Origin: a virus
Taxonomy: Duplodnaviria; Heunggongvirae; Uroviricota; Caudoviricetes
IMG/VR virus record: IMGVR_UViG_2917413769_000002
Span: 1 to 41,543 of that record
Reading direction: 5' to 3' (one strand)
DNA length: 41,543 bases
Part shown: one piece after another, positions 1-41,543 of the stretch
Layout: every line of letters begins with the position of its first letter
How positions within the stretch are numbered: the stretch's first letter is position 1
The notes under the pieces: generated by a model
The model's database searches: none
What the model was told of the DNA's origin: nothing
Seen by the model: only the letters and a program-made list of their open reading frames with translations
Made by a program: the position numbers and the translations under genes

Positions 1-249
1 ATGATTATCGAAATCAGCATTGCCAAAGAGAAGATCGGCAAAATGCCGAAAGGCTCTACTGAAGCATTAAAACAGGAAATGATACGCCGTGTCAGCCAAC
101 GCTATGACGATGTAGAGGTCATTGTGAAGTCCGCCAGCAATGACGGTCTGTCGGTCCTCCGCGCACCTGATAAAGATGCAGCGAAGGCATTTGTGCAAGA
201 AACTTTGCAGGATGCGTGGGAGAACGCGGACGACTGGTTTGTTCAGTAA
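1..249 (+). CDS. dinI: DinI-family DNA-damage-inducible protein (prophage accessory gene)
   Basis: 82-aa ORF starting ATG at position 1; size and sequence pattern (acidic C-terminus ...[10 protein letters not shown]) match the small DinI family from memory; opposite strand to the phage late operon. Confidence 0.75.
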
Positions 250-360
250 CCACCGTGTAAACTCGCCGCCGGCTGGCAGCCATTCAATACTCGCACTATC
301 GAACGATCGCCAGCCAGCTGCAGCCCGTTCTTGCATACGACGTGGCTGCAGCACTCTCCT

Positions 361-783
361 TTAAGCAGGCTTTTCAGGCCAGTTAATATCCGGCGCAGTA
401 GACGTATCAACTGCTTCCAATGCATCCAGATAATCAAGCCTCGCGTTATACTGCGTCTTATCCGAATCGCTCAACCTTCCCATAGCCGCTTTGCCAGGCC
501 ACTGTTTGCTGTTCATGTAATCGTTGGCCTGATCTATGCGATTTTGCTTCTCTACATCAGCTGCTGAAATCAGATCTTCAGGTGGAATATCAACCCACGC
601 AGGAAGCCCATCCTTTCCCACTCCTAAAACCTTCCCTTCAGGCGGTGCGAAGTTATAGATATCACGCACGTCATCACCGACTTTTACAACGTCATCGGGG
701 AGCGTTCCTGCATCTATGTATGCCTGCTTATTACTTGCCGGGTAAAATGCCAGAGTTTTTCCACTAAATAAGTACATGCTCAT
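361..783 (-). CDS. tail fibre assembly protein (Tfa-like chaperone)
   Basis: 140-aa ORF immediately downstream of the tail-fibre gene with 4-nt overlap; conserved Tfa-like N-terminal region; ATG at 783. Confidence 0.75.
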   Translation of the reverse strand: MSMYLFSGKTLAFYPASNKQAYIDAGTLPDDVVKVGDDVRDIYNFAPPEGKVLGVGKDGLPAWVDIPPEDLISAADVEKQNRIDQANDYMNSKQWPGKAAMGRLSDSDKTQYNARLDYLDALEAVDTSTAPDINWPEKPA

Positions 784-1577
784 CTCCCAATCACTAAATA
801 GTTATAACGATAAGTAGTTCCTGTTCCTGCAGCTGAAACGTTCGCACCCCATGAGGTGAGGCTCATTGACGCAAAATTTACGCCGGTTGTTGAAGTGTTG
901 GTTGGTAACTGTACAGGGTCACTGATAACACCGAATGCTGCGTATACGGCCGACGTGAACGGGATCGGATAATTACCTGAATTCCCTGAAGTACCATTCC
1001 CTCCAAAATTACCCCACTGAATCATCAAACCGCCCGGAAGTTTCATGTAACCATTTGGTCCAATTGACGATGTGAAGCTGCTCATATCAGGGATCTGATT
1101 TGTGCCTGTTCCTACATCACGTTGCGCGGCGGTTTTTAGACCAAGGTAAGTAAGAACGCTGGGAATATCAGTCTTCCCAATGATATCCCGACCGACCTGA
1201 GTCAGGTCAGTTTGTGCAGCGGTATCAATACCGGTGAAATAAGGAAGCTTATTCGCTCCGGTCGCAAGGGCTGCAAGTGCCGTAAGTGTGGCATCCAGCG
1301 CCTGGAAATCCTTACCGAACGCGACGGTCATCTTGGTAATAAACCCGTTTAAGTCACCATCATCAAGCACATCTTGCCCACTTTTATTCGCGATATATTG
1401 CGCTAGAGAAGCTGCGATAAAACTTGCCTGCCGGATAGCTTTGTTCACCTGCGCACTGGATGCTTTGCCTGCCATGAACCCTGACAGTAAAGCCGGAAGC
1501 GCTTCCCACTCAGCCTGTGACATTACGTTTGCATTTGGATCAAGTGCAAATGCCTTAAAATCATTCTTGTTAGCCAT
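780..1577 (-). CDS. tail fibre protein
   Basis: C-terminal region contains the ...KLPYF...LTQVGRDI... block I recall as conserved in lambda Stf / Mu S-type fibres; last structural gene before Tfa; ATG at 1577 preferred over the TTG at 1595 in the ORF track. Confidence 0.7.
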   Translation of the reverse strand: MANKNDFKAFALDPNANVMSQAEWEALPALLSGFMAGKASSAQVNKAIRQASFIAASLAQYIANKSGQDVLDDGDLNGFITKMTVAFGKDFQALDATLTALAALATGANKLPYFTGIDTAAQTDLTQVGRDIIGKTDIPSVLTYLGLKTAAQRDVGTGTNQIPDMSSFTSSIGPNGYMKLPGGLMIQWGNFGGNGTSGNSGNYPIPFTSAVYAAFGVISDPVQLPTNTSTTGVNFASMSLTSWGANVSAAGTGTTYRYNYLVIGR

Positions 1578-1634
1578 CAGAGTAATACCCCCCAAGCGCC
1601 GGTATCGAAACCGCCGATATATTCGTTATCCATA

Positions 1635-2258
1635 TCAAACCCAAAAAAATTTCGTTCCTTCGGACGGTGTTTCTACCGAAGGTGTTTCAACGTCACCGGC
1701 CCATACGCCAGCTGCTTTAACGGTGAGATAGCCCTGTTTAATAGCGGCGATCAGTTCAAGAGACACATCTGAAATATCAGTCTCAGGGAATACCCAGACC
1801 GAAATCGTCATGTCCTGGTTATCGACGATTTGCATTTTCAGGCCAGAACCTGCTGTCGCAGCGTCAAGAATGGGTGGCAGCGAGTCGTTCCGCCCGTCCC
1901 AGTTGTTAATAGCGATTTTCGCTTTCAGAATGATGCGGTAGGTGTCATCGCTCAGCGACGTATAGCCCGAATCCGGGTCATATGGCCCTTGCCAGACACC
2001 TTGGTCATATCCCAGCCCATCGGTATCCCAGCTGAAATAAACTCCGGAAATAGGCTGGCTGACAATGCGGCTGCGCCCAATCCATAGCCCGAGCGTGTCG
2101 AGCTGCACACCGACAGCTGTATCGATATCGAAAGCAGAGACAAGGCCGCCCATGCTTTTGGAAATATCGATAAGCGGTCGGGTGCTCAGGTCAACGTGAT
2201 CGAAGAATTTGGGCTTGGTCGCGTGGTAATTGGTGATCCTGTCCGTATATTTGCTCAT
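1635..2258 (-). CDS. baseplate protein (P2 gpI / Mu gp48 position)
   Basis: 207-aa ORF directly downstream of the baseplate-J gene with coupled stop/start; synteny V-W-J-I-fibre-Tfa. Confidence 0.55.
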   Translation of the reverse strand: MSKYTDRITNYHATKPKFFDHVDLSTRPLIDISKSMGGLVSAFDIDTAVGVQLDTLGLWIGRSRIVSQPISGVYFSWDTDGLGYDQGVWQGPYDPDSGYTSLSDDTYRIILKAKIAINNWDGRNDSLPPILDAATAGSGLKMQIVDNQDMTISVWVFPETDISDVSLELIAAIKQGYLTVKAAGVWAGDVETPSVETPSEGTKFFWV

Positions 2259-3451
2259 GAGGTCACCGTGAGAGCGATATTATCGGGCTTACAGGACGCT
2301 GATTCGTTGTAGGCAATAACGATATTTGCCGCTGCCACCGAACCGGAAGACTTTCCGATCAACAGCTCGGTAATGTCGTAATAGCGAGCATTACCGCCGC
2401 TCACCACACCGAGGTTCGCCGGGGAGTAAATACGGCTCAACAGCACTGAATCACCGATCGTCAGCCCGTTGATGTAGTCCGCCACCGCCTGCTGAATCTG
2501 CGTGCCGATTTGCGATGTGTAACCGGTGAAGGCCTTCAGCGTGATGTGTCCGAAAACAGGCACGTCGGTTGAGCGAGAAAATCCGACATCATGCGGGTTA
2601 CCGTATTTGTCCGGTACAGAGACAACAGTTGATCCGTAGGGAGTCGTTCCCTGCCCCTTATTCCCCCTGATGGCCTGGGCTATTGCCGTTGCATCCCCAC
2701 CGTCGACAATGGCTGCAATGGAATGAGGCGGCAGTCCGTTGCTGTCAGTTGTGCCCTTGTCGTTTTCGTAGAGCTTGTGACGTGTCACACCAGCAACGTT
2801 GGCAAGAGCGCCATCAACAGCCTCAAACGGTGTAATCGACGGCAACGCAACGCTTTGCCCCTGCCTGACGCGCAGCTCTGCGTCAGTTTCTGCAGGTTCG
2901 CCCACTGTGGCCGCCGTCGGGTTCGTTACCGAAGTCCAGCCACGAGTCGGCGTGTTAATGGTGGTGATTGTCCCGGCCAGCGCCGCTACCGCACCGCTAT
3001 TCGCACATGTGGCCGTAACGATAACTGAACCTCCATCAATGACCACTGAAGGTGGAAGATTCCAGATCACGTTATTGTCGTCTTTAACCGAGCCGTTCGT
3101 GATGGTCGTCCCGGCGGTTCCGGTCAGCTGCAAATCTACGGTAGAGTTTGTCGCCCCATTACGGGCGATACCGTTAATTTTTACATTGCTGGTCAATCCG
3201 GCACCGTACCCGGTCGCAGGGGAAAAGCTGTTGTAGACACTGATGGCTGAGTTATTGGCATCGTGGATCGCCAGCGCTACCAGCGACACAACTTGTCCGT
3301 CCTTGCTGTCCGGGTCAATGTACACATCAGCGCCGTAAATCTGCTGAAAAAAGCTCGTCAGGGTATCGATTATCGTCTGAAAATCAGGTGCGCTAATACC
3401 CTCAGCGGTTACCGTTGCCGATAAGCCGAGTGTGTCCAAATTGAGGGCCAT
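2255..3451 (-). CDS. baseplate J-like protein
   Basis: 398-aa ORF; size and position typical of Baseplate_J family proteins (P2 gpJ / Mu gp47). Confidence 0.8.
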   Translation of the reverse strand: MALNLDTLGLSATVTAEGISAPDFQTIIDTLTSFFQQIYGADVYIDPDSKDGQVVSLVALAIHDANNSAISVYNSFSPATGYGAGLTSNVKINGIARNGATNSTVDLQLTGTAGTTITNGSVKDDNNVIWNLPPSVVIDGGSVIVTATCANSGAVAALAGTITTINTPTRGWTSVTNPTAATVGEPAETDAELRVRQGQSVALPSITPFEAVDGALANVAGVTRHKLYENDKGTTDSNGLPPHSIAAIVDGGDATAIAQAIRGNKGQGTTPYGSTVVSVPDKYGNPHDVGFSRSTDVPVFGHITLKAFTGYTSQIGTQIQQAVADYINGLTIGDSVLLSRIYSPANLGVVSGGNARYYDITELLIGKSSGSVAAANIVIAYNESASCKPDNIALTVTS

Positions 3452-3805
3452 TTATGCCTCGCTGGTTACTGTCGTTGTTCCGTAGATGGTGTCGACTGTG
3501 GTTGTGAACTCAACGCGCCGCGTCGTGGTGTTCACTGTCGTATTGAAAGAGAGAATGGATTTCACGCCACGCGTTTCGAGAATGCGCTGGCGTATCGCTA
3601 GGTTGTAGGTTTCCGGTTTTTGCTTACCGAGAACGGACTGGATCCACGGCGTGCCTGCCGTCGTATCGAGGAACCATTCCCCATACCATAATTCGAATCG
3701 CGTTTTTATCGCCTGCGCCACAGCCTCTGGTGAGTTAATCAGCCAGGTATCATCACCGCTGCCAAAGGTATAATCACCGTCGGCATCTTCACGCCGGTAT
3801 CGCAT
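3452..3805 (-). CDS. baseplate wedge protein (gpW / gp25-like)
   Basis: 117-aa ORF between spike and baseplate-J genes; size and synteny. Confidence 0.55.
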   Translation of the reverse strand: MRYRREDADGDYTFGSGDDTWLINSPEAVAQAIKTRFELWYGEWFLDTTAGTPWIQSVLGKQKPETYNLAIRQRILETRGVKSILSFNTTVNTTTRRVEFTTTVDTIYGTTTVTSEA

Positions 3806-3807
3806 GT

Positions 3808-4461
3808 TTAACCTCCCAGCGGCGCGGTATTGCTGCCGCCACTCTGTACGCCACCGTGCTTGTGTTTGTCGACGATAGAACCATCCACCAGCTGCAGGCG
3901 TCCGTCAGGCAGTATTTTCAGCCCATTCAGGTCGAACCCTCCCGGCGCGGTACCGGTTATCGCCCCGCTTGATGGGTTTAGGCTCAGCTTGGTCTCGCCA
4001 TCGTCACTACGCAACTCCACGCCGCTGGTGCTGATACCGCCGATTTTCTGCGCCTGCGACTGTGGTCCGACAATGCAGAACGCATCTGATAAATCATGCA
4101 CCCTATCGTCGACGGGCTCCTGCACACCGCCGCTTTGCCACCAGAAATCGATGCAGCGATCGGCAAATATCACCAGACATTCATCACCGGCCTTCACCGG
4201 GAACGTTAGCGTGCAACCGCCGCCGCGCGGAAACACCACCGGCACATCCACCAGCAGCGGATAATTATTCGTAATGCGCTTCCCGTCGTTATCGGTTTCA
4301 ACCGAACGGATAGCAGGCTGCACTACCGCAGTTACTGTTCCCGGGTCGAATGACTGAACGATTCCAGGCAACGCGACACGGATCTGGTTTTTTGTTGTTT
4401 CCCGCTCAGATTTGAGGGTTTCGGCAAGATCGCCGCTGCGGGTCTGGTCAGATACTGCCAT
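3808..4461 (-). CDS. baseplate spike / assembly protein V-like
   Basis: ATG at 4461 with GGAG 9 nt upstream; the longer ORF-track start at 4500 is a read-through of the upstream terminator hairpin; position upstream of W-J-I. Confidence 0.6.
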   Translation of the reverse strand: MAVSDQTRSGDLAETLKSERETTKNQIRVALPGIVQSFDPGTVTAVVQPAIRSVETDNDGKRITNNYPLLVDVPVVFPRGGGCTLTFPVKAGDECLVIFADRCIDFWWQSGGVQEPVDDRVHDLSDAFCIVGPQSQAQKIGGISTSGVELRSDDGETKLSLNPSSGAITGTAPGGFDLNGLKILPDGRLQLVDGSIVDKHKHGGVQSGGSNTAPLGG

Positions 4462-4478
4462 TTGGTAGACTCCAGAAA

Positions 4479-4504
4479 GCAAAAAACCTCGCCGAAGCAA
4501 GGTT
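4479..4504 (-). terminator. intrinsic terminator after the exported-protein gene pair
   Basis: minus-strand AACCTTGC-TTCG-GCGAGGTT followed by TTTTTT; 8-bp stem with one G-U pair and a UUCG tetraloop, read directly from the sequence. Confidence 0.7.
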
Positions 4505-4534
4505 TGAGAAGTGATTGTAAATATTTACAGGGAG

Positions 4535-5032
4535 TTACTTAAACATCCGATAAGTTACCTGTCCGTTAGGTTTGGTCAGGCTGCCATAGCACTCAATTGT
4601 ATGAATAACCTTAACATTAAAATCATTCAGCCCTGAGTAATGAAGAGTGAAGTAATACTGCTTTGGACTCACCGTGTCATCTATGCCACTTTCTGTTTGT
4701 TCCGTATCAAACGTCTCAGGCCTAGTTAGGGTATTTCGAGCAATATCCTTGCACGCGAAAATGACATTATTTTTAGCAAGAACATCGACAGGAAGCTGGT
4801 TCTTTTTAGCCTCATCAGCAAGTTCTTTTTCATAAATGGCCTTACGCTTAAGCCTTGCAGTTTCTTTTTCTTCTGCTGACCGGATGGCCGCCTTATCACT
4901 CTCACTTCTTGATTCAGCAGGCTTACTTCGCGCCTGACTCGCTTGATCTTCCTCTTGGCTCGTATCAAAAATCGCATACGCCGCAAATCCAATCACAGCC
5001 AATAACGCAATCCTTAGCATTTTTGTGAACAT
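4535..5032 (-). CDS. membrane-anchored hypothetical protein (moron)
   Basis: 165-aa ORF; N-terminal hydrophobic segment LRIALLAVIGFAAYAIF followed by a charged low-complexity linker and a C-terminal domain; locally AT-rich; followed by its own terminator. Confidence 0.5.
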   Translation of the reverse strand: MFTKMLRIALLAVIGFAAYAIFDTSQEEDQASQARSKPAESRSESDKAAIRSAEEKETARLKRKAIYEKELADEAKKNQLPVDVLAKNNVIFACKDIARNTLTRPETFDTEQTESGIDDTVSPKQYYFTLHYSGLNDFNVKVIHTIECYGSLTKPNGQVTYRMFK

Positions 5033-5037
5033 GGCCG

Positions 5038-5382
5038 TCAGTCCTTAATATTCTTACACGGAAACGAGCCAATTACTCTTGGAGCATCCATACTGTTTTG
5101 GAGAAGCTGGACATTCAGGAAAGATTTCCCGTTACGCTTCACAAATTCAAAGCCATAATTGTTGCCGTCACGCGCAGGCATCAGCCCCATATTCCACACA
5201 GCCTTAGATTCATCACCTTGAGCGCCGAGGTATTTTACTTTTTGACTTGTGACTAATTCGCCGTTAATACGCACAAGGCCTTCAGCATCCGATAATGTCA
5301 TCTTATAGCCGCCGCACTGGAAAGCTGCGAAAGAAGGTAACGAAACCAATAGCCCAACCAGCAACGCATATTTTCTCATCAT
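5038..5382 (-). CDS. secreted hypothetical protein with Sec signal peptide (moron)
   Basis: 114-aa ORF; N-terminus MMRKYALLVGLLVSLPSFAA looks like a cleavable signal peptide; two Cys in the mature part; sits inside the baseplate cluster. Confidence 0.5.
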   Translation of the reverse strand: MMRKYALLVGLLVSLPSFAAFQCGGYKMTLSDAEGLVRINGELVTSQKVKYLGAQGDESKAVWNMGLMPARDGNNYGFEFVKRNGKSFLNVQLLQNSMDAPRVIGSFPCKNIKD

Positions 5383-6449
5383 CCACCCCGGTTAAAAGCT
5401 TCCTGAGTTTTAATATCCACCGCACCACGCGCCTCGCACATCATATCCATGTACCACGCTTGGCCCCTTGTGTCGCCAGTGTACATAATCCCGCGTACAA
5501 TATAAACGCCATCCGTGGCGATGCTGGCTGTCATTTGCTTGGACACTGGCAGCGCTACGTTCGAATTGCCGTTTATGGTATCGTCGAAATAACGACCAGC
5601 CGTCATGGATATGTCGTTACCCGGTAGCGCTGTTTTGTATACCGACGCTTGATCCAGCTGAATGAGCCCGTTAACCCGGATGTTCGGGTTTATCAGCGCG
5701 CGAACGTTCACACCGTTACCGATGGTCTGCTGCGGCATGCCGATCAGCCCGGTGGCGCTGTTGAGCACAATCGCTTCGTGAACATACTCGTTATTCGCCA
5801 CCATCTGGCGCTGACCGTCCACGAACAGCCAGGTTGCACCACATTGTCCAGCCACGTTATCCATAAGATGCCGGGTCATACCAAACAGCACCCGGCCCCG
5901 GGGGAATACGGTGGCAGGCATTTCAGCCGTCAGGCCTTCAGTCGCACCTTTAGCCTCAAAATCTTTCATCAACGCGCGGTTCACATCTGCGACCGTATAA
6001 CCGGCTGCCAGCGTCTGCGAGGTTATGCTAGTGGCAAAAGCCAGATCCGTATCCGCTGCCTGAATCAGGACATAGGAATCAATGGGATTCTCCTTACCAG
6101 TCACCGAGTATCGAATTTCGCCGCTGTAAATCAGCCCATAGTTTCGCCCATCGCTCTGACCCACATCTGCCGCGTCAACCTCTCGCACCTTTCCGACGTC
6201 GCTGGCCGATACTTCCGGCGCTATGCCGTCGTAACCGGCGATCAGTCGCACCTTTGAAAACTCTTTACCGGTGATCCGATTTGAGGTATCGGCTGACAGG
6301 TTGTAAATCTTGAAGGTTCCCAGCCGGGACGCGCTGCTGATGTTGAACCAGTCGATCGTAAAGGTCACCTTAAAATCGCTAAGCTCAATGCCCTTCCCAT
6401 TCTCGTCCACGAGCTGCAGCTCGAAATGTCTCATCCAGTTCAGTGACAT
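5379..6449 (-). CDS. baseplate hub / tail protein D-like (Mu gp44, P2 gpD position)
   Basis: 356-aa ORF downstream of tape measure and small tail proteins; size and synteny. Confidence 0.55.
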   Translation of the reverse strand: MSLNWMRHFELQLVDENGKGIELSDFKVTFTIDWFNISSASRLGTFKIYNLSADTSNRITGKEFSKVRLIAGYDGIAPEVSASDVGKVREVDAADVGQSDGRNYGLIYSGEIRYSVTGKENPIDSYVLIQAADTDLAFATSITSQTLAAGYTVADVNRALMKDFEAKGATEGLTAEMPATVFPRGRVLFGMTRHLMDNVAGQCGATWLFVDGQRQMVANNEYVHEAIVLNSATGLIGMPQQTIGNGVNVRALINPNIRVNGLIQLDQASVYKTALPGNDISMTAGRYFDDTINGNSNVALPVSKQMTASIATDGVYIVRGIMYTGDTRGQAWYMDMMCEARGAVDIKTQEAFNRGG

Positions 6450-6451
6450 GT

Positions 6452-6754
6452 TTACTCCGTTGATACCAGTAAATGACTGCGGCCGCCCAGGTCGGTTTTC
6501 GTCGGATAATCCTGCGCGCTGTCGTCGCAGACCACCACCAGCTTAAAGCCCAGCCTCATATAGGCATTCTGCGCCAGCAGGTCAGCGCCGGTGACAAGGG
6601 GAATGCCGGAGATAACCGGCTCCCCTCTGTCGTTCTGCAGGTCCATAATCCAGTACAGATCCCGCCAGTTGATGCTGATCCGCCAGGTAGCGCCTGCGAT
6701 ATTGATACTGAACTGCTGGTTATCCGCCGTCAGCGGTATTTCCTGAATAGCCAT
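6452..6754 (-). CDS. phage tail protein (hypothetical)
   Basis: 100-aa ORF tightly packed in the tail module; ATG at 6754. Confidence 0.4.
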   Translation of the reverse strand: MAIQEIPLTADNQQFSINIAGATWRISINWRDLYWIMDLQNDRGEPVISGIPLVTGADLLAQNAYMRLGFKLVVVCDDSAQDYPTKTDLGGRSHLLVSTE

Positions 6755-7341
6755 TAACCCAGCCCCAGTAATGACACACCTCTTTGCAGCAAGGAGCTGT
6801 TAGGTGGCTTCGTCGTTTTAGTGCCGGTGTTCAGTACCGCAGAGGTACTTACACCATCTTTCATGTCTGTTTTATCCGCCACGCTGATTTGTTGCGTTTG
6901 GGATATAAGGACTTCGCGCAGGGTGAGAACGGCGGACAGGACATTTTCGGTCGTCTTATCCGTCGTCACCTCCAGCGCGCGGATCAGCATGTTGCTGTAT
7001 AGTCGCTTACCAGTCACCACATCGAAGGGGATTCTGCTATTCTGCAGCTCCAGTAACTTCTGATACGTCTCCTGCGGGCTAAGGCCAAGACTCAGCCCGA
7101 TTTTTGATGTGTCGGCAAAATCCAACAGCGAGCCACCACCAGCAAAACCGACCTCCATCGTCACTTCAGACGGTTTTTTATAGGCGTGGTCAGCAACTGC
7201 GGCCCCGACTTCAACGGGGTGCTCTGTGATTTCCAGTGTGTCGCTGTGCTTCTCAGAAATAACGACACTTGGAATTATCAAATCGTAACTTGGACCGAAT
7301 CGCCTAGATTGCTGATGAAACAGCGTAGAGAGAATGTCCAT
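6754..7341 (-). CDS. phage tail protein (hypothetical)
   Basis: 195-aa ORF directly downstream of the tape measure gene with coupled stop/start. Confidence 0.4.
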   Translation of the reverse strand: MDILSTLFHQQSRRFGPSYDLIIPSVVISEKHSDTLEITEHPVEVGAAVADHAYKKPSEVTMEVGFAGGGSLLDFADTSKIGLSLGLSPQETYQKLLELQNSRIPFDVVTGKRLYSNMLIRALEVTTDKTTENVLSAVLTLREVLISQTQQISVADKTDMKDGVSTSAVLNTGTKTTKPPNSSLLQRGVSLLGLG

Positions 7342-9362
7342 TATCCCACCTTCGTCTGGTTGCCGCGCATCACCTGGGCGTTTGATGACTGCTGCCGACG
7401 TTCGACTTCATTACCGACCGCCCGGGCGTCACCACCACCGTAGATGTGATACGTGTTCTGCTGGTTCACCTCTGGCGCTCTGCCATACCCCGGCATGTTG
7501 CTCATCACTTTAGGGATGTAGTTGCGGGTTTCCTGAGGCATGAGGGCCATCCCGTGCTTTTGCACATTCCCTATTCCCCAGTTGTAAGACGCTAACGCCT
7601 TACTCAGGTCGCCGCCGTTCGCCTGAAGTAACTGAGCCAGATATTTCGCAGCAGCCTGCGCTGACTTCTCTGGGTCGAAAACATCGTTCCCGCGTAAGCC
7701 CATGTCGCGCGCGGTGCCATCCATAAACTGAAATAGCCCCTTTGCACCAGCGCCAGATGTTGCGAACTGATTACCGCCAGATTCCGTAATGGCAACGCTT
7801 TTCAGCAGCCCGGCGGGAAGTTGATAAACTGCCTCCAGTCTGTTGAGCATAGGTCCCATCCAGTCAAGGAGAACTTTACCCTGAGCGGTCGCGCGCGGAC
7901 GTTTCACTGACTGTGCGTGCTGTTCCGGTTCGTCGTCTGAAGGCCCTGATTCCCCGCGTAAACGTCTGCCCACACTGCGGGGATCCCACCCCGTTTTATC
8001 TTTAATCCAGTCAGCAACGCTATTAGCGCTATCCTCCACCATCGGAGTGGCGCTCGGCTGTCCGCTGCCTTGGTTAAGTAGCTGCTTGCCAATGCTGGCG
8101 GCCTGCGCCCAGTTCCCGTCTTTAATGGCATTCAGCAGGTCGGCAATCATGTTCAGCATCTTGCCGAACTCGCCCATTTGCGAAATAAAGTTATCGAAAT
8201 CCCATTTCAGGGACCACGATTTCGGGTCTATGCCGAGCAGCTTCGCCAGCGCTTGTGTCAGATCTTTGACGGTCTTTTGCAGGTCGCCAATCATCTTGAC
8301 GGCCTGGTCAACCTCTGGCTTCCACTTCTGCCAGTCAATCAGGCTCTGACCACCTTCCTTCCACGTTTTGTAATCTTCCCACAGCAGCGCTATCCCGGCG
8401 GCCAGCGCCGTAATTAAGCCAATCGGGGACATCCAGAAGGTGCTGTTCAGAATGCGCAGCGCGATGGTCAGCGCGCCGAATAAGGCGATCATCTCACGCG
8501 TCTGTTTATCGAGCGACTTCCACCAGGTAAGAAGATCAGACGTCCCCTCAATCAACCGGAAGAACAGACGACCAATAATATCCCCGAGCGCCAGAATACC
8601 CTTGATGGCTTTCGTCAGGGTCTGCTCGATGCGCGGGAAGTTATCCAGAATGTGGCGGCGCAGCGTGTCCAGCGAACCCGCCAGACCACCAGCAAGATTA
8701 GAGCCGATTTTGTCACGGGCCATGCCTGCCATCGCGCCGAACTCGCGCAGGGAGGTCATGAATTTGTTGGAGCTTCTGGCCGCTTCGTCAGCATTAAAGC
8801 CGATAGCTTTCGCCATTGCGCTGTACTGCCCGGTGAAACCGCCCACACCCCGGCGCATCGCCATGAGGGTATTTTCGTCAATACCCAGCATCTGCGCATA
8901 CTGGTTAGCCCTGTAATACGGCATGCTGCTGAGCTTCTGGCCGACGCCCGTAAAAATAGCGGCCATGTCACGCATGTTACCGCTGGCGTCACGGGTCTGT
9001 ACGCCCAGACGGTTCAGGAAACCTTCCGCTCCGGGGTTATGCCGCATAAACCGGGCGAGGCTTTCCAGAGAGGAACGCGCCGCGTCGACGCTGCCGCCCA
9101 CCTGCGAAACCGCATAGCCAATAGACTGAATCCCCTGAACCGTCGCGCCGGTGCGCTGTGACGCCCAGTAGAGATTATCCAGACCGGAGGCGATCTTAGC
9201 CGTGAAGGCCACCACGGCAAGCGCGGCACCTTCGACAGCCAGCCCCATTTTGATGGCGTTTGCGGTCGTACCGGCGAGAACAGAGTCGAACTTTGACGCG
9301 CCCGCTTCGTCGATATCGAAACCGAGCGAAACAAGGAAATCTTTAATAGTCTCAGCGTTCAT
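7341..9362 (-). CDS. tail tape measure protein with C-terminal lytic transglycosylase (SLT) domain
   Basis: 673-aa ORF rich in Ala/Gly/Met repeats; C-terminal segment ...ESGGNQ...GAKGLFQF...YNWG... carries the catalytic-Glu and AxGLMQ-like motifs of soluble lytic transglycosylases; follows the chaperone gene. Confidence 0.8.
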   Translation of the reverse strand: MNAETIKDFLVSLGFDIDEAGASKFDSVLAGTTANAIKMGLAVEGAALAVVAFTAKIASGLDNLYWASQRTGATVQGIQSIGYAVSQVGGSVDAARSSLESLARFMRHNPGAEGFLNRLGVQTRDASGNMRDMAAIFTGVGQKLSSMPYYRANQYAQMLGIDENTLMAMRRGVGGFTGQYSAMAKAIGFNADEAARSSNKFMTSLREFGAMAGMARDKIGSNLAGGLAGSLDTLRRHILDNFPRIEQTLTKAIKGILALGDIIGRLFFRLIEGTSDLLTWWKSLDKQTREMIALFGALTIALRILNSTFWMSPIGLITALAAGIALLWEDYKTWKEGGQSLIDWQKWKPEVDQAVKMIGDLQKTVKDLTQALAKLLGIDPKSWSLKWDFDNFISQMGEFGKMLNMIADLLNAIKDGNWAQAASIGKQLLNQGSGQPSATPMVEDSANSVADWIKDKTGWDPRSVGRRLRGESGPSDDEPEQHAQSVKRPRATAQGKVLLDWMGPMLNRLEAVYQLPAGLLKSVAITESGGNQFATSGAGAKGLFQFMDGTARDMGLRGNDVFDPEKSAQAAAKYLAQLLQANGGDLSKALASYNWGIGNVQKHGMALMPQETRNYIPKVMSNMPGYGRAPEVNQQNTYHIYGGGDARAVGNEVERRQQSSNAQVMRGNQTKVG

Positions 9363-9539
9363 TATCCTCTCTCCATTTCTCTATACGGCGCTGGTTGTCT
9401 GCCTTAACGGCCAGGTGGTCATTCATCAGCGCGATATCGCACAGATCGACTGATCCATCCTTCAGCGCGTAATAAGGGATTAACCCGGCGTCAACCGGGT
9501 CAAGAAGATAAGACAGCCCGTCAGGCAGGCTGTTGAGGG

Positions 9540-9992
9540 TTAACCCTGAGGCTGGCCCGGCGTCGCGCTGGTAGGGCTCACGGGCAAAAAATTTCCCAGT
9601 GAATCGGCGACCACCCGCGCCACCAGCTGCAGCATGGTCAGCAGGTCGATATCATCGAACATCAGCTGACCGCTGTTGAATACCGGCGTCCATCCGTCCA
9701 TGTGCTTGCGTGATACCACGGCCAGGCACGGATGAATAATCGCGTTGGTGTCTTCTTCGGTCAGGGAAGACAGCTCCTCAGCGATACGCGGGAGCAGGGT
9801 TTCAAACACCGGTTTCAGCTGATCGAATTTCACAGTGTCGATTTTGCCATCAGCAGGCAGAAGGGAGCGAATGCTCCCAAATTCTGACATCATTCCCGCC
9901 AGCACCGGCAGCAGTTTGCGGGTCACTTTCAGCTGGTCAAAAACGCTGAGTTTCGCCACGCGGTAATCGTGGCCTTTGATTGAGCATTCCAT
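9540..9992 (-). CDS. tail assembly chaperone (lambda G-like), with a -1 frameshift extension to 9352
   Basis: 150-aa ORF between tube and tape measure genes; slippery heptamer near its 3' end opens a 77-codon -1 frame ending at the tape measure start. Confidence 0.6.
   Translation of the reverse strand: MECSIKGHDYRVAKLSVFDQLKVTRKLLPVLAGMMSEFGSIRSLLPADGKIDTVKFDQLKPVFETLLPRIAEELSSLTEEDTNAIIHPCLAVVSRKHMDGWTPVFNSGQLMFDDIDLLTMLQLVARVVADSLGNFLPVSPTSATPGQPQG
9585..9591 (-). other. candidate programmed -1 ribosomal frameshift slippery site (T_TTT_TTG)
   Basis: minus-strand GGA AAT TTT TTG CCC; heptamer T TTT TTG in zero frame; -1 frame is open for 77 codons with no stop until TGA at 9352-9354. Confidence 0.6.
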
Positions 9993-9995
9993 CTG

Positions 9996-10436
9996 TTAAA
10001 ACTCTCCGAGAACCTGGTCGATTTTGCCGCAGTCAAACACCCAGGGCATCGTATTACCGGCCTTAGCGTTGGCGTTATCCGGCTGTTTCTGGAACGCCAC
10101 GCTGCGCGCCGTGATGATGTCTCCGCTCACCTTGTTTCGGATCACAATGACGTTGTTTCCCCAGGTGCCTGAGGACTGACTCTGCGCGTTGTACGCCAGC
10201 GACAGCTTTTTGTTTGTCGGCGAGGTCTTCAGCAGGTTGACGGTTACCGTGCCGCTTTTATCTGCGTGCAGGCTGTGCATCACTTCGCCATCAGCACCAA
10301 TTGTCATGGTGTTTTTAGGACCGCCCATTGCAACGGTGATCCCCTCCTCTGAACTGGCGGAACCGTAGCCCAGATCAATCTCGCCGGTCGGGCCGGAGAG
10401 GGACGCCGTGACGTCCATAAAAGAATAAGTAGCCAT
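9996..10436 (-). CDS. tail tube protein
   Basis: 146-aa ORF immediately downstream of the sheath gene; size and synteny. Confidence 0.65.
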   Translation of the reverse strand: MATYSFMDVTASLSGPTGEIDLGYGSASSEEGITVAMGGPKNTMTIGADGEVMHSLHADKSGTVTVNLLKTSPTNKKLSLAYNAQSQSSGTWGNNVIVIRNKVSGDIITARSVAFQKQPDNANAKAGNTMPWVFDCGKIDQVLGEF

Positions 10437-10447
10437 TCATGTTCTCC

Positions 10448-11593
10448 TTAGCGAACGACGTTGATCTGCACATCAGCGAAATGAACCGCACCCGCCAGCT
10501 TACAGGCCACCTGAATAACCGGTGCCTTACGGGCTTCGCGGTCTGCCTGCGCCTGCTCGGAAATCGGCTGCGCGTAGACGTAATAGCCTTTTGTCAGCGT
10601 ATCGCCGGAATCCAGCTGCCCGATCGGGCCGCCATTCCATACACCGGCAGCCACCAGCCCGTTTGTGACAGACTGATCCATCGACTGTTCGACATTGGAA
10701 AGGAGGCGCGTAACGCCAGCATCGGTCTGTGGGACTTTGGTTGTGCTGGTGTAGAGCAGGTTATACAGGTTGGTCTGAACGTAGTTCTGCAGCCAGTCGA
10801 GCCCGTGGCGCTCATCGAAGAAATCGCCGCTGGACATGACGCCCTGCTGCAGGATTGCCGTATCGTTTTCGTAATACACGTAGACGTTACAGTTTTTGTT
10901 ATCCAGCGCCTTAGCCTGGCTGAGGTCCAGTGTCTCGTAGGTGATACCCGGCTCCTGCTTGAATTTCAGGGTAATGGTGGTGTTGCTGCCGTTGAAATTC
11001 ACCGTGAACGCGCGACCAAATGCAGACAGCGCGGCGTACTTGCTGCTGGTGGAATACTGCACAAACGTGCGACCGTATTTTGCCGCCTTCAGCTTATAGG
11101 CGAGATCGGTTGTGGATGTCGTGTTAATCGCTTCCGAGTCTTGAGTGGTAATTGCCAGAATACGACTGAGGCTGGAAGCTTCGATCGCGGCGGCCACGCT
11201 CAGCCAGTCGGCATCATCGATCTCTTCATCATCGGCTACGCCCAAACCGTACCAACTCGTGTAATTCAGTACAGCGTTCACGGCCTGCTGCAGCGTTTCC
11301 GTAGAACCGTCTTCAGCCGATACCAGCGTTTTAGCCCAGCGACCAACATACACCTGCTGAGGTTTCGGTGATTGCGAGAAATACACCGTAGCGGCTTCAT
11401 ATTCCGGGCTATCCACACCGAAATCTGTGCCTATATCTTCGGGGGATGAGTAAAGGCGAATACGCTCAGTAACCGGGATAACCGTTGAGCTCCCGAGAAT
11501 GAGCAGCGAACCAAAGTTTCGACCAGTAGCCGCACGCGGCCCAATGATCACGTCGACATTGACGACGTTTGATACAGGTAATCCCTGCGGCAT
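10448..11593 (-). CDS. tail sheath protein
   Basis: 381-aa ORF upstream of the tube gene; size, composition and synteny typical of contractile-tail sheath proteins. Confidence 0.75.
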
Positions 11594-11596
11594 AAT

Positions 11597-12223
11597 TTAG
11601 TCTCCGAAAAATGAGACGGGCGCATCTTGCAGCGTCCGGACGTTGTAGGTACGAATGTTTTTGCGGGACAGCGTAATGGTGAGGTCGTATCGCCTCACCC
11701 ACTGGTTATTAATGAGTTCTGGCAGGTTGTAGATAGTCCCGGCGTCCACCAGCGAAAGCCCCGAGCGGTTCAGCTCGGCGTTGTTTTGCTCGACGAATAT
11801 TCCCGCGCGGAAAGTTGATGCAGTGTTGGCCCCCAGAGGGCCATAGAAGCAGCAAATCACCGTTACCTGTTCCCATGTCCATTGCTCGGACTGTTCTTCC
11901 GAAACCTGAACATCGGACTGGCTCAACGGCTGAGGAACGGTAGTGATACCGAAGGCGCACCACGTTACCCCGTTGTTGGGGATCTGCGGCTGCGGGTCAG
12001 TCCATCGGGGGAAAACAAGAGCGGCCGGCAAGCCAGAAACACCACGAATCCACCGGCTGATTTCACGCTCCAGCGCCTCGTCGTATTGGGGTAGATCCCC
12101 GACAGGCGTCAGATAACCGCGCGCGTTGCTGTCGTTACTCAACTGGCGTCCCTCCGTTAAAGTCCACCAGCTCACAATGCGCCTGGACGAATCCGGCGCC
12201 GTAACTGGTATACGGGTCGACAA
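11597..12223 (-). CDS. tail completion / neck protein (hypothetical)
   Basis: 208-aa ORF directly upstream of sheath gene. Confidence 0.4.
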   Translation of the reverse strand: MSTRIPVTAPDSSRRIVSWWTLTEGRQLSNDSNARGYLTPVGDLPQYDEALEREISRWIRGVSGLPAALVFPRWTDPQPQIPNNGVTWCAFGITTVPQPLSQSDVQVSEEQSEQWTWEQVTVICCFYGPLGANTASTFRAGIFVEQNNAELNRSGLSLVDAGTIYNLPELINNQWVRRYDLTITLSRKNIRTYNVRTLQDAPVSFFGD

Positions 12224-12539
12224 ATGTCACCCGGTAAGCACGCCCGTTATAGCTCACGATATCGGCATCAAGTCGCGGGGCACTGTCTGTACCAGGCTGG
12301 CCCTGGGTTAATCGGAACTGCGTCACGATGAGGATCGCGCCGCTGATGTTCTGGCCTGCCGCCATTCGCCTGGCTTCCAGAGAACGGTCAACCGTCACCA
12401 CTCCAGAGAACGGGATATCCTGAGCTGTGTTTTTCGTGAAATTGTCCTCATCCACCGTCTGAACCTGCCGGTGACACACCAGACTGGTGTCCATGAAGTC
12501 GGGATCGAGAAGAACATCGCTCACATCGAGAAGAGGCAT
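12135..12539 (-). CDS. head-tail joining protein (hypothetical)
   Basis: 134-aa ORF in the head-tail connector region; start uncertain (89-nt overlap with the downstream gene). Confidence 0.4.
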   Translation of the reverse strand: MPLLDVSDVLLDPDFMDTSLVCHRQVQTVDEDNFTKNTAQDIPFSGVVTVDRSLEARRMAAGQNISGAILIVTQFRLTQGQPGTDSAPRLDADIVSYNGRAYRVTFVDPYTSYGAGFVQAHCELVDFNGGTPVE

Positions 12540-13084
12540 TATTTTTTCCTCACGACGTAGTTAATTGAGCGCAGCAGGTAACCGTGGGCATACAGCGGTT
12601 TTTCGCCGGGAATGCCCTCGGCCCTTCTGCGTTCGAGGGTTTTCTCAGAAAGTGGGTGCAGCCGGTCACCAGCCCCGATAACGGCTTTTGCAGCGTCACG
12701 GGCAATCTGTCCGGCGCTCTCCAGCTCACGCACTGCTGCTTCAGTCTGCCCCTCCAGCGCGGCGGTTGCCGCTGCCTTGAGGTGTGCAGTGGTTCGGGGT
12801 TTTGAATCCTCGATCCCCATATCCAGAAAAGGACGCGGGGGAAGCGTGACTGTCGTACCGTCGATTTCCGCCGTTGCACCCGTCGAGTGGAGATATCCCA
12901 GTTCCGCGTTATTAATCGGAGAGCCATCCTCACGCCCTGCCTTGTCCTCAGGTATTCCTACCAGCACATCCATTCCGGATAGCTGGCGGAGGGATTCCAG
13001 AACAGCCACGGCGTTATCAGCACGAACCGTTAACCCACTTTTCATAGCAGCTGCCTGCCACCAGCACCGAACATCGACCACCAC
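12539..13084 (-). CDS. head-tail adaptor protein (hypothetical)
   Basis: 181-aa ORF in connector region. Confidence 0.4.
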   Translation of the reverse strand: MVVDVRCWWQAAAMKSGLTVRADNAVAVLESLRQLSGMDVLVGIPEDKAGREDGSPINNAELGYLHSTGATAEIDGTTVTLPPRPFLDMGIEDSKPRTTAHLKAAATAALEGQTEAAVRELESAGQIARDAAKAVIGAGDRLHPLSEKTLERRRAEGIPGEKPLYAHGYLLRSINYVVRKK

Positions 13085-13452
13085 CAGTAGAACTCGCGCC
13101 CGTAGGCGGTGCTGTTCCAGAAACCGGCATCCGGATTGATTACCCCGGACACGTCATAGCTCACTGAAACCTTATCCACGGACTTAGAGGACACTACACC
13201 TGCAGCGCCGTTGCTGTTCACACCACCAGCGGCAGCGGCGGCCAGCGTGCGGCCGCGCAGCTCCGTATAGTGAGCTGTGAATAGCTCGGCCAGGTAGACG
13301 AACTGATCGCCCTGTACGTCCTGATTCAGGAGTGAATCGGCCTGCCCCAGATAGAAATTCACTGAGGGGTCAGGGTAGCGGGTTTTATCGGCGAACTCGG
13401 GAAAGTCGGTGCGGAACTGCTCGTTAGTCGGAAGCCTGCTGTTTTTTGGCAT
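13042..13452 (-). CDS. head-tail connector protein (hypothetical)
   Basis: 136-aa ORF downstream of capsid genes. Confidence 0.4.
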   Translation of the reverse strand: MPKNSRLPTNEQFRTDFPEFADKTRYPDPSVNFYLGQADSLLNQDVQGDQFVYLAELFTAHYTELRGRTLAAAAAGGVNSNGAAGVVSSKSVDKVSVSYDVSGVINPDAGFWNSTAYGREFYWWWSMFGAGGRQLL

Positions 13453-13834
13453 TTTTCGCGTCCCCGCCGGTGTTATCGGTTTTGTCCGTGCTGTCGGCAG
13501 GTTTACCGCCTGCTGGTGCCTGAGCGGCTGCCAGCTGCGCTTTCAGGTCGGTGTTTTCATTCCCCAGCGCGGTGATGGTTTTTTCATGCTCAGCCAGCTG
13601 CGCTTTCAGGGTGTTATTTTCTTCTGCCAGGAGAACAAGGCTCGCGGAAAGGTCTTCATTGCTCTGCTCGTTCGCCAGGTCGGCCTCGTCAATCGGGCGC
13701 GCATAGGCTTTAAAGGCCCAGTGGTCCTTAACTTCTTTCGGGAAAGAGGAACTGTCGTGAATGCCCTGAGACAGCTCAAATTTAGAACCGTCGGAAAAGC
13801 TGAGAGTCGCGCCACCGGAAACAACGTATTTCAT
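13424..13834 (-). CDS. hypothetical coiled-coil protein
   Basis: 136-aa ORF with Ala/Leu/Glu-rich predicted coiled coil and Lys/Asp-rich tail; directly after the capsid-gene terminator. Confidence 0.4.
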   Translation of the reverse strand: MKYVVSGGATLSFSDGSKFELSQGIHDSSSFPKEVKDHWAFKAYARPIDEADLANEQSNEDLSASLVLLAEENNTLKAQLAEHEKTITALGNENTDLKAQLAAAQAPAGGKPADSTDKTDNTGGDAKNAKKQQASD

Positions 13835-13846
13835 GTTTTTGCTCCA

Positions 13847-13869
13847 TAAAAAAAGGCGGGTTTCCCCGC
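13847..13869 (-). terminator. intrinsic terminator downstream of major capsid gene
   Basis: minus-strand GGCGGG-GAAA-CCCGCC hairpin followed by TTTTTTT. Confidence 0.75.
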
Positions 13870-13879
13870 CCGTTTCAGG

Positions 13880-14827
13880 TTAAGACGCCGGAACGTCCAG
13901 GTAAGAGATCGTATTGGAATACGGGGTTTCCACCTGGCCCAGCTTGCCGTAGTAAGTGGTCAACTGCTGCAGCCCGCGATACTCCAGCGGCGTGTTCAGC
14001 AGAGGAACCATTGGGAAGCGAACGTATTTTTCGTCCTGGGTGTAAGCAACGATACGATGCGCGCCACCAGCGCCACGCTTGGAGGCCCACTTCATGGAGA
14101 CGATCTCCAGTGGTGTGCCGTTTTCCTGAAACGCGATGGTGTTAATCTTCACGTATTCCAGCACAGAGATATTCCCTGCAGAGGAAACCTTTTTGCTCGC
14201 CAGCAGGCCGAACAGCTCCGGCGCCAGACCGATTTTCGCCGGGCAGACCGCATAACCAGAACGAACCCAGCCATCAGACAGCACCAGGTTGATATCCTGA
14301 ACAATCACATCCGGATCGGTAGTAGCGGTCCATGCTGCAGCTGCAGCGACAGGGGTAACATCCGGCAGGTTCAGCAGGCCAGGAACGTCGAGTTCGCTAT
14401 CACCGATGTAAACCTGTTCGTCGGTGTCCATGTTCCACTTCAGCTTCATGCCTTCGTATTTCTGGACATCAACCGGACGGCCCAGTTTCTGGGCAGAAGC
14501 CAGTTCCGGCACCGTCCAGCTGATTTCCTGCCCCCACAAGGTGAGGTTGTTACGGGTAGGCTGAATATCGAGTTCGATACCAGGAATGGCAGTAGCTTTT
14601 TTACCGATCCAGTTTTTACCGTTAGGGTTTGGACCACCAACGCCAACAAAATCGGTATTAGTGAAGGATGACACTTCATCAGCGATAGAAATATCGCTGC
14701 GCAGCGGCATGTCGCGTGACCATTTGTAGGACACTAAAGGCATGTTCAGCGTCTGATCCATGCGCTCCAGTTCGCCGACGAGAAACACGCCGGTGGAGTC
14801 GATGGTCGCTCTGTCAATTGTAAACAT
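13880..14827 (-). CDS. major capsid protein
   Basis: 315-aa ORF followed by a strong terminator; position after scaffold and decoration genes. Confidence 0.75.
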   Translation of the reverse strand: MFTIDRATIDSTGVFLVGELERMDQTLNMPLVSYKWSRDMPLRSDISIADEVSSFTNTDFVGVGGPNPNGKNWIGKKATAIPGIELDIQPTRNNLTLWGQEISWTVPELASAQKLGRPVDVQKYEGMKLKWNMDTDEQVYIGDSELDVPGLLNLPDVTPVAAAAAWTATTDPDVIVQDINLVLSDGWVRSGYAVCPAKIGLAPELFGLLASKKVSSAGNISVLEYVKINTIAFQENGTPLEIVSMKWASKRGAGGAHRIVAYTQDEKYVRFPMVPLLNTPLEYRGLQQLTTYYGKLGQVETPYSNTISYLDVPAS

Positions 14828-14838
14828 TAATTATTCCC

Positions 14839-15342
14839 TCAGATGTTATAAGCGATTTCAATACGGCCGTCGGCTTCACCCGGCCCCATGACCTCTGCAT
14901 TTGGCAGCTGAGGTGTATTTGATGCGGTAGAGTCCGGAGACAGCACAAAGGAGCCAACCGGGCTTTGAGTGGTGCCACCAGCCACGCGAACGTAAACCGG
15001 ATCGCCTTTTTTCGCGGTCGCCGCGTTGCCTGCGGTAGCAGTTACGCAGATGTAACCGCGTTTCAGGTTGTCACCAACCTGATTAGCCGTCACACCGATG
15101 TAAGCAAGGTCCAGAGCAGAGGTGATCGGGAACGGACGAACCAGAATCCCTTTCACTTTGCTGATGGTGTCGCCAGACTCCAGCGGAACGAATTTATCGT
15201 TCACGTATTTACCTGGCAGCCCGTAGGACGCGAACTGCTTCGTGTGGTCCAGGCTAATCGGCTCGATGGTGAGATCACGAGGACGGGTAACGCCCCCGGC
15301 AATGCCCAAGGGCATGCGCGTTAAATATGCAGTACCTGCCAT
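14839..15342 (-). CDS. capsid decoration / structural protein
   Basis: 167-aa Gly/Ala/Thr-rich ORF between scaffold and capsid genes. Confidence 0.5.
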   Translation of the reverse strand: MAGTAYLTRMPLGIAGGVTRPRDLTIEPISLDHTKQFASYGLPGKYVNDKFVPLESGDTISKVKGILVRPFPITSALDLAYIGVTANQVGDNLKRGYICVTATAGNAATAKKGDPVYVRVAGGTTQSPVGSFVLSPDSTASNTPQLPNAEVMGPGEADGRIEIAYNI

Positions 15343-15353
15343 GATGATTTACC

Positions 15354-16625
15354 TTATTTGTTTTTTGCCCAGAATTCGGCGTTGACCTTGTTCAGTTCTG
15401 CCGGGGAAAGGTGCTTAGTGCTGATTCCGCTGTCTGTGGTGCGGGTGATGTTGTTTAGCGGGGTCAGCTGATTTTTCGCCTTATGCAGCGCCACAGCGGC
15501 AGTAAACACCGCATCGACCGTAGCCTTTGGCGCTTTGTAGAAATCATCCACGCCGAACGATTTCAGGCTGTCGCCGGTGCGCATTGCATGACTCAGCACC
15601 TGACGCTTCAGGCTCTTATCGCCAGCAGGCTGGAAGCCAGGGCAGATAATTTCCGCATCGGCGATCAGGTTGCGCTTAAAGGCTGCATCACCTGTCACTT
15701 TGCGGTTTTCTTCTTCATCTTCGTCGGTGGTCATGTTACCCGGGTCCGGATCGCCGTCGGTGGTTTTACCCTCCAGCTTTTCCAGACGAGCCAGCAGCGC
15801 TTTCGCCCAGGCCGGAATTTCTTCATCGCCGGTGCCGGTTTTGTCTTTGTTCGGATCGCCTTCGTCCGTAGTGGTGCGATTGCCTTCAGGTAAGGCTGTG
15901 GCCTGTGAAGGAATGTTGATGGTGATAGAGGAACCGGGGATTGAAGGCATGCCATCAGACGGCATATCCGGCGCTTCGTCGATGAGTTTTGCCAGTGCAT
16001 CCTCATCTTTCGTCTTAATGGCCTGAGCCAGTTTTTTAAGCCATGACATTACAGGCTTCTCCTTTGTTGTTGATGGGATGGAATCCCCGATTGCACAGCG
16101 GCCACCAGCACGCCCCCGGTCGATGCCGACAGCGAGGTGGTTACCTGTGATTTGGTATTGCTTGCCCTTACCGGGTGCCAGCTGCTTGTACTGCGCGTCA
16201 TAGCCACAACTGACATCGGTCAGGCCTGAATTCACCGCGTCGATTGCTTCCTGGCGTTTAATCAGCACGTCAGCAATGAGCAGATCCGATTTCTCGCCGG
16301 TGCCGCGCCGGACGTTCTGAATGTGTCCGTGTGCCAGCTCTGCGAAGTTAGAAGGGTTCACGAAAACGATGTTGCCCAGGCTGTCCTCTGGATGCCCCAG
16401 CGTGACGGCTACGCCCTCAAAGCTCGCCATCGTCTCCGGGGAAAACACCTCGTCTTCCGTTCGCCAGACTGTCACCGTGCCGGTGCCGTCCGGTTCGAGG
16501 TCGATTTCCTCAGGTAAATAGACCTGCGTCCCTGTGCGTGCGATCGGCACGTCTTTACACAGCAGCGAGCCGTCCGCCTGTAGATAGCGCGTTTCGCCCA
16601 GGCGTGTAGTGAAGAAATATTTCAT
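15354..16625 (-). CDS. capsid scaffold / morphogenesis protein
   Basis: 423-aa ORF with a charged helical central region typical of scaffolding proteins; upstream of the capsid gene. Confidence 0.55.
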   Translation of the reverse strand: MKYFFTTRLGETRYLQADGSLLCKDVPIARTGTQVYLPEEIDLEPDGTGTVTVWRTEDEVFSPETMASFEGVAVTLGHPEDSLGNIVFVNPSNFAELAHGHIQNVRRGTGEKSDLLIADVLIKRQEAIDAVNSGLTDVSCGYDAQYKQLAPGKGKQYQITGNHLAVGIDRGRAGGRCAIGDSIPSTTKEKPVMSWLKKLAQAIKTKDEDALAKLIDEAPDMPSDGMPSIPGSSITINIPSQATALPEGNRTTTDEGDPNKDKTGTGDEEIPAWAKALLARLEKLEGKTTDGDPDPGNMTTDEDEEENRKVTGDAAFKRNLIADAEIICPGFQPAGDKSLKRQVLSHAMRTGDSLKSFGVDDFYKAPKATVDAVFTAAVALHKAKNQLTPLNNITRTTDSGISTKHLSPAELNKVNAEFWAKNK

Positions 16626-16650
16626 GGGTTACCTGCTCGATTACGGGCAA

Positions 16651-16675
16651 CAAAAAGGCCGCCCGGAGGCGACCT
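16651..16675 (-). terminator. intrinsic terminator-like hairpin upstream of scaffold gene
   Basis: minus-strand AGGTCGCC-TCCG-GGCGGCCT followed by TTTTTG. Confidence 0.55.
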
Positions 16676-16680
16676 TGTGA

Positions 16681-16738
16681 GATGGGAAAAATGTTCGAAA
16701 TAACGGGCTATTTAACATAAGGGTTCTTACCCGCACCG
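16681..16738 (-). repeat. conserved ~55-bp intergenic element, copy 1
   Basis: minus strand GTGCGGGTAAGAACCCTTATGTTAAAT...ATTTTTC; perfect blocks GTGCGGGTAA and TTATGTTAAAT shared with copy 2 at 20578-20632. Confidence 0.6.
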
Positions 16739-16886
16739 ACGAAAATGGACTCGATTAAAATGTCCCCTTAAAGCCGTAAAAGTAGCGATTAACTGGGCTG
16801 AAAATCGGCCTTTTCGAATACAACATTTTCATAACATTTCGCGGGTATTGCAGTTCGCATGAAATGAATGCTCAAAGCCGTATTTT

Positions 16887-17639
16887 TCATTTTCTCGGTG
16901 CAGGAATCTGTACCTCAGGCCAGCATTCGCAGTTCGGTAAACATCCGGCGTGCCCGGTCATACCATCCAGCGTTGGAGGGTTATCCCAGCGGACAAATTT
17001 ATCTTTCATTTTCCGATGTGACGGGCGGGTGCCAGCACCATGAATACGCCACCAGTAACCCTCTGAGCCAACCGAAAGGGCTCTGGCCTGCGTCAGCGCG
17101 CCGGTAGCTCGTCCAATCTCTGTACGGGCAATCAGCTGCGCCCTGCTGGCGGCCACGTCACCGGAGGCCATAATCATCTCGTAGAGCTGATCCGGACGTT
17201 CGCCAGTGATAACCGCCTGCATTGCACGCTGTTGTATGTCCATCACGCGATCGGCAGCTTCCAGCGGCAGGGACTTCATCAGCTGAATCTGGCGGTACAC
17301 TATATCCTGCGCCACCTGCCCGACGGGGGTATTACCCACCACATCGCGCAGGCCAGCGCCGATTTCCTCTGATACCGATTTCCACAGATTCCATTCCTCC
17401 TGCTCGACCTGGGCAAACATCCTTCGCCCGACCTGCTCTGCCCAGTCGCTGATTACTTCGGAATAGTCCACCAGCGTTTTCGAAATGCTGTCAGCGCTAG
17501 CCTGTGAACCATCGTAGGTACCATCGACGATCTGCCCTATCTGGTTTGCTATCGCCAACAGGCTTTTTCGATACTGGATCTCCGAACGGCGGCGGAGGGA
17601 TGGTTTCAGGTTCATCCTCCTCCCACTGGGCCTTCGCAT
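16887..17639 (-). CDS. head morphogenesis protein (MuF / SPP1 gp7-like minor head protein)
   Basis: 250-aa ORF downstream of portal; start ambiguous (ATG 17639 or ATG 17615, the latter with GGAGG directly upstream). Confidence 0.65.
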   Translation of the reverse strand: MRRPSGRRMNLKPSLRRRSEIQYRKSLLAIANQIGQIVDGTYDGSQASADSISKTLVDYSEVISDWAEQVGRRMFAQVEQEEWNLWKSVSEEIGAGLRDVVGNTPVGQVAQDIVYRQIQLMKSLPLEAADRVMDIQQRAMQAVITGERPDQLYEMIMASGDVAASRAQLIARTEIGRATGALTQARALSVGSEGYWWRIHGAGTRPSHRKMKDKFVRWDNPPTLDGMTGHAGCLPNCECWPEVQIPAPRK

Positions 17640-18960
17640 CTTCTATGTCCTCGTCAGTGATAGAACCACCGATGCCAATCACATCAGAAATGTTCCTGAG
17701 GTCGTTAAGCGCTGCTGCAGGTGGCATCCCAAGGTCACGAACGGCGGTACCGAGTGCGGTAACCACATTATTCGCCATCGTTGCGCGGTCCACGTCTGAC
17801 ATCTCCCAGAGCTTGTTAAACTCGAAAGTAAAATCGTCAGGCAGTGGTTCACCGAACAGAGAACGCCAGGAGATATCGAGCAGCCAACGGATATGTCGGC
17901 GTAAGCGTCTCTCCTGCAGCGAGTTAACCCGGCTGTAGTAGTTTTCCAGATCGCCGTCGCCGGTGTTGAAACCTGCAGGGGATTGCCCGAACAGACGGAC
18001 GAGAGGAATTCCCGTCGCGCCGGAAACCTGCTCAGCAAAGCGCAGAAGGACATCAGCGATACCCGCAAACGTATAGCTGTGGGTTTCGAACTTATCCTTA
18101 CCATCCATGATGGTCATGCCTTCGATGGTCTGGAACTGACGTATCATGTCCAGGTGCTTCATCAGCGCCTTTTCAAGGTCGCCTCCGGTAGCAAGAATCT
18201 TGCGCAGGTCTTCAATGCTGTAGGTTCGCAGGTGCGCTTTGTGGATCAACTGTGTGGTGCCGACCGTCGCAGTATCAAACGCCTCGATACGCTCGAAAAT
18301 ACGCTCCACAACAGACATCCCCCAGCCGTTTTCCGTCTGGGCCTGCTGGAAAGGAAGCGTATCGCCCTCCATGCGGATAACGCGGCTATGGTGAATCTTC
18401 CAGGGGGGAATCCCCTGCTGGTTCGTGATTACCTTGTAATATTTCGGTTTCCCGAAATCGGGACCGTAATCGGTAACGAGATCGTAATAACTCGGGTTAA
18501 CCATCCAGCGGTCAAGGCTCATTACGCCCTTAAACTGCCCCTCTTTGATGCGATCCAGTTTCAGCGGGGAGGACATATCCTGTCCTTCAAGCAGGACCAC
18601 CAGCACCGCTCCACCGTACAATCGTGACCATTTGAGGTTATCGTTAAGCCCATCCCATATAGCGAGCTCATCCCAGAAGGTTTCGAGCTTACCCTTTTGT
18701 CCAGGTTTCAGCTTTGAGCTGATGTTAATCCCCTTACGGGTCATATCATCGGCCATCGCATCCACACCGGCACCAACGAGGAACGATGAACGATACGCAA
18801 ACTCCAGCATCACCCTGTTACGGCTGATGTACCCGGGCATGTACATTCCGCCCGTCTGTATGTTTCTGGTGTCGCTGCCAAGTTTGGCCGTGAAATTGTT
18901 GTACCCGTCAGCTGTCGCAACGGGCTTTTGTGCGCCGTTCTGGCGTTTCTTACGGGACAT
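17497..18960 (-). CDS. portal protein
   Basis: ~487-aa ORF immediately downstream of the large terminase gene; ATG at 18960 abuts the terL stop; 3' end overlaps the head morphogenesis ORF by >100 nt. Confidence 0.75.
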   Translation of the reverse strand: MSRKKRQNGAQKPVATADGYNNFTAKLGSDTRNIQTGGMYMPGYISRNRVMLEFAYRSSFLVGAGVDAMADDMTRKGINISSKLKPGQKGKLETFWDELAIWDGLNDNLKWSRLYGGAVLVVLLEGQDMSSPLKLDRIKEGQFKGVMSLDRWMVNPSYYDLVTDYGPDFGKPKYYKVITNQQGIPPWKIHHSRVIRMEGDTLPFQQAQTENGWGMSVVERIFERIEAFDTATVGTTQLIHKAHLRTYSIEDLRKILATGGDLEKALMKHLDMIRQFQTIEGMTIMDGKDKFETHSYTFAGIADVLLRFAEQVSGATGIPLVRLFGQSPAGFNTGDGDLENYYSRVNSLQERRLRRHIRWLLDISWRSLFGEPLPDDFTFEFNKLWEMSDVDRATMANNVVTALGTAVRDLGMPPAAALNDLRNISDVIGIGGSITDEDIEDAKAQWEEDEPETIPPPPFGDPVSKKPVGDSKPDRADRRWYLRWFTG

Positions 18961-18961
18961 G

Positions 18962-20515
18962 TCACGCTCCGGCCAGTTTGGCCCAATTATCAAGAGAGGA
19001 ATCCATCGGCGCGTAGTTAATCATCACGGCGTCAGCGAGGTTCGGCGATTTTGTGCCTTCCGGCTGTTTATCCACGAGGATTTTACCCACGGCGTTTTTC
19101 GACCATGTAGGCTGTGAAAGCTCCATCAGCAGGCGGTCAATATTTTCTATCTCGCTGCTTATCGAAATGATTTCGTCGGGGTTGTAGTCCATCCCGTTCA
19201 GCGCGCGGAAGGTGTTACGAAACAGCTTACGAAGATGCCACCAGCTCTGTGCTTTCGCGTTCGCGAAGAAGTCTTTATTCAGGCGCGCCGCTTTACCGTT
19301 ATCACCAGGAACGGCTTCATCTTCCGGATCGAATACGCTACCGCTACCACGGAAAGGCGTAGCTGTGATTGTTCCCCGGCCTTCAGCCTGCCTGAGCTCG
19401 TTTATCACGCGAGCATCGCCACGCGCACCAGCACCCAGACCGTCCTCATCGAAACGGAACTCATCCAGACCGTAATCGTCACAGTACCCAAACGATTTAA
19501 CGACAGAGGCGTAGATGTCGCTGCCAATGCCAGACCATTCGTGAACGTTCTGCAGAAGGAAGCCATAGCGGCAAGAAAAACCGTTTTTGTCTTTCCCTTC
19601 GTCTGCAATATCCATTGCGCCGAGGCGCTGGCCGCTGGGCTGAATACCCAGTTTGATATGTGCGTCGACGGCAGCCTGTACCCATTCAGAAGGAATGAGA
19701 ATCCCCTCTGTGGATGCACTGTAGTTCAGGTCCAGTTCCTGAGCAACGATAATCGGATCATCAATTTTCAGACATTCGTTGCGGTACCACTCATCATCCT
19801 TGCGCGGGTCGCTGCGCCAGTGGAACGTAAACACCGGGATATTTCCGCTGTGACGCTTACGGGCAAACGGGTTATTCATGCCGTTGACGGATGAGAGGTC
19901 TATACGGCAGCGGGTCGTCTGAGAGAGCGCAGCATCGATGAGTAATGGCCGTTTGAGGAATGCCGACTCATCCACGAAATAAAGCGTGGTACGGTCACCA
20001 CGGCCAATGTTATCGCCAGCCTCTCCCTTAATGACCGCGCCCGTTTCCGGGAACTCCACGCGCATGTAAGGAGCATGTTTTTTGTCACTCCATGAACCGC
20101 GAAACTCTACCGGCAGCAGCTCGACAAACTTACGCGCTTTCCAGAACAGTGCTTTCGGGTCGCCGGTACTGTCGACATATTCCTCTTTACGGGAACCGAA
20201 CCCGATCACCATTTCTTTGTTGAACAGGCAAAGCGAACAGGCCAGACCGATAGAGGTCCAGCTCAGCCCCATTTCGCGGCTTTTTTCTGTCAGTCCATGC
20301 TCAAGACTGGCGCGCCTGTCCATGATCCAGTTAATCCATTCCTCCTGGCGGGGAAACAGCAAAAACGGGATGGTCGCAGGCAGGCCATAATCGAGGTTGC
20401 GCGGGTCTGTCGTCATGCCCCAGTCGATGATGAACTGGGCCGGGTTAGTGCGGTAAAACTCACGGAGTGCCGGAAGCATTTCAGGCGCTTTCCTGATCCG
20501 CTCCAGCCTCTCCAT
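18962..20515 (-). CDS. terminase large subunit
   Basis: ATPase-like N-terminal region and nuclease-like C-terminal region; start at ATG 20515 preferred because the ORF-track TTG start (20593) lies inside the conserved intergenic element. Confidence 0.8.
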
Positions 20516-20577
20516 TCTCCACTCAAACACGGCGGTATAGTCCGGTTTTCGGAAGTCAAAGGGGAACGGGATCGGCA

Positions 20578-20632
20578 CAGAAAAATTCCTCAAAAACGCC
20601 CCAATTTAACATAATGGTCGTTACCCGCACTG
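20578..20632 (-). repeat. conserved ~55-bp intergenic element, copy 2 (upstream of terL)
   Basis: minus strand GTGCGGGTAACGACCATTATGTTAAAT...ATTTTTC; see copy 1. Confidence 0.6.
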
Positions 20633-20776
20633 GCGCAACAGCACCCATCACGCAAACGGCGTGAAGCCTCTGTTTTGAAGAGAAAAGTGGTCAAATCGGG
20701 ATGAATAAAACGTGCATAAAACGGGTCAAAAAGTGCATAGCGTTTTTACGGTTCGAAACGCCTGTTTTTGCAATTT

Positions 20777-21380
20777 TCAGCCCATGAATTTTTTGTAGAT
20801 ATCTGCGACCTCATGCGGGGACAGGTTCGCCGCGTCGGCTTTGGCTGCCTCGTCCATATTGGTGAACGATTCGAAAATTTTCGGCGCTCCAAGCTCCATA
20901 AGCAGGGTTTCCGGAACCTTTATTCCCTCAGCCTCAAGCAGCTGCGCCGCCTGCAGCGCGGTGTATTTACCATCTACCTTGTGCTTCATCACCTCACGAA
21001 GCACATCACGCTGACGGTCCTCTTCCCCCATAAACACTGCGGCCGAGTCCAAGAGCTTTGGCAAACACCGCAACATCATTGTGCGTTGGTAAAACATCCT
21101 CGACGGTTGTTTTCAGTCCATCAGGGGATTTGGTGACAATCTTTCGCTTCCGAACGTCCAGGCTTTTACCTGCAACGTTGTTAATCTTTTCCATCAGAAC
21201 TTCGCGAGCCTCGGTAAAGGCACGATTAAAGTCGGCGTGTTCCTTGCGCCAGTTGCGGATAGTCGCCTCGTCAATTTCCAGTCGCTGGGCAACCATACGG
21301 TTTGAGATCTTGTTACGGGCCAGAGCCATATCAATAACGATACCGACGTAGGCCTTCTTAAAGCTATTTTTACGGGCCAT
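20777..21380 (-). CDS. terminase small subunit, interrupted by an apparent frameshift (two ORFs 21006-21380 and 20777-21097)
   Basis: N-terminal ORF has HTH-like start MARKNSFKKAY...; C-terminal ORF continues in another frame with 92-nt overlap; G5 run at 21025-21029 (minus strand) is the candidate shift site. Confidence 0.6.
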
Positions 21381-21428
21381 ACGCTTACCTGAAATCGGGT
21401 GCTGTTTATATTTTGTTCAAAATTATTT

Positions 21429-21529
21429 TTCCGCATTTTGCGTGCGGAATAATTCTGAGAAAAAATCTGCTCCGGGGCCGCAAGCCTGCTGGGTTTGAGT
21501 GCGGAATTAAAAACGTCAAAAAATGCGGA
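21429..21529. repeat. cluster of TGCGGA(A/G) repeats upstream of terS, downstream of the recombinase gene
   Basis: TTCCGCA (21429-21435) and TGCGGAA (21443-21449) form a 7-bp inverted repeat with 7-nt spacer; further direct copies at 21500-21506 and 21524-21529. Confidence 0.6.
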
Positions 21530-21626
21530 GTTATCAATTTTCCGTAAAAACTGCGATTTTATGCCCGGAGGCCGCGCAGAATGGGGAGATAGTGGATCGC
21601 CCTAATATTTCCACTATGTGGATAAC

Positions 21627-22631
21627 TCAGTCCAAATCCATCTCCACCACTTCACCGAACAGGTGACCGTAAACGTCCATTGTGGTTTTGATGTTCGAAT
21701 GCCCAATAAGTCGGGAAACCTTCAGAATATCGACGCCTTTGTTTGCCAGGCGAGATACAGCAAAGTGGCGAAGATGATGGAATCGCTTAATGCCATAGTC
21801 GTTCAGGGTTCTGACGAGAACGCCCTGAGTGCCGTAACTGGTAGCAAGGCATGCGCCGGTAAACTGATTGCAGATAAGAGGCTCAGAGGAACCCAGCTTA
21901 TTTTTATCCAGCAACGCGAAAAGCTCACGCGGCATCCGTACCCGGCGCTCCACTCCTCTTTTCAGCCCCTCATGTATAACGCCGTCAACAACATGCCCCC
22001 GGATGTCGATCCAGTCGGCTGACACGTCGTTATAAGTAACCGCCAGAGCCTCACCGATACGCAGGCCACAAATCCCGAGCCAGCACGCGATACGCTCACG
22101 AACTGGCGCGTTATTCAGTAGCTCCCTGACCGATGATGATGGCGGTATGGTGATGGGTCGACGCTTCCGGCGCGCTGGACGGTCAACAGGGTTAAAAGTG
22201 ATGAGCCGCTTTTCCACCAGCAGGAAGAAAGCCGAACGAATCCAGCGATGGCAGCCGGTGCGAACCGAATCAACGATATCGCGATGGCTGATATGGAGAA
22301 TATTTTTTTCCAGTATCGGCCCGTCTACAGCGAGAAGATCGTGACGGCATTTCGTATATGACGACAGCCGTATGATATTTTTTTCCAGCTTGCCGGCCTG
22401 ATACCCCAGATAAAACAGAATTAACTTTCGGAAAGTCCAGGAATGGTCTATTCCGGTCCAGCTGGCGGTTCGACAATCCAGCTCAATATTCTGTTTTTGC
22501 CAGAAAAGATGTGCGGCATCATCAATATTCTTAAAGATGCGGCGGCGCCCATGACCGGATTTTTCATCCTTCCAGTGGACGTAATATTTTGATTGTCCAT
22601 TGGCATCAGTGGATTCTTTTATCGAAGCCAT
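21627..22631 (-). CDS. tyrosine site-specific recombinase (integrase family) with arm-binding-like N-terminal domain
   Basis: C-terminal catalytic signature R (LRIGEALA), H-x-x-R (HHLRH) and Tyr (…TTMDVYGHL); N-terminus GQSKYYVHWKDEKSGHGRRRIF resembles AP2-like integrase arm-binding domains; ATG 22631 with GAGGA upstream. Confidence 0.75.
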   Translation of the reverse strand: MASIKESTDANGQSKYYVHWKDEKSGHGRRRIFKNIDDAAHLFWQKQNIELDCRTASWTGIDHSWTFRKLILFYLGYQAGKLEKNIIRLSSYTKCRHDLLAVDGPILEKNILHISHRDIVDSVRTGCHRWIRSAFFLLVEKRLITFNPVDRPARRKRRPITIPPSSSVRELLNNAPVRERIACWLGICGLRIGEALAVTYNDVSADWIDIRGHVVDGVIHEGLKRGVERRVRMPRELFALLDKNKLGSSEPLICNQFTGACLATSYGTQGVLVRTLNDYGIKRFHHLRHFAVSRLANKGVDILKVSRLIGHSNIKTTMDVYGHLFGEVVEMDLD

Positions 22632-22695
22632 ACTGAACAATCCTCACTCAAAAAACATTATCAAAGCCACTCGGTGAATGGCTTTTGTAATGAAT

Positions 22696-22878
22696 TTATC
22701 GGACCAGCGTTACTTTCGTTTTTGTAAACCGGCGCACCAGTCGAGCGGCTTCACGCTGGAGCTCGCCTTCGATCTGAGGAGTAAGTGGCTTACGTGCATA
22801 TTTCCGGCTTATTTCTTCAATCACCTGGTTTATTTGCTCATTACTCGGCGGGATTACTTCGACATTTAAGCGAGCCAT
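22696..22878 (-). CDS. small hypothetical protein (possible recombination directionality factor)
   Basis: 60-aa basic ORF translationally coupled (TGATG) to the upstream membrane protein gene and lying just upstream of the recombinase. Confidence 0.4.
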   Translation of the reverse strand: MARLNVEVIPPSNEQINQVIEEISRKYARKPLTPQIEGELQREAARLVRRFTKTKVTLVR

Positions 22879-23306
22879 CAAGCCACCTCTTTTTCGGTTA
22901 GTTTCTCGACCTTATCACGAGCAAGCGAACAGCACAGGCGCACAAACAATGACGCTATTACGTAGGCTACCGCTGTAAACACCCACCCACCGTATGCAAG
23001 CATGGAAGCCCCCAGCACCAGGCAGAACCATCCCCATACTCTCGCTATTGCGTTCTTGCGCTTAGCAAAGCGTTCAAGGTATTCAATACCCTCCCGCCGG
23101 GACTTATCATCCTTTGAATACTCGACACCAAACGTAATAATGAGAGCTAACAAACCAACTACCGCGCCAAGCAATACGATCACCCAGTAGGCGGCGGCAA
23201 CAACTCTCAATAAAGAACCGGCACCTGTAGTAACAGCAAAAAGCAAAGCGGCGAGCAGCGCGTAAAAAGTTATTTTTGTTGCTGCATCAGTGAAAAATTT
23301 CTTCAT
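22878..23306 (-). CDS. integral membrane protein, ~4 predicted TM helices
   Basis: ATG 23306 with AAGGA upstream; four hydrophobic segments read from the translation; follows the Rz terminator. Confidence 0.5.
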   Translation of the reverse strand: MKKFFTDAATKITFYALLAALLFAVTTGAGSLLRVVAAAYWVIVLLGAVVGLLALIITFGVEYSKDDKSRREGIEYLERFAKRKNAIARVWGWFCLVLGASMLAYGGWVFTAVAYVIASLFVRLCCSLARDKVEKLTEKEVA

Positions 23307-23427
23307 TGCGTTTCCTTTAAGGTGTGAGCCTGTCGTACAGGAGCAACGCCCGAGAGAGGTCGCCACCTTTAACGATGCTCCTCAGGCTCACTACTGAAAG
23401 ACTCTCTGAAATGCGCGTACGAGGCGC

Positions 23428-23455
23428 AGAAAAAAAGCCCCGCTATTGCGAGGCT
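23428..23455 (-). terminator. intrinsic terminator at end of lysis cassette
   Basis: minus-strand AGCCTCGC-AATA-GCGGGGCT followed by TTTTTTT; overlaps the Rz stop codon. Confidence 0.65.
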
Positions 23456-23994
23456 CTGGTTTTCTCTATTTCACGTATCCCAGCCAGCTGGTTATTCGCT
23501 TTTTCGATAGCGGCCAGCAGCGGCTTGATCCAGAGAACAGCTTGGCAATACGTCAGCGCGCTGGTGGTAGTGGCGCTATCACCGGCTGCGTCAGCGTCCC
23601 CGGAATCGGTGTGCACTGCGCTGGCACGTAAACTGTTCGCGTAGCTGAGCAGCCCACCAGCGACATCAGCAGGAACAGGCAGATCACAGGTTTTTTCACG
23701 GCGGAGGATCTCCCGATATTCGATAACGGTTTTATCGGAGCTGGCATCAATCAGCGAGTTTAGTCGGCTGGCGTTTTCGGCAACCTGGTTAAACCGGTTG
23801 AAGTTGAAAGCCTGAGCAGCGATAACCGTCCCCTGCAGGGCGTTGTCACTGCGCAGAACGCCGTTATCACTCTTCAGCGTAGCTACGTCAGAGCGGCTGT
23901 TTGCCAGCAGGACACACAGCACGGCGACTACTGCAATGACGGCCACCAGCAGTATCAGACGCCATGAGGCTTTGATATCGGCTATGGTGATCAT
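23443..23994 (-). CDS. Rz-like i-spanin
   Basis: 183-aa ORF with N-terminal signal-anchor (ILLVAVIAVVAVLCVLL) and coiled-coil periplasmic domain; follows endolysin; contains the embedded Rz1 frame. Confidence 0.75.
   Translation of the reverse strand: MITIADIKASWRLILLVAVIAVVAVLCVLLANSRSDVATLKSDNGVLRSDNALQGTVIAAQAFNFNRFNQVAENASRLNSLIDASSDKTVIEYREILRREKTCDLPVPADVAGGLLSYANSLRASAVHTDSGDADAAGDSATTTSALTYCQAVLWIKPLLAAIEKANNQLAGIREIEKTRASQ
23553..23699 (-). CDS. Rz1-like o-spanin (outer-membrane lipoprotein), embedded in Rz in +1 frame
   Basis: GTG at 23699 gives MKKPVICLFLLMSLVGC with lipobox LVGC, followed by a Pro-rich mature peptide; fully nested in the Rz gene as in lambda Rz/Rz1. Confidence 0.7.
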   Translation of the reverse strand: MKKPVICLFLLMSLVGCSATRTVYVPAQCTPIPGTLTQPVIAPLPPAR

Positions 23995-24521
23995 TTCAGA
24001 CCGTCCAGACAGAGAGCTTCCTCTTTACCTGCGCGAGTCACCAACCCAGGAAGAACCCGGCCGCCACCGTAAACCCAGCGAGGAAATTGGTAGCACGCCG
24101 CCTTAAGGTCACCTTTTCGGAACAGGGAGAACATTGTCGAGCTCCGCATATTGCCGCACCCAGCACGGAACGTGACCGATACTACAGCGCTGAAAGTATC
24201 ATCAGACAGATTTCTGCCGTTGGCGTACCGGTTAACACAGGATTCAGCATCGAGGATATTTTTTTCCCATTCCGCCGCGATCTGCTGGTCGTTTTTAACT
24301 GTGCCGGGTTTAACCCCGTGGGTGTTGCCCATGCCATCAGTGAGCACACCAGCCGGGCAAATATAAGGATCTCGACGACATGATTCCGCGTTGCCGATGA
24401 GTTCAAGACCGCGCTCATTGGTCCGAACATGCCCAGCGTTGAGCACTATTGCGATAATCGTAGCTACCGAGCAAACAATTCCGGCAGCTCCACTTTTCTT
24501 ACTCAGTTTCAACTGTGCCAC
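23991..24521 (-). CDS. SAR endolysin (phage lysozyme, GH24 type, P21 R-like)
   Basis: N-terminal Gly/Ala-rich weakly hydrophobic SAR domain; catalytic E...D...T arrangement; C-terminal block resembling P21 R as recalled. Confidence 0.8.
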   Translation of the reverse strand: MAQLKLSKKSGAAGIVCSVATIIAIVLNAGHVRTNERGLELIGNAESCRRDPYICPAGVLTDGMGNTHGVKPGTVKNDQQIAAEWEKNILDAESCVNRYANGRNLSDDTFSAVVSVTFRAGCGNMRSSTMFSLFRKGDLKAACYQFPRWVYGGGRVLPGLVTRAGKEEALCLDGLK

Positions 24522-24819
24522 TAGAAATTCTCCGCATAGCCTCCGTTACCACCTCGGCGGTAGCCGGACGATCGGAGTGTGGTTTTTTACCTACATCTGA
24601 TAAGTAGTTCGCCAGCAGTTGGGTTCTTTTCCTTTCCTCTGCCATGCGCTCACGCTCTTCTTTGCGCTTTGCGTAGTAGGTTTTTATCGTGAAAAATGCC
24701 GATACAAGGGCACCGATAATAAATACGTAATCCTGTAGGCTGAGCAAAGAGAACACCCCTAAAGCAGCCGACCACCAATACGGTAAGTCGTGTCCATTTG
24801 TTGGGTTCATACGTTGCAT
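24499..24819 (-). CDS. holin (pinholin-like, 2 TM)
   Basis: 106-aa ORF with two hydrophobic segments and a highly charged C-terminus; overlaps the endolysin start by 23 nt; first gene of lysis cassette. Confidence 0.55.
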   Translation of the reverse strand: MQRMNPTNGHDLPYWWSAALGVFSLLSLQDYVFIIGALVSAFFTIKTYYAKRKEERERMAEERKRTQLLANYLSDVGKKPHSDRPATAEVVTEAMRRISSGTVETE

Positions 24820-24862
24820 TCCACACCTCCGGGTTCGGGGTGCTGTGTGATGAAATGGGAAA

Positions 24863-25477
24863 TTAAATTCTGCGGAAAGCGTACGAAGCGACGCCCTTAC
24901 GCCCTAACTGGCATTCGATTGTGTTTTGCTCTGCGCAGGTGAAGCCCTGCTCTGCAAACCAGCGCCTGATACCTTCATCAGTGAAATACCAGATGTGCTC
25001 GTTCTTTCTGAAATGATGGGAGCGGAGAATGTCTCCGGCATCAGTGAAAATCGGGATCGACACGAAAACGTATTCACTGGCCTGCTGTACCGCCAGCTCC
25101 GGCTCGTCGATGTGTTCCAGTACATCCCACATCGTCAGTGCTCGCCACTTATTGGCGTAGAGATCTGCGAATGCGCCCCGCTCGTTCAGCCAGGCAATAC
25201 CGGCCGGATTAACGTCATACCCAAGCGTTCCCGGTCGGATAGAGACGAACTGACCGGCACCGATACCAACGTCGAGAACAGGGCCGTGAAAATGGCGATC
25301 CACCAGCTCAATACGGGATTGCGTTAAAGCTCTGCCCGTTTCGGTGTCAGCCAGCTGCTGATACTTTGCGAAATACTGCTCGTCATACGGGCGTGATGCC
25401 GGAACGGGGTAACGTCCGATCCCCAGCTCCGGTAAAAATACCAGCCCGCTTTCCAGTTCCTGATAAAACGACTTCAT
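24863..25477 (-). CDS. class I SAM-dependent methyltransferase
   Basis: motif I VLDVGIGAGQF and acidic motif II ...DVLEHIDEPE; ATG 25477 with GAGG upstream; 95-nt overlap with the upstream GT9-like ORF. Confidence 0.7.
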   Translation of the reverse strand: MKSFYQELESGLVFLPELGIGRYPVPASRPYDEQYFAKYQQLADTETGRALTQSRIELVDRHFHGPVLDVGIGAGQFVSIRPGTLGYDVNPAGIAWLNERGAFADLYANKWRALTMWDVLEHIDEPELAVQQASEYVFVSIPIFTDAGDILRSHHFRKNEHIWYFTDEGIRRWFAEQGFTCAEQNTIECQLGRKGVASYAFRRI

Positions 25478-26321
25478 GGAGCCAGGCCTCGAATTTATCG
25501 GAGAAATTTGAAATCCGCTTGTCGCAGTGGTGATCCCATGCTTCACAGCGGCAGTAATTGTCGGGAATTGCCCAGCCAACACGAGAAAGGTCCATCGCCG
25601 GATCGGTTACGATTTCCGGGGCGTTGTGGCCGCCCCGCCCACCAGCAACAACATAGACAGGCGTTCTGTAGGCGATGGCAGCAGGAAGCGCCCAGCCAAC
25701 CGGCGAAACCACTACGGCAGCGTGTTCAATCAGGCGCATCAGCGATTTAAAATTGAGCTGGCCGGAGTGCAGCCGCAGATCCGCTTCGGGAAGTTCGCCG
25801 ACCGCCCACTCTTCCCCCTCCTGCAGGTCAGCCACGCTGATCACACAGAAATGTTTTCGCAGTAACCGGGAGGCCTGCAGCAGATAATCAGGATCAGGGT
25901 TGCGAGAGTCGCTACGCCACTCAGATCGCACTGTTGCCGGGCGGATCACCGCAATCGGCTTTTGGTGGGTAAATTCCGCCGGGCCGAAGGAAGGCAGATC
26001 CAGCGCTGCTGGCTCTACGCCGAACTGCTGGCGCATAGCGTCAAAAATTGAGCCGCGCCGCAGGTGCTGTGGCCCGTAGAAAATGCGCTTTGTCTGGCGC
26101 ATATCCGGTGGCTGCTGGAAAGCGGCTTGCGTCCGGTATTCGTTCTTGCGTTGCGTTCGGAGCGTTGTAAAGCTACGAACGGGCAGAACGGGTAAATCTT
26201 CGTAGATTTCAGGCCAGGCGGTTTTGATGTAACTCCCCGGCGGTAACTGCTTTACGAAAGCCCGCTGGTAGATACTGTCACCCATGCCCAGCATGCCATC
26301 GATAAAAAGAGGAACGTTCAA
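25383..26321 (-). CDS. GT9-family glycosyltransferase-like protein (heptosyltransferase fold)
   Basis: N-terminal ...LFIDGMLGMGDSIYQ... and C-terminal ...VVSPVGWALPAAIAYRTPVYVVAGG... resemble WaaC/WaaF-type heptosyltransferases as recalled; TTG start coupled to upstream stop. Confidence 0.6.
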   Translation of the reverse strand: MNVPLFIDGMLGMGDSIYQRAFVKQLPPGSYIKTAWPEIYEDLPVLPVRSFTTLRTQRKNEYRTQAAFQQPPDMRQTKRIFYGPQHLRRGSIFDAMRQQFGVEPAALDLPSFGPAEFTHQKPIAVIRPATVRSEWRSDSRNPDPDYLLQASRLLRKHFCVISVADLQEGEEWAVGELPEADLRLHSGQLNFKSLMRLIEHAAVVVSPVGWALPAAIAYRTPVYVVAGGRGGHNAPEIVTDPAMDLSRVGWAIPDNYCRCEAWDHHCDKRISNFSDKFEAWLHEVVLSGTGKRAGIFTGAGDRTLPRSGITPV

Positions 26322-26869
26322 AGTGCGACCTCGCGAAGCGCCTCATTGAGGCTGAGCCGCCGGAAGCACTTCAGCGCAGTCTGGCGGCTGCTGTTAATGA
26401 TGTTGACCTTCCCGGCCAGCGCTCTGGCTGTACTGGCGAACTCGCCGCGCCACCGTTCGGCATTTTCTGCCGTTGGGTTATCGAGCCCAACATGATCACC
26501 ATGCCAGTGACTGCCATCAGCGACAGAACAGTCGAACCCGAGCAGAATGATATTTTTCGCGCCCAGGCTGGCGGCGAACAGAATTGATCGCTGACCTGAG
26601 TTGAACGCCCAGCGCGTGTCCGTATCGAAAAGGTGCAGGCCGTAGCGCGTGTGTGCCCGATAATTGCAGGTCCACAGGGCAGCCGAGGGAGGCAGAACGC
26701 CAATATTTGCATCCCACCAGCGAAGATCACCCGCGTAAATGTGCGAGCAACCCGGTACCGCGTGCCAGGACGAATTGACCGCTATGACGGGAAAGCCCGT
26801 GCTGATAGCCGTCTGACAATCGTCGTGAGTGAGGGATGGACCGGAAGCGCAGACGATCGCCGTGTTCAT
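26318..26869 (-). CDS. Rossmann-like putative glycosyltransferase (CstII / DUF115-like)
   Basis: ATG 26869 with GGTGA upstream; N-terminus MNTAIVCASGPSL...VIAVNSSW mirrors the GxGPSL...N motif of CstII-type sialyltransferases (from memory). Confidence 0.45.
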   Translation of the reverse strand: MNTAIVCASGPSLTHDDCQTAISTGFPVIAVNSSWHAVPGCSHIYAGDLRWWDANIGVLPPSAALWTCNYRAHTRYGLHLFDTDTRWAFNSGQRSILFAASLGAKNIILLGFDCSVADGSHWHGDHVGLDNPTAENAERWRGEFASTARALAGKVNIINSSRQTALKCFRRLSLNEALREVAL

Positions 26870-26967
26870 ACGAGAATCACCGTTTGATATTGAGCCGAAT
26901 AGCCCTTGCAATTGGCTCACACACTGAGCCGAATTTCCGAATGGCTGCCGCTGTCACCCGCATGGTG

Positions 26968-27219
26968 TCACGATTGCGAAATCACCACTGTTACAGCATT
27001 GGTGGTGATCGTATTCTGCCCGTCGCCGCACTTATCACAGGTGCTATCGTGACGCTCCATTGCAATAAACGCGGCGGCTATGCAACGCCCCAAATATTCA
27101 AAATCACTCACTCCCGAGTTAGCCCGAGCCACAATAAGCTGGCCCAGTGCGATTTTTGCCTGTGAGCGGGATTCAGAAGATAATTCGTTAAATTGCATAA
27201 CTGGCTCCAGAAACGACAA
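26968..27219 (-). CDS. hypothetical protein
   Basis: 83-aa ORF between Q and the enzyme cluster; no recognisable motif. Confidence 0.35.
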   Translation of the reverse strand: MSFLEPVMQFNELSSESRSQAKIALGQLIVARANSGVSDFEYLGRCIAAAFIAMERHDSTCDKCGDGQNTITTNAVTVVISQS

Positions 27220-27290
27220 AACCCCACCATTGCTGGCAGGGTTTCGATTATTAAGCGTTGTGTCGAAGTGACCACTCTTAACACGTTAAA

Positions 27291-27711
27291 CTAAAAAATG
27301 CGGACCGCACTAGCACTTTTTTGATTATTTTGAATGCTCACTACGGCGTCCATTTCCAGGCGAACATCCAGCATCGACAGGCAGCCTTCAATGAATCCCT
27401 CGGCAAGCAGCATCTCTATGCGTATCTGCTTTTCGCTTTTCTTCCTGCGCTTCGCCATCTGCCGTTTTGAATACCGGAGAATATAATGCCCGACCAGCAA
27501 GTGATAATCGTATGGGCATTTTTTTTATCAGGCGTGCCATGCAGCCCTCGATAATCAGCCCATCGTCGTCGGTACACATGATCCGCGTTTTGCTGGTTTG
27601 CGGAAGCAGCCCCTTAAAACCAGCAGCGATGGAAGAATAATCAATATTGCATGAATCGCTTGCCGCCCACGCGCCCCACATATCAAGAACCTTTTGCATA
27701 TCACGCATCAT
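27291..27711 (-). CDS. late antiterminator Q (QuuD-type), interrupted by an apparent frameshift (ORFs 27388-27711 and 27291-27500)
   Basis: N-terminal ORF MMRDMQKVLDMWGAWAA...IDYSSIAAGFKGLLP...CTDDDGL is Q-like as recalled; C-terminal continuation ...SMLDVRLEMD... in another frame; T8 run at 27519-27526 is the most likely shift site. Confidence 0.6.
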
Positions 27712-28679
27712 GCAGCCACCTTTTTCTTATAGAAAACCTGCTCACGGACCTGATCACCGTTCATGAGCATGTCGTTGAAATCGCCGTTATCAGGCCAGCG
27801 CACGCTGACTTTAACGATGTCATTTTTCGCCATGAGATTGGCGTGGGCGCACTCGAACGCCGCCGCCTGGCCGGTGGCAGAGTGTTTATCCATATCAGCG
27901 AAAATAACCAAGTGTTTTACCCCCGCCGGCGCACGGAATTTCTTCATGAAATTGCTGTTCATCACCGCCCAGGTATTCACGCCGTAGATCTGATAACAGG
28001 ACAGCGCCGTTTCGATACCCTCGGCGATCCCCAGCGTTGAGGAAACCGGAAACATGCGAATGGCTACAGAGCGGGCATATTCGAGATAGTTGTCTTCCTG
28101 CAGGGATTTTTGCCGTTTGGCGCTTTCGCCCAGCGGCGCTTTGCGATCCCCTTCGAGCAACGTCCGATGGAGATAGCACAGCTCACCTTTATCATCGGTG
28201 GCGAGGGCGTAGAGGACGTGATAAATCTTGCCAGCATGGCGCTGCTTATCGCAAAACCTGATGGCTTCAGCGGGTAATTTGTTGATCCCGCGCTGACGGA
28301 AATATCCGGCACCATTGGTACCGTGCAGAGCCGGAAGTTTTGAAAACTTGCTGATCACCCGCTGGCGCAGCTTCGCGGCGGAGCTGTGGGCAGGGATTTT
28401 TTCACGCTGGTAGTCATTACCAATAAGCTGATCCACCTCGGCGCAGAGTGCCGAGAAGGTTTTACTGGTCTGCGTGGCCGAAAGCAACTTCATGCCGTCG
28501 CCGCTGCCGCACACGCAGATCCATGTACCGGCACCATCGCGATCGTCTATACGGAACTTACCGCGTGCGCTGCATACCGGGCACTCCCCTTTGTAGTGGT
28601 TTTTCCCGGTTATTGGTGGCAGGCCGTAATGCTCAAATATTTCGGGCCAGCGGCCTTTCGCCGCTTCTGCTGTCTTCAC
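27708..28679 (-). CDS. DNA primase (zinc-binding + Toprim, P4-alpha / TraC-like)
   Basis: N-terminal Cys cluster CPVCSA...CVCGSGDG (zinc-binding); Toprim-like acidic motifs later; GTG start coupled to helicase stop. Confidence 0.7.
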   Translation of the reverse strand: MKTAEAAKGRWPEIFEHYGLPPITGKNHYKGECPVCSARGKFRIDDRDGAGTWICVCGSGDGMKLLSATQTSKTFSALCAEVDQLIGNDYQREKIPAHSSAAKLRQRVISKFSKLPALHGTNGAGYFRQRGINKLPAEAIRFCDKQRHAGKIYHVLYALATDDKGELCYLHRTLLEGDRKAPLGESAKRQKSLQEDNYLEYARSVAIRMFPVSSTLGIAEGIETALSCYQIYGVNTWAVMNSNFMKKFRAPAGVKHLVIFADMDKHSATGQAAAFECAHANLMAKNDIVKVSVRWPDNGDFNDMLMNGDQVREQVFYKKKVAA

Positions 28680-30292
28680 GCTGTTCTTCTCCCCAGCATA
28701 CTACGAATGTTAGCAACCTGATTTCTGGCGTTGATGATCCGGTTTGTGGTGTTGTCGGCGGGCTCCTCCGGCTGACTGCCGGACCTTTCCCGCCCCTTCG
28801 CAAATTTGATCTGCTTGTGTTTGATGTAGTTGTTTACCTCAGGGGTAATCTCCATCGGGAAATCGCTCAGCCCATTGGGCCACTCGTCGAATTTTTCGCG
28901 GAATGTATGCGCGCACCAGCCGTCACTGATGGGTTTACCCATAGAATTACGCTGGCGCTGATAGAATTTGATTTGGCTCCACCAGGACTGTTTGTCCGAC
29001 TTGGTGTAAACCTTTTCGCCCTTTTTGAGCTTTTTGATATTTCGCTGGGTGTCGGTTTCCACATCCTCCCCCACCAGTGGCTTAAAGCCGCATTTCGGGC
29101 AGACGTAGACGCCAGCAGGCTTCATGAAATGGCATTCCGGGCATTCCTTCGGAAGTTTTTCCTCCCGCTCCTCAGCCGTGCGGGCTGCGGCCTCTTTCAT
29201 GCCATCGTTTTTGGACGGGAGATCGTTGTACTCAATCGCGTCAGGAAACCCCAGGCGGTGGACGGTGCCACTGTGATCGAAGATGAGACAGGCGTCTTTG
29301 CCCGGTGCAGTGCGAAGACCGCGCCCGAGTGCCTGAAGCCAGCGAATTTCGCTTTTCGTCGGACGGGCGTAAATGACGCAGCGAACATCACTGTCGAAGC
29401 CCGCCACCAGCACGCCGACGCTGACAATGATTTTTGTCGCGCCAGTTTCAAAGCGGTGGATCATCAGCTGGCGTTCTTCGTGCGGCGTTTCGGCCACCAT
29501 CACCTCAGCATTCACGCCCGCTTTGTTGAACTGCATCGTGACGTAGTTGGCGTGGGCCTTATTGACGCAGAACGCCACTGTCGGAAGGTCCCGGCCGTTA
29601 CGCAGCCAGTTATCGACAATATCGCCCACCAGGTCAGAGCCGCACATAATCTCCGCCAGCTGCGCTTCGTCGTAGTCGCTGCCATACTCCATCGACGCTT
29701 TAGTTTTAACGCCTTTCAGATCCGGCTTTGTTGGCGCGTAAAATTCGTAATTACTCAGATCGCCACGCTGGATAAGCTCGCCGATGGTGGTCGGCTTGAT
29801 AAGGCGCTGGTAGTAATTCCCCAGGAAAGGTGAAAATGGGGTTCCCGACAGGCCGATAACCTTCGCTTTGGTTTCCGTGGTGATCCGCTCAATCTCTTTC
29901 AGAATGCGGCGTTTGCGCAGATGGGCTTCGTCGATAATCAGCAGATCGATATCCTGCGGGAATTCCCGGCGGATCAGCGTGTCGGCGCTGGCAATCTGGA
30001 TCTGCAGGCTGGGGTCATAGTTCGGATGGTCACGCCAGATAAAGCTGATCTGGTCTTCCGGAAGACCATACTGAGCGAAGCGCTGCGCCGTCTGGTTGAT
30101 CAGGATGGTGTAAGGGGCGACAAAGAGAACGCGCATACCACGGCTTACCAGACCATCAGTAACGAAAGCAGCCAGTCCAGTTTTTCCGCTGCCGGTCGGC
30201 ATATACATCATGAAAGATTCATAGGCCTTCCAGTCGCGGCGCAGCATGTTCAGCGCGCGTTCCTGTGCAAAATTTGGTGTGATGTTCAGCAT
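28676..30292 (-). CDS. SF2 (DEAD/DEAH-box type) replicative helicase
   Basis: Walker A MPTGSGKTG, DEAH-like box LIIDEAH, motif VI-like QALGRGLR; C-terminal Cys4 zinc finger CPECH...CPKCG; ATG 30292 with AAGGGG upstream. Confidence 0.8.
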   Translation of the reverse strand: MLNITPNFAQERALNMLRRDWKAYESFMMYMPTGSGKTGLAAFVTDGLVSRGMRVLFVAPYTILINQTAQRFAQYGLPEDQISFIWRDHPNYDPSLQIQIASADTLIRREFPQDIDLLIIDEAHLRKRRILKEIERITTETKAKVIGLSGTPFSPFLGNYYQRLIKPTTIGELIQRGDLSNYEFYAPTKPDLKGVKTKASMEYGSDYDEAQLAEIMCGSDLVGDIVDNWLRNGRDLPTVAFCVNKAHANYVTMQFNKAGVNAEVMVAETPHEERQLMIHRFETGATKIIVSVGVLVAGFDSDVRCVIYARPTKSEIRWLQALGRGLRTAPGKDACLIFDHSGTVHRLGFPDAIEYNDLPSKNDGMKEAAARTAEEREEKLPKECPECHFMKPAGVYVCPKCGFKPLVGEDVETDTQRNIKKLKKGEKVYTKSDKQSWWSQIKFYQRQRNSMGKPISDGWCAHTFREKFDEWPNGLSDFPMEITPEVNNYIKHKQIKFAKGRERSGSQPEEPADNTTNRIINARNQVANIRSMLGRRTA

Positions 30293-30420
30293 TATCAACC
30301 CCTTTACGTTTCACTCTTCCAGGAAAAACCTTTCCCGATTTCTTACCCGACCAACTGCGCATCACCTTGCTAGTACAGTGGCGATTTTGGGCTCTGTCTC
30401 TGAGATCAGCACCTACCTAA

Positions 30421-30620
30421 CCAATGGAGCTGCCTTCTGGAAAAGGCCTATTCCCATCCCTCTCCGATCTCCCCCCTTACCCCCCTCTTACCTCTCCCTT
30501 ATTCATGTACTAGATAGCTAGTACAATCAGGCGTAAAAAAAGTAAGTGGGTGGTCCCAGCTTCATCAGCAGCTGACGCCTTTAAGTCAGACTGCAACCAG
30601 GCACCTTTAAGCCCGGTATC
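30421..30620. promoter_or_regulatory. candidate origin / early-promoter region with repeats
   Basis: ~50-nt polypyrimidine tract with CTTAC-type repeats (30445-30500), perfect inverted repeat TGTACTAG-ATAG-CTAGTACA (~30488-30510), two CCTTTAAG copies. Confidence 0.35.
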
Positions 30621-30621
30621 G

Positions 30622-30915
30622 TCAGGCGCGCTGTTGCGTTCCTGCCAGAGGCGGCTGGGCCGTGTAGCCCTGAATTGCCCGCCCGTGTGTTTCAACGAAC
30701 CTGCGAAGCCTCACGTTGGCTTCATGCCTTGCCCGGTTCTCCCTGCGGTATGTAACCGGCTCGGCGTCAAACGTGATTTCGTAAACCTCTGCGTACTTCA
30801 GCGCGACTTTGCGGCGGAGGGACGGAGGCAAACTCAGTAACTGCTGCTGGATCCACGCTGCATCTGCCTGGCTGTAAGCCAATGGCAGATCAACCTGCAC
30901 ATAATCCGGGTACAT
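30622..30915 (-). CDS. hypothetical protein in the cII position
   Basis: 97-aa ORF from ATG 30915 with GGAGG 4 nt upstream; immediately downstream of cro; basic C-terminal region. Confidence 0.45.
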   Translation of the reverse strand: MYPDYVQVDLPLAYSQADAAWIQQQLLSLPPSLRRKVALKYAEVYEITFDAEPVTYRRENRARHEANVRLRRFVETHGRAIQGYTAQPPLAGTQQRA

Positions 30916-30932
30916 ATCGCCTCCGGGGCATG

Positions 30933-31193
30933 TCACACCTCGCTTTGCTCTGCGTGACTTGTTCCGCGTAACGTTTCAGGTAGTCCGTCATCAGTGCTTG
31001 GATATAAATCAGGGCGAATTTCATGTGGAATGACCTTCCAGCCCGTCAACTCACAGAGCTGTAATACAAATCGAGGCGGGATAACTGACTTGCTAAACCA
31101 CTGATTTACTGCCTGAGGCGTGATCCCTAACCCTTTAGAGATAGCGCGCTGAGAGAGCAATTCCCCCAAACGAGAGCGAACGATTTCGTTCAT
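30933..31193 (-). CDS. cro: Cro-like / YdaS-family HTH repressor
   Basis: 86-aa ORF divergent from cI; HTH ...ISKGLGITPQAVNQW...; SD GGTGA upstream of ATG 31193. Confidence 0.7.
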   Translation of the reverse strand: MNEIVRSRLGELLSQRAISKGLGITPQAVNQWFSKSVIPPRFVLQLCELTGWKVIPHEIRPDLYPSTDDGLPETLRGTSHAEQSEV

Positions 31194-31200
31194 AAATCAC

Positions 31201-31289
31201 CATCAAGTTAAATTTGATATTGAATGTAATATATCAAGTTTTAATTAACATGCAACACAAACACTTCTCATGTAGACTTGATATCAAGG
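31201..31289. promoter_or_regulatory. OR-like operator region between cro and cI
   Basis: three sites sharing ATCAAG/CTTGAT half-sites: ATCAAGTTAAATTTGATAT (31201-31219), TATCAAGTTTTAATTAACAT (31231-31250), perfect palindrome CTTGATATCAAG (31276-31287). Confidence 0.65.
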
Positions 31290-31345
31290 ATTGCTTTATT
31301 TTTATGCGTGATAATCTTGCGAGTAACCGACAAACTGGGAGAGGT

Positions 31346-31919
31346 TATGGACACCACAAACACGATCAACGAACTGCTAAAAATGAAGGGCTGGACTCAG
31401 CGAGAACTGGCTCGCAGGCTCAATGTCAGCGCCCAATCAGTTCAATACTGGACAACGGGGAAAACATTCCCAAGAGGTAAGCGACTTGCGCGGCTTTCGG
31501 AGATCAGCGGTCTCCCGCAATCATGGTTTCTTGGCGAGAAACAAAGCACGACTTTCCCTGCGGCCGCTGCACCAGATGAGCAGACTGATAGCGTTACTTT
31601 TAAGGTTCTTGATGTTGAATTCAGTTGTGGTGATGGGACGAGTGTAAAGGGGGACTTTGTTGATGTTGTCAGGTCAATAGAACTTGATCCAGAGTACGCC
31701 CGCCAGCTCGTAGGTAATAGACCATTCAAAAATATCGAGATAGGTAATGCTCGTGGGGACAGCATGTGTCCCACTATAGCCCCTGGAGACCTACTATTTC
31801 TCGATAAAACAGTTACATACTTTGATGGTGACGGGATCTACGCTTTCTGTTTTGATGGGGAATGTTATGTAAAAACGCCTGCAAAAGGTTGGCACAAAAA
31901 TAGTGGTCTTATCCGATAA
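31346..31919 (+). CDS. cI: CI-like repressor (HTH-XRE + S24 LexA-like peptidase domain), 3' end frameshifted; intact frame would end at 32025
   Basis: SD GGGAGAGG before ATG 31346; HTH ...WTQRELARRLNVSAQSVQYW...; S24 motif GDSMCPTI; removing one A from the A5 run at 31871-31875 restores ...YVKRLQKVGTKIVVLSDNANY... including the canonical VKRL. Confidence 0.8.
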
Positions 31920-32038
31920 TGCAAACTATCAAGCATGGAATATAGAAAAAGAAGCATTAAACATGCTCTACATCCAGTCAAAAGTAATATCCTCTGTTCC
32001 TTTCAACATCAATAGATTTGGATAATTAATTGATTTAT

Positions 32039-32056
32039 AACGGGCTTGTGCCCGTT
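32039..32056. other. stem-loop AACGGGC-TTGT-GCCCGTT downstream of cI
   Basis: perfect 7-bp inverted repeat; not followed by a clean U-run on either strand, so not called a terminator. Confidence 0.4.
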
Positions 32057-32074
32057 ACCTCGCTGTCTTCGCAT

Positions 32075-32154
32075 ATCATCAAGAAAATAATCAAGTTTAA
32101 CTTGACACAAATCTCATCTGGTCATAACCTCTAATCATCAAGTTAATCTTGATT
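32075..32154. promoter_or_regulatory. OL-like operator region upstream of the early-left operon
   Basis: palindromes CAAGTTTAACTTG (32092-32104) and ATCAAGTTAATCTTGAT (32138-32154) use the same CTTGAT half-site as the cro-cI operators. Confidence 0.6.
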
Positions 32155-32202
32155 AACTTAAACCAATGCGACACTACCGTGTTCATCGATTAGGGGAAGA
32201 AA

Positions 32203-32589
32203 ATGGATACTCTCAATAATTCGCTTAATAAAGCGCAAGCAGTCCTAAGCTCTCTCTTTGAAGCCTGCCACGAAATTGATATTTCTGAGATAGAAACAAA
32301 TCTGTCAGTCATTAATGCTTACTTATGTGATGCCATAGAATCTATTTCCAAAGGCGAAGGTAAGGGGATTACTCGCCCTACAGATAAAGAGTGTGATGAC
32401 GGCTATGATGATATATTTGGTGCGGTTGTCACTGCAGAAAAACGTAAAGAACTTACACATATATATTCTGAGAATTATTTCACAGATAAAGATAGTGACA
32501 ACCCATTGTGCCTTATGGCTTCAGTCATATTTGATTACGTAATAAAAATAAATGGCGAATTAAAAGCCATCAAAGAAAAGCTCAACTAA
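32203..32589 (+). CDS. hypothetical acidic protein, first gene of early-left operon
   Basis: 128-aa ORF in an AT-rich segment downstream of the OL-like operators; not N-like (acidic, no Arg-rich motif). Confidence 0.45.
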   Translation: MDTLNNSLNKAQAVLSSLFEACHEIDISEIETNLSVINAYLCDAIESISKGEGKGITRPTDKECDDGYDDIFGAVVTAEKRKELTHIYSENYFTDKDSDNPLCLMASVIFDYVIKINGELKAIKEKLN

Positions 32590-32774
32590 AAAAGGTGAAA
32601 ATCAAATACAGCTTAACCGCTGGGGATCTTTGCCAGCGTCTACGGGCTCCTTGTTCCTTCACTCATTTCGATGAAGGACACCGTGTCCGTTATCTCTGGC
32701 TTAGCACTGGCATTCCTGACCCCGCCGTGCCTCTACGCCATTTTTATGGGTCTGTCTTCCGGAAAGGATAAAAA

Positions 32775-33602
32775 ATGAAAAAGGTTATTTTCGCTGTTCT
32801 GATTTCCGCCGCCGCTGCTGGCCTGACTGGCTGCGATCGTGTCGAACCCGGCAACGTAGGTATCAAGGTGAACAAGCTGGGCGACGACAAAGGCGTTGGT
32901 GAGGTTGTCGGCGTTGGCCGCTACTGGACCGGCTGGAACACGGAGGTCTACATCTTCCCGACCTTCAAACAGATGAAAACCTACGACGACGCGTTCAATT
33001 TCCAGATGAGCGACGGTACGACAATCGGTTATCACATCGGCGTGGCGTACAAAGTTGATCCAACCAAAGTTACCACCGTTTTCCAGACCTACCGGAAAGG
33101 CGTGGACGACATTACCGATACCGACCTTCGACAGAAGATCGCCGATGCGCTTAACCGTCTTGCCAGCCGCATGAGCACCGACAAGTTCATTGATGGTGGT
33201 AAAGCGGATCTGCTGGAAAGTGCCCTGAAAGAGATCCAGTCCGACATGGGGCCGGTCGGCATTCAGGTTATTAGCCTCTCCTATGTTGGCCGTCCGGAGT
33301 ACCCACCGACTGTTATCGACAGCATCAACGCCAAAGTCACCGCCAACCAGAAGACGCTGCAGCGCGAGCAGGAGGTGAAACAGCGTGAAGCTGAAGCCAA
33401 CATGCTGCGCGCGGAAGCGGATGGCCAGGCAGACGCAAAACTGAAGCTGGCAGAAGCCGAAGCGAAATCTATCCAGATCCGTGGGCAGGCCATGCGTGAA
33501 AACCCCGAGGTGCTGCAGCTGGAAGCCATTAACAAATGGAACGGCACCCTGCCGCAATACATGACCAGCGGCGCTGGCACTCCATTTATCCAGGTTAAGT
33601 AA
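32775..33602 (+). CDS. SPFH / band-7 (prohibitin-like) domain lipoprotein
   Basis: N-terminal lipoprotein signal ...AAAAGLTGC; SPFH-like core followed by an Ala/Glu/Lys-rich coiled-coil (...QREQEVKQREAEANMLRAEADGQADAKLKLAEAEAK...). Confidence 0.7.
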   Translation: MKKVIFAVLISAAAAGLTGCDRVEPGNVGIKVNKLGDDKGVGEVVGVGRYWTGWNTEVYIFPTFKQMKTYDDAFNFQMSDGTTIGYHIGVAYKVDPTKVTTVFQTYRKGVDDITDTDLRQKIADALNRLASRMSTDKFIDGGKADLLESALKEIQSDMGPVGIQVISLSYVGRPEYPPTVIDSINAKVTANQKTLQREQEVKQREAEANMLRAEADGQADAKLKLAEAEAKSIQIRGQAMRENPEVLQLEAINKWNGTLPQYMTSGAGTPFIQVK

Positions 33603-33650
33603 TCGCACCAGCCCGGTGTAGCGCCGGGCTAACAGAAAAATGAGGCTGAA

Positions 33651-33875
33651 ATGAAAATTGACTTCAACGACTACGGGGCCGTGGCATCGGTGACGCTCAC
33701 CAGCACTATCTTTGAGTTTCGCAAGCATAACCGGGTGGTCGACACCACTCTGTTTCTGGTGCCGGGAGTGGTCAGCGAACGGCGCGGCTCCTTCTTCATG
33801 AAGACGTTTATCTCAGGGAAAACCCGCGATGCGCTGCGGGCTTATAAAACCGTACAGCGTGAGGTGAAACGATGA
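33651..33875 (+). CDS. hypothetical protein
   Basis: 74-aa ORF 48 nt downstream of the SPFH gene. Confidence 0.4.
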   Translation: MKIDFNDYGAVASVTLTSTIFEFRKHNRVVDTTLFLVPGVVSERRGSFFMKTFISGKTRDALRAYKTVQREVKR

Positions 33876-34080
33876 GCAAAGGCCAACAACCAGCCTAGCC
33901 ATGCCCCAGTAACGCAACCCCCTACGGCATGACATACCGCCAGTACCTGGTAAGTCAGCTTGCGCCCGTAGTCGCTGCGCAGTTCTTCGAAAGCAATGCC
34001 TGGGATGATTACGACGACATGGCCGGATCACTAATGATGATGGTCGACAGCATTATTGAAGCGGAGAAGGAGACGGCAAA

Positions 34081-34674
34081 GTGAGCAAAATTCAGAACCC
34101 CGTGGTGATTATTCACAAACGAGAAAATAGCGATACCTACGCTGTCGCGATAACCAGCGGCAGCAGTGACTACCGCGATGCGGTTTTGATGGCAACAATG
34201 GAGCCGGATATGACGGGTGATTCTGTCGATACCTGGAGTAAAACTGGCTACTACATGGCAGCAGAGATCGAACGTCTGCGAGCCCAGAAACAACCCGAGT
34301 ATCCAGAGTTGTTACCCTGCGCTGTTGAATTAAAGCCAGGCCTGATTATCGGAAAAGGGTGTAAGACAAACACCATGCTGGAGTCATTGCAACGGCGTGC
34401 TGATTATTACGCCGAAATTGATGCCATGACCCCAGAGGAGCGCGTTAAGCATGACACCAATATTGAAGCGGTTAAAGCAATGCTCCCTTCTGTTTCGCCG
34501 GCGGCGGCCACAGCCAAAACGCTGACCATAAATCTGCCCGATATCAGCTCGAAGGCATTCTGGAGCGGTACAGGTAAGAGCGAGGTTTTCCATCCTGAAA
34601 CCTACCGCCGCTGGGTGAAGGAAGCGATCGAGCGTAATTGCGTTATCGCAGGTATTGAGGTGAAGGTGAAATGA
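34081..34674 (+). CDS. hypothetical protein
   Basis: 197-aa ORF in early-left operon. Confidence 0.45.
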   Translation: MSKIQNPVVIIHKRENSDTYAVAITSGSSDYRDAVLMATMEPDMTGDSVDTWSKTGYYMAAEIERLRAQKQPEYPELLPCAVELKPGLIIGKGCKTNTMLESLQRRADYYAEIDAMTPEERVKHDTNIEAVKAMLPSVSPAAATAKTLTINLPDISSKAFWSGTGKSEVFHPETYRRWVKEAIERNCVIAGIEVKVK

Positions 34675-34697
34675 TTAGCAATTCCCCATAACCCAAG

Positions 34698-34985
34698 ATG
34701 GTAGCGTCAGGCCGCATTCGCCATCGCCATTACCTGATCACTGTTCACGCTCTCGAACGTTATATCGAGCGTATTGGCGGCGATGCTGGCGACATGATTG
34801 CGGAAATAGACAACTCATGGTTGTTCGATTTTAACCAAAGAGGCCACTCTCGCAGATGTTGTGCTTCAGCAGTTGCTGCCGATCGCGCTGGTGGTTATAC
34901 GCTGAGTAGCGGGCGGGCAATGTTTATCGTGTTCCCGAAAGAACAACACGCGATCGTGACAACGTTATCTACGGAGGTGAAATAA
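34698..34985 (+). CDS. hypothetical protein
   Basis: 95-aa ORF; stop overlaps next start. Confidence 0.4.
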   Translation: MVASGRIRHRHYLITVHALERYIERIGGDAGDMIAEIDNSWLFDFNQRGHSRRCCASAVAADRAGGYTLSSGRAMFIVFPKEQHAIVTTLSTEVK

Positions 34986-35344
34986 TGTCCGATGTTAGCC
35001 GTGGCCCAGTATCGACACTTCCCGGACAATTTTCAAATGTTCCAGTTGGCGCAATGTGCGATGAACATCCGGAGAAAAACGCGGTAAGACGAATACAGGG
35101 TGAAACTGATTCAGTTGGCTGTGAATACCACGATATGTGCCAGGAATGCTTAGAGGAACATTTACGCGCATCCCGTGAAGCTGATTATTCAGGTAAATGT
35201 GATTGGTGCAGAAAACATGCCGATCACTTGTACCCTCATCGGGATATCGAGGAGGGGAGCTGCGGACGTGTCTATGAGGTATGCAAACCTTGTATTGAGG
35301 CAGAGCGGCAACGCTGGGAAGAAGAAGATGAACAAGGCTTTTGA
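34985..35344 (+). CDS. Cys-rich putative zinc-binding protein
   Basis: 119-aa ORF with ~10 Cys in CxxC-like pairs (CDEHPEKN..., CQECLEEH, CDWCRKH, CKPCIE). Confidence 0.45.
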   Translation: MSDVSRGPVSTLPGQFSNVPVGAMCDEHPEKNAVRRIQGETDSVGCEYHDMCQECLEEHLRASREADYSGKCDWCRKHADHLYPHRDIEEGSCGRVYEVCKPCIEAERQRWEEEDEQGF

Positions 35345-35474
35345 AATGTGGGTTCGCAAGCGGTACGGAAACCGCTACGACCTGTCGCGAGATTGCGAAG
35401 GTTTCTATTGCCGGGAAGTGGTTAAGCGGATGTTTGATGTGTGGTGCCACTGCCGTGGCCTGAGCGTGGTTTAG
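35328..35474 (+). CDS. small Cys-containing hypothetical protein
   Basis: 48-aa ORF MNKAFEMWVRKRY... from ATG 35328, overlapping the end of the previous gene. Confidence 0.3.
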   Translation: MNKAFEMWVRKRYGNRYDLSRDCEGFYCREVVKRMFDVWCHCRGLSVV

Positions 35475-35484
35475 CGGAGGAAAT

Positions 35485-35667
35485 ATGAGTACAGACTTCA
35501 TGACAGAACAAGAGGTTTCTGAGTTGCTTCAGAAAAAAAGAACAGCTTTATATAACCTCAGAAAAAAACATGGTTTCCCTGAGCCAGTCCTCACCCACCC
35601 AGCGAGATATAGCCGCAAAGCCGTGGAAAACTGGATCAGTGCAGGCGGAGTTAACCGAGCTGTTTAA
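35485..35667 (+). CDS. AlpA / excisionase-family HTH protein
   Basis: 60-aa ORF; position next to and convergent with the integrase. Confidence 0.6.
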   Translation: MSTDFMTEQEVSELLQKKRTALYNLRKKHGFPEPVLTHPARYSRKAVENWISAGGVNRAV

Positions 35668-36820
35668 CGTGCCAGAGGATTTTATCAGCATACAGCTCGT
35701 AAGCTGCTTTCTGCTCAGGTAACCAGTCGTGTTTATTATACACGGCCATCACCCCGCCAAGCTCGTGCCCCAGCATCTTTTCGGTGACATGGGGCATCAC
35801 CCCTTCTGCAGATAAATTCGTTACCAACGAACGGCGGAAATCATGCGTTCGCCACTCCGGGATATCGATTTTACCTCTCAATTTTTTCATATAGAGATTT
35901 GACGACGAACGGTCTATAGCGCGGTCAAGCGTCTGTCCGGGAAACAGCACAGAGTTCCCACTATTCAGCAGCCGCTCAACATAGGGTTTAACCTGGTCAA
36001 AGATAGGCCGTCGGATGACATTTCCCATCTTGGAATGCTCAGATGGAGTCGTCCAGATCAGATCATCCATATTGAACTCATCCGGCGTTGAAAGCCGCAG
36101 CTCAGATAAGCGTGGTCCCCAGAGCAATAGCAGCTGGTGCAGCACTTTATTGGAGGAGACGATCTTGTTATTTTCCAGTGCCAGCCAAACCTTCGCCAGT
36201 TCGGTGTATGTTAACACCCGCTCACCGACGTCAGGCTTCTTGCCTATGGTTTTCACACTTAACTTCATCAGCTCGCATGACGGAACCAACTGCCGGCTGA
36301 TGCACCAGTTAATTACCGAGCGTAGCTGTAACAGCAGAACGCGCGCTTTCTTTTTGTTCAGGCTTTCCTGTTTATCGAAAAAACGCACCCATGCAGAAAC
36401 CGGTACATTCGCCACTGGCGCATCTTCAAATTGTGTGTACATCGTGTTGTACACGACCGATTTATAAAGCGTCTGGGTGTTGGGCTTCAGACCGGATGCA
36501 TACTTATCCCACCACTGATCAAGGCATTCTTTGAGTGTCAGCTCGCCATCTTCACGGGCAAAATAATTTTTGGGGTTCACACCCTTCGTGTACAATGCGC
36601 GCATCTCACCGACGATAACCCTAGCGTCCTTGAGGGATGTCGAAGGATAGCGGCCAACCGTCAGGCGCACTGGTTTACCGTTCCATCGATAACGATACTG
36701 AAAAGTGATTGTGCCAGTTGGCGTGATCCGGGCACTGAGACCATCACCATCGGTGATTTCTGGTGCCGCAGAATACGGTTTACCGTTGATGCTCCGTAGT
36801 TTAGTGTCGCTGAGTGCCAA
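35651..36820 (-). CDS. int: P4-type tyrosine integrase
   Basis: C-terminal catalytic region ...WRTHDFRRS...GHELGGVMAVYNKH...; N-terminal ALSDTKLRSI...KPY... block typical of P4-family integrases; likely TTG start at 36820 (ORF track extends to 36931). Confidence 0.8.
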   Translation of the reverse strand: MALSDTKLRSINGKPYSAAPEITDGDGLSARITPTGTITFQYRYRWNGKPVRLTVGRYPSTSLKDARVIVGEMRALYTKGVNPKNYFAREDGELTLKECLDQWWDKYASGLKPNTQTLYKSVVYNTMYTQFEDAPVANVPVSAWVRFFDKQESLNKKKARVLLLQLRSVINWCISRQLVPSCELMKLSVKTIGKKPDVGERVLTYTELAKVWLALENNKIVSSNKVLHQLLLLWGPRLSELRLSTPDEFNMDDLIWTTPSEHSKMGNVIRRPIFDQVKPYVERLLNSGNSVLFPGQTLDRAIDRSSSNLYMKKLRGKIDIPEWRTHDFRRSLVTNLSAEGVMPHVTEKMLGHELGGVMAVYNKHDWLPEQKAAYELYADKILWHVKQLG

Positions 36821-37015
36821 TGCGCTATATCCTGTACACAAGGGTTTCAGGCATTCTGTACTCAATCTGTACTCAATGGCAAGTGAACGAACGCAAATAT
36901 CAGCATAAACAAGCTGGTAAATGATGAACAAAGACGCACTTACATCTTGATGTCAAAGCAGTAAAGGCGGTAGAATCAGCATCACGGTGAACAACCAAAA
37001 ACATCGCCGATCAAT

Positions 37016-37090
37016 GTCCCCTTAGTTAAATGGATATAACGAGCCCCTCCTAAGGGCTAATTGCAGGTTCGATTCCTGCAGGGGACACCA
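37016..37090 (+). tRNA. argW: tRNA-Arg (anticodon CCU), argW-like
   Basis: 75 nt: 7-bp acceptor stem GTCCCCT/AGGGGAC, T-arm GCAGG-TTCGATT-CCTGC, anticodon loop CTCCTAA, 3' CCA encoded. Confidence 0.9.
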
Positions 37091-37250
37091 TTTATCAGTT
37101 CGCTCCCATCCGTACCAGTCCGCAAAATCCCCTGAATATCAAGCCTTCCGTATATTCACGGTTCGTCATGGTTCGCGTCAGATCGTTGACAGCCGCACAC
37201 CATGACGGGTAAAAAGTGGATAAAATAATTTACCCACCGGATTTTTACCC

Positions 37251-37802
37251 ATGCTCACCGTTAAGCAGATTGAAGCAGCAAAGCCGAAAGAAAAACCATA
37301 CCGCCTTCTCGATGGTAATGGCCTGTACCTTTATGTTCCTGTATCCGGGAAAAAGGTATGGCAGCTTCGCTACAAGATTGACGGTAAGGAGAAAATCCTG
37401 ACCGTCGGAAAATATCCGCTTATGACTTTGCAAGAGGCAAGGGATAAGGCATGGACCGCGAGGAAAGATATCTCGGTTGGCATAGATCCGGTAAAGGCGA
37501 AAAAGGCTTCGTATAACAACAATTCCTTTAGTGCGATTTACAAGGAATGGTACGAGCATAAGAGGCAAGTATGGTCAGTCGGCTATGCGACTGAACTTGC
37601 CAAAATGTTTGACGACGACATTTTACCTATCATCGGCGGTCTTGAAATTCAGGATATTGAGCCGATGCAACTTCTTGAAGTAATCCGCAGATTTGAAGAT
37701 CGCGGTGCAATGGAGCGAGCCAACCTTACTATATCTCGAATAGCACAAAGCCTTGCAATCCAGTGCAAAGCTTTGTGTGTCTCAGTTTTGTCTTACGCTT
37801 AA
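37251..37802 (+). pseudogene. truncated P4-type (IntS-like) integrase, N-terminal ~180 aa only
   Basis: starts 161 nt downstream of the tRNA 3' end in the same orientation; N-terminal KPYRLLDGNGLYLYV...GKK.W block; ends where AT-rich DNA begins. Confidence 0.7.
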
Positions 37803-37822
37803 ACGTATCTTTTTATTTAGAA

Positions 37823-38849
37823 TTATTTGATGCATTTAATTTTAGATTTTCTTTTCAAAATTAAGCCGCATGGAATCTCAATATATTTATAGCTTAAGTA
37901 TGAAGACAGAAGAATAAGTACTATAATTGGTACAACCATCAATAATTTATCTAACATATAGATATCACATAGCTTATTTATTATACATATAATGATCACA
38001 TGCGAAAGATATGTCGAGTATGACCAATCTCCAAGTTTAGATGCAATTCTTGATATAGTGCTATTGCCAATATTGTTTTCAAGACATAAAGCGGAAACAA
38101 TTAAAGCAGCGCAAGGGATTCCAATTTGGAGAAGTCTTTTTGATTCATTGCTAAAAAATATACTTATCAGTGATAATACGGATATTGTTAGTGCAGTTTT
38201 AACACCGATATTTCTGAATAGCCCATTATTATAACATATAGCTATTACCCCCCCCCATAACAAACTCAAACAACAGTTCATCATTATAGAAAAGAAATAC
38301 AGTAGACTCATTATTGCCAAGCCATGAAAACAAATTCATTACAACAAGAGGAATTAGAATACAGCAAATTTTTTTGTTGTTTTCAGGGAATAACAGAGAA
38401 ATAAATACGCACGTATAAAATAGCATTTCAAAATTAAGAGTCCACCCAACCGTTAGGGTTGGAATATACCAACCTATCTGTTGATTCATTACCGGAATAA
38501 AAGCAAGGCTTTTTAATACATTATTTAATCCAATCTCAGCAAACGGAATAACTCCGTGAAAATTGTATGATATTACCACTACCAGCAATGTGTAGAACCA
38601 ATATGCAGGAATAATTCTTACCATCCTATTGAGAGCAAATGACGTAGGTGTAATATTATTTTTCGATATTGACTTATAAATAATAAAGCCACTTATGATA
38701 AAAAACATATCGACACCATTGCCAGCCTTAAGTGCAATAGTGTGCATCAATTTGGATGATGCAGACCATTGAAACATGACTTGAGAAATATGATGATAAA
38801 CAACTGCCCAAGCAGCAAGTGCTCTTAAGATTTGTATTGACTTAATCAC
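37823..38849 (-). pseudogene. acyltransferase-3 family membrane protein (O-antigen acetylase-like), split by a frameshift at a G9 tract
   Basis: ORFs 38229-38849 and 37823-38320 overlap at a C9 run (38247-38255, plus strand); G8 would fuse them into a ~350-aa acyltransferase_3-like protein; strongly AT-rich region. Confidence 0.65.
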
Positions 38850-39478
38850 GGATAAATCCTAATGTTTTTTCATGCATTTTATACTATACCGATCGAAAGT
38901 CCAGTTCTCTTTTCCCATATCATACTATTCGCAATATACGGTGTAAAAATATGATAAACATCAACTTCCTTATTAATGTGTTAATAAACCATTTTTGTTA
39001 AATGCTTTCTATGCCCAATAAGAATCAATACTATAAGTTATAGAACCTTTTATTGTGGCATCAACATTGACATCGCTTTTATGTACAGGATCACAATCAG
39101 GGTTGTTAAATTTGTAAAAATCAATGTAATCATTTCCGCGATCGATGGCTCGCCGTAAACACTTGCCACCCAGTTGTCAAACCAAAAGTTATGGAAATAA
39201 CGCCAGATACTTGGTTTGCGGCTTTGTGCGGTTGGTTTCTCATTCTCATTTAACCTGATTGTTCTGCGAATACGTTCAGTCTTATAATAAACTCTATAGT
39301 AACCAAACTTCCATTTTGATGATATTTAACATCCCTAGCTAAAAGTCCAATACCATTTGTCGAATCACCAAATGTTATCGTAATCTCACCATCAATAGAG
39401 CGTCGTTCTCTTAATGACTCTAGTTGCAAGGCATTCTGAACAGATGTAATTCATGCTGCATAGATATTAGCCGAAGTG

Positions 39479-39733
39479 TTATATACAATAGTTGACCCTG
39501 CCAATAGTTAACCCTGCAGCGTCATCTGTACAGCCAATTAGCGGCATTCCCGTGCCAAATTTACCGCCATTTATGACAATATGATTACCTGGGCCATGTA
39601 TGTAGAAGTTCCATGAATATGATTTCCCCCACGAAAGCATTGGATTATTAAAAGTTACGTAATTATTATCTTTAACAGAAACAATCTGATCCCCCCCATC
39701 TTTTGGTATGCATATATACCCAATAAACATCAA
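39479..39733 (-). CDS. hypothetical protein, possibly a gene remnant
   Basis: 84-aa ORF in AT-rich DNA between the acyltransferase gene and the IS630-family remnant. Confidence 0.25.
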   Translation of the reverse strand: MMFIGYICIPKDGGDQIVSVKDNNYVTFNNPMLSWGKSYSWNFYIHGPGNHIVINGGKFGTGMPLIGCTDDAAGLTIGRVNYCI

Positions 39734-39763
39734 GATGTGGGTGTGAACACCCGAAAGTGATCA

Positions 39764-40700
39764 TTAATTCTGGATGTCAGCCGCTATATCCGGCAGCGTC
39801 TGGTTAAAAAAGACAGATATTGCGTCCCTGAACACTCGCGTACTGCTGAAGTAGCGATTATTCCGCGCATGTTCGTTCATTAATTTCCACATTCTTTCTA
39901 TCGGATTCAGGTTTGGACTGTAAGGGGGAAGGTAATGCAGCCTGATATTTACCACTTCCGCCCAGTCTTTCACTAACTGTGAACGGTGATAACCTGCTCC
40001 ATCCAGAATAACGTGGATTTTCTGGTTATAATCAGGATAAACCTTTCGTATATCATTGAAAAAACGGTATACATTATATTCATTAATGGTTTTATATTCG
40101 CAGATTAGCGGTGACGTCAGTGCTTTCAGATTTAGCGCCCCATGATATTCAGGCGTGTGCGGCTGCCTGTTGTTTTTACTGCTTTTTTCTGGCCTTTGCG
40201 TATCCAGCCATAGCTGATTTTAGTGGCCTGAGTCGGATGGACTCCATCAATAAAAAGAATCGGTTCATCACCCACAGTTGTTTTCAGTTCCACATAATAT
40301 TCAATGAATTGCCTTTGTTTCTCTTCACAGAATTTATGGGGAACGCCTGACGGTTTTTGTAGGTGAAACCATTACAATGCAGCCACTTATTCATCCCCAG
40401 AATGCTGAAAATGATGTTCCATGTCCGGGTGACAAACGCAATAACATCGCGGGTACGGTGAAATAAATTATCGGATAACTGACTGATAAAAAGGGCCATT
40501 TGTTCAGCTCTGAGTTTGCGGCCTGAGCCGCCGTTTTCGGCCTTCAGTTTCCCTTTATTCAGGAATTCACTGATATGGTGATCAATCGTTGTCTAATGTA
40601 GGCGTAAAGCCTGAGCAATCATGGCAGAACTCCAGCCTTCGGAGGCCAGAAGAATAGCTTAAATACGAGCTCTGACTCGCCCGTCACGGCTGGAATCATG
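39764..40700 (-). mobile_element. IS630-family transposase gene, frameshifted
   Basis: C-terminal ORF has the DDE region ...HVILDGAGYH... and the family signature YLPPYSPNLNPIE; upstream parts in other frames (…YGWIRKG…NIMG / ALNL…); two frame breaks at short homopolymers (~40138-40141 and ~40354-40358); element ends not defined. Confidence 0.65.
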
Positions 40701-41054
40701 AAGGCGTTCAAGTTCAGCTTTTTGTTGCTCAGTGATGAATATTTTCATGTTGGACAGCATGATCTCCGATTGCTGAAAAATCAATCAGTTCCAATGATCA
40801 CGGGTATAAAATCGTTAATTGTATTATCGTTACCTGACTGCAAATGCATTCCTACCCCCATTCCAATATCAGTTGCAGATGGTAACTCATAGGCACAACT
40901 GGTCATGGTGAGGTCATTACAGTTATTGATATAGTAGGCCGTTCTGACAGTACCATCACTTGTACAACAAACCATGTTCGAATACTGACCGTTCTCTATC
41001 CGGAAAGCTCCTGGCAAGACTTAAGCATCGTTTACCCGTCCAGAGTTGAAGTGG

Positions 41055-41543
<489 letters not shown>

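Follow-up and report, generated by a model that had tools for sequence, protein, structure and literature searches.

In a temperate phage, the interval that separates the baseplate hub gene from the spike gene appears to be an organized slot, laid out as hub gene, resident gene A, variable cargo, conserved terminator and spike gene, in which A and its downstream neighbor B would encode envelope-acting, most likely entry-interfering, accessory proteins; we give this combined reading an even chance. The genes were studied in a 41,543-nt stretch of viral DNA, termed the window. That A and B are non-structural, periplasm-acting accessory proteins is the most likely explanation for them. We infer that they work in the cell envelope rather than as parts of the particle and that they exclude entering phages.

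The features are collected in Table 1. The structural set of the tail (tape measure, Dit-like protein, Pam3 gp18 plug, hub, spike, sheath initiator, baseplate J and wedge) was complete without A or B. By hub protein, the closest phages were YP3, vB_EcoM-606R2, SEN34 (Brunovirus), Klebsiella phages RCIP0034 and RCIP0098 and Hafnia phage yong1, and contigs of Escherichia sp. E1130-type genomes matched the window. The hub scored under the cut-off against the Pfam family E217_GP41. The phage is a SEN34-like (Brunovirus) temperate myovirus with tail and baseplate parts of the Pam3/E217 type. SfV, ST64B and e14, suggested as relatives in an earlier sequence-only reading of the same DNA, belong to the wrong family. 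Two further ORFs were recorded outside the tail genes: a Phage_integrase-family ORF (21627-22640, minus strand) directly downstream of the holin-lysozyme cassette (23991-24819, minus strand) and a DinI-like ORF (1-249, plus strand) that adjoins the tail-fiber assembly gene at the window edge on the opposite strand.

Table 1 Features of the window and of selected related loci.
Feature	Coordinates	Strand	Remarks
Sheath	10448-11593	minus	
Tube	9996-10436	minus	
Chaperone	9540-9992	minus	
Tape measure	7341-9362	minus	with SLT domain
Dit-like protein	6754-7341	minus	
Plug	6452-6754	minus	Pam3-gp18-type
Baseplate hub	5379-6449	minus	PHROG 196 'baseplate hub', E=3e-86; upstream slot edge
Gene A, 114 aa	5038-5382	minus	Sec signal peptide (putative) and two Cys; PHROG 3443 (unknown function), E=3e-45
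Gene B, 165 aa	4535-5032	minus	N-terminal membrane/signal segment, charged helical linker, two-Cys C-terminal domain
Intrinsic-terminator-like hairpin and U-run	4475-4505	minus	CCUUGC-UUCG-GCGAGG flanked by A/U
Spike	3808-4461	minus	Gp138_N-type N-terminal domain, PF18352, E=2e-44; apex motif; downstream slot edge
Beyond spike, in order: sheath initiator, baseplate J, wedge, fiber, fiber-assembly genes		minus	
Tape measure of relative L088	57-2045		example of C-terminal domain swap
HEPN-like pair, example in L088	4498-5657		further examples in L052, L060 and L027, among 35 IMG/VR loci
Chromosomal A-superfamily member, L093	4001-4357		near clsA, yciY, yciI
Chromosomal A-superfamily member, L094	4001-4339		near tsx, yoaK, LysR regulator

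We compared the hub-spike interval in 80 IMG/VR loci, whose hubs were 87-93% identical to that of the window, and in three annotated records. Upstream of the interval, hub codons ~305-345 (5415-5535, minus strand) had a synonymous codon identity of 0.87-0.96 against 0.79 gene-wide among 74 distinct hub genes, falling to 0.55 over the last 15 codons. This conserved stretch lies about 40-150 nt ahead of the slot and may serve as an anchor for recombination or hold an embedded signal. At the downstream edge, the true start of the spike gene is the ATG at 4461 and not the TTG at 4500, and its ATGGCAGTATCT start was conserved in all loci. The N-terminal half of the spike was conserved (mean pairwise identity 0.94), while the C-terminal half (3808-4130, minus strand) occurred in at least two types, ~92% versus 66-69% identical to the window, that assorted independently of A subtype and cargo. 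[quoted passage not shown] A gene between hub and tip was also seen farther afield: in Pseudomonas phage E217 (Pbunavirus), gp42 (L089 7595-8128) separates the hub gene, gp41, from the tail-tip gene, gp43. In the E217 paper gp42 goes unmentioned, and gp43 is missing from the structural atlas of Pa193.

Both small ORFs between hub and spike that the sequence-only reading had picked out were recovered. The hub stop overlaps the start of A (ATGA), and this arrangement was widespread. Of ~82 IMG/VR and phage loci, 72 had an A-family gene directly behind the hub, and the distance between its start and the stop of the hub was -4 to +3 nt in 60 of 66 loci. A was also present in SEN34, GZ7, Mulock, YP3, Omnitron and ST11-OXA48phi15.1. 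Hub-A order was kept even where the hub was only ~48% identical (ST11-OXA48phi15.1 and ST16-OXA48phi5.2). A distant family member held the same post-hub position in L087, and two loci (L091 and L092) carried at this site a fused lipoprotein of 292 aa that ends in an A domain. About 10 loci were without A and had another signal-peptide protein or lipoprotein first in the slot. Since these unrelated exported proteins stand in A's place beside hubs that are still 87-93% identical, A is dispensable for this tail. The earlier idea of an inserted gene pair therefore survives for B, which is sporadic (3 of 80 relatives), but not for A, which, judging from the compared loci, resides in the slot throughout the lineage and is closely coupled to the hub gene.

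The A protein evolves far faster than the neighboring virion proteins. Mean pairwise identity was 0.77 for mature A versus 0.97-0.98 for the hub, 0.95 for plug and Dit and 0.97 for the sheath initiator, a variability similar to that of the C-terminal parts of tape measure and spike (0.73 each). [quoted passage not shown] A lock-and-key relationship between A and either the lysin or the spike tip of the same phage was considered and rejected on the last two coefficients and because both tape-measure C-terminal types occurred with every A subtype of at least six members.

Heuristic scans of A recognized a Sec signal peptide at residues ~1-19, with an MMRK n-region, a 17-residue hydrophobic core and an SFA|AF cleavage site, together with Cys23 and Cys109, as the sequence-only reading had proposed. 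The peptide has the usual marks of Sec export (a positive n-region, a core of 10-20 residues and small residues at -3/-1), and A has no lipobox. In the same type of scan of A and 34 relatives, this export layout was kept in all 35 members while the signal-peptide sequence itself varied. An alignment of 27 homologs contained 28 invariant columns in the mature part, with Cys109 invariant and Cys23 present in at least 90%. AlphaFold modeled A (pLDDT 81) as an all-beta barrel with the Cys pair on the first and last strands; the prediction for mature A (~95 aa) is thus a beta-barrel of eight strands that has Cys23 and Cys109 close to its ends. We detected 342 homologs across Enterobacterales, in hosts comprising Klebsiella, Salmonella, Escherichia, Yersinia, Edwardsiella, Pantoea and Photorhabdus. 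Searches of A and B against Pfam, NCBIfam, PADLOC and PDB profiles gave no match for either protein, and their predicted folds had no informative homolog; the best BFVD match of A was weak (E=6e-3, TM 0.49), to a 'lipoprotein' of Serratia phage Scapp. Database annotations of A and B read 'hypothetical' or 'putative secreted', the A family is called 'STY1065/STY2022 family phage-derived protein' in one RefSeq record, and our literature searches found nothing on the A family.

Many database calls of A-family genes (P0045-P0062) are 87-aa, N-terminally truncated versions that begin at an internal Met (MTLSD...) and have no signal peptide. SEN34_20, for example, is annotated from 15605 (NC_028699 15605-15838; L090 2591-2824), and homology begins at 15515. 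Distant members of the A superfamily, with a signal peptide, an xCGPF start and a YDC end, occur as single chromosomal genes in non-prophage neighborhoods; the two listed in Table 1 are covered by no Pfam or NCBIfam model.

Gene B starts 5 nt past the A stop, behind an AAGGA ribosome-binding site. By heuristics, its N-terminus comprises K4/R7 followed by a 15-residue hydrophobic segment (residues 8-22), and a charged helical linker of ~60 residues (about 23-80) comes next, which bears out the membrane anchor and charged linker described earlier. The conserved C-terminal domain of ~75 residues (about 82-165) carries invariant Cys94 and Cys148 and is predicted to be a cystatin/NTF2-like domain tethered by the linker. 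Variants of the B family had either a membrane anchor with linkers of varying length or, in P0128 and P0134, just a signal peptide joined straight to the domain, from which the domain would be periplasmic in every form. The family is small, with ~16 protein clusters among 5.8 billion proteins. B itself was present in three of the 80 IMG/VR relatives (L010-L012) and a few phages. Wherever neighbors were readable, it always lay between A and the spike (SEN34, as SEN34_21; ST16-OXA48phi5.2; L010-L012), and it occupies the same site in EKP1. With a GC content of 0.40, B has the profile of rare, sporadic, horizontally exchanged cargo. A weak PHROG match to an Rz-like spanin (E=0.0047) was confined to the membrane-plus-helix part. 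An Rz-type i-spanin identity was rejected, as B sits in the tail cluster and holin and lysozyme lie at 23991-24819; neither a lipobox ORF adjoining B nor an embedded lipoprotein partner was found.

The length of the hub-spike interval ranged from 400 to 1862 bp across the compared loci, and near-identical tails carried very different genes in it. In the window, GC content over 4350-5400 was 0.40-0.47, versus 0.52-0.58 in both flanks, in line with the local AT-richness noted in the sequence-only reading. In 35 other loci the cargo was a HEPN-like protein accompanied by either of two partner families; elsewhere it comprised a YafO toxin pair, an exported OB protein of the tRNA_anti-like kind, DUF4282 and DUF2335 proteins, a reverse-strand DUF4236 gene, a lipoprotein and further exported proteins. 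The interval is a typical accessory/defense-gene hotspot, of which our literature searches found no description. The commonest cargo was a two-gene unit encoding a protein of 243-276 aa, whose family is unknown and of which two unrelated versions occurred, and the 123-153-aa HEPN-like protein, whose match to Pfam HEPN (E=0.0085) was under the cut-off; this unit is possibly a toxin-antitoxin or defense pair.

The slot ends in a hairpin that reads, in the window, AAACCUUGC-UUCG-GCGAGGUUU followed by UUUGCUUUCU (4505-4475). The surrounding 76-nt stretch (4465-4540) folded 3.3 sd better than shuffles, and the hairpin ends ~13 nt ahead of the spike ribosome-binding site, CUGGAG. In 78 of 82 sequences, a GC-rich hairpin with a U-run stood at the same distance before this site, irrespective of the cargo and even where A was the sole slot gene. 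The usual stem, CCCGCC/GGCGGG, was invariant, and its loop was free (ACCC, AUCC, AUUC, ACUU, GGAU, UCUC and others). Four alternative stems, in the window, L008, L078 and L087, kept pairing through changes on both sides. Such invariant or compensated stems with free loops indicate that the hairpin is under selection as a structure. The terminator ascribed to the pair in the sequence-only reading thus exists right before the spike, as a UUCG hairpin with a U-run, but is not specific to A and B; across the sequences it behaves as a conserved backbone element marking the slot edge. Among the remaining sequences, L001 and L002 (about 3485-3890), of the GZ7 type, were without a forward terminator and had a reverse-strand DUF4236 gene and a hairpin without U-run before the spike, and L036 had no hairpin at all there. 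L072 carried a single stem mutation in its hairpin.

As there is no room for a promoter between hairpin and spike ribosome-binding site, late transcription must read through the hairpin. An antiterminator was sought among the 10 ORFs at 21.6-30.3 kb, around and upstream of the lysis cassette, and none was identified. No consensus sigma-70 site was found upstream of A and B on the coding strand, in the window or in two relatives. With the A ATG overlapping the hub stop and B following 5 nt after A, the pair has no room for an intergenic promoter of its own; a weak or non-consensus promoter may lie inside the 3' end of the hub gene.

Expression from the prophage is a hallmark of exclusion genes and morons. 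Morons are defined by extra DNA relative to related phages, deviating GC content, their own promoter and terminator and expression from a repressed prophage (PMC3594210). By this definition, B is added DNA and A is not, the GC content of both deviates, and neither has a detectable promoter of its own. A good terminator lies 3' of B, yet it is the same element that precedes the spike in most loci. The missing promoter and the coupling of A to a late structural gene leave prophage-state expression unsupported.

In the mechanism that we favor, the resident A gene would be followed by variable cargo and the conserved terminator between hub and spike. A would be made by translational coupling to the hub, and so at least late in lytic growth, as a Sec-exported periplasmic beta-barrel. 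B would be co-transcribed with A and form a small periplasmic cystatin/NTF2-like domain, tethered to the inner membrane by its long charged helix. Both would be small folds of a binding type, probably disulfide-bonded. The terminator would act as a backbone insulator that stops slot transcription just ahead of the spike, and late transcription would have to pass it before the spike and the distal baseplate genes could be expressed. A and B would then interfere with a periplasmic or inner-membrane step of phage entry, either as superinfection exclusion or by shielding infected or lysing cells from re-injection. Searches for homology to known exclusion, immunity or inhibitor proteins, including PADLOC, returned nothing for A or B. 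The near-universal retention of A beside the hub could instead reflect a role in the phage's own cycle. A bolder version of this mechanism, which we think improbable although worth stating, treats A as an undescribed family of periplasmic, late-expressed entry blockers, obligatorily co-expressed with the hub of one contractile-tail lineage and directed at the tail-tip, periplasmic or inner-membrane step, the B-type add-ons and the terminator as an insulated 'envelope-defense' cassette, and the chromosomal genes as paralogs.

The main rival holds that A and B are envelope factors for host fitness or lysogenic conversion, conferring stress tolerance, serum or antimicrobial resistance or adhesion, with no connection to exclusion. 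Lambda Bor and Lom are host-fitness envelope proteins of this sort. Both window proteins look exported and are AT-rich, other exported proteins and lipoproteins also use the slot, and the conserved terminator fits insulation of prophage-state transcription. In addition, the core-genome neighborhoods of the chromosomal A members (L093 and L094) suggest a general periplasmic activity. Against this stand the lack of a promoter, the coupling of A to a late gene and the distribution of A over hosts of very different lifestyles while remaining tied to one tail type, which points to phage biology. We regard host fitness as an unlikely explanation, though one to be taken seriously.

Markedly less probable is that the phage itself requires A, and perhaps B, to assemble or to infect. 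The protein would then be an unrecognized part of the tail tip or of assembly, with a hydrophobic N-terminus that does not direct secretion, or a periplasmic helper in lysis or release. The retention of A in almost every lineage member and its translational coupling to the hub are in keeping with this, as is the single gene that Pbunaviruses also keep between hub and tip, and the spanin match of B is accompanied by an anchor and helix resembling an i-spanin. However, the n-h-c region, AxA-type site and terminal Cys pair of A form the classical pattern of a cleaved periplasmic protein, and unrelated exported proteins replace A beside closely similar hubs. E217 gp42 is without a signal peptide, unrelated to A and absent from the virion atlas. 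As for lysis, the window has its separate holin-lysozyme cassette, some B-family members are without the linker, and no lipoprotein partner is at hand. In profile and structure searches, A and B matched no baseplate or tail family, consistent with their non-structural look in the sequence-only reading, and A is replaceable. The least probable reading, in which A is a PliC/MliC/PhiA-like periplasmic inhibitor that guards infected cells or lysogens against lysis from without by blocking the phage's own tape-measure SLT domain, conflicts with the occurrence of every A subtype of at least six members alongside both tape-measure C-terminal types, and the likeness of A to those barrels is generic, with no Pfam or PDB profile match.

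Entry interference by A and B would have several parallels. HK97 gp15 is reportedly a tail-operon superinfection-exclusion protein (Cumby et al. 2012). It is encoded by a moron in the tail operon, acts as an exclusion protein in the inner membrane and has chromosomal homologs (PMC3594210). The present case is alike in that the gene for a small protein destined for the envelope lies between tail genes in a temperate enterobacterial phage, in DNA of deviant GC content and with a terminator after it; chromosomal homologs are common to both, YebO for HK97 gp15 and the L093 and L094 genes for A. In contrast, HK97 gp15 has no sequence or fold relation to A or B, is an inner-membrane protein and has its own promoter, with none found for B, and shown prophage expression, whereas A is a predicted soluble periplasmic barrel, coupled to the hub and present in nearly all relatives.

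T5 Llp, phi80 and N15 Cor and T4 Spackle are likewise small, exported or lipidated, envelope-acting and quick-evolving proteins encoded within or next to tail modules. Both Llp and Cor are lipoproteins, unlike A and B, which are without a lipobox and not homologous to them. T4 Spackle is helical and inhibits the gp5 lysozyme, whereas A does not track the tail lysin domain and shares no homology with Spackle. Temperate phages also have accessory and defense hotspots, for example those of P2-like phages. The slot resembles these in its fixed site between conserved core genes, its interchangeable cargo, including toxin-antitoxin and HEPN-type genes, and its conserved flanks, and differs in lying inside the baseplate cluster of SEN34-like phages, with an exported resident first and a conserved terminator last. 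The arrangement is therefore a new instance of a known theme, accessory cargo in a tail operon. Its two modestly unusual traits are the exported resident coupled to the hub gene and the lineage-conserved terminator that closes the slot.

For annotation, two lessons follow: N-terminally truncated gene calls in the A family hide the signal peptide, and the terminator should not count as a sign that the cargo before it forms a unit of its own. Prophages of the SEN34-like kind are common in Klebsiella, Salmonella, Escherichia and relatives, and the slot flanks, that is, the 3' end of the hub gene on one side and the terminator and spike ribosome-binding site on the other, provide a handle for mining accessory and defense genes in them. 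A represents an uncharacterized, quick-evolving exported protein with hundreds of homologs. If A does block phage entry, this would matter for the host range of phage therapy in these pathogens.

What the first reader, a model, noticed from the sequence alone, without database searches (positions are those of the whole stretch)
9352..9992. Textbook -1 programmed frameshift in the tail assembly chaperone (G/GT-like)
Near the 3' end of the chaperone gene the mRNA reads GGA AAU UUU UUG CCC, with slippery heptamer U_UUU_UUG at 9585-9591. The -1 frame from this point is open for 77 codons and ends at a TGA overlapping the tape measure ATG (9352-9354). This is the conserved architecture of the two-product chaperone upstream of tape measure genes. 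I verified the open frame codon by codon.
Basis: seen in the sequence. Interest (0 to 1): 0.45.

Follow-up and report, generated by a model that had tools for sequence, protein, structure and literature searches.

The report
Tail chaperone -1 ribosomal frameshift site
A prophage tail-assembly chaperone gene almost certainly makes a second, longer protein when a few ribosomes slip back one base on a run of six U's; this is a well-known phage trick, though public annotation of this phage family mostly misses it.

Summary
On the minus strand the chaperone gene (9992-9540) reads CUG GGA AAU UUU UUG CCC. The -1 frame is open from there to the TGA at 9354-9352. That TGA lies 5 nt past the tape-measure ATG (9362-9360) and does not overlap it.

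The -1 extension encodes a conserved domain (Pfam DUF6889, E 4e-22). It has no start codon of its own.

Across about 190 related loci (66-67 after removing near-duplicates), the in-phase U_UUU_UUN run is always present. -1 stop codons are common upstream of it, sometimes directly abutting it, and essentially absent downstream. The -1 peptide is conserved from the U-run onward.

No conserved stimulatory RNA structure was found downstream. The same is reported for phage P2 E/E+E', which uses the same TTTTTTG heptamer.

One refinement: in this enterobacterial clade the overlapping heptamer A_AAU_UUU is also preserved at synonymous sites. In E. coli reporters it shifts better than U_UUU_UUG when stimulated, so the exact slip register is unresolved.

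Verdict: a real G/GT-type -1 programmed frameshift and a new member of a known kind. One relative (Klebsiella phage Mulock) is already annotated this way. RefSeq instead calls a separate CTG-start "DUF6889 family protein". Interest is low to moderate.

The parts
9540..9992 (-). Tail assembly chaperone gene, frame 0, 150 aa (the G-like product)
9585..9591 (-). Core slippery heptamer U_UUU_UUG, with UUU in the P site and UUG in the A site
   Evidence: Sequence. The in-phase T_TTT_TTN is present in all 75 distinct close relatives, in the genome loci at 47-99% chaperone identity and in 41 of 41 distant viral loci. The codon before the run ends in T in 66 of 66 representatives. Five representatives have a -1 stop directly abutting it.
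9585..9597 (-). Extended slippery tract G_GGA_AAU_UUU_UUG, three overlapping in-phase heptamers: G_GGA_AAU, A_AAU_UUU and U_UUU_UUG
   Evidence: The tract is unique in the window, with 0 expected. It is invariant in 74 of 75 distinct close relatives. In the clade where the seventh base is G, GGA and AAT are kept in 24 of 26 representatives although neighbouring synonymous sites vary freely. G_GGA_AAU is lost in several lineages.
9540..9591 (-). Overlap zone where frame 0 (chaperone tail) and frame -1 (linker of the fusion) are both open
   Evidence: The -1 peptide FF-x-R-x-P is more conserved (R 83%, P 83%) than the frame-0 peptide (50% or less) across 66 representatives.
9352..9584 (-). -1 frame extension: 77 codons plus the TGA stop. 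This is the T-like part of the predicted 213-aa fusion protein
   Evidence: Open frame shown. Variable sites by -1 codon position downstream of the frame-0 stop are 19/9/46. There is no ATG, GTG or TTG before the conserved core. A natural T7 variant, L092/P0040, encodes the same 213-aa fusion in one frame.
9361..9477 (-). DUF6889 domain, a small helical domain encoded only in the -1 frame
   Evidence: Pfam PF21829 at E 3.9e-22, residues 41-79 of the translation of 9597-9355. PHROG 4364 at E 2e-24. The AlphaFold model has helices at 27-36, 43-46 and 52-79, with 10-residue block-mean pLDDT of 83-91 over residues 31-80, preceded by a disordered linker.
7341..9362 (-). Tape measure protein gene, 673 aa, with a C-terminal lytic transglycosylase domain. 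Its start overlaps the end of the -1 ORF by 11 nt, and its GGAGAGAGG ribosome-binding site (9374-9366) lies inside the DUF6889 coding sequence
   Evidence: SLT E 8e-24; PhageMin_Tail; PHROG 2276, tail length tape measure protein, E 1.6e-251.
9996..10436 (-). Tail tube gene directly upstream of the chaperone
   Evidence: Pfam KPP10_Orf10 (listed as Phage_Tube_PhiTE in another release) at E 1.4e-60.
10448..11593 (-). Tail sheath gene
   Evidence: Pfam DUF3383 at E 1e-105. PHROG 205 'tail sheath' at E 3e-135.

Best explanation
This is a G/GT-type programmed -1 ribosomal frameshift in the tail assembly chaperone gene of a SEN34-like temperate contractile-tail prophage.

Most ribosomes translate frame 0 and terminate at UAA 9542-9540. 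That gives the 150-aa chaperone.

A minority slip back one nucleotide on the A3U6 tract at 9594-9585, whose core is U_UUU_UUG at 9591-9585. They then read 77 further codons in the -1 frame and stop at UGA 9354-9352, just inside the tape-measure gene. The product is a fusion protein of about 213 aa: the chaperone domain (about 1-135), a disordered linker of about 25 residues, and a helical DUF6889 domain of about 55 residues.

Shown here:
- the sequence architecture;
- that the -1 frame is protein-coding;
- that it has no start codon of its own;
- that the in-phase U-run is the invariant boundary between a -1 frame full of stops and a -1 frame free of them.

Inferred by analogy with lambda gpG/gpGT and P2 E/E+E':
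- that slippage is ribosomal and of low frequency;
- that the shared N-terminal part coats the tape measure protein while the DUF6889 part recruits the tube protein;
- that the two products are needed in a fixed ratio;
- that neither product ends up in the virion.

The slip probably needs no dedicated downstream RNA structure. The exact register is unresolved. With A-site UUU (heptamer A_AAU_UUU) the junction would read ...GNFFAR. With A-site UUG (heptamer U_UUU_UUG) it would read ...GNFLAR.
For: Gene order and family hits.

Open -1 frame without a start codon. No canonical start between the heptamer and the conserved core in 113 of 161 distinct relatives.

DUF6889 hit at E 3.9e-22 in the -1 frame. 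Wobble-type variation in the -1 frame, 19/9/46.

In-phase T_TTT_TTN in every relative examined: 75 distinct close sequences, 57 genome loci down to 47% chaperone identity and 41 of 41 distant viral loci.

-1 stops number 416 in 8,296 codons upstream of the heptamer. In the 76 codons after it, about 0-1 are premature where 255 would be expected, while the +1 frame has 270. Five representatives have a -1 stop directly abutting the U-run.

The -1 peptide FFxRxP is conserved from the U-run on, more than the frame-0 peptide.

The wobble base before the run is T in 66 of 66 representatives, whereas a nearby Asn codon is AAC in 23 and AAT in 11.

The slip site sits right after the last helix of the folded chaperone domain.

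A homologous locus in Klebsiella phage Mulock is annotated in GenBank as a joined 'tape measure chaperone frameshift product'.

Phage P2 uses the same TTTTTTG heptamer for E/E+E' without a hairpin (PMC3091744). The lambda G/GT mechanism and domain roles are reviewed in PMC5009743.
Against: There is no direct evidence of the fusion protein or of the slip frequency.

In E. coli reporters U_UUU_UUG is a weak motif: 0.12% unstimulated and 0.77% with a strong pseudoknot (PMC4066793, Table S3).

No conserved stimulator was found.

PGAP and several phage records annotate the DUF6889 part as a separate gene.

In the distant relatives a Met codon often lies about 8 residues before the conserved core. 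Some internal initiation there cannot be excluded.
Confidence: 0.88

Rival explanations
1. DUF6889 is a separate small gene translated from its own, possibly non-canonical, start codon. This is how RefSeq/PGAP and several phage records annotate it. No frameshift would be involved.
For: PGAP calls a 54-aa 'DUF6889 family protein' in hundreds of E. coli genomes. Stand-alone CDSs are annotated in Klebsiella and Hafnia phages. PHROG 4364 is a 54-position profile of such ORFs. In the distant relatives an ATG often precedes the core by about 8 codons.
Against: The PGAP start is a CTG.

Database entries use at least six different starts, which map to the window's CTG, CTT, TTA, ACC and TTT codons.

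The window has no ATG, GTG or TTG in the -1 frame until a codon inside the domain. In 113 of 161 distinct relatives there is none between the heptamer and the core.

Independent initiation would not explain three things: why the -1 frame is stop-free and its peptide conserved from the U-run onward, why the U-run and its phase are invariant, or why the preceding wobble base is always T.
Confidence: 0.04
2. The frame change is made at the RNA level. RNA polymerase stutters on the T6 run and inserts one extra U in a fraction of transcripts, which are then translated normally into the fusion.
For: A homopolymer run sits at the junction. One public assembly (L092) has T7 at this position and encodes the fusion in a single frame, which shows that a +1 U gives the same product. 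This mechanism cannot be excluded from sequence alone.
Against: By established knowledge (reviewed in PMC5009743), efficient transcriptional slippage in bacteria uses runs of about 8-9 or more A or T. Here the run is held at 6, or 7 when the next base is T, across all lineages rather than lengthened.

The tract has the exact X_XXY_YYZ phase in every relative.

In the enterobacterial clade the adjacent AAA, which extends a ribosomal heptamer but not the homopolymer, is preserved at synonymous sites.

P2 uses the same TTTTTTG in what is described as a translational frameshift (PMC3091744).
Confidence: 0.04
3. It is a ribosomal -1 frameshift, but the productive slip is mainly on A_AAU_UUU (9594-9588), with Phe-tRNA in the A site, and not on the reader's U_UUU_UUG. 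This is a variant of the best explanation that differs only in register and in the junction residue: NFFA instead of NFLA.
For: In E. coli reporters A_AAU_UUU reaches 11.4% with a strong stimulator, against 0.77% for U_UUU_UUG and 1.05% for G_GGA_AAU. The rule found there is that UUY is a better A-site shifter than UUG (PMC4066793).

In relatives whose seventh base is G, GGA AAT is kept in 24 of 26 representatives although flanking synonymous sites vary. Where the seventh base is T or C, the AAAT context is present in only 9 of 40.
Against: A_AAU_UUU is absent in lineages that keep only U_UUU_UUG (L133, L141, L143, L145). In L145 a -1 stop directly precedes the U-run.

Without a stimulator A_AAU_UUU is no better (0.070% against 0.118%), and no stimulator was found.

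P2 functions with TTTTTTG (PMC3091744).

The association is confounded by shared ancestry.
Confidence: 0.35
4. The open -1 frame and the heptamer are a chance coincidence, and the 177-nt stretch between the chaperone and the tape measure is non-coding.
For: The heptamer TTTTTTG is no rarer than chance in the window: 12 found against 10.9 expected.
Against: Pfam and PHROG hits in the -1 frame. Codon-position pattern. Conservation over more than 150 loci. Stop-codon statistics.
Confidence: 0.01

Closest known systems
Bacteriophage P2 E / E+E' tail chaperone frameshift (Christie et al. 2002; Xu, Hendrix & Duda 2004, as cited in PMC3091744)
   Same: Both are contractile-tail temperate phages of enterobacteria. 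Both have two products from one start, encoded between the tube gene and the tape measure gene. [quoted passage not shown]
   Different: There is no detectable sequence relationship. The window protein hits only Phage_TAC_15 and DUF6889, not a P2 GpE family. The sizes differ: 150 and about 213 aa here, against 91 and 142 aa in P2. The flanking tail genes belong to the DUF3383-sheath / KPP10-tube lineage, not the P2 FI/FII lineage. This tract also carries two additional in-phase heptamers.
Bacteriophage lambda gpG / gpGT (Levin et al. 1993; Xu et al. 2004, 2013, 2014; reviewed in PMC5009743)
   Same: Same position in the tail operon and same logic: an abundant chaperone plus a rare -1 fusion whose extra domain is thought to recruit the tail tube subunit. 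The slip is near the end of the chaperone ORF. The -1 ORF has no start and ends at the tape measure gene.
Klebsiella phage Mulock CPT_Mulock_014/015 (GenBank MN098327)
   Same: It is a true homologue, with chaperone identity of about 59%. It has the same GGGAAATTTTTTG tract and the same DUF6889-type -1 ORF. It is already annotated as 'tape measure chaperone frameshift product' with a joined CDS.
   Different: That is an annotation only. The genome announcement does not discuss it, and no experiment is on record.
dnaX and IS911/IS3-type stimulated -1 frameshifts in E. coli (PMC4066793)
   Same: Both use tandem slippage on an X_XXY_YYZ heptamer by the E. coli-type translation apparatus.
   Different: Those sites depend on an upstream Shine-Dalgarno-like element and/or a downstream hairpin or pseudoknot. 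Here no conserved structure was detected, and no good SD-like element was seen by eye 6-17 nt upstream.

Membership tests
G/GT-type tail assembly chaperone -1 programmed frameshift (Xu, Hendrix & Duda 2004) | Two overlapping ORFs lie between the major tail (tube) gene and the tape measure gene | tested here: met
   The order is sheath 11593-10448, tube 10436-9996, chaperone 9992-9540, -1 ORF to 9352, tape measure 9362-7341.
G/GT-type tail assembly chaperone -1 programmed frameshift (Xu, Hendrix & Duda 2004) | The upstream ORF is a tail assembly chaperone | tested here: met
G/GT-type tail assembly chaperone -1 programmed frameshift (Xu, Hendrix & Duda 2004) | The downstream ORF is in the -1 frame, overlaps the 3' end of the chaperone ORF and lacks its own initiation signal | tested here: met
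   The -1 frame is open 9651-9355 with no ATG, GTG or TTG before the conserved core. 113 of 161 distinct relatives have none between the heptamer and the core. Annotated starts in databases are inconsistent and non-canonical.
G/GT-type tail assembly chaperone -1 programmed frameshift (Xu, Hendrix & Duda 2004) | A slippery X_XXY_YYZ heptamer lies in zero-frame phase within the overlap | tested here: met
   U_UUU_UUG is at 9591-9585. A_AAU_UUU and G_GGA_AAU lie just upstream.
G/GT-type tail assembly chaperone -1 programmed frameshift (Xu, Hendrix & Duda 2004) | The slip site and the -1 coding frame are conserved in relatives despite sequence divergence | tested here: met
G/GT-type tail assembly chaperone -1 programmed frameshift (Xu, Hendrix & Duda 2004) | Two proteins with a common N-terminus are made at a fixed low ratio, both are required for tail assembly, and neither is in the virion | not testable with these tools
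   This needs protein expression, genetics or proteomics.
G/GT-type tail assembly chaperone -1 programmed frameshift (Xu, Hendrix & Duda 2004) | The extension (T) domain binds the tail tube subunit, and the shared domain binds the tape measure | not testable with these tools
   Inferred from lambda only (PMC5009743). The DUF6889 model has no solved structural relative.
P2 GpE / E+E' protein family | Sequence homology to P2 gpE | tested here: not met
   The Pfam scan of the chaperone and of the extension returned only Phage_TAC_15 and DUF6889 at E up to 0.01.
P2 GpE / E+E' protein family | The -1 slip occurs at TTTTTTG without a downstream hairpin | tested here: met
   Identical heptamer. No conserved structure. 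The P2 facts come from PMC3091744.
Stimulated bacterial -1 frameshift sites (dnaX, IS3/IS911 type) | A conserved downstream hairpin or pseudoknot lies about 5-9 nt from the heptamer | tested here: not met
   RNAalifold consensus energy is -0.26 kcal/mol with no covarying pairs over 47 diverse sequences. The 55-nt downstream windows have mean z +0.18 and fold less stably than control windows. The window's own 65 nt give z +0.75. The only nearby stem starts at the last base of the heptamer, which is too close.
Transcriptional (RNA polymerase) slippage sites | A homopolymeric A or T run of about 8-9 or more | tested here: not met
   The run is T6 here. In the 66 non-redundant representatives it is T6-T7, with one T8 (L165). 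The length threshold is from established knowledge (review PMC5009743).

The most novel reading that the evidence does not exclude
The 13-nt tract G_GGA_AAU_UUU_UUG may be a composite, multi-register slip site.

The wider chaperone family uses the efficient U_UUU_UUY. The enterobacterial clade changed the A-site codon to the poorly shifting UUG. It may compensate by holding a second overlapping heptamer, A_AAU_UUU, at synonymous sites. The fusion protein would then be made from two registers as two isoforms (junction NFFA and NFLA), without any RNA structure.

A by-product of this reading is that Pfam DUF6889, often mislabelled 'NTP pyrophosphohydrolase', is the T-domain of Phage_TAC_15 chaperones and is never made as a free protein.
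Probability: 0.35. Interest if true: 0.35.

Novelty: new member of a known kind. Interest (0 to 1): 0.22.

Why it matters
The biology is expected. Nearly all long-tailed phages make a chaperone and a frameshifted chaperone fusion between the tube and tape measure genes.

The practical value lies in annotation:
- This prophage type matched 332 of 5,426 complete E. coli genomes. In all 15 E. coli matches listed, RefSeq annotates the -1 part as a free-standing 'DUF6889 family protein', and in the one inspected the start is a CTG codon. Other database entries carry the spurious name 'NTP pyrophosphohydrolase'. SEN34 and several other phage records leave the stretch unannotated.
- The data here link Pfam DUF6889 and PHROG 4364 to Phage_TAC_15 and PHROG 1688 as two halves of one recoded gene, across a family with more than 1,400 clusters at 50% identity.

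The conserved contrast between U_UUU_UUY (distant relatives) and A_AAU_UUU_UUG (enterobacterial clade) is a small natural data set on how slip-site strength is tuned without RNA structures.

Tried and rejected
1. Downstream stimulator. I folded 131 nt and 65 nt of the window, ran RNAalifold on 47 diverse homologues and computed per-sequence MFE z-scores against control windows. There is no conserved or unusually stable structure at a useful distance. The z of -2.5 for the 131-nt fold comes from hairpins 58 nt or more downstream. By eye, the one at +58 to +78 is absent from divergent relatives.

2. Rfam scan of the whole window. It found only a tRNA and no recoding element.

3. Independent start for the -1 ORF. 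Rejected.

4. G_GGA_AAU (lambda-like) as the functional heptamer. Rejected as the essential site, because the leading G or the whole GGGAAA is lost in several lineages that keep the -1 ORF.

5. Solved-structure relatives by sequence for both domains. None found. The fold search of the DUF6889 model against the PDB gave nothing meaningful.

6. T7 in-frame fusion variants as a natural polymorphism. Only one Logan contig has it (L092). The 23 IMG/VR matches to GGGAAATTTTTTTGCC are unrelated loci.

7. A joint alignment of the fusion with fragment homologues (A4) was misaligned and was not used.

8. Papers on SEN34 and Mulock do not mention the frameshift. Christie et al. 2002 is not held in the library.

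9. Two apparent exceptions are decayed prophages, not counter-examples. L138 has a truncated DUF6889 and has lost the tape-measure start. L140 has a -1 stop in the linker and comes from an Arsenophonus metagenome-assembled genome.
Full report
**What is in the sequence.** All relevant genes are on the minus strand.
- The chaperone ORF runs from ATG 9992-9990 to TAA 9542-9540, 150 aa.
- Its frame-0 codons at 9599-9582 read CUG GGA AAU UUU UUG CCC.
- The -1 frame is open from 9651 to the TGA at 9354-9352.
- The tape measure ATG is at 9362-9360. The -1 stop therefore lies 5 nt past the ATG and does not overlap it, and the two ORFs share 11 nt (ATGAACGCTGA). The TGA that does overlap the ATG (9361-9359) is in the +1 frame. 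This is the only inaccuracy in the observation.
- The heptamer by itself means nothing: TTTTTTG occurs 12 times in the window against 10.9 expected. The 13-mer GGGAAATTTTTTG is unique.

**What the genes are.**
- The neighbourhood is a contractile-tail module. It contains sheath (DUF3383, PHROG 205), tube (KPP10_Orf10), chaperone (Pfam Phage_TAC_15 E 5.5e-32; PHROG 1688 E 4e-64) and tape measure with a C-terminal lytic transglycosylase (PHROG 2276). Dit-like, plug, hub and Baseplate_J proteins follow.
- The window as a whole is a SEN34-like (Brunovirus) temperate prophage. It has portal, capsid and integrase genes beside a tRNA-Arg(CCT) gene.
- The translation of the -1 frame from 9597 to 9355 hits Pfam DUF6889 at E 3.9e-22 and PHROG 4364 at E 2e-24.
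- The -1 product models as a disordered linker of about 20-25 residues followed by a small helical domain with high pLDDT (10-residue block means 83-91 over residues 31-80). That domain has no solved relative.

**Comparative evidence.** I collected four sets of relatives:
- 80 close viral contigs;
- annotated phages and E. coli prophages;
- 58 genome loci at 47-99% chaperone identity;
- 41 distant viral contigs whose chaperones are only about 30-45% identical to each other and to the query set.

The results:
- Every one of the 75 distinct close sequences keeps the in-phase T6 run, and 74 of them the full GGGAAATTTTTTG. All keep a -1 ORF extending 188-194 nt past the frame-0 stop.
- In the genome set, G_GGA_AAU and A_AAU_UUU are lost in several lineages. 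L133, L141, L143 and L145 keep only U_UUU_UUG. L120 and L137 have U_UUU_UUU. The in-phase U_UUU_UUN is always there.
- In all 41 distant loci the site is T_TTT_TTY. It is followed by a -1 ORF encoding a recognisably homologous peptide...EDWLMRPV..G.C.YESL.DG.LDL.DIA.MN.ALDV..EN.... The search pattern for these loci required Phe-Phe at the protein level. It did not require TTT codons or the preceding wobble T.
- After reduction to 66-67 representatives (<85% nt identity), the codon before the run ends in T in 66 of 66 (AAT, AGT, ACT, GGT, GAT). An Asn codon three positions upstream is AAC in 23 and AAT in 11.
- -1-frame stops occur at 5.0% per codon upstream of the run (416 in 8,296). In the 76 codons from the run onward, 255 would be expected and 12 are seen. 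Six of those are in the T7 variant L092, where the frames are renumbered. One is in a decayed Arsenophonus prophage. Five are the natural ORF ends. The +1 frame has 270 stops in the same stretch.
- In five representatives the last upstream -1 stop directly abuts the U-run, and in seven more it is three codons away. That places the frame change on the run itself.
- Immediately after the run the -1 peptide (F-F-x-R-x-P; R and P each 83%) is better conserved than the frame-0 peptide (no column above 50%).
- Downstream of the frame-0 stop, variable sites among close relatives fall 19/9/46 on -1 codon positions 1/2/3. This matches the 51/23/82 pattern of the chaperone proper.

**No independent start.** The window has no ATG, GTG or TTG in the -1 frame before a Met codon that lies inside the conserved domain. 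Of 161 distinct relatives, 113 have no canonical start between the run and the conserved core. Database entries for stand-alone DUF6889 proteins are 46-95 aa long. They begin at at least six different positions, which correspond in the window to CTG, CTT, TTA, ACC and TTT codons. The common RefSeq protein WP_023229521.1 starts at a CTG. Many of these entries carry the name 'NTP pyrophosphohydrolase', for which I found no support. The distant relatives often have a Met about 8 residues before the core. Internal initiation there cannot be ruled out, but it would not explain the constraints listed above.

**Stimulatory elements.**
- The 65 nt after the heptamer fold no better than shuffles, z +0.75.
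- RNAalifold on 47 diverse homologues gives -0.26 kcal/mol and no covariation.
- The 55-nt windows starting 4 nt after the heptamer average z +0.18. They are less stable than control windows in the same genes, -11.6 against -13.7 kcal/mol.
- The one local stem (GCCCG...CGGGC) begins at the last base of the heptamer, which is too close to act as a conventional stimulator.
- Rfam finds nothing.

This matches what is reported for phage P2, whose E/E+E' frameshift uses the same TTTTTTG and has no hairpin (PMC3091744). The P2 efficiency is reported as 2-3 times that of lambda G/GT (PMC5009743).

**Which register?** E. coli reporter data (PMC4066793, Table S3, read) give the following -1 frameshift frequencies:

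| Heptamer | No stimulator | IS911 stimulators | IS3 pseudoknot |
|---|---|---|---|
| U_UUU_UUG | 0.118% | 0.247% | 0.765% |
| A_AAU_UUU | 0.070% | 0.355% | 11.4% |
| G_GGA_AAU | 0.069% | 0.112% | 1.05% |
| U_UUU_UUU | 0.33% | 0.45% | 10.2% |
| U_UUU_UUC | 0.12% | 0.89% | 7.6% |

- The rule stated there is that UUY is a better A-site shifter than UUG.
- The wider family uses the efficient U_UUU_UUY.
- The enterobacterial clade has UUG. In that clade GGA AAT is retained in 24 of 26 representatives although Asp, Ser, Leu and Val codons next to it vary synonymously. Where the seventh base is T or C, the AAAU context is present in only 9 of 40.
- I read this as a hint that A_AAU_UUU contributes in this clade. 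The association is confounded by shared ancestry, and some lineages manage with U_UUU_UUG alone.
- The registers predict different junctions: NFFA, NFLA or KFFA.

**Rivals.**
- Transcriptional slippage cannot be excluded from sequence. It is unlikely for a run held at 6-7 U across all lineages, in strict heptamer phase, with an adjacent non-homopolymeric AAA under selection.
- The single T7 assembly (L092, protein P0040, 213 aa) shows what the fusion looks like. It is a one-off.
- Chance and non-coding explanations are refuted by the family hits and the statistics.

**Comparison with the known, and verdict.**
- Functionally this is the lambda G/GT and P2 E/E+E' arrangement. It meets every sequence-level criterion of that class. 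The protein-level criteria (two products, ratio, binding partners) could not be tested.
- It is not a sequence homologue of P2 gpE or lambda gpG.
- A true homologue, Klebsiella phage Mulock, is already annotated with a joined 'tape measure chaperone frameshift product'. No paper I could find discusses it.
- The finding is therefore correct and ordinary in kind: a new, well-supported member of a known class.
- Its main value is in correcting annotation of a widespread prophage family and in assigning DUF6889 a role as the T-domain of Phage_TAC_15 chaperones.

Noticed in passing
window 9352-9516 (-); L001 2035-2199: RefSeq/PGAP annotates the -1 ORF as a separate 54-aa 'DUF6889 family protein' (WP_023229521.1) that starts at a CTG codon. 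Older entries call the same ORF 'NTP pyrophosphohydrolase', with at least six different start positions. This looks like a systematic mis-annotation of a frameshift product. The prophage type matched 332 of 5,426 complete E. coli genomes, and all 15 E. coli matches listed in the search output carry this separate-gene annotation.
   Followed up: yes
L092 1896-1911 (Logan SRR23924998 contig): One public assembly has T7 in place of T6 at the slip site, so chaperone and DUF6889 are fused in a single 213-aa ORF (P0040). It could be a homopolymer sequencing error or a rare mutant. No such variant was found among chaperone homologues in IMG/VR.
   Followed up: partly
window 37016-37090 (+) and 35651-36931 (-): A tRNA-Arg(CCT) gene lies directly next to a tyrosine integrase gene (Arm-DNA-bind_3 plus Phage_integrase). 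The window therefore appears to hold a whole SEN34-like prophage integrated at a tRNA-Arg gene. I did not look for attachment-site repeats.
   Followed up: partly
window 7341-9362 (-): The tape measure protein carries a C-terminal SLT lytic transglycosylase domain at residues about 509-606, so it is a tape measure with a built-in cell-wall hydrolase.
   Followed up: no
window 9470-9545 (-): Two fairly stable hairpins lie 58-120 nt downstream of the slip site: ACAGCCUG/CGGGCUGU, and a stem of about 10 bp over the codons for LDPVDAGL. They account for the z of -2.5 in the 131-nt fold. By eye, the first is absent from divergent relatives. They seem too far away to act as conventional stimulators. 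Conservation of the second was not formally tested.
   Followed up: partly
L138 and L140 (Izhakiella australiensis; Arsenophonus metagenome-assembled genome): Two relatives break the pattern. L138 has a truncated DUF6889 and has lost the tape-measure start. L140 has a -1 stop in the linker. Both look like decaying prophages in insect-associated bacteria.
   Followed up: partly
window 9366-9374 (-): The tape measure ribosome-binding site GGAGAGAGG is embedded in the conserved K-W-R-E codons at the C-terminus of DUF6889. Those codons therefore serve two purposes.
   Followed up: no

Follow-up and report, generated by a model that had tools for sequence, protein, structure and literature searches.

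Assemblies built from Ion Torrent reads carry homopolymer indels that cause frameshifts, the affected runs having a mean length of 5.5, and both insertions and deletions are documented (PMC12046094). Real frameshifts are found in the pseudogenes of defective prophages, where phage morphogenesis genes carry 1-nt indels. HTH-type small terminase subunits (TerS) of phages, represented by Sf6 gp1 (PF20901), P22 gp3 (PF16677), the phBC6A51-type proteins (PF13022) and the SPP1-like G1P, are encoded directly upstream of the large-subunit gene terL on the same strand.

The window analysed here, a 41,543-nucleotide stretch of DNA that includes a prophage, contains a terS-like gene that appears as two overlapping ORFs. 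This apparent split is almost certainly a homopolymer over-call artefact and represents neither a pseudogene nor a recoding site. Its likeness to the Ion Torrent error systems lies in single-base errors of run length that become more frequent in longer runs, in the lack of accompanying substitutions, in the failure of an independent assembly to reproduce the errors, and in the documented use of this platform for the genome concerned, that of Escherichia sp. E1130. The difference, not a material one, is of direction: all seven errors found here are +1, whereas insertions occur together with deletions in the published set. With real frameshift pseudogenes the locus shares a 1-nt indel in a phage morphogenesis gene, but here the indel is missing from the other assembly of the same strain, and the terS of the window is therefore not a genomic pseudogene.

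Anatomy of the interrupted reading frame

The initial annotation described a small terminase gene divided between two ORFs in different frames with a 92-nt overlap, and this description is exact according to both the ORF list of the window and the minus-strand sequence (Table 1). At the junction, the coding strand reads AGT GTT TAT GGG GGA AGA GGA CCG TCA GCG TGA and includes the G5 run. Gene callers place the start of the second ORF at the ATG at 21031, giving a product of 84 aa (TGC25294.1). The proposal that a one-base change in this run would fuse the ORFs also holds: deletion of one G yields a continuous 200-aa ORF, MARKNS...SVYGEEDRQRDVLREVMKHK...YKKFMG. The corrected sequence is identical to the protein of the second E1130 assembly described below, and the 83 codons downstream of the break stay open.

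In the proposed mechanism, the Ion Torrent-based PDIL01 assembly of E1130 would have called G4 as G5, and the extra G would shift the frame after codon 117, producing the two spurious overlapping ORFs. We infer that flow-based mis-estimation of homopolymer length, carried into the consensus, is the cause. The extra base is absent from the second same-strain assembly, from a raw-read assembly and from all aligned relatives.

Table 1. Coordinates of the features of the window discussed in the text; for run lengths, the value in the window is followed by that in the second assembly
Feature	Position	Strand	Remarks
True single gene, terS-like	20777..21380	-	200 aa; 603 nt in reality, 604 nt in the window (one spurious G)
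Artefactual ORF1	21006..21380	-	124 aa; residues 1-117 of the real protein plus out-of-frame tail GRGPSA and stop
Artefactual ORF2	20777..21097	-	106 aa; C-terminal 83 residues of the real protein, other frame
Overlap of ORF1 and ORF2	21006..21097	-	92 nt; frames differ
G5 run with spurious extra base	21025..21029	-	true length G4
terL, terminase large subunit	18962..20578	-	538 aa; PHROG phrog_2, E=8e-28; 198 nt downstream of the terS-like gene
Over-call A7 vs A6	1643..1649	+	baseplate wedge (DUF2612) gene
Over-call C5 vs C4	21025..21029	+	terS-like gene (G run on the coding strand)
Over-call A7 vs A6	23430..23436	+	intergenic
Over-call T8 vs T7	27519..27526	+	antiterminator Q gene
Over-call A7 vs A6	30535..30541	+	intergenic
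Over-call A5 vs A4	31871..31875	+	S24-peptidase repressor gene
Over-call C9 vs C8	38248..38256	+	Acyl_transf_3 gene (G9 on the coding strand)
Baseplate wedge (DUF2612/Phage_Wedge1)	1635..2258	-	207 aa in the window, 226 aa intact; coding-strand T7 vs T6
Antiterminator Q	27291..27711	-	107 aa in the window, 138 aa intact; coding-strand A8 vs A7
S24-peptidase (CI/LexA-like) repressor	31347..32025	+	190 aa in the window, 225 aa intact; last ~50 residues lost
Acyl_transf_3 (O-acetyltransferase-like)	37823..38849	-	AT-rich; split by G9; 341 aa intact
Tyrosine recombinase	21627..22631	-	334 aa; Pfam Phage_integrase, E=2e-15
TGCGGAA/TTCCGCA copies	21425..21540		several, in the 246-nt spacer between the recombinase and terS-like genes
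tRNA-Arg(CCT)	37016..37090		adjoins the prophage
intS-like integrase fragment	37251..37802		truncated; just outside the prophage
IS630-like ISEc40 copy	39712..40808		degenerate; 95% identity to an intact E. coli copy

Run lengths in two assemblies of strain E1130

Over 20 kb, the window is identical to contig PDIL01000012.1 from assembly GCA_004745435.1 of Escherichia sp. E1130. For this genome (PDIL00000000, SRX3260321), the published description gives single-end Ion Torrent sequencing at 50x, with reads 35-400 nt long, and names MIRA and SPAdes as the assemblers (PMC6639607). The baseplate J protein, looked up by exact match, leads to a second assembly, GCA_005781065.1, and its contig VATL01000008.1. 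The proteins TLI72909.1 and TLI72889.1 of this contig are also labelled Escherichia sp. E1130, so that GCA_005781065.1 represents the same strain, assembled independently. The literature was searched for the accession VATL00000000, with no result; in principle, the two assemblies could derive from different subcultures.

Three stretches of VATL01000008.1, covering window positions 1454-5951 and 18673-40295 (4,498 + 21,623 nt, 26.1 kb), were compared with the window. The comparison yields no mismatches and seven one-base gaps, all seven within homopolymers and each with the window longer by one base. At the terS-like run, the second assembly (L037/L046) has G4 and an intact 200-aa ORF, TLI72909.1. 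Additionally, the Logan raw-read assembly of SRR6148301 (L042), a run that from its sequence appears to belong to strain E1130, aligns to window positions 18777-23380 with no mismatches and the same single gap, again with G4. Together with the Ion Torrent source, these two assemblies bear out the assembly homopolymer error that the initial annotation had offered as one of its two options.

Longer runs are more often discrepant. None of 937 3-mers, 251 4-mers and 27 6-mers differs, while discrepancies affect 2 of 95 5-mers, 3 of 10 7-mers and the only 8-mer and 9-mer. Within the 26 kb checked, over-calls in GCA_004745435.1 have a density of roughly one per 3.7 kb. Because there are no substitutions and seven length-dependent over-calls, two of them in non-coding DNA, the differences read as a technical signature rather than as divergence between subcultures.

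Besides the terS-like gene, four genes that the second assembly shows intact have a frameshift in the window, namely those for antiterminator Q, the S24-peptidase repressor, the wedge protein of the baseplate and the acyltransferase. For example, the corrected C-terminus of the wedge protein matches its E. coli homologues, and the ATGA overlap with the next gene is restored. Intact Q matches Pfam Phage_antitermQ (E=3e-49), and the gene is skipped by the gene calls of the source assembly. The acyltransferase tract is G8, with the gene intact, in three assemblies, the second one of E1130 and two from sister strains; this G8 tract could be a true phase-variation site. A scan of the window alone for ORF pairs that a homopolymer change could fuse is very noisy and flags overlapping neighbours, and it pointed to the G9 acyltransferase site. 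A lysogen with a truly broken repressor, Q and terS and yet zero substitutions is not credible.

The packaging gene of the prophage is intact and the split is no real feature; it therefore carries little biological weight. The artefact has already entered public databases as the 'hypothetical proteins' TGC25295.1/WP_135494741.1 (124 aa) and TGC25294.1/WP_135494738.1 (84 aa), each of which has its own UniRef100 entry. Apparent frameshifts, pseudogenes and split genes in GCA_004745435.1 need to be checked against GCA_005781065.1 before interpretation, and the 15 sister Ion Torrent assemblies of the same study probably call for like caution.

Related loci and alternative explanations

At every related locus examined, the gene is single. 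A megablast search of complete E. coli genomes shows prophages of ~81% identity that carry the region as a single 603-nt gene, and a scan of one genome per species shows uninterrupted 200-aa copies with 95-96% identity in Citrobacter braakii, Enterobacter soli and others. Thirty further loci were obtained by exact look-ups of the window's terL, the adjacent recombinase and a lysis-region protein. Each of these has one called gene upstream of terL, 200 aa long except for one of 185 aa that is called from a later start. The extra base occurs in none of the 27 related loci aligned, which have G4 (15 loci), GGTG (one locus, L005) or AGCG (11 loci). Specifically, the aligned run reads TAT-GGGGG-AAGAGG in the window, TAT-GGGG-AAGAGG in close relatives and TAT-AGCG-AGGAAG in more distant ones, and the sole 1-nt gap against the aligned relatives lies in or adjoins the G run, where the initial annotation had suspected the break. 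In a protein search, all but a few of the best 120 protein clusters are single genes of ~200 aa, most of them 200 aa exactly and with full coverage, and the truncated 124-aa and 84-aa products are confined to one assembly, the source of the window. Megablast of phage records did not find a close relative of the gene, and counts of synonymous versus non-synonymous changes in the downstream half include too few differences to inform.

A real +1G slippage mutation could have inactivated terS in the prophage or in the subculture behind the first assembly, leaving a packaging-defective, decaying prophage. G runs are natural slippage sites, and prophage genes do undergo true frameshifts, as in the non-homopolymer 1-nt deletion in the portal gene of locus L014 and the split terL of L027. 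The packaging-blocking mutation that the initial annotation had set beside the assembly error is nevertheless effectively excluded by G4 in both the second same-strain assembly and the Logan assembly. The mutation is also opposed by the company it would keep, which is seven +1 homopolymer calls without a substitution in 26 kb, two of them intergenic and one that would destroy the repressor. The sequencing platform, the open frame beyond the break and the identity of the corrected product to the protein of the second assembly speak against it as well, and we consider it very unlikely. Less likely still is a mixed E1130 population in which slippage on the G run would have made G5 real in a packaging-defective subpopulation that happened to be sampled by the first library, with ordinary Ion Torrent errors accounting for the other six over-calls.

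Recoding on the G run, by programmed +1 ribosomal frameshifting or by transcriptional slippage, would give the full-length protein out of both frames together with a shorter N-terminal product. In the window sequence, GGG-GGA is indeed followed by the 0-frame codons GGA and AGA. A P-site tRNA-Gly on GGG-GGA could re-pair in the +1 frame, and GGA and AGA are rare codons in enterobacteria. However, programmed frameshifts are kept among relatives, whereas the G5 arrangement is unique to a single error-prone assembly: the two-frame layout is present in none of the 27 aligned loci, nor in the called genes of the other related loci, and the other assembly of the same strain is in frame. This reading was rejected on the lack of conservation in any relative, and its probability is negligible. 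The same must be said of two truly separate genes, one encoding an HTH protein and the other a small protein consisting of the C-terminal domain. The break does coincide with a linker of low confidence (pLDDT <50 at residues 113-117) that joins two predicted domains, and a second-frame ATG at 21031 lies right at the junction, but sequence inspection reveals no Shine-Dalgarno before this ATG. Moreover, an HMMER search with alignment shows both parts joined in a single chain in homologues with identities as low as about 25%, a single gene is present at every related locus examined, and the other assembly of the strain has a single ORF; the distant single-chain homologues and the second assembly led to the rejection of separate genes. 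The location of the spurious frameshift in the linker makes both halves resemble tidy ORFs.

Besides L014 and L027, other assemblies of related prophages show frame breaks of their own. In E. coli DX6 (L001), the terS-like gene begins with a run shortened by a deletion, A6 for A7, and three neighbouring genes are annotated there as 'frameshifted'. In the Logan contig L047, TTT is reduced to TT at window position 26209.

The terS-like protein and its prophage surroundings

The small terminase subunit is the best functional assignment for the corrected protein, a plausible rather than proven one that rests on synteny with terL and on weak profile and fold similarity. The order of terS-like gene, terL, portal and Mu F-like head protein is kept in all related loci, and scaffold, decoration and major capsid genes also follow in the window; the terL of the E. 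coli relatives is named 'TerL protein' in RefSeq. Like the genes of the HTH-type TerS proteins, the terS-like gene immediately precedes terL in the same orientation, and its product has an N-terminal HTH and gives weak matches to several terS profiles; the product differs from those proteins in falling below the curated cut-offs and in that no solved terS matches it by sequence. HTH models match its N-terminus, and the PHROG terS matches are restricted to the HTH region (phrog_309, E=1e-6; phrog_7344, E=1e-4; phrog_2538, E=3e-4), while the best PHROG match, phrog_26539 (E=1e-25), is a family without an assigned function. Pfam Sf6_terminase reaches 18.6 bits (E=0.002), short of its cut-off of 27, and GP3_package and Phage_terminase match some relatives only, with E of about 1e-3. 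For this protein, no match to Pfam attains the curated threshold of the model, and NCBIfam gives no match at all.

An exhaustive HMMER search defines a small family of 40 representative clusters. Their alignment has three conserved elements, which are the HTH region (W44, R45, F51), a PTHND motif at residues 98-102 and a C-terminal module at ~119-164 with the near-invariant residues G137, A144, E149, E151, P156, L159 and E162. This module is duplicated in some relatives. To our knowledge, such a conserved C-terminal helical module is not a described feature of terS proteins. The AlphaFold monomer model (mean pLDDT 70) consists of an HTH bundle (10-73), a β-hairpin (77-96) and a helix (100-109), followed by the low-confidence linker (113-117), helices spanning 119-164, a disordered stretch and a terminal helix (188-199). 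In Foldseek comparisons, no PDB entry reaches E<0.01, the small-terminase structures 3zqq and 2ao9 scoring E=0.13 and E=0.34. The best fold matches in BFVD are annotated as terminase small subunits, with E=7.5e-5 to 8e-4 and low TM-scores of 0.24-0.34. Searches for solved terS by sequence (phmmer, and profile against PDB sequences) gave only generic HTH matches and 2ao9 at E=0.09.

The tyrosine recombinase gene lies between the lysis genes and the terS-like gene. All related prophages fetched keep it at this position, and a separate Arm-domain integrase lies beside tRNA-Arg; possible roles of the recombinase include dimer resolution and a packaging-linked function. In the spacer between this gene and the terS-like gene, the repeats comprise an inverted pair at 21425-21453, direct copies TTTG(C/A)GTGCGGAAT at 21437 and 21494, and AAAATGCGGAG at 21520. 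TGCGG repeats are retained in the same spacer of more divergent relatives, and the repeats may serve as protein-binding sites, whether of the recombinase, of a regulator or of the terS-like protein. On the other side of the terS-like gene, the 198 nt that separate it from terL are interrupted in L010 (3520-6000) and in L021 (4855-7005) by an insertion with genes for a DUF6904 protein and for a 467-aa HTH_23/28/32 transposase-like protein; this spacer therefore tolerates insertions.

At the tRNA-Arg(CCT) side, the sister-strain assemblies (L043/L044) align only from 37015 on, with yfdC (Form_Nir_trans) directly before this point. The sister strains are therefore prophage-free there, and about 37015 marks one prophage end. 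The truncated intS-like integrase fragment and, beyond tRNA-Arg(CCT), the Acyl_transf_3 gene lie just outside the prophage. Farther out, the degenerate ISEc40 copy has a 5-nt deletion at 39781 and two runs shortened by one base, C4 versus C5 at 40138-40141 and T5 versus T6 at 40354-40358. These two homopolymer differences were considered as further errors and rejected, since a sister-strain assembly shares both. Across the ISEc40 stretch the sister-strain assembly aligns to the window without an indel, so that the indels of this copy probably represent real decay.

What the first reader, a model, noticed from the sequence alone, without database searches (positions are those of the whole stretch)
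21429..21529. Cluster of TGCGGA(A/G) repeats between the recombinase gene and terS
Four copies of a TGCGGA-type motif lie within 100 bp: an inverted pair TTCCGCA-N7-TGCGGAA at 21429-21449 and direct copies at 21500-21506 and 21524-21529. The position, immediately 3' of a tyrosine recombinase gene and 5' of terS, fits either recombinase arm/core binding sites (an att-like site) or a terminase small-subunit recognition (pac-like) site.
Basis: seen in the sequence. Interest (0 to 1): 0.5.

Follow-up and report, generated by a model that had tools for sequence, protein, structure and literature searches.

The report
Small-terminase recognition repeats upstream of terS
The TGCGGA repeats are real, conserved DNA sites that most likely tell this prophage's small terminase which DNA to package; they are not sites for the neighbouring recombinase, though that recombinase is oddly always found next to this terminase gene.

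Summary
They lie between a tyrosine recombinase gene (22640..21627, minus strand) and an HTH small-terminase gene (terS, 21380..20777, frameshifted here).

In one sequence the cluster is only modestly unusual (p about 0.03). Comparison settles it. In 57 distinct related intergenic regions the copies are invariant islands with fixed order and spacing.

They occur in three "types", and every copy switches together: TCCGCA (window), GCCGCA or GTCGCA. The type matches recognition-helix residues 39 and 43 of the adjacent TerS (A/N, T/R, I/R).

Recombinases identical at all 337 residues sit beside different types. The same concerted switching recurs in two distant clades (Providencia; Serratia/E. 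ludwigii).

Best explanation: these are TerS binding sites, the recognition part of a pac or cosB-like packaging site, comparable to the lambda cosB R sequences. The recombinase-site reading of these repeats is rejected.

One thing is unexplained. A tyrosine recombinase lies directly upstream of this TerS family in every lineage examined. A separate 75-bp element next to its stop codon varies with the recombinase clade.

The parts
21524..21534 (-). Repeat R3, the copy farthest from terS. Plus strand TGCGGAGTTAT; in gene orientation ATAACTCCGCA.
   Evidence: Invariant in 21 distinct type-A relatives. Lies at -149 from the terS ATG in 22 of 27 type-A regions.
21500..21510 (-). Repeat R2. Plus strand TGCGGAATTAA; in gene orientation TTAATTCCGCA.
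   Evidence: position -125 in 23 of 27 regions.
21443..21453 (-). Repeat R1. Plus strand TGCGGAATAAT; in gene orientation ATTATTCCGCA.
   Evidence: position -68 in 25 of 27 regions.
21425..21435 (+). Inverted copy R0 (ATTTTTCCGCA). It forms an inverted pair with R1 across a 7-bp spacer.
   Evidence: I4: 11-nt arms, 91% complementary. Present in 23 of 27 type-A regions. An equivalent inverted pair with a 7-bp spacer, built from own-type sequence, occurs in L056 and L150; L151 has the same pair with a similar short spacer.
21411..21422 (-). Invariant block TTTTGAACAAAA (gene orientation) between the repeats and the terS ribosome-binding site. Function unknown.
   Evidence: Invariant in both the type-A and type-B alignments.
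21547..21559 (-). Invariant AAATCGCAGTTTT (gene orientation). It marks the mosaic boundary between the recombinase-linked part and the TerS-linked part of the intergenic region, and resembles a degenerate xxCGCA site.
   Evidence: Related ATCGCA motifs occur in the Providencia and L152 intergenic regions.
21552..21626 (-). Element E, the recombinase-proximal conserved element. It carries an inverted pair ATAGTGGA (21589-21596) / TCCACTAT (21610-21617) plus a further related direct copy. It is not part of the TerS repeat array and is a candidate recombinase site.
   Evidence: (I10). Its motifs change with the recombinase clade (CTATAT three times in L036/L053), not with the TerS type.
20777..21380 (-). 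terS (HTH small terminase). In this window it is split into 124-aa and 106-aa ORFs by one extra G in a G-run (window 21025-21029). The predicted recognition helix is residues 38-47, containing A39 and N43.
21627..22640 (-). Tyrosine recombinase, 337 aa (PF00589). It is always the gene directly upstream of this TerS family.
18962..20593 (-). terL (large terminase). The likely true start is the GTG near 20577.
   Evidence: annotated as TerL by NCBI; PHROG 2, E 8e-28.

Best explanation
The three direct copies and one inverted copy of (A/T)-rich-TCCGCA(C/T), lying 55-150 bp upstream of terS, are the sequence-specific binding sites for the N-terminal helix-turn-helix domain of the adjacent small terminase. 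They form the recognition part of the phage's packaging-initiation site, either pac or a cosB-like site.

Proposed mechanism. Several HTH domains of an oligomeric TerS each dock on one xxCGCA site. Invariant residues I41, W44, R45 and K46 hold the common CGCA core. Recognition-helix positions 39 and 43 read the two or so bases 5' of the core. The assembled complex marks this DNA for TerL, which cuts nearby and starts packaging.

Related phages have diverged into packaging-specificity classes by changing TerS and all of its sites together.

Shown here: the presence, conservation and spacing of the sites; the concerted type switches; the association with TerS residues; and the dissociation from the recombinase.

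Inferred, not shown: physical binding, the oligomeric state of TerS, the position and direction of the cut, and whether the phage packages by pac or cos.
For: 1. In the aligned intergenic regions (21 type-A, 33 type-B, out of 57 distinct sequences) the repeats are invariant islands in variable spacers, with spacings of 24 and 57 bp kept.

2. There are three types, and all copies differ in the same way: TCCGCA, GCCGCA and GTCGCA. Extra or inverted copies in the longer variants (L091, L109, L056) are also of the locus's own type.

3. The type separates perfectly by TerS residues 3, 5, 39, 43 and 49 among 35 distinct TerS N-termini. Residue 39 has three states that match the three types: A, T and I. 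The same holds in 12 species genomes.

4. The structure model places residues 38-47 as the second helix of the HTH, so residues 39 and 43 are helix positions 2 and 6 (pLDDT 76-83 in this region).

5. The mosaic boundary is at AAATCGCAGTTTT. The repeats and the TerS N-terminal half diverge together, while the recombinase and the TerS C-terminal half stay nearly identical.

6. Independent replicates exist. In Providencia, TACGACCCC, TACGCACCC and TGCGCACCC each occur at the same three positions, alongside HTH changes. In Serratia versus E. ludwigii, AATTAATTAACACG and AATTAACCCGCAC occur in the same layout of a separate direct copy followed by an inverted pair, with recognition helices QTISKW versus GTIAAW. 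Yersinia TerS has the window's ATIRN helix and has TCCGCA and TTCGCA upstream.

7. The protein looks like a TerS. It is the only candidate upstream of TerL. Its ORF overlaps the terL start in several loci. Its C-terminal tail swaps with the TerL family. It gives weak terS profile hits.

8. There is precedent: lambda-like cosB R sites and TerS recognition-helix specificity classes (PMC4669245).
Against: No binding or packaging data exist for any member of this group.

The TerS assignment is by position and weak similarity only. Pfam Sf6_terminase scored 18.6 bits against a cut-off of 27. There was no significant hit in the PDB by sequence or by fold. The overall model confidence is modest (pLDDT 64).

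The repeats and the HTH domain are physically linked, so part of the association could be hitch-hiking. Type C is a single lineage.

In Providencia, two types share the same recognition helix (GAIRK). Residues outside that helix must therefore also contribute to specificity.

The repeats could serve TerS-mediated regulation rather than, or in addition to, packaging.

The window's own terS is frameshifted, so the site may be idle in this particular prophage.
Confidence: 0.72

Rival explanations
1. The repeats are accessory-protein sites of a site-specific recombination locus. The HTH protein would act as an architectural or directionality partner of the adjacent tyrosine recombinase, whose core site is element E, rather than as a packaging signal, or in addition to being one.
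For: The recombinase-intergenic-HTH gene arrangement is universal across all clades examined. The intergenic region is bipartite, with a recombinase-linked half and an HTH-linked half. The two proteins co-diverge.
Against: The HTH protein has TerS hallmarks. Its C-terminal tail swaps with the TerL family, its ORF overlaps terL, it gives terS profile hits, and no other terS candidate is present. Recombinase and TerS types recombine freely with each other, which argues against a tightly co-adapted protein pair.
Confidence: 0.1
2. The repeats are operators through which TerS, or another phage regulator, controls transcription or translation of terS-terL, with no role in DNA packaging.
For: They lie 55-150 bp upstream of the terS start. 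HTH proteins commonly autoregulate.
Against: No sigma-70-like promoter is predicted in the intergenic region. The genes lie inside a long co-oriented late gene block downstream of an antiterminator. Arrays of 3-4 sites spread over 100 bp, with specificity classes, match known terminase recognition sites. This reading is not mutually exclusive with the main explanation.
Confidence: 0.1
3. The repeats are arm-type or core-type binding sites of the adjacent tyrosine recombinase (an att-like site).
For: An inverted pair with a 7-bp spacer resembles a core-site layout. The repeats lie within 200 bp of the recombinase gene. A low-confidence model suggests an N-terminal beta-beta-beta-alpha domain in the recombinase.
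Against: Identical recombinases (0 of 337 differences) flank type A (window) and type B (L019). A second identical pair is L066 and L022. Providencia recombinases 97-99% identical flank three types. The inverted pair is absent from most type-B relatives. No partner site was found. These prophages integrate with a different integrase at their end.
Confidence: 0.03
4. The inverted pair is just an intrinsic terminator or attenuator hairpin between the recombinase gene and terS, and the direct copies are chance.
For: The terminator scan flags 21449..21429 on the minus strand: a 7-bp stem, a 7-nt loop and an A/T-rich tail. The single-sequence repeat statistic is only p about 0.03.
Against: The hairpin is not conserved in type B, whereas the direct copies are. 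There is no proper T-run after the stem. The concerted type switching of all copies in three clades cannot be chance.
Confidence: 0.03

Closest known systems
cosB R sequences of lambda-like phages and their TerS (gpNu1) specificity classes: lambda, 21 and N15/Monarch
   Same: Both have several short repeats just upstream of the terS gene: three R sites with one inverted in lambda, three direct plus one inverted here. In both, related phages fall into specificity classes in which recognition-helix residues and site bases change together (PMC4669245).
   Different: The TerS family is different. Here it is an Sf6/phBC6A51-like HTH protein of 200 aa, not the gpNu1 winged helix. The motif (xxCGCA), the spacing (24 and 57 bp) and the orientations all differ. 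No cosN/cosQ or IHF site has been identified, and whether this phage uses cos or headful packaging is unknown. Nothing has been tested biochemically.
P1 pac site: seven TGATCA/G hexamers within pacA
   Same: Both are clusters of short repeated elements that define the terminase recognition site of a temperate enterobacterial phage (PMC10028697).
   Different: The P1 hexamers lie inside the terS-equivalent gene and contain Dam GATC sites that regulate cutting. The repeats here are intergenic and contain no GATC. GATC occurs instead in the neighbouring element E.
SPP1/SF6 pac recognition by the G1P small terminase ring
   Same: An HTH small terminase recognises a pac region that begins upstream of its own gene, using multiple HTH domains (abstract of PMC4737164).
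   Different: That work stresses largely sequence-independent, DNA-shape-based contacts. Here the concerted base changes argue for base-specific readout.
P1 Cre/loxP, and HNH-terS-terL modules of HK97-like cos phages (both from my own knowledge, not tested here)
   Same: In both, an extra DNA enzyme is kept close to the packaging site or terminase genes. In P1, lox lies near pac so that it falls within the terminal redundancy. In HK97-like phages, the HNH gene lies directly upstream of terS and assists cos cutting.
   Different: This is only an analogy for the conserved recombinase, not for the repeats. No evidence here shows that the recombinase acts in cyclisation or packaging.

Membership tests
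Terminase (TerS) recognition site of a pac/cosB type | Located at or next to the terS gene | tested here: met
   The repeats lie 55-150 bp upstream of the terS ATG.
Terminase (TerS) recognition site of a pac/cosB type | Several copies of a short motif, conserved among relatives | tested here: met
   3-4 copies, invariant in 21 type-A and 33 type-B distinct intergenic regions, with spacing conserved.
Terminase (TerS) recognition site of a pac/cosB type | Site sequence co-varies with the TerS DNA-binding residues (specificity classes) | tested here: met
   Types A, B and C correspond to A39/N43, T39/R43 and I39/R43. Replicated in the Providencia and Serratia/E. ludwigii clades.
Terminase (TerS) recognition site of a pac/cosB type | Bound by TerS and required for packaging initiation, with a terminase cut nearby | not testable with these tools
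   Needs EMSA or footprinting, virion-end mapping and genetics.
Small terminase protein (Sf6 gp1 / phBC6A51-type HTH TerS) | Significant match to a curated TerS family or to a solved TerS structure | tested here: inconclusive
   Pfam PF20901 scored 18.6 bits against a cut-off of 27. PHROG terS families gave E 9e-6 to 4e-4 on the HTH region only. NCBIfam TerS_not_xtmA scored 15.6 against 120. The PDB hits 2ao9 and RppC had E above 0.2. Foldseek's most probable match was 2ao9 (probability 0.66-0.69, E about 0.2); the lowest E-value hit was 3hrs at 0.07; none were significant.
Small terminase protein (Sf6 gp1 / phBC6A51-type HTH TerS) | Gene directly upstream of terL, with a modular N-terminal DNA-binding domain and a C-terminal TerL-matching tail | tested here: met
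   It lies upstream of TerL in all loci examined. The C-terminal tail changes when the TerL family changes, for example to Terminase_6N or Terminase_3.
Tyrosine-recombinase att or core site | Inverted recombinase-binding elements flanking a 6-8 bp crossover region, conserved with the recombinase | tested here: not met
   The N7 inverted pair exists in type A but is absent from most type-B relatives, which carry the same recombinase.
Tyrosine-recombinase att or core site | Site sequence tracks the recombinase | tested here: not met
   Recombinases identical at 337/337 residues occur with types A and B. Recombinases 97-99% identical occur with three Providencia types.
Tyrosine-recombinase att or core site | A partner site exists elsewhere (attB, or a second copy) | tested here: not met
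   There is no second cluster in the window. The intergenic region matches only the same prophage in 5 of 5426 E. coli genomes. Short cores would escape this search.
Intrinsic terminator | A GC-rich hairpin followed by a T-run, conserved among relatives | tested here: not met
   There is a weak scan hit, but the hairpin is absent in type B and no Rfam family matches.

The most novel reading that the evidence does not exclude
The recombinase, its 75-bp element E and the TerS repeats may form one functional unit at the packaging origin. One version is a Cre/lox-like system with a single site per genome. The site would be held next to pac so that it falls in the terminal redundancy of packaged DNA, allowing cyclisation or multimer resolution without host recombination. 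A second version is that the tyrosine recombinase has been recruited as a third component of the terminase initiation complex, as HNH nucleases are in HK97-like phages. Either version would explain why this recombinase is the invariable upstream neighbour of this TerS family, while TerL type and all other neighbours change.
Probability: 0.2. Interest if true: 0.8.

Novelty: new member of a known kind. Interest (0 to 1): 0.5.

Why it matters
It gives a concrete, testable packaging-recognition site and a proposed amino-acid-to-base code (TerS residues 39 and 43 against the two bases 5' of CGCA). This applies to a widespread but unannotated TerS family of Enterobacterales prophages, which NCBI currently labels "hypothetical protein".

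The natural specificity classes predict which prophages can and cannot cross-package each other's DNA, or plasmids carrying the site. That is relevant to transduction and to engineering packaging signals.

The strictly conserved recombinase neighbour is a separate open question. It could reveal a new link between site-specific recombination and DNA packaging.

Tried and rejected
Yersinia phage YP3 at first looked like a natural variant with the recombinase fused to terL, and with terS elsewhere without the recombinase. A whole-record comparison showed the record is a patchwork, with small pieces appended at 30.9-36.4 kb. It was discarded as evidence.

Rfam search of 20400-22900 gave no match.

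The promoter scan found no sigma-70-like site in the intergenic region.

RNAalifold on element E gave a weak consensus hairpin (-3.2 kcal/mol, little covariation), so it is not a convincing RNA element.

PDB sequence search and Foldseek for TerS gave nothing significant.

The single-sequence AlphaFold model of the recombinase was poor (pLDDT 38) except for residues 1-50.

Pfam on the recombinase N-terminus gave nothing. PADLOC gave nothing for either protein.

Search for a partner site in E. coli genomes found only the same prophage.

Literature searches found no report of this recombinase-terS pairing or of this pac site. The Tyrovirus paper was read and is unrelated.

Contig ends falling in this region in several metagenome loci were considered as possible packaging termini. 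This was rejected as uninformative, because hypervariable regions also break assemblies.

Full report
**Observation.** The sequence is as described: TTCCGCA at 21429-21435, a 7-bp spacer, TGCGGAA at 21443-21449, TGCGGAA at 21500-21506 and TGCGGAG at 21524-21530. The direct copies extend to 11 nt (TGCGGAATAAT, TGCGGAATTAA, TGCGGAGTTAT) with spacings of 57 and 24 bp. The motif is not enriched in the window as a whole (11 observed, 14.4 expected). Four of the 17 hexamer hits lie within 102 bp. In dinucleotide shuffles of the 246-bp intergenic region, some comparable 6-mer reached four copies in 162 of 5000 trials. From one sequence alone the cluster is therefore suggestive (p about 0.03), not compelling.

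**Context.** All genes here are on the minus strand. In order they are:
- lysozyme and spanin-like genes;
- a 337-aa tyrosine recombinase (22640..21627, PF00589, with catalytic R, HxxR, H and Y visible);
- the 246-bp intergenic region;
- an HTH protein;
- TerL (from about 20577 to 18962);
- a DUF1073 portal.

In the window the HTH gene is split into 124-aa and 106-aa ORFs by one extra G in a G-run (21025-21029). Removing that G restores a 200-aa protein 98% identical to intact relatives. Related E. coli prophages have a separate Arm-domain integrase at the prophage end. The recombinase here is therefore not their integration enzyme.

**Conservation.** Searches with both proteins returned 126 viral-contig loci and 12 species genomes, covering Enterobacter, Citrobacter, Pantoea, Kosakonia, Erwinia, Trabulsiella and others. 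They contain 57 distinct intergenic sequences. Within them the repeats are invariant islands in variable spacers, at about -149, -125 and -68 from the terS ATG. In the window's type there is also an inverted copy at -55.

The repeats come in three types, and all copies of a locus share the same variant. In gene orientation these are:
- ..TCCGCA(C/T), type A, the window;
- GATA(T/C)GCCGCA(C/T), type B;
- GATATGTCGCA(C/T), type C, a single lineage.

Longer variants (L091, L109) and L056 carry extra or inverted copies, again of their own type. Neutral drift does not change three or four dispersed copies in the same way. A sequence-specific reader with altered specificity is implied.

**Which protein reads them.** The region is mosaic. 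The recombinase gene, the 75 bp after its stop codon and the C-terminal half of the HTH gene are nearly identical between type-A and type-B relatives. The repeat block and the N-terminal half of the HTH gene diverge together, with the boundary at an invariant AAATCGCAGTTTT.

Among 35 distinct N-terminal sequences, five positions separate types A and B perfectly: 3, 5, 39, 43 and 49. Position 39 has three states matching the three types: A39/N43 with TCCGCA, T39/R43 with GCCGCA and I39/R43 with GTCGCA. The 12 species genomes agree. An AlphaFold model (overall pLDDT 64, but 76-83 over residues 11-60) gives helices 27-34 and 38-47. Residues 39 and 43 are thus positions 2 and 6 of the HTH recognition helix, while I41, W44, R45 and K46 are invariant across the whole family.

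The recombinase does not track the repeats. The window (type A) and L019 (type B) encode recombinases identical at all 337 residues, and L066 (A) and L022 (B) form a second identical pair.

**Independent replicates.** More distant TerS relatives (30-42% identity) were found in Erwinia phage LS-2018a, Yersinia, Providencia, Sodalis phage phiSG1, Serratia, E. ludwigii and metagenome contigs.
- In Providencia, three loci with recombinases 97-99% identical carry TACGACCCC, TACGCACCC or TGCGCACCC at the same three positions. TerS HTH changes go with them: PINNC versus KISNR in helix 2, and GAIRK versus AVIRK in helix 3.
- Serratia and E. ludwigii share a layout of a separate direct copy followed by an inverted pair (7-bp spacer in Serratia, similar in E. 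ludwigii), like the window's. The site is AATTAATTAACACG in Serratia and AATTAACCCGCAC in E. ludwigii. Their recognition helices are QTISKW and GTIAAW.
- Yersinia TerS has the window's ATIRN helix and has TCCGCA and TTCGCA upstream.

Across the family the sites share an xxCGCA theme.

**Is the HTH protein TerS?** Database support is weak: Pfam Sf6_terminase is below threshold, PHROG terS hits cover the HTH region only, and nothing is significant in the PDB. Three other points favour TerS. It is the only candidate upstream of TerL in every locus. Its ORF overlaps the terL start in several loci. Its C-terminal tail changes whenever the TerL family changes, between the window-type TerL, Terminase_6N and Terminase_3. 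This is the expected TerS architecture. I rate the assignment at about 0.85.

**Mechanism proposed.** Multiple HTH domains of an oligomeric TerS dock on R3, R2, R1 and R0. This marks the DNA for TerL to cut nearby and begin packaging. Binding, oligomeric state, cut position, packaging direction and the choice between pac and cos are all inferred. The closest documented analogue is lambda-like cosB. It has three R sequences, one of them inverted, upstream of Nu1. The lambda, 21 and N15 specificity classes arise from matching recognition-helix and R-site changes (PMC4669245). P1 pac, with seven TGATCA/G hexamers, is a looser analogue (PMC10028697).

**Rivals.**
- Recombinase arm or core sites are rejected by the identical-recombinase test, by the missing inverted pair in type B, and by the lack of a partner site.
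- A terminator hairpin is flagged weakly but is not conserved.
- A purely regulatory operator cannot be excluded and is compatible with the main model. No promoter was predicted.
- A role as accessory sites in a recombination complex is kept alive only by the observation in the next paragraph.

**Unexplained.** In every locus with enough upstream flank, a PF00589 recombinase of 333-364 aa lies directly upstream of this TerS family, separated by about 180-370 bp. This holds across all clades examined. By contrast, TerL families, the genes upstream of the recombinase, and insertions between terS and terL (HicAB, serine resolvases) all vary. Recombinase and TerS co-diverge: 27-43% and 30-42% identity between clades.

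The 75 bp after the recombinase stop codon (element E, 21552-21626) carries an inverted pair of CCACTAT motifs (ATAGTGGA/TCCACTAT on the plus strand) plus a related direct copy. In the clade whose recombinase is 54-59% identical, all three places carry CTATAT instead, although TerS and its repeats are ordinary type B. E therefore tracks the recombinase and is the better candidate for its site. There is only one E per genome. That pattern fits a resolution or cyclisation system of the lox or dif kind, or an accessory role in packaging. None of this is tested.

**Verdict.** The pac-like reading is well supported by comparative evidence. The recombinase reading of these repeats is rejected. The repeats are a new member of a known kind, with a notable unexplained neighbour.

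Noticed in passing
window 21627-22640 with 20777-21380; loci L004-L152: A tyrosine recombinase gene is directly upstream of this TerS family in every locus with enough flank. This holds across clades as distant as 27-43% (recombinase) and 30-42% (TerS) identity, while TerL family and other neighbours vary. No function is known for the pairing.
   Followed up: partly
window 21552-21626: A 75-bp element (E) lies directly after the recombinase stop codon. It has an inverted pair ATAGTGGA/TCCACTAT plus a related direct copy. In the divergent recombinase clade (L036, L053) all three places carry CTATAT instead. GATC(C) motifs recur at this position in all clades. It is a candidate recombinase site or pac cleavage region.
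   Followed up: partly
window 21025-21029: The window's terS carries one extra G in a G-run, splitting it into 124-aa and 106-aa ORFs. This is either a sequencing error or a packaging-defective prophage.
   Followed up: yes
window 20578-20776: An unusually long spacer of about 200 bp separates terS and terL. It is 100% conserved between the window and the E. coli relatives even where terS differs, and contains repeated TATGCAC(N)TTTT and TTTGACC motifs. Some relatives (L129, L138, L060, L051) have an extra 330-470 bp there.
   Followed up: no
L149 (Yersinia phage YP3, PV092592.1): This public 'complete genome' record is a patchwork. Small genes, including terS, are missing from their normal places and are appended as fragments at 30.9-36.4 kb. 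It also has a tandem duplication of the R1 region upstream of terS.
   Followed up: yes
L141 (Elizabethkingia phage EKP1), L135 (Chryseobacterium sp. contig): Records attributed to Flavobacteriia hosts carry this Enterobacterales-type module at 71-77% protein identity to the recombinase and TerS queries. The host assignment may be wrong, or the records may reflect contamination.
   Followed up: no
L142, L144, L145, L146, L148, L152: A serine recombinase of about 200 aa (Resolvase + HTH_7) also sits beside the terminase genes in most distant-clade loci, either between terS and terL or just after terL.
   Followed up: no
window 18962-20593: The TerL of this phage group matches no Pfam terminase family at E <= 0.01. 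It is recognised only by PHROG 2 and by NCBI naming.
   Followed up: no
window 21254-21259: A fifth TCCGCA (gene orientation) lies inside terS at +121, within the codons for A-T-I-R-N of the recognition helix itself. It is conserved in 24 of 27 type-A relatives. It may simply follow from the coding sequence.
   Followed up: partly

What the first reader, a model, noticed from the sequence alone, without database searches (positions are those of the whole stretch)
21627..23306. Second tyrosine recombinase with small protein and 4-TM membrane protein between Rz/Rz1 and terS
The prophage already has a P4-type integrase plus excisionase at its tRNA-proximal end. Here, after the lysis-cassette terminator, lies a three-gene unit: a ~4-TM membrane protein, a translationally coupled 60-aa basic protein, and a 334-aa tyrosine recombinase with an AP2-like arm-binding N-terminus, followed by the TGCGGA repeat cluster. 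It could be a nested mini-integrative element or satellite remnant, a genome resolution/circularisation system beside the packaging site (by analogy with P1 Cre/loxP near pac), or an invertase switch. I do not recognise this arrangement as a described system.
Basis: partly seen in the sequence, partly recalled or inferred. Interest (0 to 1): 0.7.

Follow-up and report, generated by a model that had tools for sequence, protein, structure and literature searches.

The report
Recombinase gene permanently paired with small terminase
The "second integrase" is not part of a three-gene insert: it is an intact tyrosine recombinase that sits directly upstream of one family of small-terminase (DNA-packaging) genes in every related phage, phage-plasmid and satellite-like element examined, a pairing I found described nowhere and whose role in packaging is still unknown.

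Summary
**Observation:** confirmed. On the minus strand lie a 142-aa membrane protein, a coupled 60-aa basic protein, a 334-aa tyrosine recombinase ("rec") and a TCCGCA/TGCGGA repeat cluster.

**The three genes are not a unit.**
- The membrane and 60-aa genes are cargo in a hypervariable slot. The slot is empty or differently filled in most relatives, and these two genes occur in about 12 of about 95 loci.
- Rec is invariably linked to the downstream small terminase (terS):
  - 83 of 90 loci found through rec;
  - 74 of 74 informative loci found through terS;
  - the same 5 of 5,426 E. coli genomes.
- The pairing holds across at least 4-5 terL/portal types, integrated prophages that have their own integrase, phage-plasmids that have their own resolvase, and marine contigs.

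**Rec looks active.** It has lambda-Int/Tn1549-like architecture, all catalytic residues are kept, and dN/dS is about 0.1.

**The repeats are probably pac boxes.** They covary with the TerS recognition helix, not with rec.

**A reassortment boundary follows rec.** A conserved 67-nt flank and an invariant 13-mer (AAATCGCAGTTTT) mark it.

**Ruled out:** flanking repeats, an inversion partner, use for integration.

**Best guess (about 0.4):** a late-expressed recombinase acting on phage DNA copies at a site next to pac. The function is unproven.

The parts
23434..23457 (-). Intrinsic-terminator-like hairpin plus T-run closing the lysis cassette (just after the Rz stop)
   Evidence: 10 pairs, 6 of them G-C, followed by a T-run. 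This is also the left edge of the variable slot; homology to relatives ends at about 23462.
22878..23306 (-). 142-aa membrane protein with about 4 TM segments; variable cargo (moron), not part of the recombinase module
   Evidence: Hydropathy. Weak family hits only: NCBIfam NF038378 at 2e-9 (below its cut-off) and PHROG 162. A homologue was found in 10 of about 95 related loci.
22696..22878 (-). 60-aa basic protein, translationally coupled (TGATG) to the membrane gene; variable cargo
   Evidence: PHROG 12811 (function unknown), 1.4e-28. pI 10.5. A homologue was found in 10 of about 95 related loci, twice without the membrane gene (EKP1, L143).
22650..22692 (-). Conserved hairpin plus T-run immediately upstream of rec; the right edge of the variable slot; probably a terminator
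   Evidence: RNA fold z = -3.5; terminator scan. Loci whose rec is 99% identical show compensatory arm changes (AAAGCCA/TGGCTTT versus GAAGCCC/GGGCTTC), which argues against it being the rec binding site.
21627..22631 (-). 334-aa tyrosine recombinase (rec) with lambda-Int/Tn1549-like three-domain architecture
   Evidence: Family hits; model and fold matches. R-K-H-R-H-Y is invariant in 26 aligned members and in distant members at 25-40% identity. dN/dS is 0.07-0.14.
21560..21626 (-). Conserved 67-nt non-coding flank co-inherited with rec (core GATCCACTATCTCCCC); candidate protein-binding DNA
   Evidence: Mean p-distance is 0.096, against 0.14-0.21 in the rec coding sequence. Its distance matrix correlates 0.79-0.93 with rec. 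It is exactly 67 nt long in 60 unique loci. It does not fold as a structured RNA (z = -0.5).
21547..21559 (-). Invariant 13-mer AAATCGCAGTTTT; the boundary between rec-linked and terS-linked sequence; candidate crossover or cleavage site
   Evidence: Present in 68 of 74 unique loci. Single copy in the window and in EKP1. In 321 of 461 discordant pairs, divergence starts at the base right after it. A recognisable variant, AAATCACAG, occurs in Arsenophonus plasmids.
21430..21537 (-). Repeat cluster: three direct TCCGCA boxes (21529-21524, 21505-21500, 21448-21443) plus one inverted copy (21435-21430); probably TerS recognition (pac) boxes
   Evidence: The hexamer covaries with the TerS helix: IDEATIRNW with TCCGCA (22/23), VDETTIRRW with GCCGCA (40/41), VDEITIRRW with GTCGCA (2/2). 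Identical rec N-domains occur with both TCCGCA and GCCGCA. The same three-box layout is seen in the Arsenophonus and Providencia plasmids; the two phiSG1 intergenic regions show two direct boxes each.
20777..21380 (-). Small terminase (terS) of the rec-linked family; split here by a +1 G at about 21029
   Evidence: PHROG 26539 and weak terS PHROG hits. Relatives are intact at 200 aa. The N-terminal roughly 160 aa are conserved and the C-tail changes with terL type.
18962..20593 (-). Large terminase (terL); the real start is probably GTG at about 20578
   Evidence: PHROG 2, 8e-28. Start-region sequence.

Best explanation
**What it is.** The recombinase belongs to a conserved packaging-initiation module. 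The module reads: rec, then a 67-nt conserved flank, then the 13-mer AAATCGCAGTTTT, then three TerS boxes, then terS. The two upstream genes are unrelated cargo sitting in a moron slot.

**How it most likely works.**
- Rec is a catalytically intact, lambda-Int-type enzyme.
- It lies in the Q-antiterminated late transcription unit, so it would be made together with terminase.
- It most likely acts in cis on its own flank/13-mer, next to the TerS-bound pac boxes.
- There it would carry out site-specific recombination between copies of the phage genome (an attP x attP type of reaction).
- That reaction would interconvert monomers and head-to-tail multimers just as headful packaging starts, possibly helped by TerS acting like an accessory factor.
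- As a by-product it would reassort the left (early/lysis/rec) and right (terS/structural) halves of related phages.

**Shown:** the linkage, the intact catalytic site, purifying selection, the cis-element conservation, the reassortment boundary, and TerS-box covariation.

**Inferred:** late expression, the identity of the rec target site, and the biological purpose.

**Confidence.** The 0.4 is for this mechanism. That rec belongs to a conserved rec-pac-terS module I put at about 0.9.
For: **Linkage in both directions.**
- Rec is followed by a tblastn-detectable terS in 83 of 90 loci found through rec; in the typical loci the rec stop lies about 245-250 nt before the terS start.
- Of the other 7, six have a downstream HTH protein still related to TerS and one is cut at the contig end.
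- 74 of 74 informative IMG/VR loci found through terS have rec upstream.
- In 5,426 complete E. coli genomes, rec and terS occur in the same 5.
- In the phage collection, all 3 records with terS have rec.

**The pairing survives every change of context.**
- It spans at least 4-5 terL/portal types.
- It occurs in prophages with a separate integrase (window, EKP1).
- It occurs in phage-plasmids of Yersinia, Arsenophonus, Providencia, Erwinia and Sodalis. The five plasmid regions whose gene tables I read (Y. pestis, Arsenophonus, Providencia and both phiSG1 modules) also carry a serine resolvase.
- It occurs in marine metagenome contigs at the edge of the family.
- Only 25 of 1.84 billion cluster representatives score E <= 1e-30, so this is a small, distinct subfamily.

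**The enzyme looks active.** Catalytic residues are invariant. dN/dS is about 0.1. The model matches the lambda Int / Tn1549 Int fold, including an arm-type N-domain.

**Cis elements.** The flank is more conserved than the coding sequence. Distance matrices correlate 0.8-0.99 within rec plus flank, but only 0.09-0.31 across the 13-mer.

**The boxes belong to TerS, not rec**.

**Late-unit context.** A Q antiterminator lies upstream on the same strand. Terminator-like hairpins lie before rec, and no sigma-70-like promoter was found on that strand.

**No phage general recombinase** was detected among the 10 early-region ORFs scanned.
Against: - No experiment or direct sequence footprint shows recombination by rec.
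- The 13-mer has only weak dyad symmetry, and no convincing arm-type repeats other than the TerS boxes were found.
- The reassortment boundary could equally come from recombinogenic ends made by terminase at pac, or from selection on modules.
- The many discordant pairs reflect only a few independent events.
- The 13-mer is absent from the most distant members (Y. pestis, phiSG1).
- Multimerisation by reversible site-specific recombination would be an inefficient way to make headful substrates.
- The replication mode of these phages is unknown.
- Late expression is inferred only from gene order and a simple promoter scan.
- One record (YP3) contains a terS copy without rec, although that record looks chimeric.
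Confidence: 0.4

Rival explanations
1. **Catalytic or architectural cofactor of packaging initiation, not a recombinase in vivo.** Rec binds its flank/13-mer beside the TerS boxes and shapes, nicks or relaxes DNA (topoisomerase-like) so that TerS/TerL can start at pac. The analogy is with HNH endonucleases that sit next to terminase genes and assist cos cleavage in HK97-like phages (recalled from my own knowledge, not tested here).
For: - The rec-terS linkage is obligate and reciprocal, and it is independent of terL type and of lifestyle.
- The conserved protein-binding-like flank abuts the TerS boxes at a fixed distance.
- A separate integrase or resolvase already covers the lysogeny functions.
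Against: - No precedent is known to me for a tyrosine recombinase in terminase function.
- TerL proteins carry their own nuclease.
- Full retention of a lambda-Int-like three-domain build suggests true synapsis and strand exchange.
- Alleles of rec and terS reassort freely, so there is no tight protein-protein co-adaptation.
Confidence: 0.2
2. **Cre/loxP-like housekeeping**. Rec cyclises terminally redundant DNA after injection and/or resolves plasmid or replication dimers at a site near pac.
For: - Position beside the packaging site.
- One site per genome.
- Frequent occurrence in phage-plasmids.
- No phage general recombinase detected.
Against: - Every phage-plasmid region I inspected also has a serine resolvase next to terL.
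- Integrated prophages need no dimer resolution.
- No promoter was found for early or constitutive expression, and a terminator lies directly upstream.
- The site lies upstream of terS, so with the usual terS-to-terL packaging direction it would not fall within the terminal redundancy (inference).
- The architecture is Int-like, not Cre-like.
Confidence: 0.13
3. **Selfish or evolutionary passenger.** Rec persists through linkage, or because its activity spreads and reshuffles the rec-terS region between co-resident phages, without benefit to the individual phage.
For: - There is a sharp reassortment boundary at the 13-mer, and all combinations of rec types with terS box types are found.
- A [194 aa - rec - HTH protein] cassette occurs in three different contexts in the subgroup at about 44% identity.
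Against: - Purifying selection (dN/dS about 0.1), invariant catalytic residues, and retention down to about 25% identity across very mosaic genomes argue for a selected function.
- Close relatives show no presence/absence polymorphism of rec, while the neighbouring slot varies freely.
Confidence: 0.15
4. **Back-up integrase.** Rec has its own attP beside pac and integrates the phage, or the phage-plasmid, at a second chromosomal site.
For: - Lambda-Int-type architecture with an arm-type N-domain.
- A roughly 245-bp intergenic region of attP-like size.
Against: - In about 100 loci from genomes, prophage predictions and plasmids, lysis genes, rec and terS are always contiguous, so this site has never been used for integration.
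- The intergenic region has no chromosomal homologue in 5,426 E. coli genomes.
- Rec lies in the late unit.
Confidence: 0.07
5. **Nested mini-integrative element or satellite remnant, or an invertase switch**.
For: - A second recombinase gene inside a prophage.
- Variable DNA next to it.
Against: - No flanking direct repeats and no credible inverted repeats.
- The cis elements are single-copy.
- The variable DNA is a separate slot with its own boundaries.
- Rec is conserved in position at every divergence level.
Confidence: 0.05

Closest known systems
Bacteriophage P1 Cre/loxP next to pacA/pacB (from my own knowledge)
   Same: A phage tyrosine recombinase with a single target site, encoded close to the packaging site, in a phage that can live as a plasmid. 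It acts on phage DNA copies rather than on the chromosome.
   Different: - Cre has no arm-binding domain and uses a 13-8-13 palindrome; rec is lambda-Int-like, and no such site tracking rec was found.
- Cre is not gene-for-gene linked to a terminase family.
- Cre is expressed from its own promoters.
- The rec-bearing phage-plasmid regions I inspected also carry a serine resolvase.
Lambda Int / Tn1549-Tn916 Int (heterobivalent integrases)
   Same: These are the best fold matches, with three domains including an arm-type N-domain and the full catalytic set. Next to the putative core lies an HTH protein binding direct repeats, an arrangement that resembles Xis/Cox boxes.
   Different: - Rec was never seen used for integration.
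- The neighbouring repeats track TerS, not rec.
- Rec lies in the late operon beside terS rather than in a lysogeny module.
- Sequence identity to these proteins is only 13-20%.
'Second integrase' upstream of the packaging genes in Bacillus cereus-group phages (phIS3501 p22; PMC3335513)
   Same: An unexplained extra tyrosine recombinase between the late regulators and the terminase genes of a temperate phage. The authors state that its role is unclear.
   Different: The hosts are Gram-positive and the phages package by cos. Homology to this family was not established, and linkage to terS was not analysed.
HNH endonuclease genes adjacent to terminase genes in HK97-like phages (from my own knowledge)
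   Same: An accessory DNA enzyme whose conserved position beside terS/terL pointed to a packaging role.
   Different: A different enzyme class and cos packaging. No biochemical link between rec and terminase has been shown.
Integron integrase with its cassette array
   Same: A tyrosine recombinase gene lying next to a hypervariable slot of small promoterless genes.
   Different: - No attC-like site is repeated at the cassette ends.
- The hairpin occurs once and varies independently of rec.
- The NCBIfam integron-integrase score is far below its cut-off, 36 against 265 bits.
- Cargo and rec point the same way, inside a late operon.

Membership tests
Tyrosine recombinase superfamily (Pfam PF00589) | Catalytic domain carrying R...K...HxxR...H/W...Y | tested here: met
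   Pfam 57 bits against a cut-off of 27. R190, K223, H284, R287, H310 and Y320 are invariant in 26 sequences, and are kept in members at 25-40% identity.
Heterobivalent (lambda Int / Tn916-type) integrases | N-terminal arm-binding domain plus core-binding domain plus catalytic domain | tested here: met
   The AlphaFold model shows E2-7, E13-20, E27-32 and H35-51, followed by the helical core-binding domain and the catalytic domain. Foldseek top hits are Tn1549 Int and full-length lambda Int. This rests on a model only.
Heterobivalent (lambda Int / Tn916-type) integrases | attP with arm-type repeats flanking a core that shares an overlap sequence with an attB | tested here: inconclusive
   A conserved flank and 13-mer exist. 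However, the only clear repeats track TerS, and no attB-like homologue was found in E. coli.
Heterobivalent (lambda Int / Tn916-type) integrases | Mediates integration, so that prophages are bounded by hybrid att sites next to the int gene | tested here: not met
   Lysis genes, rec and terS are contiguous in all of about 100 loci. The window prophage has a separate P4-type integrase at tRNA-Arg.
Cre/loxP-type simple recombinases | Two-domain enzyme without an arm domain; a roughly 34-bp palindromic site | tested here: not met
   An arm-type N-domain is predicted, and Cre ranks far below Int in the fold search. The only palindrome (22650-22692) varies among loci whose rec is 99% identical.
DNA invertases and shufflon recombinases (FimB/E, Rci) | Inverted-repeat target sites flanking an invertible segment | tested here: not met
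   No inverted repeats beyond chance level. No inverted-orientation alignments were seen among the roughly 85 related loci that gave blastn alignments.
Integron integrase | IntI-specific sequence signature and attI/attC sites around the cassettes | tested here: not met
   TIGR02249 scores 36 bits against a cut-off of 265. There are no repeated attC-like elements at the slot boundaries.
Xer (XerC/D/A) recombinases | About 300 aa without an arm domain, scoring above the equivalog cut-offs | tested here: not met
   Scores are 26-42 bits against cut-offs of 220-335.
Nested integrative element / satellite | Flanking direct repeats and presence/absence as a block in relatives | tested here: not met
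   no repeats; only the cargo slot varies.
Small terminase (for the downstream gene) | N-terminal HTH DNA-binding domain, a gene immediately upstream of terL, and a C-terminal tail matched to TerL | tested here: met
   Weak terS PHROG and Pfam Sf6_terminase hits. Always adjacent to terL. The C-tail changes with terL type. DNA binding itself was not tested.
Moron (for the membrane and 60-aa genes) | Presence/absence polymorphism between conserved neighbours, bracketed by terminators | tested here: met
   Slot occupancy classes; terminators on both sides. No promoter of their own was detected by the simple scan.
Known anti-phage defence systems (PADLOC) | Match to a defence-system protein model | tested here: not met
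   No hits for rec, the 60-aa protein, the membrane protein, TerS, or the alternative cargo DUF6236.

The most novel reading that the evidence does not exclude
A lambda-Int-type tyrosine recombinase is an integral, previously unrecognised component of headful packaging initiation for a whole small-terminase family. It would act at a site abutting the TerS boxes, and be needed to make or mature the DNA substrate (for example TerS-assisted attP x attP multimerisation, or site-specific nicking at pac). It occurs in temperate phages, phage-plasmids and satellite-like elements, from enteric to marine bacteria.
Probability: 0.3. Interest if true: 0.8.

Novelty: new variant of a known kind. Interest (0 to 1): 0.6.

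Why it matters
**If rec takes part in packaging.** It would add a new enzyme class to phage DNA maturation. It could explain how some headful phages and phage-plasmids obtain packageable DNA. It would also give a mechanistic basis for one of the sharp module boundaries seen in mosaic phage genomes.

**Practical consequences.**
- Annotation pipelines call this gene "integrase". That can mislead lifestyle calls, prophage-boundary calls, and counts of integrases per phage.
- The box/helix covariation (Asn with T, Arg with G, Ile with T) gives a directly testable TerS-pac recognition code. It could be used to predict or re-engineer packaging specificity and transduction.

**If rec is only a passenger.** The finding is then ordinary: a moron slot plus an extra integrase-like gene.

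Tried and rejected
- **Flanking direct repeats around 21.4-23.4 kb, and inverted repeats anywhere in the window:** only chance-level matches.
- **Second copies of the conserved flank or the 13-mer:** none in the window or in EKP1.
- **Integron-like capture:** the slot boundaries carry no repeated site, and the hairpin upstream of rec varies with compensatory changes among loci with identical rec, so it reads as a terminator.
- **TCCGCA repeats as rec arm sites:** rejected because of covariation with the TerS helix.
- **Terminator or structured-RNA explanation for the 3' flank/13-mer:** the fold is no better than shuffled sequence, and there is no Rfam family.
- **attB search in E. coli genomes:** only the same prophages were hit.
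- **Defence-system models:** no hits.
- **Search for arm-type repeats other than the TerS boxes:** only short, poorly conserved dyads such as ATAGTGGA/TCCACTAT and GAGTTATC/GATAACTC.
- **16-mer scan of IMG/VR for hybrid junctions:** 55 of 62 matches are canonical copies already seen. Six of the seven new contigs are chance matches. One (L264) is an illegitimate truncation inside rec.
- **Literature searches:** nothing describes a recombinase-terS pairing. The closest is an unexplained 'second integrase' in a Bacillus phage.
- **YP3 as a natural rec-less or terS-less variant:** the record looks chimeric, so I did not rely on it.
Full report
**1. What is there**

All genes of the region read on the minus strand. 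In transcription order they are:
- holin (24819-24499);
- lysozyme (24521-23991; Pfam Phage_lysozyme 8.6e-29);
- Rz/Rz1 (23994-23443);
- a strong terminator-like hairpin (23457-23434);
- a 142-aa protein with about four hydrophobic segments (23306-22878);
- a 60-aa basic protein whose ATG overlaps the preceding stop (22878-22696);
- a second hairpin plus T-run (22692-22650);
- a 334-aa tyrosine recombinase, here called rec (22631-21627);
- a 246-nt intergenic region holding the TCCGCA/TGCGGA repeats;
- terS (21380-20777);
- terL (20593-18962).

A P4-type integrase (Arm-DNA-bind_3 plus Phage_integrase) lies next to tRNA-Arg(CCT) at the other end of the prophage.

**2. Rec looks like an active, lambda-Int-type enzyme**

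- An alignment of 26 family members at 35-80% identity keeps R190, K223, H284, R287, H310 and Y320 invariant.
- Members at only 25-40% identity, including both copies in Sodalis phage phiSG1, keep them too.
- dN/dS among main-clade pairs is 0.07-0.14.
- An AlphaFold model (mean pLDDT 88.8) has an N-terminal three-strand-plus-helix domain, a helical core-binding domain and the catalytic domain.
- Foldseek ranks Tn1549 Int and full-length lambda Int first, with Cre and Xer lower.
- Sequence profiles give only generic integrase hits, far below every curated Xer or integron cut-off.
- In a library of 1.84 billion cluster representatives, only 25 score E <= 1e-30 before the scores fall to the generic-integrase plateau. 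The family is small and distinct.

**3. The three genes are not a unit**

Blastn of the window region against about 85 related loci shows that homology stops at about 23462, at the end of Rz, and resumes at 22692, just after the stop of the 60-aa gene. Between two anchors, the slot is:
- 38 nt ('empty') in 13 loci;
- 367, 390, 461-464, 498, 564, 578, 711, 778 or 839 nt in others, with unrelated contents such as DUF6236 in an E. coli prophage.

The window's membrane gene and 60-aa gene each recur in 10 related loci, 12 loci in all out of about 95. In four of those 12, only one of the two is present. This is a moron slot bracketed by terminators. None of the proteins matches a known defence system.

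**4. Rec is tied to terS instead**

- *Starting from rec* (13 family loci from one genome per species, 68 IMG/VR loci, plus phage, plasmid and metagenome records): in 83 of 90 loci a tblastn-detectable terS homologue follows rec, typically about 245-250 nt after the rec stop.
- Six of the other 7 have a downstream HTH protein that is still related to TerS. These are phiSG1 and the subgroup at about 44% identity (weak HMM hit, E about 1e-5, plus a homologous upstream region). The seventh is cut by a contig end.
- *Starting from terS*: 79 IMG/VR loci were found, and all 74 with at least 300 nt of upstream sequence carry rec. The other five end within 220 nt of terS.
- In 5,426 complete E. coli genomes, rec and terS occur in the same five.
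- In the phage collection, terS occurs in three records, all of which have rec.

The pairing survives every change of context:
- different terL/portal combinations, namely the window type with a DUF1073 portal, Terminase_3 with Phage_portal_3, Terminase_6 with a P22 portal, Terminase_6 with DUF4055, and a type with no Pfam match;
- prophages with their own integrase (the window; EKP1);
- 28 phage-plasmids of Arsenophonus, Yersinia pestis, Erwinia, Providencia and Sodalis. The five plasmid regions whose gene tables I read (Y. pestis, Arsenophonus, Providencia and both phiSG1 modules) also encode a serine resolvase beside terL;
- marine metagenome contigs at the very edge of the family, where the downstream ORF still matches the TerS profile at 6e-12 to 6e-20.

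A representative just beyond that edge (P0089) is an ordinary integrase with no terS next to it.

The TerS N-terminal roughly 160 residues are conserved, while the C-terminal tail changes with the terL type. That pattern is what a true small terminase should show.

**5. The repeat cluster belongs to TerS**

The intergenic region has three direct hexamer boxes, often with an inverted fourth. The hexamer covaries with the TerS recognition helix:
- IDEATIRNW with TCCGCA (22 of 23 unique loci);
- VDETTIRRW with GCCGCA (40 of 41);
- VDEITIRRW with GTCGCA (2 of 2, in loci with different rec types).

Identical rec N-domains occur with both TCCGCA and GCCGCA. The pattern (Asn with T, Arg with G, Ile with T) reads like a direct recognition code. 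The Arsenophonus and Providencia plasmids show the same three-box layout with their own boxes, and the two phiSG1 intergenic regions show two direct boxes each. I therefore read the TGCGGA cluster as the TerS-binding part of pac. This is an inference, and binding has not been shown.

**6. What goes with rec**

- The 67 nt after the rec stop codon have a fixed length in 60 unique loci and are more conserved than the coding sequence (p-distance 0.096 against 0.14-0.21).
- They are followed by an invariant 13-mer, AAATCGCAGTTTT (21559-21547).
- Pairwise-distance matrices correlate 0.79-0.99 among all windows of rec and its flank, but only 0.09-0.31 with the region just before terS and with the 5' end of terS.
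- In 321 of 461 pairs that are identical on the left and divergent on the right, divergence begins at the base after the 13-mer.

So rec plus flank and boxes plus terS are two coherent blocks that reassort at, or very near, the 13-mer. All combinations of rec types and box types are found.

The flank does not fold as RNA (z = -0.5) and matches no Rfam family. The hairpin upstream of rec folds well (z = -3.5). It shows compensatory arm changes among loci whose rec is 99% identical, so it is more likely a terminator than a rec site. The flank and the 13-mer are single-copy in the window and in the complete EKP1 genome.

**7. What this excludes**

- *Nested element:* there are no flanking direct repeats, and rec shows no block presence/absence.
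- *Invertase:* there are no inverted repeats, no second site, and no inverted alignments among relatives.
- *Integron-like capture:* there is no repeated site at the cargo boundaries.
- *Working integrase:* across about 100 loci, lysis genes, rec and terS are always contiguous, and the intergenic region has no chromosomal counterpart in E. coli.
- *Plasmid dimer resolution as the main role:* unlikely, because the plasmid regions I inspected have a resolvase and integrated prophages have no need for it.

**8. Most likely mechanism**

Rec lies downstream of a Q antiterminator gene (PF06530; split by a frameshift in this window), on the same strand as the lysis and structural genes. It sits between terminator-like hairpins, and no sigma-70-like promoter was found. 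I infer that it is made late, together with terminase.

A catalytically intact Int-type enzyme, with one conserved site per genome placed 24 nt from the first TerS box, is best explained as recombining copies of the phage genome at a pac-adjacent site. TerS might play an Xis/Cox-like accessory part. The result would be monomer-multimer interconversion at the time of headful packaging, and reassortment at the 13-mer would follow as a by-product.

I put this at about 0.4. That rec belongs to a conserved rec-pac-terS module I put at about 0.9.

The main rivals are:
- a non-recombinational cofactor role at pac (0.2);
- a selfish passenger (0.15);
- Cre-like cyclisation or resolution (0.13);
- a back-up integrase (0.07);
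- the nested-element or invertase ideas (0.05).

The reassortment boundary is not proof, because ends cut by terminase at pac are themselves recombinogenic. No general recombinase was detected among the 10 early-region ORFs scanned, but that is only a weak negative.

**9. Comparison with what is known, and novelty**

By fold, the closest known proteins are lambda Int and Tn1549 Int. By position, the closest system is P1 Cre/loxP near pac. By situation, the closest case is the unexplained 'second integrase' upstream of the packaging genes of a Bacillus cereus-group phage. None shares the defining feature found here, a reciprocal and family-wide linkage between a tyrosine recombinase and a small-terminase family.

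Seven full-text searches found no description of such a pairing. I class it as a new variant of a known kind: an ordinary enzyme family in an undescribed, conserved association.

**10. Caveats**

- Many loci are close relatives, so the counts overstate the number of independent events. The argument rests on the breadth of contexts, not on the counts.
- Some loci are duplicates of the same contig.
- IMG/VR prophage boundaries are predictions.
- The window itself carries frameshifts in Q and terS, so this copy may be defective or the sequence may contain homopolymer errors.

Noticed in passing
window 20777-21380 (about 21029): terS is split into 124-aa and 106-aa ORFs by one extra G in a G-run, compared with intact 200-aa relatives (L108, L104). 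Either the prophage is packaging-defective or this is a homopolymer sequencing error.
   Followed up: yes
window 27291-27711: The Q antiterminator (Pfam PF06530) is also split. Profile positions 1-68 fall in one ORF and 71-118 in an overlapping ORF in another frame. This is a second frameshift in a key late-control gene.
   Followed up: partly
L009/L010, L024, L155-L157 (relatives at about 44% identity): A cassette [194 aa - rec - 174/180-aa HTH protein distantly like the TerS N-domain] occurs in three different contexts. In one it lies among baseplate and tail-fibre genes, in a roughly 15-kb element with an integrase and a primase next to smpB. This may be a satellite-like element.
   Followed up: partly
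L155 (IMG/VR contig, 7,742 nt): The contig ends overlap by 21 nt. It is circularly permuted relative to L009/L156, and it carries only baseplate and fibre genes plus rec. It is either an assembly artefact or a small circular form.
   Followed up: partly
L144 11200-11577; L153 11275-11604: An extra ORF of about 110 aa, a paralogue of the TerS N-terminal HTH domain only, sits between rec and the full-length terS.
   Followed up: no
L006-L008, L251, L252, L253 (phage-plasmids): A serine resolvase gene of about 200 aa sits directly beside terL (between terL and portal, or between terS and terL) in the Yersinia, Sodalis, Arsenophonus and Providencia phage-plasmids.
   Followed up: no
Sodalis phage phiSG1 (L092, L251): This 52-kb extrachromosomal phage carries two complete lysis-rec-terS modules. 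One is P22-like and one resembles the Y. pestis plasmid, which suggests a composite of two phages.
   Followed up: partly
Yersinia phage YP3, PV092592 (L005 19600-19770 and 35100-35500): The record looks chimeric. After rec, the first 8 nt of the 13-mer are fused to the terL start codon, with no terS. A second copy of flank, 13-mer, boxes and terS, without rec, lies near 35.4 kb and has a duplicated box segment.
   Followed up: partly
L264 8300-8730: The last 13 nt of rec, the flank, a 13-mer variant, the boxes and a truncated terS follow baseplate genes. This is an illegitimate deletion endpoint inside rec, not a site-specific junction.
   Followed up: partly
window 20700-20745: Two direct repeats, TATGCAC(T/G)TTTT, lie in the terS-terL intergenic region. 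The terL start is probably GTG at about 20578, with SD GAGGAA, rather than the upstream TTG.
   Followed up: no
window 24863-26920: Three genes lie between Q and the holin: a methyltransferase (PHROG 6564), a 312-aa protein of unknown function (PHROG 6804), and a 200-aa protein annotated in PHROGs as sialyltransferase-like (PHROG 4603). They are conserved in E. coli relatives and may be a DNA- or surface-modification module in the late operon.
   Followed up: no
window 37200-40000: An AT-rich island (33-42% GC) lies to the right of tRNA-Arg, while the prophage integrase lies on the 5' side of the tRNA gene. No att repeat of the tRNA region is found inside the window, and the window starts with a DinI-like ORF (1-249). 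The far prophage end is therefore outside the window.
   Followed up: partly

What the first reader, a model, noticed from the sequence alone, without database searches (positions are those of the whole stretch)
27291..27711. Q antiterminator gene broken at a T8/A8 homopolymer
The Q-like N-terminus (…LDMWGAWAA…IDYSSIAAGFKGLLP…) stops being protein-like soon after the homopolymer, while the Q-like C-terminus (…SMLDVRLEMD…) continues in another frame that opens exactly at the run (27519-27526). A one-base change in the run fuses them into a ~140-aa Q. If real, late-gene expression would be crippled; if not, it marks an assembly indel.
Basis: seen in the sequence. Interest (0 to 1): 0.5.

Follow-up and report, generated by a model that had tools for sequence, protein, structure and literature searches.

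The report
Q gene frameshift: sequencing artefact
A prophage late-gene regulator (Q antiterminator) does look split by one extra base in a run of eight A's, but this is almost certainly an Ion Torrent sequencing error in the deposited draft genome, so the finding is ordinary.

Summary
On the minus strand, a QuuD-type Q antiterminator gene (27711→27291) changes frame at the A8 run (27519-27526). Removing one A gives a 139-aa protein that covers Pfam PF06530 end to end. It is 100% identical to intact Q proteins in other assemblies and 50% identical to E. coli K-12 QuuD.

The break is very probably not biological. The window is base-for-base identical to contig PDIL01000012.1 of Escherichia sp. 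E1130, a draft assembled from single-end Ion Torrent reads. I compared 21 kb with the same prophage in another genome (VATL01000008.1). There are 0 substitutions and 6 single-base differences. All six are an extra base in the window inside a homopolymer, and the rate rises with run length (2/217 four-mers, 1/7 seven-mers, 1/1 eight-mers). Four of the six break genes that are intact elsewhere: Q, the CI-like repressor, a 200-aa gene and an acyltransferase. An independent Logan assembly (SRR6148301), which has no substitutions against the window, reads A7 and encodes an intact Q.

No other assembly carries the A8 allele. All 120 best homologues span both halves. Nothing suggests programmed recoding. 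Interest is low; the remaining uncertainty needs the raw reads or Sanger sequencing.

The parts
27291..27711 (-). QuuD-type Q antiterminator gene (PF06530), read in two frames as deposited. It is 139 aa once one A is removed from the run. Its start overlaps the primase stop codon (ATGA).
27388..27711 (-). ORF1, 107 aa: Q residues 1-64 followed by a 43-aa out-of-frame tail.
   Evidence: Pfam positions 1-68/118 only.
27291..27524 (-). +1-frame continuation encoding the C-terminal half of Q (KKCPYDY...SAVRIF).
   Evidence: Pfam positions 65-118/118. Identical to P0001/P0002.
27519..27526 (.). Homopolymer, T8 on + and A8 on the coding strand. It is A7 in every other copy examined (L002, L003/L009, L004, L005, L010).
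27230..27320 (-). Conserved block: the last ~30 nt of Q plus ~60 nt downstream. It is invariant in divergent loci and occurs in unannotated DNA upstream of holin genes in other lambdoid phages. It is a candidate late promoter / Q-loading region (inferred).
27217..27246 (-). Terminator-like hairpin (13-bp stem followed by a T-rich tail) between Q and the next gene.
27708..28679 (-). Toprim/zinc-ribbon primase gene immediately upstream of Q. The exact protein is named Escherichia sp. E1130 at NCBI.
21025..21029 (.). Same class of difference: C5 in the window, C4 elsewhere. It splits a 200-aa gene into 124 + 84 aa.
23430..23436 (.). Same class: A7 in the window, A6 in VATL. Intergenic.
30535..30541 (.). 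Same class: A7 in the window and in L010, A6 in VATL. Intergenic.
31871..31875 (.). Same class: A5 in the window, A4 elsewhere. It truncates the CI-like HTH_3/Peptidase_S24 repressor (225 aa elsewhere).
38248..38256 (.). Same class: C9 in the window, C8 in VATL. It splits a 341-aa Acyl_transf_3 gene into 206 + 165 aa.

Best explanation
The gene is an ordinary QuuD-type Q antiterminator of 138-139 aa, carried by a lambdoid-style prophage of Escherichia sp. E1130. It sits after the helicase and primase genes and before the late and lysis genes. The apparent frameshift is one extra A called in an A7 run. This is a flow-sequencing (Ion Torrent) homopolymer overcall that survived into the deposited MIRA/SPAdes consensus. 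In the real phage the run is most likely A7 and Q is intact. Shown here: the identity of the gene, the position of the extra base, the platform, and the fact that this assembly's only differences from near-identical copies are homopolymer overcalls. Inferred: that the reads themselves do not support A8, and that Q acts at the conserved block just downstream of the gene.
For: (1) The window is 100% identical, with no gaps, to GCA_004745435.1 contig PDIL01000012.1 over 448-21593 and 11006-31380, A8 run included. PDIL00000000 is Escherichia sp. E1130: single-end Ion Torrent reads, about 50x coverage, assembled with MIRA and SPAdes (PMC6639607; the primase protein is named for E1130). (2) Against VATL01000008.1 (L009, 20,978 aligned bases) there are 0 mismatches and 6 gaps. 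All six are +1 in the window inside homopolymers. A random single-base insertion would extend a run of 4 or more with p≈0.02, so six of six has p≈1e-10. The discrepancy rate rises with run length: 2/217 four-mers, 0/75 five-mers, 2/21 six-mers, 1/7 seven-mers, 1/1 eight-mers. (3) Four of the six break ORFs that become full length when corrected and that match the gene calls in the other assembly. (4) Logan contigs from SRR6148301 show 0 mismatches to the window. They read A7 (intact 139-aa Q, P0001), C4 at 21029 and A4 at 31875. They also carry their own gene-breaking indels at 17186 and 26209, which marks that read set as indel-prone. (5) The 107- and 106-aa ORF1 products are on record nowhere in the 153-billion-gene collection. 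The 124-aa fragment made by the 21029 overcall is on record only in the PDIL contig. (6) Ion Torrent homopolymer indels are known to cause frameshifts in assemblies. In that study A was the most affected base and the affected runs reached 9 nt (PMC12046094).
Against: The raw reads were not inspected. The link between SRR6148301 and strain E1130 rests on zero substitutions, the shared A7 at 30541 and the timing of the accession numbers; no metadata confirm it. An A7 run is also a plausible hot spot for real replication slippage. The deposited 50x consensus does say A8. The sequencing platform of the comparator VATL assembly is unknown. All six differences go in the same direction, whereas flow-sequencing errors can go either way.
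Confidence: 0.88

Rival explanations
1. The extra A is a real replication-slippage mutation (A7→A8) in the E1130 prophage. Q is then a pseudogene, late genes cannot be switched on, and the prophage is defective or being domesticated.
For: The deposited consensus reads A8. Mononucleotide runs are slippage hot spots (established knowledge). The CI-like repressor and two other genes are also broken in this assembly, as in a decaying prophage. No gene was called at the Q position in the GenBank record.
Against: The window shows six single-base insertions and no substitutions in 21 kb against another strain's copy. That would imply on the order of a thousand homopolymer insertions genome-wide with no point mutations, which even a mismatch-repair mutator would not produce. 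Two of the six lie in intergenic runs, where no selection story applies. The source is Ion Torrent data. An independent assembly with zero substitutions reads A7. The frameshifted product is absent from every other assembly on record.
Confidence: 0.09
2. A8 is real and functional. Full-length Q would be made at low level by transcriptional slippage on the A8/T8 tract, or by +1 re-pairing of tRNA-Lys (AAA→AAA, then UGC). That would throttle the late switch or make it phase-variable.
For: In frame 0 the sequence reads AUA AAA AAA AUG. A +1 slip of the P-site tRNA-Lys re-pairs perfectly and yields exactly the wild-type LIKK-CPYDY junction (inference). A/T runs of about 8-9 support measurable RNA polymerase slippage in enterobacteria (own knowledge, not tested here).
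Against: The shifted arrangement is not conserved. All 120 best homologues are single-frame, and the KK dipeptide occurs in only 46 of 120. Every other DNA copy has A7. The only other frameshifted relative, P0136, breaks about 10 codons downstream of the run. There is no Shine-Dalgarno-like element, stop codon or rare codon at the site. The 89 nt after the run fold no better than shuffled sequence (z = +1.17). The same assembly also has equivalent +1 calls in intergenic runs.
Confidence: 0.02
3. ORF1 and ORF2 are two independent genes: a short Q and a separate small protein.
For: Both ORFs are open and each hits PF06530 on its own.
Against: The two hits are the two contiguous halves of a single domain profile (positions 1-68 and 65-118). 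The fusion scores 166.5 bits over 1-118. Alignments to QuuD (50% identity, full length) and to Q21 (PDB 6P18/6JNX, query residues 9-89) run straight through the junction. No homologue ends at the ORF1 stop.
Confidence: 0.01

Closest known systems
QuuD (b0551), the Q homologue of E. coli K-12 cryptic prophage DLP12; Pfam PF06530 Phage_antitermQ
   Same: The repaired protein matches the Pfam profile at full length (166.5 bits, 1-118/118). It is 50% identical to QuuD over the whole protein. Like QuuD, the gene lies just upstream of the lysis region.
   Different: It is 139 aa against 127 aa, with a longer C-terminal tail. It follows helicase and primase genes rather than a nin region. MptE-like, 312-aa and methyltransferase genes lie between Q and the holin gene. 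As deposited, the gene carries a +1 base in the A-run.
Q21 of phage 21 (PDB 6P18, 6JNX; Q-loaded RNA polymerase complexes)
   Same: There is detectable sequence homology (E = 4e-6, residues 9-89 against Q21 residues 20-101). A weak hit to PF06576/DUF1133 was also seen. By inference the protein does the same job: it loads onto RNA polymerase at the late promoter and lets it read through terminators.
   Different: The relationship is distant and covers only the N-terminal two thirds. The fold and the DNA-binding element were not tested here.
Ion Torrent homopolymer indel artefacts in draft bacterial assemblies
   Same: The platform matches. The differences are single-base length errors restricted to homopolymers, mostly A/T. 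Their frequency rises with run length, they cause frameshifts, and they are not reproduced by a second assembly.
   Different: All six differences here are overcalls, whereas the platform produces both overcalls and undercalls. The reads themselves were not examined.
Programmed frameshifting or transcriptional slippage at A-runs (dnaX A AAA AAG, IS element transposases, Shigella mxiE)
   Same: An A-run lies at the exact junction of two overlapping frames. tRNA-Lys could re-pair after a one-base slip.
   Different: The two-frame arrangement is not conserved in relatives. No stimulatory element was found. The direction needed is +1, not the -1 of dnaX and IS elements.

Membership tests
Q antiterminator, PF06530 / QuuD type | Full-length match to the family profile above the curated cut-off | tested here: met
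   The repaired 139-aa protein scores 166.5 bits (cut-off 26) over profile positions 1-118/118. As deposited, the match is split into 1-68 and 65-118.
Q antiterminator, PF06530 / QuuD type | End-to-end similarity to a named member (QuuD) | tested here: met
   50% identity over 128 aligned residues, E = 8e-38, with the alignment continuous across the junction.
Q antiterminator, PF06530 / QuuD type | Position between the early/replication genes and the lysis/late genes of a lambdoid prophage | tested here: met
   The order is helicase, primase, Q, then holin, lysozyme, spanin-like genes and packaging genes.
Q antiterminator, PF06530 / QuuD type | Cognate late promoter / Q-binding element immediately downstream, and antitermination activity | tested here: inconclusive
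   A block at 27230-27320 is invariant in divergent loci. It recurs upstream of holin genes in mEp390, SfIV and other phages. A terminator-like hairpin lies at 27217-27246. No promoter, pause site or activity could be shown.
Sequencing/assembly homopolymer artefact | Source data come from a platform with known homopolymer-length errors | tested here: met
   The window is identical to PDIL01000012.1. That assembly was built from single-end Ion Torrent reads (PMC6639607). The error type is described in PMC12046094.
Sequencing/assembly homopolymer artefact | The same class of difference recurs across the assembly, with no substitutions, and scales with run length | tested here: met
   6 gaps and 0 mismatches in 20,978 bases, all in homopolymers. 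Rates are 0.9% of four-mers, 9.5% of six-mers, 14% of seven-mers and 1/1 eight-mers.
Sequencing/assembly homopolymer artefact | Not reproduced in an independent assembly or sequencing of the same DNA | tested here: met
   Logan SRR6148301 contigs (0 mismatches to the window) read A7, C4 and A4 at three of the four covered sites. The frameshifted products are absent from the collection. Caveat: it is inferred, not shown, that SRR6148301 is strain E1130.
Sequencing/assembly homopolymer artefact | Raw reads show a mixed or A7-majority run length at 27519-27526 | not testable with these tools
   Read data (SRX3260321) cannot be accessed here.
Programmed recoding (ribosomal frameshift / transcriptional slippage) | The two-frame arrangement is conserved among relatives | tested here: not met
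   120 of 120 homologues are in a single frame, and KK occurs at the site in only 46 of 120. All other DNA copies have A7.
Programmed recoding (ribosomal frameshift / transcriptional slippage) | Stimulatory element: an SD-like sequence, a slow or stop codon in the A site, or a downstream structure | tested here: not met
   The A-site codon is AUG, and no GGAGG-like element lies upstream. The downstream 89 nt fold with z = +1.17 against shuffles.
Phase-variable contingency locus | Run-length polymorphism between isolates, confirmed on an accurate platform | tested here: inconclusive
   Only this one Ion Torrent assembly has A8. No second A8 or A6 allele appeared in the viral, metagenome or genome-representative scans, or in the protein collection.

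The most novel reading that the evidence does not exclude
The A8 allele is real in strain E1130. Q would then be made only through occasional +1 tRNA-Lys re-pairing or RNA-polymerase slippage on the A8 tract, and the lysis switch of this prophage would be throttled or stochastically phase-variable. The repressor frameshift and the C9 tract in the acyltransferase might be further real homopolymer switches.
Probability: 0.03. Interest if true: 0.5.

Novelty: not a real feature. Interest (0 to 1): 0.07.

Why it matters
It matters mainly as quality control. This window comes from an Ion Torrent draft in which about one in ten homopolymers of six or more bases is overcalled. Every 'broken gene at a homopolymer' in this window should therefore be discounted unless it is confirmed independently. 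That covers Q, the CI-like repressor, the 200-aa gene at 21029 and the acyltransferase at the C9 tract. If the lesion were real, it would only describe a common event, the decay of a prophage by loss of its late-gene activator.

Tried and rejected
1. Megablast of the locus against E. coli complete genomes found only an 88% match to the 3' half of the gene, a Q remnant in two strains. It found nothing in the phage collection, so neither gave a close comparator.

2. A pattern scan for the run with A6-A9 found no hit in genome contigs or metagenome contigs. It found one A7 copy in viral contigs.

3. Exact look-ups of the 107- and 106-aa ORF1 products found nothing on record.

4. A look-up of the 426-aa integrase ORF failed, probably because a different start codon was called. 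Cluster look-ups of the helicase and the integrase-like ORFs failed in the same way.

5. A search with ORF1, meant to find other carriers of the out-of-frame tail, found only P0136. That protein is frameshifted at a different place.

6. I looked for a frameshift-stimulating RNA structure after the run and found none.

7. Rfam found only a tRNA in the window.

8. The two-independent-genes reading and the programmed-recoding reading were considered and rejected, for the reasons given under the rival explanations.

9. The sigma-70-like hexamers at 27274-27247 are not claimed as the late promoter. The predicted hairpin would start immediately after them, and the -10 match is not conserved in L012.

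Full report
**Observation.** The + strand has T8 at 27519-27526, so the coding (-) strand has A8. This is the only A/T run of 8 or more in the window. The gene runs on the minus strand from 27711 to 27291, and its ATG overlaps the stop codon of the upstream primase gene (ATGA).

ORF1 (27388-27711, 107 aa) matches Pfam PF06530 Phage_antitermQ at profile positions 1-68 of 118. The +1-frame continuation matches positions 65-118. In that +1 frame, TGA and TAA stop codons lie immediately 5' of the run, with the TAA using its first two A's, so the frame opens at 27524. Removing one A gives a 139-aa ORF that matches the profile at 1-118/118 with 166.5 bits.

**What the gene is.** The repaired protein is 100% identical to P0001 (139 aa) and P0002 (138 aa; NCBI 'MULTISPECIES: antiterminator Q family protein [Enterobacteriaceae]'). 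It is 50% identical to E. coli K-12 QuuD over its full length. It is distantly related to Q21, whose complexes with RNA polymerase are solved (PDB 6P18, 6JNX; E = 4e-6). Both of those alignments run straight through the junction.

- The synteny is that of a lambdoid late switch: CI-like repressor, helicase, primase, Q, a few small or modification-type genes, holin, lysozyme, spanin-like genes, then packaging and Mu-like/myovirus-type structural genes.
- The last ~30 nt of Q plus ~60 nt downstream form a block that is invariant in otherwise divergent loci. The block recurs in unannotated DNA just upstream of holin genes in mEp390, SfIV, SfII, cdtI and Stx2a phages.
- I read this block as the cognate late promoter / Q-loading region. 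That is an inference; no promoter could be pinned down.

**Where the extra base is.** DNA alignment with other copies of the gene places the difference in the run. L003 and L004 are identical to the window over the aligned 437 bases except A7 against A8. L002 and L005, which are more divergent, also have A7.

**Source of the window.** The window is identical, with 0 mismatches and 0 gaps, to GCA_004745435.1 contig PDIL01000012.1 over 448-21593 (L006) and 11006-31380 (L011). That includes the A8 run. In that record no gene is called at the Q position.

PDIL00000000 is Escherichia sp. E1130, a cryptic clade II isolate from Hong Kong sediment. It was sequenced with single-end Ion Torrent reads of 35-400 bp at about 50x and assembled with MIRA and SPAdes (PMC6639607). 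The primase protein carries that strain's name at NCBI.

**Is the frameshift real?** The same prophage is present in GCA_005781065.1 (VATL01000008.1). Over 20,978 aligned bases (window 17705-38682) there are 0 substitutions and 6 single-base gaps. Each one is an extra base in the window inside a homopolymer:

| Window position | Window | VATL | Location and effect |
|---|---|---|---|
| 21029 | C5 | C4 | splits a 200-aa gene into 124 + 84 aa |
| 23436 | A7 | A6 | intergenic |
| 27526 | T8 | T7 | Q |
| 30541 | A7 | A6 | intergenic |
| 31875 | A5 | A4 | truncates the CI-like repressor |
| 38256 | C9 | C8 | splits a 341-aa acyltransferase |

- A random insertion extends a run of 4 or more with p≈0.02, so six of six has p≈1e-10.
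- The fraction of runs affected climbs with run length: 2/217 four-mers, 0/75 five-mers, 2/21 six-mers, 1/7 seven-mers, 1/1 eight-mers.
- Four of the six break ORFs that are restored to the lengths called in the other assembly once the base is removed: the 200-aa gene, Q at 139 aa, the repressor at 225 aa as called there, and the 341-aa acyltransferase.
- The other two lie in intergenic runs, where no story of selection for gene loss applies.

This is the error profile of flow-based sequencing. PMC12046094 describes Ion Torrent homopolymer indels that cause assembly frameshifts. [quoted passage not shown]

A real mutational origin would need roughly a thousand homopolymer insertions genome-wide with no accompanying point mutations.

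**Independent assembly.** Logan contigs of SRR6148301 (L007, L010) show 0 mismatches to the window over about 21 kb. They read A7 in Q (intact 139-aa P0001), C4 at 21029 and A4 at 31875. They agree with the window only at the intergenic 30541 site.

- They also carry gene-breaking indels of their own, at 17186 (Mu-F-like gene split) and 26209 (312-aa gene). That marks the read set as indel-prone, with two assemblers resolving the noise differently.
- The ORF1 product (107 or 106 aa) is on record nowhere.
- The 124-aa fragment created by the 21029 overcall is on record only in the PDIL contig.
- I could not verify that SRR6148301 is the E1130 run. The inference rests on zero substitutions, the shared A7 at 30541 and the chronology of the accession numbers.

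**Programmed recoding?** The site would allow a +1 slip. In AUA AAA AAA AUG, a P-site tRNA-Lys could re-pair one base on, and UGC would follow, which gives the wild-type junction. A/T tracts of this length can also support some RNA polymerase slippage (own knowledge). Nothing else supports this reading:

- The two-frame arrangement is unique to this assembly.
- The KK dipeptide is present in only 46 of 120 homologues.
- There is no Shine-Dalgarno-like element, stop codon or rare codon at the site.
- The downstream RNA folds no better than shuffled sequence (z = +1.17).
- The only other frameshifted relative found, P0136, is broken about ten codons further on.

**Verdict.** The gene is a known kind, a QuuD-type Q antiterminator. 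The break is best explained as an Ion Torrent homopolymer overcall in the deposited draft (confidence about 0.88). A real A7→A8 slippage mutation that inactivates Q remains possible (about 0.09). Recoding or phase variation is very unlikely (about 0.02).

The decisive test is simple: inspect the reads of SRX3260321, or Sanger-sequence across 27400-27650 in strain E1130. Interest is low. The practical value is the warning that other homopolymer-associated 'pseudogenes' in this window belong to the same artefact class.

Noticed in passing
window 38248-38256 (gene 37823-38849, -): A C9 tract splits an Acyl_transf_3 gene into 206 + 165 aa. With C8, as in VATL01000008.1, the gene is an intact 341 aa. 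Poly-C tracts in surface-modification genes can be true phase-variation switches, but here it is most likely another Ion Torrent overcall.
   Followed up: partly
window 31871-31875 (ORF 31278-31919, +): An A5 run (A4 in two other assemblies) truncates the CI-like HTH_3 + Peptidase_S24 repressor. It is 225 aa elsewhere and is called as 190 aa in the PDIL record.
   Followed up: partly
window 21025-21029 (ORFs 21006-21380 and 20777-21097, -): A C5 run (C4 elsewhere) splits a 200-aa gene into 124 + 84 aa. The gene lies just upstream of the 538-aa gene that precedes the portal gene, so it may encode the small terminase subunit.
   Followed up: partly
window 21627-22640 (-): A second tyrosine-recombinase gene (334 aa, PF00589) sits between the lysis cassette and the packaging genes, far from the att-side integrase at 35651-36931. 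Its role is unknown.
   Followed up: no
window 24863-26920 (-): Three genes lie between Q and the holin gene: an MptE-like gene (183 aa; faint PF01973 hit), a 312-aa gene with no family, and a Methyltransf_23 gene (204 aa). They may be a late-expressed DNA or cell-envelope modification module.
   Followed up: no
window 27230-27320 (-): A strongly conserved non-coding block follows Q. It includes GTTTAACGTGTTAAGAGTGGTCACTTCGACAC. It is shared with an E. coli prophage Q remnant and with the regions upstream of holin genes in mEp390, SfIV, SfII, cdtI and Stx2a phages. It is probably the late promoter / Q-loading site of this Q type.
   Followed up: partly
window 37016-37090 (+): A tRNA-Arg(CCT) gene lies between the prophage integrase (35651-36931, -) and the acyltransferase gene. 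The integrase is on the 5' side of the tRNA, which is not the usual arrangement for insertion at a tRNA 3' end.
   Followed up: no
L012 5001-5309 (Logan SRR27242264): Another member of this Q family (P0136, 102 aa) is frameshifted about 10 codons downstream of the A-run, in a phage with NinG and MT-A70 genes upstream. Whether this is real or an assembly error was not examined.
   Followed up: no
L007 (window 17186) and L010 (window 26209): The Logan assembly of SRR6148301 has single-base deletions of its own. These break a Mu-F-like gene and the 312-aa gene, both of which are intact in the window. This shows that the read set is indel-prone.
   Followed up: yes

What the first reader, a model, noticed from the sequence alone, without database searches (positions are those of the whole stretch)
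30421..30620. Repeat-rich region upstream of the helicase-primase genes: candidate origin
This intergenic stretch has a ~50-nt polypyrimidine tract with CTTAC-type repeats, a perfect 8-bp inverted repeat with 4-nt spacer (TGTACTAG-ATAG-CTAGTACA) and two CCTTTAAG copies. The replication module uses a primase and SF2 helicase rather than lambda O/P, so an iteron-containing origin near these genes is plausible.
Basis: partly seen in the sequence, partly recalled or inferred. Interest (0 to 1): 0.4.

Follow-up and report, generated by a model that had tools for sequence, protein, structure and literature searches.

The report
Conserved non-coding element before phage helicase
The repeats are real and belong to a 330-base non-coding region, almost invariant across hundreds of related prophages (including Shiga-toxin phages), that always sits just before the phage's helicase and primase genes and may be its still-unmapped replication origin, though an RNA control element is not excluded.

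Summary
They are pieces of one larger element: the 329-nt gap (30293-30621) on the minus-strand early operon, between a 104-aa gene of unknown function (phrog_852) and the SF2 helicase and Toprim primase genes. This gene pair is the 'Eru1' replication unit described for Stx phages.

The core (about 30403-30502) reads, in mRNA sense: a purine tract with G6-TAA-G6, a small hairpin ending CCTTTTCCA, then a box CAT.GGTTAGGTAG..GATC. Across 70 non-identical relatives it is more conserved than the upstream coding sequence and shows no codon periodicity. Every real hit lies in the same gene order.

The 20-bp palindrome is one of two sites that bracket the core about 148 bp apart. Their sequence type changes like a cassette between phages. 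The two CCTTTAAG copies are not iterons. They are loops of two hairpins with strong compensatory covariation that fold in the mRNA-sense strand.

No Rfam family matches and no paper found describes the element.

Best reading (confidence about 0.45): the core is the replication origin of this module, possibly activated by transcription through an R-loop-prone G-rich tract. Main rival (about 0.3): an RNA leader that controls helicase and primase expression. Neither can be settled by computation.

The parts
30622..30936 (-). 104-aa gene (p104, phrog_852). Function unknown. Always the gene immediately upstream of the element.
   Evidence: PHROG hit at 1.6e-37 and no Pfam hit. Syntenic in all real hits. 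AF2 model has three helices at pLDDT 62. The motif ENRARHEAN.RLR.F is invariant.
30596..30617 (-). Hairpin 1: 7-bp stem with 8-nt loop UUAAAGGU.
   Evidence: Over 48 distinct instances, 88% of cells are paired and 6/7 pairs show compensatory changes. 0/500 shuffles reach the score. G.U 40 against A.C 6 indicates folding in the minus (mRNA-sense) strand.
30570..30591 (-). Hairpin 2: stem CUGAC/GUCAG with loop UUAAAGGC.
   Evidence: Same evidence as hairpin 1.
30535..30562 (-). Weak terminator-like hairpin (30562-30544) followed by a U7 run (30541-30535).
   Evidence: RNAfold of 40-nt segments shows a hairpin next to a T-run 50-56 nt before the G core in most type-A relatives. The window's copy fails the terminator scan. 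It is absent in type-B relatives.
30506..30525 (.). Site P1: perfect palindrome TGTACTAG-ATAG-CTAGTACA.
   Evidence: In 48 loci P1 starts 39-43 nt before the first G run. Half-sites vary independently, as in a protein binding site.
30453..30502 (-). Purine tract (44/50 purines) with G6-TAA-G6 at 30485-30471.
   Evidence: Weighted conservation is 0.85-0.96 over 70 loci. Top G4Hunter score of the window. G-run lengths range from G4 to G9 among relatives.
30439..30454 (-). Small hairpin GGAAUAG-loop-CUUUUCC, ending in the invariant CCTTTTCC(A).
   Evidence: The stem is invariant and the loop varies in length and sequence (GGCC, CGUC, GGC). Other variants carry an extra GYGC-GAA-GCRC mini-hairpin with a compensatory change.
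30403..30432 (-). 3' box CAG.T.CAT.GGTTAGGTAG..GATCT, with a Dam site (GATC) at 30404-30407.
   Evidence: Conservation 0.78-0.85. GATC lies within 30 nt of GGTTAGGT in 70/71 loci. An exact-pattern scan finds it almost only in this synteny.
30358..30377 (.). Site P2: degenerate copy of the 20-bp site (minus strand TGTACTAG-CAAG-GTGATGCG), 148 bp from P1.
   Evidence: P1-to-P2 spacing is 146-152 bp in 43 of 48 loci.
30313..30330 (-). Conserved pre-RBS box GGTTTTTCCTGGAAGAGT.
   Evidence: Conservation 0.82-0.88 in both type-A and type-B relatives. It is complementary to the purine tract and to CUUUUCCAG, but without covariation.
28676..30292 (-). SF2 DEAD/DEAH helicase (Eru1A-like), ATG at 30292.
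   Evidence: Pfam ResIII, DEAD and Helicase_C; PHROG 16.
27708..28679 (-). Zn-ribbon/Toprim primase (Eru1B-like).
   Evidence: Pfam Toprim_3, Zn_Ribbon_Prim and DUF7146; PHROG 510.

Best explanation
The 329-nt gap is a composite cis-acting region of an Eru1-type replication module (p104, SF2 helicase, Toprim primase).

Core. I read the invariant core (purine tract with G6-N3-G6, a small hairpin, and the GATC-containing GGTTAGGTAG box) as the module's replication origin. It is bracketed by two 20-bp palindromic sites about 14 helical turns apart.

Proposed mechanism (inferred, not shown):
1. Early rightward transcription from the cro promoter runs through the region.
2. The G clusters lie on the non-template strand, so the nascent purine-rich RNA tends to stay on the C-rich template as an R-loop. 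[quoted passage not shown]
3. This opens the duplex without a lambda-O-type initiator.
4. The helicase loads on the opened DNA and the primase primes it.
5. The flanking palindromes bind an unidentified dimeric protein that sets specificity or timing.

Upstream part. The UUAAAGGY hairpins, with a weak terminator in this lineage, act at the RNA level on the same transcript. They probably meter read-through into the core and the replication genes.

Shown: anatomy, conservation, synteny, hairpin covariation, strand of folding.
Inferred: origin function, R-loop formation, and the role of the palindromes.
For: - Strict synteny p104 -> element -> helicase -> primase in 72/72 exact-pattern IMG/VR hits and in 24/24 Enterobacterales species (gene checked wherever the fetched locus reaches). 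It also holds in 66 of 69 real 3'-box hits.
- Core conservation is 0.85-0.96 with no 3-nt periodicity. Over the same loci p104 falls to 43-58% amino-acid identity and the helicase to 64-75%.
- The module is modular. Flanking sites occur as exchangeable types around the same core: A is TGTAC-N10-GTACA, B is TTTAG-N4-CTAAA/AGACGT-like, C is TAGTTGC-like.
- The palindromes are not cI/Cro operators. The window's operators at 31193-31278 are unrelated, and immunity clusters are shared between types.
- Half-sites vary independently and spacing is tight, as expected of protein sites.
- G clusters are on the mRNA-sense strand, with the window's highest G4Hunter score.
- A Dam GATC lies in the 3' box in 70/71 loci.
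- The same slot in Vibrio phage 1.115.A holds 3-4 AT-rich 17-nt direct repeats.
- The Eru1 papers describe no origin for this module.
- Two G runs on the non-template strand form a primer-tethering hybrid G-quadruplex and R-loop at mitochondrial CSB II (PMC3488243).
Against: - There is no experimental evidence of any kind.
- The window has no AT-rich unwinding element and no tandem iterons.
- No protein co-varies convincingly with the flanking-site type. L019 has p104 93% identical and primase nearly identical to the window's, but type-B sites. Upstream and downstream gene clusters do not track type.
- GC skew only mirrors gene orientation.
- Mirror symmetry beyond the G runs is only 2-3 nt and not significant, so H-DNA is doubtful.
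- The upstream hairpins clearly act in the RNA-sense strand.
- The conserved boxes are mutually complementary, which also fits an RNA switch.
- An R-loop or termination event here would also block expression of the helicase it is supposed to recruit.
Confidence: 0.45

Rival explanations
1. The whole gap, core included, is a structured RNA leader of the helicase-primase mRNA. The UUAAAGGY hairpins, possibly bound by p104 through its invariant Arg-rich helix, and the terminator-like hairpin attenuate transcription. The purine tract, CCUUUUCC, UUUUUCCU and CUGGAAGAG boxes form alternative pairings, or an RNA G-quadruplex, that gate elongation or translation of the helicase.
For: - Hairpin covariation, and G.U 40 against A.C 6, place function in the mRNA-sense strand.
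- A hairpin plus U-run occurs in most type-A relatives.
- The purine tract can pair with CCUUUUCC (9 bp) or with UUUUUCCU near the RBS (8 bp). CUUUUCCAG can pair with CUGGAAGAG. CCUUU is complementary to the SD-region AAAGG.
- All elements have a fixed orientation relative to the genes.
- The window has no internal promoter, so the region is transcribed as part of the operon.
Against: - RNAalifold finds almost no consensus structure over the region: -8 kcal/mol and a single 9-bp helix.
- The core is conserved at the sequence level with essentially no compensatory changes.
- The fold z-score of the window's leader is only -1.95.
- No Rfam family matches, even at E<=10.
- The flanking 20-bp sites behave like DNA protein sites, not stems.
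- The UUAAAGG hairpin has no second copy in the leftward operon, as a nut site would.
Confidence: 0.3
2. The core with its two palindromes is a DNA-level regulatory site rather than an origin. Two operators bound by an unidentified dimeric regulator, from the phage or the host, loop about 148 bp of DNA. This forms a roadblock or switch for transcription entering the replication genes.
For: - Two well-conserved 20-bp imperfect palindromes have independent half-site variation and constrained spacing of 146-152 bp.
- The site types change like cassettes, as immunity specificities do.
- All three CTAGTACA copies of the window lie here.
Against: - This does not explain why the sequence between the sites is the most conserved part.
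- No candidate regulator co-varies with site type in 1.6 kb upstream or 4.5 kb downstream.
- The sites are unrelated to the cI/Cro operators.
Confidence: 0.15
3. The conservation reflects a recombination linker at a module boundary, spread by frequent exchange, or a small unrecognised gene, rather than a cis-acting function.
For: - The region is a mosaic junction. Hybrids exist, for example L153 with type B upstream and type A downstream, and L019 with the central piece replaced.
- Mobile ORFs (phrog_1347, HNH) are inserted just after it in Fels-1, P13374 and others.
- Several database records annotate ORFs across it.
Against: - Conservation persists at helicase identities of 64-75% and across genera from Escherichia to Yersinia, Serratia and Providencia.
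- The alignment has 1-nt indels, and the spacer alternates between TAA (an in-frame stop) and TTT. There is no 3-nt periodicity and the annotated ORFs differ in frame and strand.
- The internal architecture (spacing, hairpins, GATC) is preserved, which a mere homology patch would not require.
Confidence: 0.05

Closest known systems
Eru1 replication unit of Stx phages (TL-2011c, P13374; Llarena et al. 2021, PMC8044961)
   Same: Same gene set and order: cI | cro, a small gene, an SF2 DEAD/DEAH helicase (Eru1A), then a Toprim protein (Eru1B). P13374 carries a recognisable variant of the element between ORF34 (a p104 homologue) and the helicase: GGGGG-TAA-GGGGG ... CATAGGTTAGGTAGATC.
   Different: The papers define the unit by its proteins only. 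Neither mentions an origin, an intergenic element or repeats. This window is not an Stx phage. Its p104 is 100% identical to a protein of Escherichia sp. E1130. It lacks the phrog_1347 ORF that P13374 and Fels-1 carry between the element and the helicase.
Lambda ori (iterons plus AT-rich region inside gene O, activated by pR transcription)
   Same: It lies next to the replication genes in the pR operon, downstream of cro. It has palindromic, protein-site-like repeats. Transcription passes through it. (The properties of lambda ori are from my own knowledge.)
   Different: It is intergenic, not inside an initiator gene. It has two sites bracketing a G-rich core instead of four tandem iterons followed by an AT-rich tract. 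There is no O/P-type initiator or loader, and no matched binding protein was identified.
Transcription-primed R-loop origins: mitochondrial CSB II (PMC3488243); ColE1 RNA II and T4 oriF/oriG (own knowledge)
   Same: Two long G runs separated by 1-3 nt lie on the non-template strand of a transcribed region next to where replication must start. CSB II shows that such a motif gives a stable R-loop and hybrid G-quadruplex and primer 3' ends. CCCCCCTTACCCCCC, the window's + strand motif, also occurs verbatim in the two vertebrate mitogenome papers that the sequence-string search returned.
   Different: No hybrid, primer end or RNase H dependence has been shown here. The phage element has extra conserved parts (the GGTTAGGTAG/GATC box and flanking palindromes) with no counterpart in those origins. 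The resemblance is one of mechanism, not homology.
Lambda nutR-tR1 region (N-utilisation hairpin followed by a terminator)
   Same: Downstream of cro there are hairpins with a conserved loop and covarying stem, followed in many relatives by a terminator-like hairpin with a U-run. A small basic protein with an Arg-rich helix is encoded next to them.
   Different: The loop is 8 nt (UUAAAGGY), not a GNRA-like pentaloop. No boxA was seen. There is no second copy in the leftward operon. p104 has no similarity to N proteins.
RSF1010-type oriV with ssi hairpins used by a plasmid helicase/primase pair (own knowledge)
   Same: A dedicated helicase plus primase sits next to a conserved non-coding segment that contains small, very stable hairpins. 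Some variants contain the GCGAAGC mini-hairpin sequence.
   Different: There are no iterons with a RepC-like initiator and no paired ssi sites on opposite strands. The proteins are unrelated.

Membership tests
Initiator/iteron-type phage or plasmid origin (lambda ori, P1 oriR, P4 ori) | Several repeated binding sites for an initiator | tested here: inconclusive
   There are two 20-bp palindromic sites, P1 at 30506-30525 and P2 at 30358-30377. They bracket the core and are not tandem iterons. The Vibrio relative has 3-4 true direct repeats in this slot.
Initiator/iteron-type phage or plasmid origin (lambda ori, P1 oriR, P4 ori) | Adjacent AT-rich DNA-unwinding element | tested here: not met
   By sequence reading there is no AT-rich stretch of 30 bp or more. 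The segment between the sites is purine- and G-rich. Only a T7 run and a short A4 tract are present.
Initiator/iteron-type phage or plasmid origin (lambda ori, P1 oriR, P4 ori) | A cognate initiator whose specificity co-varies with the repeats | tested here: inconclusive
   p104, helicase and primase phylogeny broadly follows site type. Recombinants L019, L031 and L042 break the link. Cro/cI and neighbouring ORF clusters do not track type.
Initiator/iteron-type phage or plasmid origin (lambda ori, P1 oriR, P4 ori) | Supports autonomous replication, or maps as the initiation site | not testable with these tools
   This needs cloning, marker-frequency analysis or 2D gels.
Transcription-primed R-loop origin (ColE1, T4 oriF, mitochondrial CSB II) | G-rich non-template strand in the direction of transcription | tested here: met
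   The G6-TAA-G6 motif and 44/50 purines are on the minus strand, which is the sense strand of the cro-p104-helicase operon. This is conserved in all relatives.
Transcription-primed R-loop origin (ColE1, T4 oriF, mitochondrial CSB II) | A transcript actually traverses the element | tested here: inconclusive
   Operon layout and the lack of an internal promoter imply read-through. A weak terminator-like hairpin lies 50 nt upstream. No transcript data are available.
Transcription-primed R-loop origin (ColE1, T4 oriF, mitochondrial CSB II) | Persistent RNA-DNA hybrid, with its 3' end used as primer | not testable with these tools
   This needs DRIP or S9.6 mapping, rnhA genetics and primer mapping.
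Any curated RNA family (Rfam 15) | Match to a covariance model | tested here: not met
   The only hit at gathering score is the tRNA at 37016. At E<=10 only two chance lncRNA matches at 11 bits appear.
nut site (boxA plus boxB) for N-type antitermination | boxB hairpin with conserved loop and covarying stem | tested here: inconclusive
   A hairpin with a conserved loop and covarying stem is present. Its loop is 8 nt (UUAAAGGY), unlike known boxB pentaloops (own knowledge).
nut site (boxA plus boxB) for N-type antitermination | A copy in each early operon, plus boxA | tested here: not met
   The only minus-strand copies in the replication region are at 30577-30611, and none lies downstream of cI on the + strand. 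No CGCTCTTA-like boxA was seen on reading.
Intrinsic terminator (tR1 analogue) | GC-rich hairpin immediately followed by a U-run | tested here: inconclusive
   The window copy fails the scan. Relatives such as L129, L073 and L115 have hairpins of -11 to -14 kcal/mol abutting T-runs. The feature is absent in type-B relatives.
Eru1 replication unit (PMC8044961) | SF2 DEAD/DEAH helicase followed by a Toprim protein, in place of O/P downstream of cI/cro | tested here: met
   Pfam and PHROG hits. Synteny with P13374 and Fels-1 and shared p104 homologues.
Eru1 replication unit (PMC8044961) | Third gene eru1C (DUF1367) | not tested
   In this window the gene after the primase is a short Q-like ORF. 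DUF1367 was not searched for.
H-DNA-forming mirror repeat | Homopurine mirror repeat with arms of about 10 nt or more | tested here: inconclusive
   Arms are 8-9 nt (AGAGGGGGG | GGGGGGAGA). Symmetry beyond the G runs extends 2-3 nt, with p about 0.05-0.2 per locus.

The most novel reading that the evidence does not exclude
Eru1-type temperate phages, including the Stx2a phages of the O104:H4 and O103:H25 outbreak strains, start replication without a sequence-specific initiator. Early transcription through a CSB-II-like G6-N3-G6 tract forms an R-loop or hybrid G-quadruplex. The phage SF2 helicase and Toprim primase use this as their entry site. p104 and the UUAAAGGY hairpins decide how much transcription reaches it. 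This would be a bacterial-virus counterpart of mitochondrial primer formation.
Probability: 0.15. Interest if true: 0.8.

Novelty: new variant of a known kind. Interest (0 to 1): 0.55.

Why it matters
The Eru1 replication unit is carried by Stx2a phages of highly virulent EHEC strains. It has been linked to less stable lysogeny (PMC8044961, PMC8951638). Neither paper describes its origin or its cis-regulatory DNA.

This analysis defines one compact, extremely conserved element with clear sub-parts that can be mutated one by one. The P13374-type variant alone is present in 134 of 5426 complete E. coli genomes. If the core is the origin, it gives a handle on how these phages replicate and amplify stx. 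It may also be a rare bacterial example of R-loop or G-quadruplex-assisted initiation.

Even if it proves to be an RNA leader, it is an undescribed, covariation-supported regulatory element. It also corrects several database annotations that place ORFs across it.

Tried and rejected
- **Known RNA families.** Rfam at gathering score and at E<=10 gave nothing.
- **Sigma-70 promoter inside the gap.** None found on either strand. Hand-inspected -10/-35 candidates next to P1 are not conserved among relatives.
- **Palindromes as cI/Cro operators.** Rejected. The window's operators are unrelated, and immunity clusters are shared between site types.
- **LexA, CRP or DnaA boxes.** Reading the sequence showed no match (no CTG-N10-CAG, TGTGA-N6-TCACA or TTATCCACA).
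- **Long-range stem between P1 and P2.** An 8-bp complement exists in the window (I8). Half-sites in relatives do not change in a compensatory way.
- **Protein-coding reading of the tract.** Rejected. The alignment has 1-nt indels, the spacer alternates between the stop TAA and TTT, and there is no periodicity.
- **Which protein matches the flanking-site type.** The helicase C-terminus, primase, p104, upstream ORFs and downstream ORFs were compared. None fits cleanly.
- **p104 function.** No Pfam or PDB sequence match. The AF2 model has low confidence (pLDDT 62), so no fold search was run.
- **GC skew.** It only follows gene orientation.
- **H-DNA mirror symmetry.** Weak.
- **Plasmid collection.** Only circularised prophage-size Klebsiella records matched, with no annotated ori.
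- **Literature.** Searches for the sequence motif, the Eru1 origin and phage R-loop origins found no description of this element.
- **The 'RepL' label of the Vibrio ORF next to the iterons.** Pfam and PHROGs do not support it.
Full report
**Setting**

The window carries a lambdoid prophage that ends at an integrase (35651-36931) next to tRNA-Arg(CCT) at 37016-37090. Around the finding the genes are:
- a cI-like repressor on the + strand (31278-31919)
- a divergent Cro-like gene (30933-31193, minus strand)
- a 104-aa gene of unknown function (30622-30936, minus strand; phrog_852, no Pfam hit; called p104 here)
- a 329-nt gap
- an SF2 DEAD/DEAH helicase (28676-30292, minus strand)
- a Zn-ribbon/Toprim primase (27708-28679, minus strand)
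- a short Q-like gene

This is the 'Eru1' replication unit described for non-lambdoid Stx phages (PMC8044961). The finding lies inside the gap, so the biologically relevant strand is the minus strand, which is the mRNA sense of the early rightward operon.

**Observation**

- The palindrome TGTACTAG-ATAG-CTAGTACA lies at 30506-30525, with 0.01 matches expected by chance.
- A third CTAGTACA lies at 30370-30377. That makes three copies against 0.41 expected.
- CCTTTAAG lies at 30578-30585 and 30604-30611.
- The + strand is 44/50 pyrimidine over 30453-30502 and contains CCCCCC-TTA-CCCCCC.

Within one window the G-run motif and the CCTTTAAG pair are not statistically remarkable. Their reality comes from comparative data.

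**Conservation and synteny**

A helicase-based search returned 80 IMG/VR loci at 73-98% amino-acid identity. An exact pattern for the core (G6-W3-G6-RG-N20-45-CCTTTTCCA) hit 72 viral contigs, all arranged p104 -> element -> helicase -> primase.

A looser pattern hit 27 species-representative genomes. Of these, 24 are Enterobacterales: Citrobacter, Enterobacter, Yersinia, Serratia, Atlantibacter, Pseudescherichia, Trabulsiella and others. All 24 show this gene order wherever the fetched locus reaches the flanking genes. The 3 hits outside Enterobacterales lack the genes and are chance matches.

The 3' box alone (CATNGGTTARGTAGATC) hit at least 120 viral contigs. Among 73 new ones:
- 66 have the helicase just downstream
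- 4 are chance hits with none of the genes and no context resembling the element
- 2 loci end before the helicase position and could not be assessed
- 1 (L240) is a remnant prophage that kept p104 and the element but lost the replication genes

Known phages with variants of the element include Salmonella Fels-1, Klebsiella prophage-derived phages, Providencia PSTCR3 and the Stx2a phage P13374 of E. coli O104:H4. The P13374 variant occurs in 134 of 5426 complete E. coli genomes.

A position-weighted conservation profile over 70 non-identical loci shows three non-coding peaks:
- the core at about 30502-30412 (0.85-0.96)
- GGTTTTTCCTGGAAGAGT at 30330-30313 (0.82-0.88)
- CTTAAAGGTG at 30611-30602 (0.90)

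The p104 coding sequence scores 0.53-0.90 and has codon wobble. The segments between the peaks drop to 0.30-0.50. Indels of 1 nt, a TAA/TTT/AAA spacer and differing annotated frames exclude a conserved ORF.

**Anatomy (mRNA sense, 5' to 3')**

1. Two hairpins (30617-30596 and 30591-30570) with loops UUAAAGGY. Relatives have one to three.
2. A weak hairpin plus a U7 run (30562-30535).
3. Site P1 (30525-30506).
4. A purine tract with G6-TAA-G6 (30502-30453).
5. A small hairpin GGAAUAG-loop-CUUUUCC (30454-30439). Its loop varies in length and sequence. In other variants it is preceded by a GYGC-GAA-GCRC mini-hairpin that shows a compensatory U-A/C-G change.
6. The box CAG.U.CAU.GGUUAGGUAG..GAUCU (30432-30403). 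GATC lies within 30 nt of GGTTAGGT in 70/71 loci.
7. Site P2 (30377-30358).
8. The pre-RBS box, then the SD and the helicase ATG at 30292.

**The CCTTTAAG copies are RNA-sense hairpin loops, not iterons**

Forty-eight distinct hairpin instances were aligned. In them, 88% of cells form standard pairs, against 75% in shuffles and 18-45% when the partner is slid. Six of seven pairs show changes on both sides, and 0/500 shuffles reach the covariation score. G.U pairs outnumber A.C by 40 to 6. The hairpins therefore fold in the minus (mRNA) strand and not in its complement.

In many type-A relatives a further hairpin abuts a T-run 50-56 nt before the G core. The window's own copy fails a standard terminator scan, and type-B relatives lack it.

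No second copy of the hairpin lies in the leftward operon and no boxA was seen. A nut-site reading is therefore not supported.

**The palindrome is one of two bracketing sites that behave like protein binding sites**

In 48 loci two 20-bp sites of consensus YGTAC(Y)(N)G-N4-C(N)(R)GTACR bracket the core. P1 starts 39-43 nt before the first G run. P1-to-P2 spacing is 146-152 bp, and 157-158 bp in one variant. Half-sites vary independently rather than in a compensatory way.

Other phages carry different sites around the same core:
- TTTAG-N4-CTAAA/AGACGT-like sites (L048 group, L019, L031, PSTCR3)
- TAGTTGC-like sites (P13374)

The sites are not cI/Cro operators. I could not assign a binder:
- The helicase C-terminal domain is equally conserved across site types.
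- L019 has p104 93% identical and primase nearly identical to the window's, yet has type-B sites.
- No upstream or downstream ORF cluster tracks site type.
- p104 phylogeny correlates with site type only in the broad sense that everything here is co-inherited.

**The core: DNA or RNA?**

RNAalifold finds almost no consensus structure (-8 kcal/mol). Its only helix is a 9-bp pairing of GGGAGAGGU with GCCUUUUCC around the G runs. The window's leader folds with z = -1.95.

A scan of all column pairs shows that the conserved boxes are mutually complementary. The purine tract can pair with CCUUUUCC or with UUUUUCCU, and CUUUUCCAG can pair with CUGGAAGAG. Because these boxes barely vary, there is no covariation to support or refute the pairings.

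At the DNA level, the G clusters are on the non-template strand and give the window's highest G4Hunter score. Mirror symmetry beyond the G runs is short and not significant. There is no AT-rich unwinding element. GC skew simply follows gene orientation.

A positional argument for an origin comes from Vibrio phage 1.115.A. There a phrog_852 homologue is followed by a terminator, then 3-4 AT-rich 17-nt direct repeats, a small ORF, an SF2 helicase and a primase.

**Interpretation**

I favour, at 0.45, the view that the core is the origin of this initiator-less helicase-primase module. A transcription-dependent opening mechanism is plausible. Two G runs on the non-template strand are exactly what produces the stable R-loop and hybrid G-quadruplex at mitochondrial CSB II (PMC3488243). 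From my own knowledge, ColE1 and T4 also use persistent transcripts at their origins, and lambda's ori needs transcriptional activation.

The upstream hairpins, with the terminator in this lineage, would then set how much transcription enters the core. This is inference.

The main rival, at 0.3, is that the whole gap is an RNA leader or attenuator for helicase-primase expression. A looped operator pair without origin function (0.15), and a recombination linker or hidden gene (0.05), are less likely.

**Comparison with what is known**

The protein module is a member of the Eru1 unit. The non-coding element is not described in the two Eru papers or in any other paper the searches returned, and it matches no Rfam family.

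It fails the lambda-type origin definition on the AT-rich element and the cognate initiator. It meets only the sequence prerequisite of R-loop origins. I therefore file it as a new variant of a known kind (a phage replication-control region or candidate origin), not as a member of any defined origin family.

**Verdict**

- The element is real, widespread, strongly constrained and undescribed.
- Its mechanism is open and directly testable.

Noticed in passing
Fels-1 L155:4511-4879; P13374 L154:4490-4867; L019, L020, L029, L031, L036, L042, L044, L086 (between element and helicase): Many relatives carry an extra ORF inserted exactly between the element (after P2) and the helicase start. It is either a 122-125-aa phrog_1347 protein with a PD-(D/E)XK-like motif, or an HNH-like ORF in L019. 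In L029-type loci it is flanked by repeated copies of the 20-bp site. This looks like a hotspot for mobile or homing genes. The window lacks the insert.
   Followed up: partly
L001:5111-5497 (QBP07862.1), L157:3538-3894 (QPB12004.1), window 30246-30521 (+): Database records annotate 'hypothetical proteins' on the opposite strand across the element or across the p104 homologue. The window has a matching 91-aa + strand ORF. These are almost certainly spurious calls caused by the low-complexity C-rich strand.
   Followed up: partly
window 30622-30915: p104 is 100% identical to a hypothetical protein of Escherichia sp. E1130, and its closest relatives are in Citrobacter. This suggests where the window comes from.
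   Followed up: no
window 35651-37090: A tyrosine integrase (Arm-DNA-bind_3 plus Phage_integrase) lies next to tRNA-Arg(CCT). GC content drops to 33-42% beyond 37 kb. This is probably the prophage end and attachment site.
   Followed up: partly
window 5480-5499: This is the only other exact TGTAC-N10-GTACA in the window (TGTACATAATCCCGCGTACA). It could be chance: 12% of shuffles give 2 or more matches.
   Followed up: no
window 27388-27711: The Q-like antiterminator ORF after the primase is only 107 aa and matches positions 1-68 of the 118-position Pfam model. It may be truncated or a short variant.
   Followed up: no
L240 (IMGVR_UViG_2537561991_000013) 3263-5900: A remnant prophage keeps the cro-like gene, p104 and a complete element but has lost the helicase and primase. 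Terminase genes follow about 1.6 kb later.
   Followed up: partly
window 32775-33602: An SPFH/Band 7 family protein is encoded in the leftward early region of the prophage. This is unusual cargo and a possible defence or membrane function.
   Followed up: no
L153 (=L043), L019, L031/L042: These loci are hybrid elements. One has type-B sites upstream with a type-A site downstream of the same core. Others have a type-B central piece between window-like p104 and primase genes. This indicates recombination within the conserved core or hairpins.
   Followed up: partly
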